Assembly (NCBI GenBank): GCA_002763225.1
Contig: PFAI01000057.1
Location: 1-10,050, forward strand
Direction: 5' to 3'
Length of the DNA: 10,050 bases
Origin: Candidatus Diapherotrites archaeon CG10_big_fil_rev_8_21_14_0_10_31_34
GTDB taxonomy: Archaea > Iainarchaeota > Iainarchaeia > Iainarchaeales > 1-14-0-10-31-34
Below the pieces are notes generated by a model. The model had not been told where the DNA came from and did not search any database. It saw only the letters and a list, made by a program, of their open reading frames with translations. Both the position numbers and the translations under genes were made by a program. This document shows positions 1 through 10,050 of this stretch, in pieces (position 1 is the first letter of the stretch; each line of letters starts with the position of its first letter).

Positions 1-192
1 GAAAGCTGGCATGATGGTGCTTACACTACTTTTAATTATCTTGGAACTGATTATCTCAGAATGAACCCAGATTATACTTCAGATGGGGGGCACCCTTATT
101 ATTATGGCACTGACCCATTTAATGAAGTTTTAGCAAAAGCATGGTGGGTTATAATGACAAAAGTTGCACAAGATTTAGATGCAAAATCCTAA
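1..192 (+). CDS. 3' end of a gene truncated by the window edge; possible SGNH/GDSL-hydrolase-like protein
   Basis: Frame +1 is open from base 1 to TAA at 190-192: ESWHDGAYTTFNYLGTDYLRMNPDYTSDGGHPYYYGTDPFNEVLAKAWWVIMTKVAQDLDAKS. DGGHP followed by a terminal helix (LAKAWW) resembles the DxxH block V of SGNH hydrolases. The family call rests on this motif only. Confidence 0.65.
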   Translation, partial: ESWHDGAYTTFNYLGTDYLRMNPDYTSDGGHPYYYGTDPFNEVLAKAWWVIMTKVAQDLDAKS

Positions 193-235
193 AGAAAAAA
201 TATTATTGCAATAAGTAATATCAGGATTTTCTCTA

Positions 236-1225
236 TTACAGAAAATCTTTTGGCTTGGCTTTCTTAAAAGCAGAATTAGTTTTTTTTACTGGAATTTTTT
301 TTATTGGTTGTTTTTTAGTTATGGATTTTGTTGTTTTCTTTTCAGTTTCAACATTAACTAAATAGATTTTTGTGTCAAACACAAAAGAGAAAACTGAAAT
401 CCACAAAGTATAAAAAATTTCAATTACAATGCGCAGTAAAATTGCAAAAATTACAAGCCAAACAATTTGGCCTGAACTTACGCCGGTCAAAGAAAAAGTT
501 AACAGCAAATAAATTAAAGTGATTAATCCGATAAAAACAAACATTAAAACAAAAAAAGCAAGATTAGACAAATAATTTTTTTTACCCAAAAAAATTGCTC
601 TTTTAATTGAATCAACTGCAGAATGTGATTCAAAAAAAGGAATCTGTTTGTAAATTATAGTAAACGGAGAAATAACTAAATTGAAAATTGAAAACAAAAT
701 TATTCCCAGAAAAAGAGAGCCTATAACTGAAAATACAATTGAAAAAATTTGTTCAGGAGAACTAAAAGCAAGTGAAGCCAGAGAAATGCTTTCAATTAAA
801 TTAAGCACAGAAAAAATTAAAGGAAAAAAACACAGCAAAAAAACTATTCCAAAAAAAACTGCAACAATTAATTCAACCTTAAAAGAAGTAAAAATTCTTG
901 GTTTGGTTTTATCAAATGCAAGACCTAAATCAATTTTTCCTTTTTCAAGATAATTTTTTACAAGATTTAAGGAAGTTCCGTTTATTGCTGAACCAACTAA
1001 AAGCATTAAAAAAAAGAAAATCAAAAACAACAAAAAATAGATTAAAAAACCTATTAAGGTTAACTGAAAAAAAACAAATAAAATTGCTCCGATAAAAACT
1101 CCTGCAAACACCAATGCAATAAAACCAATCACTGATAAAAGCATTATTAAAAATAAGTAAAGCCATAACCTAAAATCAAAACTTTTCTTTAAAACAAAAG
1201 AAAAGGAATCAATTACTCCCGTCAT
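236..1225 (-). CDS. Polytopic membrane protein of unknown function with a Lys-rich C-terminal tail (resembles DUF975/GPDPase-membrane-domain-like proteins)
   Basis: 329-aa ORF with about three pairs of long hydrophobic segments separated by amphipathic basic linkers (IDLGLAFDKTKPRIF, SAVDSIKRAIFLGKKNY) and a tail EKKTTKSITKKQPIKKIPVKK. A TATA-like element lies 23-29 nt upstream of the ATG. Confidence 0.85.
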   Translation of the reverse strand: MTGVIDSFSFVLKKSFDFRLWLYLFLIMLLSVIGFIALVFAGVFIGAILFVFFQLTLIGFLIYFLLFLIFFFLMLLVGSAINGTSLNLVKNYLEKGKIDLGLAFDKTKPRIFTSFKVELIVAVFFGIVFLLCFFPLIFSVLNLIESISLASLAFSSPEQIFSIVFSVIGSLFLGIILFSIFNLVISPFTIIYKQIPFFESHSAVDSIKRAIFLGKKNYLSNLAFFVLMFVFIGLITLIYLLLTFSLTGVSSGQIVWLVIFAILLRIVIEIFYTLWISVFSFVFDTKIYLVNVETEKKTTKSITKKQPIKKIPVKKTNSAFKKAKPKDFL

Positions 1226-1239
1226 GTAAAAAATAAGGG

Positions 1240-1262
1240 AAAAAGAATATTTAATGCTTTCC
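1240..1262. promoter_or_regulatory. Putative bidirectional archaeal BRE/TATA promoter
   Basis: TATTTAAT at 1248-1255 is centred in the 54-nt gap between divergent ATGs at 1225 (-) and 1280 (+). It reads TTTAAT on + and TTAAATA on -, each preceded by a purine-rich BRE-like run and at leaderless-type spacing from its start codon. Confidence 0.55.
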
Positions 1263-1279
1263 TATTTCAGTTAATTTAA

Positions 1280-1774
1280 ATGGATGAAAAAGTTGTTCAG
1301 GGCGGAAAATTTCTGGTTGTACTGGTTTTATCTTTTACAGTTTTATCAGCTTTAATTGACTTTTTGATTCCATTGAAATGGATTGAATTATTGCTTGCAA
1401 AAATTGTTGTAGTGTTTACTGGAGGAGAAATTGTTGTTCAGCAGCCTGTCATGATTTTAGCTGAAAACTTTTCGGTTCAAATAAGTTATTTATGCACAGG
1501 ATTAATGGAATTCATTGTATTGGTTGCAGCAATAATTGCAACAACAGGAATAAAAAAAGAAAAAAAATTGATTGGAATAATAAGGGCAGGAATAGCTGTT
1601 TTTTTATTTAATGCAGGCAGAATAATAATTACAATTTCTTTGATTGAAAAAACTGATTTACAGACAATAGAATTAGCTCATGATTTGCTGTTCAGAATTT
1701 CATTGTTTGTGTTAATTGCAGGATATTATTTTGTCTGGTATTATTCAGCGGTTAAAGGAAAAACCAAAAAATAA
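1280..1774 (+). CDS. Archaeosortase/exosortase family protein (short form)
   Basis: 164-aa membrane protein with the family's ordered motifs: ISYLC72TG followed by a TM segment, N111AGR114I in a TM segment, H134D before the last TM segment, and a basic C-terminus. The subfamily cannot be assigned by eye. Confidence 0.88.
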   Translation: MDEKVVQGGKFLVVLVLSFTVLSALIDFLIPLKWIELLLAKIVVVFTGGEIVVQQPVMILAENFSVQISYLCTGLMEFIVLVAAIIATTGIKKEKKLIGIIRAGIAVFLFNAGRIIITISLIEKTDLQTIELAHDLLFRISLFVLIAGYYFVWYYSAVKGKTKK

Positions 1775-1777
1775 TTT

Positions 1778-2110
1778 TCATTGCCTGTTTTTTTTTCTTT
1801 CTAAAAAAACTCTGAAAGGAAAGTATTGTGTATTCATTGCATTAGTTGCTTTTCCTGATGCACCGGAATCCCCTTCTTTGTTTGCAAAAAACTTAACAAA
1901 AATCTTTAATGCATTTTTTGATTCAACATTGCATAAAACCAAAGCCTGACCAAGGTTTGCCGGGTTTCCCCCTGTTTCTTTTGCCTTCTGCATCCAGGTT
2001 CTGCTAATCTCTAAAGCTGTTTTGGTTCTGTCAGCAGGAATTTGAATTGATTTACGGGTTCCGCCTTTCCTTTGAGTCTTAACAAAAACTCTTTTTGGTT
2101 TTTTCGGCAT
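1778..2110 (-). CDS. Small basic hypothetical protein
   Basis: 110-aa ATG-initiated ORF that fills the gap, with its stop 3 nt from the convergent sortase stop. Both termini are Lys/Arg-rich (MPKKPKRV..., ...ERKKNRQ). No recognisable family. Confidence 0.65.
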   Translation of the reverse strand: MPKKPKRVFVKTQRKGGTRKSIQIPADRTKTALEISRTWMQKAKETGGNPANLGQALVLCNVESKNALKIFVKFFANKEGDSGASGKATNAMNTQYFPFRVFLERKKNRQ

Positions 2111-2178
2111 TCAAATCAAACTAAAATAAAAAGAGAAGAAAATAAAAAAAGCTATGCAAAAAAAGTTTTTCCGCTAGA

Positions 2179-2217
2179 TTTAAATACTAATAAAAACTTA
2201 TAATTGTGTATATATAA
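2179..2217 (+). promoter_or_regulatory. Candidate TATA boxes for the giant gene
   Basis: TTTAAATA (2179-2186), AAAAC-TTATAA (TATA at 2198-2203) and TATATATAA (2209-2217). The one used cannot be determined from sequence. Confidence 0.45.
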
Positions 2218-2239
2218 TAATTCAATGAATGATTTGATT

Positions 2240-2245
2240 AAGGTG
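2240..2245 (+). promoter_or_regulatory. Shine-Dalgarno-like ribosome-binding site
   Basis: AAGGTG ends 5 nt before the GTG start at 2251 and partly matches the archaeal GGAGGTGA consensus. Confidence 0.6.
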
Positions 2246-2250
2246 CTTTA

Positions 2251-5200
2251 GTGATTTCAGAAACGCTTGGAAATATTTATGCTTCAATAGAAAACAAATT
2301 TTATTCAGTCTTTGATTTTCTGGAAAACAAAGGGCTTCCGGTTTATTCAGTGATTGACCCGATAGAAGAAAAAGGAATACCGTTTTTTCCTTTAACAATT
2401 GGATTAATTGTAATACTGCTTACAGCAATATTTGGTTTTGGAGTAATCGGAACAGACTTTGATTCAGCAATTACAGTAAACTTAAAAGACGATTATGGAA
2501 AAGGATTAAGTTCAGTTAAAATAACTGCATGGGATGCAAAAGGAAATGAATTATTTAATGGAACAAAAAACAATGCAGATATAATTACAATTAAAGTGCA
2601 GGCAGGAGCAGAACTGACATTTAAAGCAGAAAAAGAAGGATATGATGATTCAAGTAAAATAACAATAAAAGTAATAAACAAAGATGAAGAAGTCAGTTTA
2701 AGTTTAAAAAAAATAATTAATTCAATTCAGGCAAAAATAAGGTTTTATGACGAAGAAACAGAAACAACTGTTTCAAATGTACAGGCAACAATTGAATGGC
2801 AGGGAATAATAAAAGAAGCATTATCAGATTCAGATGGATTAATAGAATTTTTGGAAATCCCACTAGAAGAAGATTTATACATAACTGCAGTTGCTGATTC
2901 TTATTACGAAAAAACCGCAAGCATCAGATTTGAATCAGATGAAACAAAATCAGTTTATTTGACTCCAAAAGAAATTGCTTTTGAAGGACAAAGCAATCTG
3001 ATAATAACTTTGTTTGACGAAGAAGGAAATCTAATTGAAAACGCTAAAGTAAAAGTTTTTAATGCATTAAACGATGAATTAATTGACGAAAAAATAGTTG
3101 GAGACGGAGTTTATTCAGAAAACTTTCCTAAAGGAATGGTATTAAGATTTACAGCAGAAAAAGAAGGATTTAAGTTATTTGAATCAAATGAATTCACTTT
3201 AAGAGGAGAAGAAGAAAATCTTGGCGCAATAGAATTAGAAAAAGGCGGAAAAGAAATTATAGTAAAAGCAATTTACTCTGACACAAAAAACCCTATAGTG
3301 GGAGCAGCCATTATATTATTTAATTCAAAAAAAGAAATAATTAATTCCAGCACAACCTTGTATGAAGGGCTAACTGAATTCAAAGGATTAGATGTAGAAC
3401 AAGAATACTGGATTGGAGCAGAAAAAGAAGGTTATGTTCCTGCAATAAAAAAAGTTGAATCAGATTCAGAAGAAATTGAATTAATTAAAGCCAATTCTTC
3501 CAACTCAGGGGAATTGTCAATTATAGCAGTAGATGAAGAAGAAAACCCAATAGCAAATGCATCTCTTTTTTTCACTCAAATAAAAGGAGAAGAAACTGAA
3601 GTAATTCCTTTAGGAACAGGAGTAAAGCACACAGATGAAAACGGAAAATTCAGTTTAACCGTTCCATTAAACAGCGAAATATTTGTTAATGCAGTAAAAG
3701 ATTTATTGGTTGGAGGAGAGTCACTGAAAATTGAGTATCCGACAAACAATAATATGCTAATCAGGCTTGCAAAAAAAGATTCAGTTAAAAGCATTAAATT
3801 TTTTGATGAAAAAGGACAGATTTTAGGTGGCAGTTTAATAATCAAAACAAAAAACGGAGAAACAATATTTGAAGGAGCAGTAGAAGAAGAAATATTATTT
3901 GATGCACAAGGAAACAATTTTGTTGAAATAGAATTAACTACCCCTGAAGGAAAAAAATATTCAGAAGAAATAAATGTTGAAGGAAAAACAGACATTACAG
4001 TTGATTTGGATTCAAGAGAAATAAATGAAAAAACACCTGAAATAGAATTTTTGGGAATTTATGATATTGCAGGAAATGAAGTTGAAGGAATAACTAAAGG
4101 AAAAGAATATATTTTAAAATTTAAAACTGAATGGAGTTCAGGACTGGAATCAGGAGGACTGCATTTCCGAACAGGAAGCGATTCAATTAAATACGCTGAC
4201 TCAGAAGACATTGGAATAACAGGATTTGACGGAGCAACAAACAATTATTTTTACGGAAGAAGTTTTACTCCTACTCCTTCACCAGGCTATAAAGAAATAG
4301 ATTACTCTAATTCAGGACAGGGAGGAAAACTAAACAAATTCATTGAATTATATTACAATAACCCCGAAGGAACAAAAATAATTAAAGTAAGAGTTAAAGC
4401 AAGAGAAACAATTTCACAGGAAATTGTAAGAATAAAATACAGGGCATGGAGTTACTCAGACGGATATCATAACAGAAACCCGTTTGATTCAGTTTTAGAG
4501 AAAGCAAAACAAACAGAAGAAAAAGAATCATTATATGCTGACACAGAAGAAATTGAAATAAAAGTTTATGATTCAGAACCAGAATGCATGGAAGAAGTAT
4601 GCGTTCAATACAAGTTTGTTTCAGAAGACGGACAAGAGTTTGACAAAAAAGACTTTTTTGGATTAAAAGACAAAGTTTATGCATTAGAAATGAATTTAGA
4701 GGCAAGGCTTTCAACTACAGCAACATTTAAGTTAAACACTTCAAATGAAAGCCCAAGAATTGCTTTTACAGGAAATGAAATTGGTTCTTTCAGCCAGTTT
4801 ATTGACAACAATAAAAGTGATACTTTAATTGAATTCAAATCAACTGTTTCAAGAGACGGCACAAAAGCAAGAGTTTATTTTAAAGCAAAAGAACAAGGAG
4901 AAAGCTTTATCAAAACAAATATTATTTCTCCAAAAGATTCAATGACAGAAAACTTTTACTTTAAAATATTTGAAGAAAAAACAATGGAAATTACTGCACC
5001 TGAATCAATTAAAGAAGGACAAAACTTTGAAGTAATAGTAAAAGATGAAGAAGGACAAGGAATTGAAAACGCCGAAATAACTTTACTGAATTCAAAAGGA
5101 AGAATAGAAAAAACAATTTTTGCTGACGAGTTCAACGGAACAAACGGAAGATATTCAGTTGAAAATAATCTGGCTCCGGGAAAATATTTGATTAAAGTCA

Positions 5201-8200
5201 AGTCAGATAAATTTAAATCAGAAGAAAAAGAAATTGAAATAGTTTTTGGAACAGGATTAGAACTAGAGCCAACAACTGAAATGAATATTCCTTCAGGACA
5301 AATATTTTTATCAAAAAGAATTGAAATAAAAAATTTGACTGAAAACCTGATTGAAAATTTAAGTGCAGAAATAGTTCCTGCAGGAAACTTTCCAAAAGAA
5401 TTCAAGTTAAGCGTTAATACTCCTGCAGTATTAAACTCAAAAGAAGAAAACACAATTGAATTAATTGCAGAATACTCAGGAAATACTAATGCAATAATGC
5501 ACGGAGAAGCAGAAATAATTATAACAGGATTAATTAAAGGAACTCAAATTAAAACACAAACAAAAGCAGTAATAAATTATAACCAAAAATTAGATGCAGA
5601 TTGTTTAGAGTTTGACAGAACTGAATTAACAGAATATTTAATTGGAGCAGGAGGGAACTCAAAACAATTAGAATTAGGATTAAAAAATAACTGTGGGATT
5701 ACATTAGAATTTGAATTAGAAGCAATAGCAAAAGGACAGTCAGACAATGAAATTGAATTCAGTGCAGGAAGAATTGTAATAGCAAAAGATGAAGTGAAAA
5801 CAATTAAAATAGGGGTAATAAACAAAATCCAGAGAAATTTTTTGGCTCAAACAAATTTTGAATATGATTTATTTTTTAATTCAAGCCAGCTGACAAAAAG
5901 CATTCCGGTGAAAATAATTTTATGGAATGAAATGTTTGCATTAGATGTAAGCCCTTCAATAGTATTATGGTTAACCCAAAGCAGAAAAGGAGAACAAGCA
6001 ATTGCCGCACAATCAATTTTTATCAGGAATACAGGATTAGCTGACATTCAGAATTTAAGTTTTGCAACACAATTTGACAAGCCGGGAAACACAAAAATTA
6101 ATGTAGAGTATGCTTATTCAACAGGAAAAACAATATCAGAACTAAAAAAAGGAATGAGTTTAATTCCAACTCCTGTTTTACAGGCAATAACTGATACAAC
6201 AGAAAACCAAGAAATAATAGGAAAAGTAATTGTTTCAGGAGTAATAAACGGAAAACAATATGCTTTAAGAGAAATAAATGTTTTTGTTAATGTCAGTTCA
6301 GGTTGGAGCTGCCTGGAAGCATGGTCAGATGACATGCAGTTTTATTCCCCTACAGCAGAATTTGGTTCAATAGACAAAACACTGAATATAGTAAACAATT
6401 GCTTGGAGCCAGTAATAATTAAAGGAATTGAACCACAAAAAATCGGCGGCAATGAAATAAATTTAATTGACTCAGATTATGTTTTACAGCCAGGAACAAA
6501 AGACTCATTTACTTTAAAACTAACAAAAAAAGCTGAAACAAACCAGAAAGTAAAACTAAAGGTAGTGGGATTAGGCCAAAGATCAGGCGGAAAAGAAATT
6601 TATTCAATGCCTTTTGAAGCAGAAATTGCAATCGGAAAAGGAGCAGGATTATGTGGGGGAGACAATGAACCCTGCCAGTATGAAAACACAACAACATTAG
6701 AGTACTGTGATGCAGAAGGAACAGCAACAGTTTTCTTTCCAAAACAATCAACTAACTGCGGAGAAGGATACTGCGATGCAGAAGAACTAGGAAAGTTTTT
6801 ATCAGAAAAACTTGAAGAAGAATTCAGAAAAGCACAGCTAAGAATCTCTGATGTAAAAAGCGTTGAAAACCTCGGAGCAAAATGCGAAATAAGAGACAAT
6901 TACTGTTCTTTTGGCGCACTAGGAATTTCTTCCACTTCATTTGAATTTTATTTAAAAAACGATAATTTAACTGATGACTTACTTGAAAGCGAAATGAAAA
7001 AACTTGGAGCAAAAGAAATACAAAATGCTTTTATCAGATATGGAGGCACTGAACAAGATTTGTATAGTTCTGCCGGAAGCTCTTTTGGAAACCACTTAAT
7101 ATTATTTCCTTCAATCAGGGGCTGTGGAAAATACACTGCAAGAATAATCGGGGCAGTAGCAATAAACGGAAACGAAATAAGAAGCGATTCAATTTCACTG
7201 CTGTTAAAATTAGAGCCAAACACTAAAGGAGAAATAAGAGAAGAAACCCCTGAATGCAACAGCAGAATCCAAAATTTCATGAATTTTTTGCCGGTAGATG
7301 AATCATATTCTCCTGGCACCGGAAACTCAAAAGGAAGCTGGCTTGGAATAATAATTCAGAACCCGGAAATTGAATCACTGCAAAAAATTTTTGCTAAAAC
7401 TTTATTCAAAGACGATAAAGGAATAAGAGTTACAGCCAATAAAGAAAACAATTTTTTGAGGTTCAGCAAAGCAAGCTTTGACCAGACAAAAGGAATAGTA
7501 AAAATTGCAATGGAAAGAACTGGTTCAAGTGACTCACCAAAACAATTAGATATTTTTATTACAGACAAATATTTTAATGCACCAGAAGAAGTAGAAAAAG
7601 GAATTGCATCAGAAGCAGGAATGATTATTTCTAATTTAAAGAACGGAGTAATAGAAAAAGGATGCATTTCAGAAAACATGGATTACCTGATTTTAGGCGA
7701 AGTAAAAAACATTGCAGAATTGCTTGACTTAAAATGGACTGACTCAAGCAGTTTCATCAATTTGTATCCAAACAATTATACCTGCACGAGATTAAAAATG
7801 TCAAGCAAATTAGATGCACCTGAAGTAGAAGTTTCATGGGATTTAGTAAGCAAAAAGTTATCAGGAATACTAAAAAAAGAAACAGTTTTCAAGTATCCTA
7901 ATGGAGAAGAAATAACAAACAAAGGAGAAAAAAAATTCAGTTTAAGCAAGCTTAGATGGGAAGAAGCAGGAAACAATTATACAACTGAATTTGATTTATG
8001 CTTTAAAGGAACAGACAATCCAAGAGATGCAAAAGACTCTAAAATAAAATTGCAGGCAACAGGACTAAAAGACAGAACACTTCAATTCGGAGTCTGCGCT
8101 ATTCTTCCAACAGAATTTTATGACAAATCACAGCAAATAACTGAAAAAAGCACTTGGTATGCAACAGTTGACTGGGAAGGAGCACCAGACAAAGTTCCAT

Positions 8201-9645
8201 TACAGGCAATCAGAGATCATTATTATGCACTTAACCCAGAAAAACTTCCGGAAAACATTCTGAAAAAAGATTTAAGCGAAAGAAAATGGCTTGGAGTATT
8301 AGGTTATACTATTGGTTCAATAGTTGGTTATGCTGTAGCAGCTCCATTAACCGGAGGAACTTCTCTTGGAGCAGCAGTACTTGATTTAAGTATGGGGACT
8401 TTGCCTGCAATTGCAATAGCTGCTTTTTCTTCTGAAGGAGAAGCATTTACAACTGCTTTAAACGCAGCAAAAAGTGGATTAAAATCAATTGGGATTAGTG
8501 CAGGAGAAATAGAAGCAATTCAAAAAGAAACAGAATTAAGCGACTCAGACTTTTTTTGGGAAATGTCTAAATTAAATGCAATTAACTGGGGAATAAAAGA
8601 AACAGGAAAAGCAGCATTAGTTACAGTTAACTCAACAGCAAAAGATGCAGCTGAAGCCGCAAAAGTGATTAATTCAGCAGGAGCACCAGAATTAATTGAC
8701 GAATTAGCTGTAATCCAAACCGACTTAACAAACTATAATGAAGCAAAACTTGATTTAAAAAACGCAGGAATAGAAAGAATAGGGGTAACTAAAAATGGAG
8801 AAAGATTTATTGATGATGCAACAAATTTGAGACATGTTGAAGGAGGAGCTGGTGATTTTACTAGAAAATATAATGACATGATCAAAGCACTAAGAAAAAC
8901 CACTTTAAAAGGGCAAAGCCCAGGAAATATGGAAAAAATATTAGATGAAACTTTTAAGGTAAGTACAAAAACAGCAACCAAAGCAGAATTTATTGTGGAT
9001 GAGATTGTAAATGATCAAACAAATGGAATAGTAAAACAATTAGAAGAATGGGGAGCAAAAGTTGAAGCAAAAGCAAACCCAAACACCGTTGAAGGAAAAA
9101 ACCTGCTTAACTTGAAAAAACAATTTGCGGACCTCGCAGCAAACAAGGTAAGAGCAGGAGAAGAATTCATTCCGCCTGCAGGAGCAACAGCAACAGAAAT
9201 AACCACAGAGTTAGCAAAAGCAAAAGCACTTTCAGCTAAAGGAAAAATTGTTTCTTTTTTTGAACAGCATCCAAGATTAAAAAGATTATCTAAAGGAGTA
9301 AGATTAGGAATAGGACAATGGGTTGGAGGAGCATTAGGATGGATGGGAATGAATGCATTATTAGGCCCAATAGAAGGAATTCCAACTCCTGAAACAACTA
9401 ATGCAAAATCAGCATATTTTGAAAAAGGAAAAACATACAAAGTAGAAATCGGATTAAATTTGGATAAAAAACCAACTTACACTTTTTCATTAGTTGAACC
9501 AGAAGACCTGCCAAATATTCCTGCAGACAAAAGATTAGACAAAGACAAAGTAGGAGAAGGAATATGCAATCAGCCATTAAAACCATTAACTCCTGAACTA
9601 ATTGATGCAATCAAAAAATGGGAAGAAAGAGAAGCAAACAAATAA
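2251..9645 (+). CDS. Giant membrane-anchored cell-surface protein (2464 aa) with carboxypeptidase-regulatory-like/Cna-B-like repeats, Ig-like modules, a Cys-rich region and C-terminal hydrophobic Gly/Ala-rich segments
   Basis: Uninterrupted 7.4-kb ORF with a GTG start and SD. TM segment at aa ~45-67. Repeated motifs of the type (V/F)xDxxGxx(I/L)xNAx(V/I)...AEKEG(Y/F). 20 Cys, all from aa 779 onward. At least 15 N-x-S/T sequons. Hydrophobic segments at aa ~2013-2059 and ~2349-2372. Confidence 0.93.
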   Translation: MISETLGNIYASIENKFYSVFDFLENKGLPVYSVIDPIEEKGIPFFPLTIGLIVILLTAIFGFGVIGTDFDSAITVNLKDDYGKGLSSVKITAWDAKGNELFNGTKNNADIITIKVQAGAELTFKAEKEGYDDSSKITIKVINKDEEVSLSLKKIINSIQAKIRFYDEETETTVSNVQATIEWQGIIKEALSDSDGLIEFLEIPLEEDLYITAVADSYYEKTASIRFESDETKSVYLTPKEIAFEGQSNLIITLFDEEGNLIENAKVKVFNALNDELIDEKIVGDGVYSENFPKGMVLRFTAEKEGFKLFESNEFTLRGEEENLGAIELEKGGKEIIVKAIYSDTKNPIVGAAIILFNSKKEIINSSTTLYEGLTEFKGLDVEQEYWIGAEKEGYVPAIKKVESDSEEIELIKANSSNSGELSIIAVDEEENPIANASLFFTQIKGEETEVIPLGTGVKHTDENGKFSLTVPLNSEIFVNAVKDLLVGGESLKIEYPTNNNMLIRLAKKDSVKSIKFFDEKGQILGGSLIIKTKNGETIFEGAVEEEILFDAQGNNFVEIELTTPEGKKYSEEINVEGKTDITVDLDSREINEKTPEIEFLGIYDIAGNEVEGITKGKEYILKFKTEWSSGLESGGLHFRTGSDSIKYADSEDIGITGFDGATNNYFYGRSFTPTPSPGYKEIDYSNSGQGGKLNKFIELYYNNPEGTKIIKVRVKARETISQEIVRIKYRAWSYSDGYHNRNPFDSVLEKAKQTEEKESLYADTEEIEIKVYDSEPECMEEVCVQYKFVSEDGQEFDKKDFFGLKDKVYALEMNLEARLSTTATFKLNTSNESPRIAFTGNEIGSFSQFIDNNKSDTLIEFKSTVSRDGTKARVYFKAKEQGESFIKTNIISPKDSMTENFYFKIFEEKTMEITAPESIKEGQNFEVIVKDEEGQGIENAEITLLNSKGRIEKTIFADEFNGTNGRYSVENNLAPGKYLIKVKSDKFKSEEKEIEIVFGTGLELEPTTEMNIPSGQIFLSKRIEIKNLTENLIENLSAEIVPAGNFPKEFKLSVNTPAVLNSKEENTIELIAEYSGNTNAIMHGEAEIIITGLIKGTQIKTQTKAVINYNQKLDADCLEFDRTELTEYLIGAGGNSKQLELGLKNNCGITLEFELEAIAKGQSDNEIEFSAGRIVIAKDEVKTIKIGVINKIQRNFLAQTNFEYDLFFNSSQLTKSIPVKIILWNEMFALDVSPSIVLWLTQSRKGEQAIAAQSIFIRNTGLADIQNLSFATQFDKPGNTKINVEYAYSTGKTISELKKGMSLIPTPVLQAITDTTENQEIIGKVIVSGVINGKQYALREINVFVNVSSGWSCLEAWSDDMQFYSPTAEFGSIDKTLNIVNNCLEPVIIKGIEPQKIGGNEINLIDSDYVLQPGTKDSFTLKLTKKAETNQKVKLKVVGLGQRSGGKEIYSMPFEAEIAIGKGAGLCGGDNEPCQYENTTTLEYCDAEGTATVFFPKQSTNCGEGYCDAEELGKFLSEKLEEEFRKAQLRISDVKSVENLGAKCEIRDNYCSFGALGISSTSFEFYLKNDNLTDDLLESEMKKLGAKEIQNAFIRYGGTEQDLYSSAGSSFGNHLILFPSIRGCGKYTARIIGAVAINGNEIRSDSISLLLKLEPNTKGEIREETPECNSRIQNFMNFLPVDESYSPGTGNSKGSWLGIIIQNPEIESLQKIFAKTLFKDDKGIRVTANKENNFLRFSKASFDQTKGIVKIAMERTGSSDSPKQLDIFITDKYFNAPEEVEKGIASEAGMIISNLKNGVIEKGCISENMDYLILGEVKNIAELLDLKWTDSSSFINLYPNNYTCTRLKMSSKLDAPEVEVSWDLVSKKLSGILKKETVFKYPNGEEITNKGEKKFSLSKLRWEEAGNNYTTEFDLCFKGTDNPRDAKDSKIKLQATGLKDRTLQFGVCAILPTEFYDKSQQITEKSTWYATVDWEGAPDKVPLQAIRDHYYALNPEKLPENILKKDLSERKWLGVLGYTIGSIVGYAVAAPLTGGTSLGAAVLDLSMGTLPAIAIAAFSSEGEAFTTALNAAKSGLKSIGISAGEIEAIQKETELSDSDFFWEMSKLNAINWGIKETGKAALVTVNSTAKDAAEAAKVINSAGAPELIDELAVIQTDLTNYNEAKLDLKNAGIERIGVTKNGERFIDDATNLRHVEGGAGDFTRKYNDMIKALRKTTLKGQSPGNMEKILDETFKVSTKTATKAEFIVDEIVNDQTNGIVKQLEEWGAKVEAKANPNTVEGKNLLNLKKQFADLAANKVRAGEEFIPPAGATATEITTELAKAKALSAKGKIVSFFEQHPRLKRLSKGVRLGIGQWVGGALGWMGMNALLGPIEGIPTPETTNAKSAYFEKGKTYKVEIGLNLDKKPTYTFSLVEPEDLPNIPADKRLDKDKVGEGICNQPLKPLTPELIDAIKKWEEREANK
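2302..2385 (+). repeat. Degenerate 42-nt (14-aa) tandem duplication in the N-terminal pre-TM segment
   Basis: YSVFDFLENKGLPV / YSVIDPIEEKGIPF. Both DNA copies begin TATTCAGT (2302, 2344). Confidence 0.75.
2470..4010 (+). repeat. About six tandem beta-sandwich repeats with a ~88-aa period in the first four; a seventh copy lies at ~5026-5240
   Basis: GCAGAAAAAGAAGG (AEKEG) occurs at 2626, 3154 and 3418 (spacings 528 and 264 nt), with a degenerate copy AVADSY at 2887. Repeat starts include LKDDYGKGLSSVKI, FYDEETETTVSNVQA, LFDEEGNLIENAKV, YSDTKNPIVGAAI, AVDEEENPIANASL, FFDEKGQILGGSL and VKDEEGQGIENAEI. Confidence 0.8.
5254..6640 (+). repeat. Ancient AB-AB duplication of Ig-like modules (~232-236 aa period)
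   Basis: IKNLTENLIENLS (5326) matches IRNTGLADIQNLS (6022). CLE-x25-NNC occurs at C1118/C1148 (5602/5692) and again at C1354/C1384 (6310/6400). Confidence 0.7.
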
Positions 9646-9648
9646 AAC

Positions 9649-9653
9649 TTTTT
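9649..9653 (+). terminator. Possible oligo-T archaeal terminator after the giant gene
   Basis: TTTTT begins 3 nt after the TAA stop. Weak evidence in AT-rich DNA. Confidence 0.3.
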
Positions 9654-9780
9654 CAAAAAAAATACTGCAACTTAAACCAAAAAGATTTAAGCGCACAATA
9701 AAATCAAATTTTGTTTTGTGAACAAAAAATAAACTTTTAAAAAGAAAATAAACAAACCTTTTTTGTAAAAATAAAAAACC

Positions 9781-9797
9781 AAAAAGAAAGTTTTAAG
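9781..9797 (+). promoter_or_regulatory. Putative BRE/TATA promoter for the pilin-like gene
   Basis: Purine run AAAAAGAAAG followed by TTTTAAG (9791-9797), 25-31 nt upstream of ATG 9822, with no SD. Consistent with a leaderless or very short-leader transcript. Confidence 0.55.
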
Positions 9798-9821
9798 AAG
9801 AGAATAATCTTTACTTTATGG

Positions 9822-10050
9822 ATGGATAAAAAAGGTTTTACTTTATTCACTGCATTAGTTTCTTTTGTACTGATTTTATTAACTGCAATGATTGTTCAGA
9901 CAATGATTAAAGCAGAAAGAGACAGAACAGAAGTAATGTCAAATATAGAAGAACAAGCAGAAATGCAGGCAATGGCTGACTTAACCAGAGCAGAAGCATT
10001 ACAGACATTTAATTATTCTTTAAGAAAAAAAATAGAAGAATACTTTGATT
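9822..10050 (+). CDS. 5' part of a type IV pilin-like protein with a class III signal peptide (runs off the window)
   Basis: Not in the supplied ORF track. Translates MDKKG|FTLFTALVSFVLILLTAMIVQTMIKAERDRTEVMSNIEEQAEMQAMADLTRAEALQTFNYSLRKKIEEYFD. It has a short basic leader, a KG|F prepilin-peptidase site, a ~20-aa hydrophobic stretch and a long amphipathic helix. Confidence 0.85.
   Translation, partial: MDKKGFTLFTALVSFVLILLTAMIVQTMIKAERDRTEVMSNIEEQAEMQAMADLTRAEALQTFNYSLRKKIEEYFD

What the first reader, a model, noticed from the sequence alone, without database searches (positions are those of the whole stretch)
8287..9366. Pore-former/translocator-like module at the distal end of a giant anchored surface protein
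Seen: after ~2000 aa of acidic beta-rich sequence the protein switches abruptly to a 47-aa Gly/Ala-rich hydrophobic stretch (WLGVLGYTIGSIVGYAVAAPLTGGTSLGAAVLDLSMGTLPAIAIAAF, 8287-8427). This is followed by ~290 aa of Ala/Lys/Glu-rich, Cys-free, helical-looking sequence and a glycine-zipper segment (GVRLGIGQWVGGALGWMGMNALLG, 9295-9366). Known: APxTGGxSL-type turns inside hydrophobic hairpins occur in apolipoprotein L-like proteins and some toxin membrane-insertion regions, and GxxxG zippers mediate helix packing in membranes. Inference: an N-anchored stalk may present a tip that inserts into a partner or host membrane, as a contact, pore or fusion device for an episymbiotic archaeon.
Basis: partly seen in the sequence, partly recalled or inferred. 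Interest (0 to 1): 0.82.

Follow-up and report, generated by a model that had tools for sequence, protein, structure and literature searches.

The report
Distal head of giant archaeal fibre
The far end of this 2,464-residue surface protein of a tiny groundwater archaeon is a conserved, fast-evolving head with two greasy glycine-rich segments; in related species it is capped by enzymes that cut bacterial cell walls, so it probably touches or breaches other cells instead of anchoring the protein.

Summary
In detail: both segments lie exactly where stated, at the C-terminal end of ORF 2251-9645 (2464 aa).

They belong to a conserved module. Its order is: landmark block, hydrophobic hairpin, variable helical bundle, Gly-zipper helix, small beta tail. 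A profile of it hits giant frames in 135 of 215 genomes of the phylum; close relatives are titled Candidatus Iainarchaeum.

Neither segment looks like an ordinary membrane anchor.
- 0 of 48 hairpins and 0 of 48 zippers reach translocon-type hydrophobicity, against 6 of 6 N-terminal anchors.
- In 46 of 48 relatives two co-varying cysteines close the hairpin into a 14-30-residue loop. This protein has lost both.
- Orthologues carry murein hydrolases (SLT, NlpC/P60, amidases, glucosaminidase) after the module, so that end must lie outside the cell.

This genus has lost the terminal domain. The module evolves about three times faster than the stalk.

No fold or sequence link to ApoL, colicin, ClyA or translocators was found, but the model is weak at the two segments.

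Best reading: a target-contact head with conditional membrane-binding elements, working like the phage T5 tape-measure end. Membrane activity is inferred, not shown. The scan had already noted such tips on other Iainarchaeota DNA, and giant murein-cutting DPANN proteins are published.

The parts
236..1225 (-). 329-aa multi-pass membrane protein (context); same neighbour in G015
   Evidence: Hydropathy. Only a weak EI24/CysZ hit, E 0.0029, below the cut-off. Synteny in L009.
1280..1774 (+). 164-aa exosortase/archaeosortase-family membrane protein directly upstream (context)
   Evidence: TIGR04178 exo_archaeo, 4.3e-08, 33.3 bits against a cut-off of 23. Pfam Exosortase_EpsH 1.5e-05. Same position in G013 and G015.
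2251..9645 (+). Giant protein 1, 2464 aa (GTG start)
   Evidence: Full-length orthologues of 2404-2481 aa.
2251..2451 (+). Conserved 44-aa N-terminal leader plus the true TM anchor (aa 45-67)
   Evidence: Best 19-residue KD 2.68 and Hessa-type sum -3.1. The leader is shared with the three paralogous giants.
2452..8070 (+). Acidic Ig-like stalk, about 1870 aa
   Evidence: CarboxypepD_reg 4.2e-19, Big_1 1.2e-08, SdrD_B 7.5e-08. 65% mean pairwise identity among 6 orthologues.
8071..8286 (+). Landmark block opening the module (aa 1941-2012; 'C.I.P..F ... YATV.W.G', then K/R-K/R)
   Evidence: Invariant W and nearly invariant P in A3 and A5. Profile positions 1-145 are the part most often matched across the phylum.
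8287..8427 (+). Gly/Ala-rich hydrophobic helical hairpin (aa 2013-2059); the Cys staple of relatives is lost here
   Evidence: Predicted helical but pLDDT 30-47.
8428..8664 (+). Linker helices (aa 2060-2138)
   Evidence: Predicted helical, pLDDT below 50. 38% identity among orthologues.
8665..9237 (+). Variable helical bundle with a small beta insert (aa 2139-2329), the only confidently modelled part
   Evidence: pLDDT 83-92. Only generic helical-bundle matches, Z up to 7.4. Least conserved part, 29% identity.
9295..9366 (+). Gly-zipper helix (aa 2349-2372), preceded by basic residues; family consensus KG...G...N..G followed by aromatic residues
   Evidence: Invariant Gly columns. Best 19-residue KD 0.86 here and median 0.99 in 48 sequences.
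9409..9603 (+). Small beta tail domain (aa 2387-2451; 'F.K..TY.V ... Y ... R(L/I)D..C')
   Evidence: Invariant K, T, Y and nearly invariant C. Beta hairpin at aa 2395-2415 with pLDDT 50-76. The protein ends 13 aa later.
9822..10049 (+). Start of a 593-aa pilin-like protein (runs on to C21:11603) with a bacterial-type class III signal 'KKGFTLFTAL'
   Evidence: ComGF/ComGG/GspG N-terminal hits below their cut-offs. A pilin-like gene follows giant 1 in G013, G014, G015, G016, G018, G164, G165, G152 and G168.

Best explanation
nt 8071-9645 encode the distal 'head' of giant protein 1. This protein belongs to a surface-fibre gene cluster conserved in Iainarchaeota. In my calls the cluster holds a sortase-like protein, four N-anchored giants and a large pilin-like protein; in relatives a T2SSE ATPase lies next door.

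Shown:
- The head has a fixed order: landmark block, hydrophobic helical hairpin, variable helical bundle, Gly-zipper helix, small beta tail.
- It is the fastest-evolving part of the protein.
- In most relatives two covarying cysteines close the hairpin into a short loop.
- In relatives the head continues into a further C-terminal domain. Where that domain is recognisable, it is always a murein hydrolase.

Inferred:
- The head is held far from the cell on a long Ig-like stalk and meets the envelope of another cell, most likely a bacterium.
- The marginally hydrophobic hairpin, and the Gly-zipper helix with its basic N-flank and (in relatives) aromatic C-flank, are conditional membrane- or partner-binding elements and do not act as anchors.
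- They could work as the 46-residue hydrophobic stretch next to the muralytic domain of phage T5 tape-measure protein pb2 is proposed to work: kept shielded until contact, then inserted into the target membrane.

In this genus the terminal domain has been lost, and in this protein the Cys staple too. Here the head is reduced to its contact or insertion part. A wall-cutting SLT enzyme sits on a separate secreted protein.
For: (1) Conservation. Exhaustive HMMER with aa 1990-2464 finds 4 clusters in 1.84 billion representatives. A module profile (A3, 546 positions) hits 135 of 215 phylum genomes, 50 of 58 high-quality ones, in giant frames. The matches concentrate on the landmark+hairpin block and the zipper+tail block.

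(2) Not anchors.
- No 19-residue window has a Hessa-type sum below 0 in 0 of 48 hairpins (median +3.6) and 0 of 48 zippers (median +7.1).
- The 6 of 6 N-terminal anchors score -1.8 to -3.7.

(3) Cys pair.
- 46 of 48 sequences have at least 2 Cys enclosing 14-30 residues (median 24). None has exactly one, and 2 (this one and G015) have none.
- In the genus both Cys sit four residues nearer the turn than in other genera, a compensatory shift expected for paired residues on antiparallel helices.
- A loop that short cannot cross a bilayer twice.

(4) The end beyond the zipper is extracellular in relatives. 5 of 40 terminal segments carry Pfam murein hydrolases above cut-off:
- G016: SLT 6.4e-15
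- G168: SLT 1.1e-11
- G153: NlpC/P60 3.4e-07 plus Amidase_3 1.1e-11
- G150: Amidase_2 1.6e-29
- G175: Glucosaminidase 6.1e-10
G170, G006 and G003 have SLT in giant frames, with the same architecture read by eye. Several orthologues have an acidic Cys/Asp insert between zipper and tail.

(5) The wall attacked is foreign. SEDS (PF01098) is found in 0 of 9 and GT51 (PF00912) in 0 of 9 genomes of the family, 8 of them at least 90% complete. Controls were positive in 10 bacteria.

(6) Fast evolution.
- Stalk 0.648 against tip 0.341 mean pairwise identity. All 15 pairs show tip 0.29-0.42 against stalk 0.60-0.76, and no 440-aa stalk window falls below 0.608.
- Terminal branches are 0.27 against 0.78 changes per site.

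(7) Analogue. [quoted passage not shown]
Against: - No membrane activity is shown, and nothing computed here can show it.
- The AF2 model is of low confidence at both segments (pLDDT 30-47 and about 40). No fold match to any pore-former or fusogen was found.
- This protein lacks both the hydrolase and the Cys pair, and the genus lacks the common terminal domain (0 of 6 genomes). The head could be a decaying remnant here. One orthologue, G013, has an in-frame TAA in the tail.
- Small-residue-rich helices are also typical of tightly packed soluble or oligomeric cores.
- 35 of 40 terminal domains are not recognisable as enzymes. They compare with SLT only at 23.6% hhalign probability, without a conserved catalytic Glu.
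- No excess of population variants in the tip: 2 of 17 variable places and 0 of 3 substitutions among members at 90% identity or more.
- The disulfide is inferred from covariation only.
- The hydrophobicity sums use scale values recalled from memory without position terms.
Confidence: 0.45

Rival explanations
1. Structural core. The hairpin, the Gly-zipper helix and the beta tail pack together, or pack between copies or with other cluster proteins such as the pilin-like protein or giants 2-4. They would form a permanently folded knob that merely carries or positions the terminal enzyme. There would be no membrane insertion.
For: - The segments are rich in small residues (30-60% G/A/S/T/C in the loop). 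The helices have low hydrophobic moments and conserved polar residues: D/N next to the arm-2 Cys and an Asn in the zipper.
- The two blocks are conserved together while the middle varies.
- The zipper is too polar for a bilayer in 48 of 48 sequences.
- A Cys staple suits a stable extracellular fold.
Against: - AF2 did not pack these segments confidently against anything, though only 8 sequences were used.
- The hairpin reaches the classic KD threshold of 1.6 in 17 of 48 sequences.
- Basic residues precede both segments, and aromatic clusters follow the zipper in many relatives, as in interfacial membrane-binding segments. That comparison is from my own knowledge.
- Such fast evolution of the surrounding head is unusual for a purely structural core.
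Confidence: 0.3
2. Second anchor. The hairpin dips into the producer's own membrane as a re-entrant or two-helix hairpin. The giant protein would then form a loop, and the helical bundle, zipper and tail (with the enzymes in relatives) would sit at the producer's own surface.
For: - The hairpin is the most hydrophobic internal element (KD up to 1.74 here; Eisenberg mean 0.65-0.68).
- An even number of crossings keeps the later domains outside, so the topology is allowed.
- Giant 4 of the same cluster has a truly hydrophobic internal hairpin (KD 2.79, Hessa-type sum -2.6).
Against: - 0 of 48 hairpins have a window predicted to integrate.
- The Cys-closed loop of 14-30 residues is too short for two spans.
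- Conserved Asp/Asn and Pro lie in arm 2.
- A murein hydrolase held at an archaeal surface that has no murein would need the prey pressed against the cell.
Confidence: 0.12
3. Homologue of a known pore-forming family (ApoL, colicin pore domain, ClyA/Hbl/Nhe, T3SS translocator), as the first reader suggested checking.
For: - The general layout of a hydrophobic helical hairpin followed by amphipathic helices recalls such toxins (my own knowledge).
- A profile of 48 sequences gives weak, biased matches to exchangeable apolipoproteins: ApoA-IV E 0.0055 with domain i-Evalue 0.18, and apolipophorin III E 0.16.
- ClyA, XaxA/B and PaxB appear in the Foldseek list only at E 1.8-2.5.
Against: - No Pfam, NCBIfam or PHROG hit in the module.
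- Nothing at E <= 0.001 in PDB or BFVD by Foldseek.
- VIA best Z is 7.4, within the noise for helical bundles.
- ESM Atlas scores stay at 0.89 or below, with low recognition.
- The apolipoprotein matches lie in the variable middle and look compositional.
Confidence: 0.03

Closest known systems
[quoted passage not shown] 2021, PMC8204110; passages read)
   Same: These are extracellular proteins of up to about 3000 aa in small-genome DPANN archaea, thought to bind or degrade bacterial walls. Orthologues of this protein end in SLT or other murein hydrolases.
   Different: - They are described for Woesearchaeota and Pacearchaeota and defined by the SLT domain.
- This protein is from Iainarchaeota and has no hydrolase domain.
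- The hairpin/zipper/tail module is not mentioned in the passages I read.
- Sequence membership in fam00969 could not be tested.
C-terminal part of phage T5 tape-measure protein pb2 (PMC10038345, passages read; Boulanger 2008 seen only as its reference)
   Same: [quoted passage not shown]
   Different: - pb2 is a coiled coil inside a phage tail tube and is cleaved between the two parts. Here the stretch lies on a cell-anchored Ig-like stalk, 300-650 aa before the enzyme, with a bundle, a zipper and a beta domain in between.
- No sequence or fold similarity was found. Tape-measure proteins appear in BFVD only at E 0.39-0.6.
- The enzyme is absent in this genus.
SPEARE proteins of Nanohaloarchaeota
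   Same: Giant surface proteins of DPANN archaea, proposed to mediate host contact.
   Different: Different domains (as recalled: protease, adhesion, endonuclease), different lineage, archaeal host. No similarity was tested here.
Transmembrane glycine zippers (GxxxGxxxG) of channel-forming proteins (recalled; no paper read)
   Same: aa 2355-2363 read G...G...G, and the Gly columns are invariant in the family.
   Different: The helix is too polar to span a bilayer alone in 48 of 48 sequences. The family consensus has a conserved Asn and is followed by extracellular domains. No Pfam glycine-zipper family is hit at E <= 0.1.

Membership tests
DPANN giant extracellular murein-hydrolase proteins (fam00969-type) | Very large (over 2000 aa) extracellular protein of a small-genome DPANN archaeon | tested here: met
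   2464 aa, with an N-terminal anchor and Ig-like domains. Archaeal S8e and a 1.04 Mb genome. Relatives titled Candidatus Iainarchaeum.
DPANN giant extracellular murein-hydrolase proteins (fam00969-type) | Murein-like lytic transglycosylase (or other murein hydrolase) domain | tested here: not met
   No such domain in this protein (Pfam, NCBIfam). It is present in orthologues G016, G168, G170, G153, G150 and G175. In this genus SLT lies on a separate protein.
DPANN giant extracellular murein-hydrolase proteins (fam00969-type) | Sequence membership in the published family | not testable with these tools
   The family's sequences or model are not at hand. Supplements of PMC8204110 were not opened.
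Phage tape-measure protein of T5 pb2 type | About 46-residue hydrophobic stretch compatible with two helices | tested here: met
   47 aa in two arms, predicted helical.
Phage tape-measure protein of T5 pb2 type | Muralytic domain directly following, and phage tail gene context | tested here: not met
   No enzyme here. The context is a cellular surface-protein cluster. No relative was found in viral contigs with the two patterns used.
Phage tape-measure protein of T5 pb2 type | Sequence or fold similarity | tested here: inconclusive
   PHROGs gives no hit. The BFVD best E is 0.03, and tape-measure rows come at E 0.39-0.6. The model is weak at the hairpin.
ApoL / colicin pore domain / ClyA-Hbl-Nhe / T3SS translocators | Shared fold over the hydrophobic hairpin and surrounding helices | tested here: inconclusive
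   Foldseek PDB gives nothing at E <= 0.001, with ClyA, XaxA/B and PaxB at E 1.8-2.5. VIA best Z is 7.4, generic bundles over aa 2132-2330 only. pLDDT is 30-47 at the hairpin.
Transmembrane glycine zipper | GxxxGxxxG motif | tested here: met
   G2355, G2359 and G2363. Invariant Gly columns.
Transmembrane glycine zipper | Helix hydrophobic enough to span a bilayer | tested here: not met
   Best 19-residue KD is 0.86 here, with a median of 0.99 and 1.6 or more in 1 of 48. The Hessa-type sum is above +2.5 in 48 of 48. The scale values are recalled.
Exosortase/archaeosortase substrate | Tripartite sorting signal (motif, TM helix, basic cluster) at the extreme C-terminus | tested here: not met
   92 residues follow the zipper, including a conserved beta domain and an acidic end. 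No PGF/PEF/PEP-CTERM model is hit.

The most novel reading that the evidence does not exclude
The head is a cell-borne counterpart of a phage tail tip. A Cys-stapled, fusion-loop-like hydrophobic loop and a Gly/aromatic interfacial helix would insert into a bacterial membrane after the swappable murein hydrolase has opened the wall. This would give an archaeon contact-dependent access across domains to bacterial cytoplasm, by pore or local fusion. The enzyme-less, staple-less form in this genus would be a variant specialised for wall-less or already opened targets.
Probability: 0.2. Interest if true: 0.85.

Novelty: new variant of a known kind. Interest (0 to 1): 0.5.

Why it matters
How DPANN archaea recognise and breach partner cells is poorly understood (PMC11329633, introduction passage). 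I know of no cultured partner for Iainarchaeota; that is recalled, not searched.

This module gives a defined, conserved and expressible candidate, about 520 aa. It sits immediately before interchangeable bacterial-wall hydrolases on a long anchored fibre across most of a phylum. That makes three things testable:
- whether these archaea attack or dock onto bacteria;
- whether the hydrophobic loop is the membrane-active part;
- what the loss of the enzyme and of the Cys staple in this genus means.

If the segments turn out to be only a structural core, the finding reduces to a new domain of a protein class already reported.

Tried and rejected
- **Sequence searches.** The near-length word-index search found only the protein itself. 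The 'longer' search with A3 gave 5 genus-level proteins.
- **ESM Atlas.** Best score 0.89 with low recognition; viral hypothetical clusters, leads only.
- **PHROGs.** No hit for the module.
- **PDB by sequence.**
  - Profile A3 gave a phage J-like tail tip protein at E 0.0076, lying in the helical middle.
  - Profile A5 gave ApoA-IV at E 0.0055 with heavy bias. I judged both compositional.
  - Profile A4 gave nothing, and a single terminal domain gave nothing.
- **Fold searches.** Foldseek PDB and BFVD gave nothing at E <= 0.001. VIA wide gave only generic helical bundles.
- **Terminal domain (A4) against SLT (A6).** hhalign probability 23.6%, inconclusive.
- **Tip exchange by recombination.** The stalk and tip trees differ. 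However, the tip data do not reject the stalk grouping (AU p 0.366), so exchange is not shown.
- **Microdiversity.**
  - 17 variable places in contigs of 4 groundwater runs: 15 in the stalk (5820 nt) and 2 in the module (1575 nt).
  - 3 substitutions among cluster members, all in the stalk.
  - So there is no sign of ongoing diversification.
- **Expression.** No RNA holder was listed.
- **Viral contigs.** No relative with the two patterns used.
- **The search for related loci.** It could not use alignment A3.
- **Unintended profile.** Alignment A2 held one full-length row, so the search modelled the whole protein. I used it only to see where orthologue matches stop.
- **Second structure prediction.** The job on the 48-sequence alignment A5 was not accepted. 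Deep-alignment modelling of hairpin and zipper packing is therefore missing.
- **Complex prediction.** Not available, so nothing was folded.
- **Window start.** I looked for the start of the neighbouring ATPase gene at the window's first 175 bases and found only stop-rich frames.


Full report
**Observation**

The window holds one 7.4-kb ORF, 2251-9645 (+), of 2464 aa. The two quoted segments are at the stated coordinates:
- aa 2013-2059 = nt 8287-8427
- aa 2349-2372 = nt 9295-9366

Before them lie an N-terminal anchor (aa 45-67) and about 1900 aa of net-acidic sequence with Ig-like and CarboxypepD_reg domains. Residues 2001-2400 have no Cys, are Ala-rich and are predicted mostly helical.

A 47-aa window this rich in Gly+Ala and this hydrophobic occurs in 4 of 1666 ORFs of 80 aa or more in the genome. 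One of the four is the paralogous giant 4.

**Organism and context**

- The window is the start of a 42-kb contig of a 1.04-Mb genome that is 81% complete.
- The genome has archaeal ribosomal protein S8e. No SSU rRNA gene was found.
- The closest relatives with record titles are called Candidatus Iainarchaeum.
- The same DNA occurs in groundwater and aquifer metagenomes.
- The contig carries four giant ORFs in a row, of 2464, 2510, 2278 and 2397 aa. Each has a conserved N-terminal leader and a strong TM anchor.
- Giant 1 is preceded by a 164-aa exosortase/archaeosortase-family protein. It is followed by a 593-aa pilin-like protein. This order is kept in G013 and G015, where a T2SSE ATPase lies next door.
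- Earlier notes of this scan describe the cluster and the leader. My calls agree with them as far as I looked.

**How widespread the module is**

With the single sequence aa 1990-2464, exhaustive HMMER found 4 clusters among 1.84 billion representatives. tblastn-type search found it in 4 of the 5 other genomes of the genus and in 0 of 190 other genomes of the order. In the fifth genus genome the gene is cut by a contig end.

This first suggested a genus-limited module. A whole-protein profile, made unintentionally from A2, then showed something else. In other genera the orthologues match only up to about position 1815-1958, yet their frames continue for 580-900 aa.

Reading those tips showed the same order of elements everywhere:
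1. a landmark block ('C.I.P..F ... YATV.W.G');
2. a Gly/Ala/Cys-rich hairpin;
3. 300-450 variable helical residues;
4. a Gly-zipper helix;
5. a small beta tail with a conserved Cys (alignments A3 and A5).

A module-only profile (A3) hits 135 of 215 genomes of the phylum, 50 of 58 high-quality ones and 62 of 79 genera, in giant frames. Matches concentrate on the landmark+hairpin block and the zipper+tail block. In family f2 the profile finds nothing. There, two giants with SLT domains still show the same elements by eye.

**What follows the module in relatives**

- I examined 48 tip loci, and an HMM of A3 matched 45 of them. Of these, 40 have at least 100 residues after the beta tail.
- Of the other five, two reach a contig end, and three have 0-43 residues after the tail.
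- Pfam recognises 5 of the 40 terminal segments, and all five are murein hydrolases of different families: SLT (G016, G168), NlpC/P60 plus Amidase_3 (G153), Amidase_2 (G150) and Glucosaminidase (G175). G170 has SLT in the same frame.
- The other 35 share an unrecognised domain of 130-210 aa (A4). It resembles SLT only faintly (hhalign 23.6%, 63 columns, no conserved catalytic Glu) and matches nothing solved.
- In this genus the protein ends about 13 aa after the tail. The A4 domain is absent from 6 of 6 genus genomes. An SLT domain lies instead on a separate signal-peptide protein of 1150-1550 aa.
- The family's genomes lack murein polymerases: PF01098 in 0 of 9 and PF00912 in 0 of 9, with controls positive in 10 bacteria. 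The hydrolases must therefore act on foreign walls.

**Are the two segments anchors?**

*Hydrophobicity.* The best 19-residue window of the hairpin has median KD 1.52, reaching 1.6 or more in 17 of 48. For the zipper the median is 0.99, reaching 1.6 in 1 of 48. A simple sum of biological-scale values is positive in 48 of 48 for both (medians +3.6 and +7.1). It is -1.8 to -3.7 in 6 of 6 N-terminal anchors. The scale values are recalled and carry no position terms.

*Cysteines.*
- 46 of 48 sequences have at least two Cys in the hairpin, enclosing 14-30 residues (median 24). None has exactly one, and two have none: this protein and G015. Two of the 45 tips were left out of A5: L054, whose match is overlong, and L064, cut by a contig end.
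- Among eight genus-level sequences, six have the pair.
- In the genus both Cys lie four residues closer to the turn than in other genera.
- Joint presence, joint loss and a joint one-turn shift are what paired residues on antiparallel helices would show. I infer a disulfide staple. A loop that short cannot cross a bilayer twice.

*Topology.* The stalk before the hairpin, and the hydrolases and acidic Cys/Asp insert after the zipper, must all be outside the cell. The zipper alone therefore cannot be a single span. Ordinary stable anchoring in the producer's membrane is thus unlikely, though a shallow re-entrant dip of the hairpin is not excluded.

**Structure**

AF2 on aa 1990-2464 with 8 sequences gave mean pLDDT 60.8.

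| Part | Residues | pLDDT |
|---|---|---|
| Helical bundle with beta insert | aa 2139-2329 | 83-92 |
| Hairpin | aa 2013-2059 | 30-47 |
| Zipper | aa 2349-2372 | about 40 |
| Tail | beta hairpin aa 2395-2415 | 50-76 |

- Foldseek found nothing at E <= 0.001 in PDB or BFVD.
- VIA found generic helical bundles, best Z 7.4 with rmsd 3.9 over 130 residues, within the noise for such folds.
- A second prediction with the 48-row alignment was not accepted.

**Evolution**

- Among six full-length orthologues, the stalk has 0.648 mean pairwise identity and the tip 0.341.
- All 15 pairs show the drop, and no 440-aa stalk window falls below 0.608.
- Terminal branches are about three times longer for the tip.
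- The stalk and tip trees differ, but the tip data do not reject the stalk grouping (AU p 0.366). Cassette exchange is not shown.
- Within populations there is no excess of variants in the tip.

**Interpretation**

The module is the distal head of an anchored fibre. Its neighbours in evolution are interchangeable wall-cutting enzymes, so its business is with another cell's envelope, most likely a bacterium's.

The closest working analogue I could document is the end of phage T5 tape-measure protein pb2. [quoted passage not shown] I therefore read the hairpin and the zipper as conditional membrane- or partner-binding elements (confidence 0.45).

The main rival is a permanently buried structural or oligomerisation core (0.30). 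A re-entrant second anchor (0.12) and true homology to known pore-formers (0.03) follow.

Giant murein-cutting proteins of DPANN archaea are already published for Woesearchaeota and Pacearchaeota (PMC8204110; also PMC10936187 and PMC9723730). The scan has noted Iainarchaeota tips before.

What is added here:
- the anatomy of the conserved module;
- the covarying Cys pair;
- the topology argument;
- the counts across the phylum;
- the finding that this genus has lost both the terminal domain and, in this protein, the staple.

I searched for DPANN with transglycosylase, murein, peptidoglycan, membrane fusion and Iainarchaeota. The passages I read contained no description of this module. Supplements were not opened.

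Noticed in passing
window 1280-1774 (+): A 164-aa exosortase/archaeosortase-family protein lies directly upstream of giant 1. TIGR04178 passes its cut-off, and the best named subfamilies (XrtG, XrtX, pacearchaeosortase) are all far below theirs. The position is kept in G013 and G015. None of the four giants shows a classical C-terminal sorting signal by hydropathy, so its substrate is unknown.
   Followed up: partly
window 9822-10049 (+), continuing to G000:C21:11603: A 593-aa protein starts with a bacterial-type type IV pilin signal (KKGFTLFTAL...). It has no Pfam domain in the rest. A pilin-like gene follows giant 1 in the orthologous loci where the downstream frame was read. Its N-terminus also matches pilin-like N-termini of diverse bacteria at 28-43% identity.
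   Followed up: partly
L003 / L008 (G013:C10), beta tail of the orthologue: An in-frame TAA sits where other orthologues have a residue of the beta tail. The downstream frame still reads as the tail, and the deposited protein (P0008) ends at the stop. This could be a sequencing error, a recent truncation or decay.
   Followed up: no
G000:C50:1-1221 (-), and L028 1798-5388 (-) in G013: In this genus the only SLT lytic transglycosylase sits on a separate protein of 1150-1550 aa with a signal peptide and Cys-rich ends. The copy in the window's genome is cut by the contig end and by masked letters.
   Followed up: partly
G000:C21:26198-33391 (+), aa 1501-1557 of giant 4: Giant 4 has an internal Gly/Ala-rich hairpin that, unlike the one studied here, is truly hydrophobic (KD 2.79, negative insertion sum) and ends in a Cys-rich motif. 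It may be a real membrane hairpin.
   Followed up: no
L026, L027, L030, L031, L043, L057, L063, L067 (between zipper and beta tail): Several orthologues carry an acidic insert of the type D.D.DG..DEE.CDG.DNDGD..VDEDC, like a calcium- or metal-binding repeat. The Pfam MopE motif is hit only at E 7.9. The insert is absent from this genus.
   Followed up: no
L009 11706-13982 (+) in G015; L008 211-2490 (-) in G013: A 759-760-aa protein with a T2SSE (type II/IV secretion ATPase) domain lies beside the cluster in relatives. In the window's genome that position is beyond the contig start.
   Followed up: partly
L087 (G006:C4) and L088 (G003:C19): Giants of family f2 are not matched by the module profile, yet show the same hairpin (with Cys pair), zipper and tail by eye. 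These are followed by SLT plus a GDSL-like motif (G006) or SLT and further C-terminal sequence that I did not scan (G003).
   Followed up: partly
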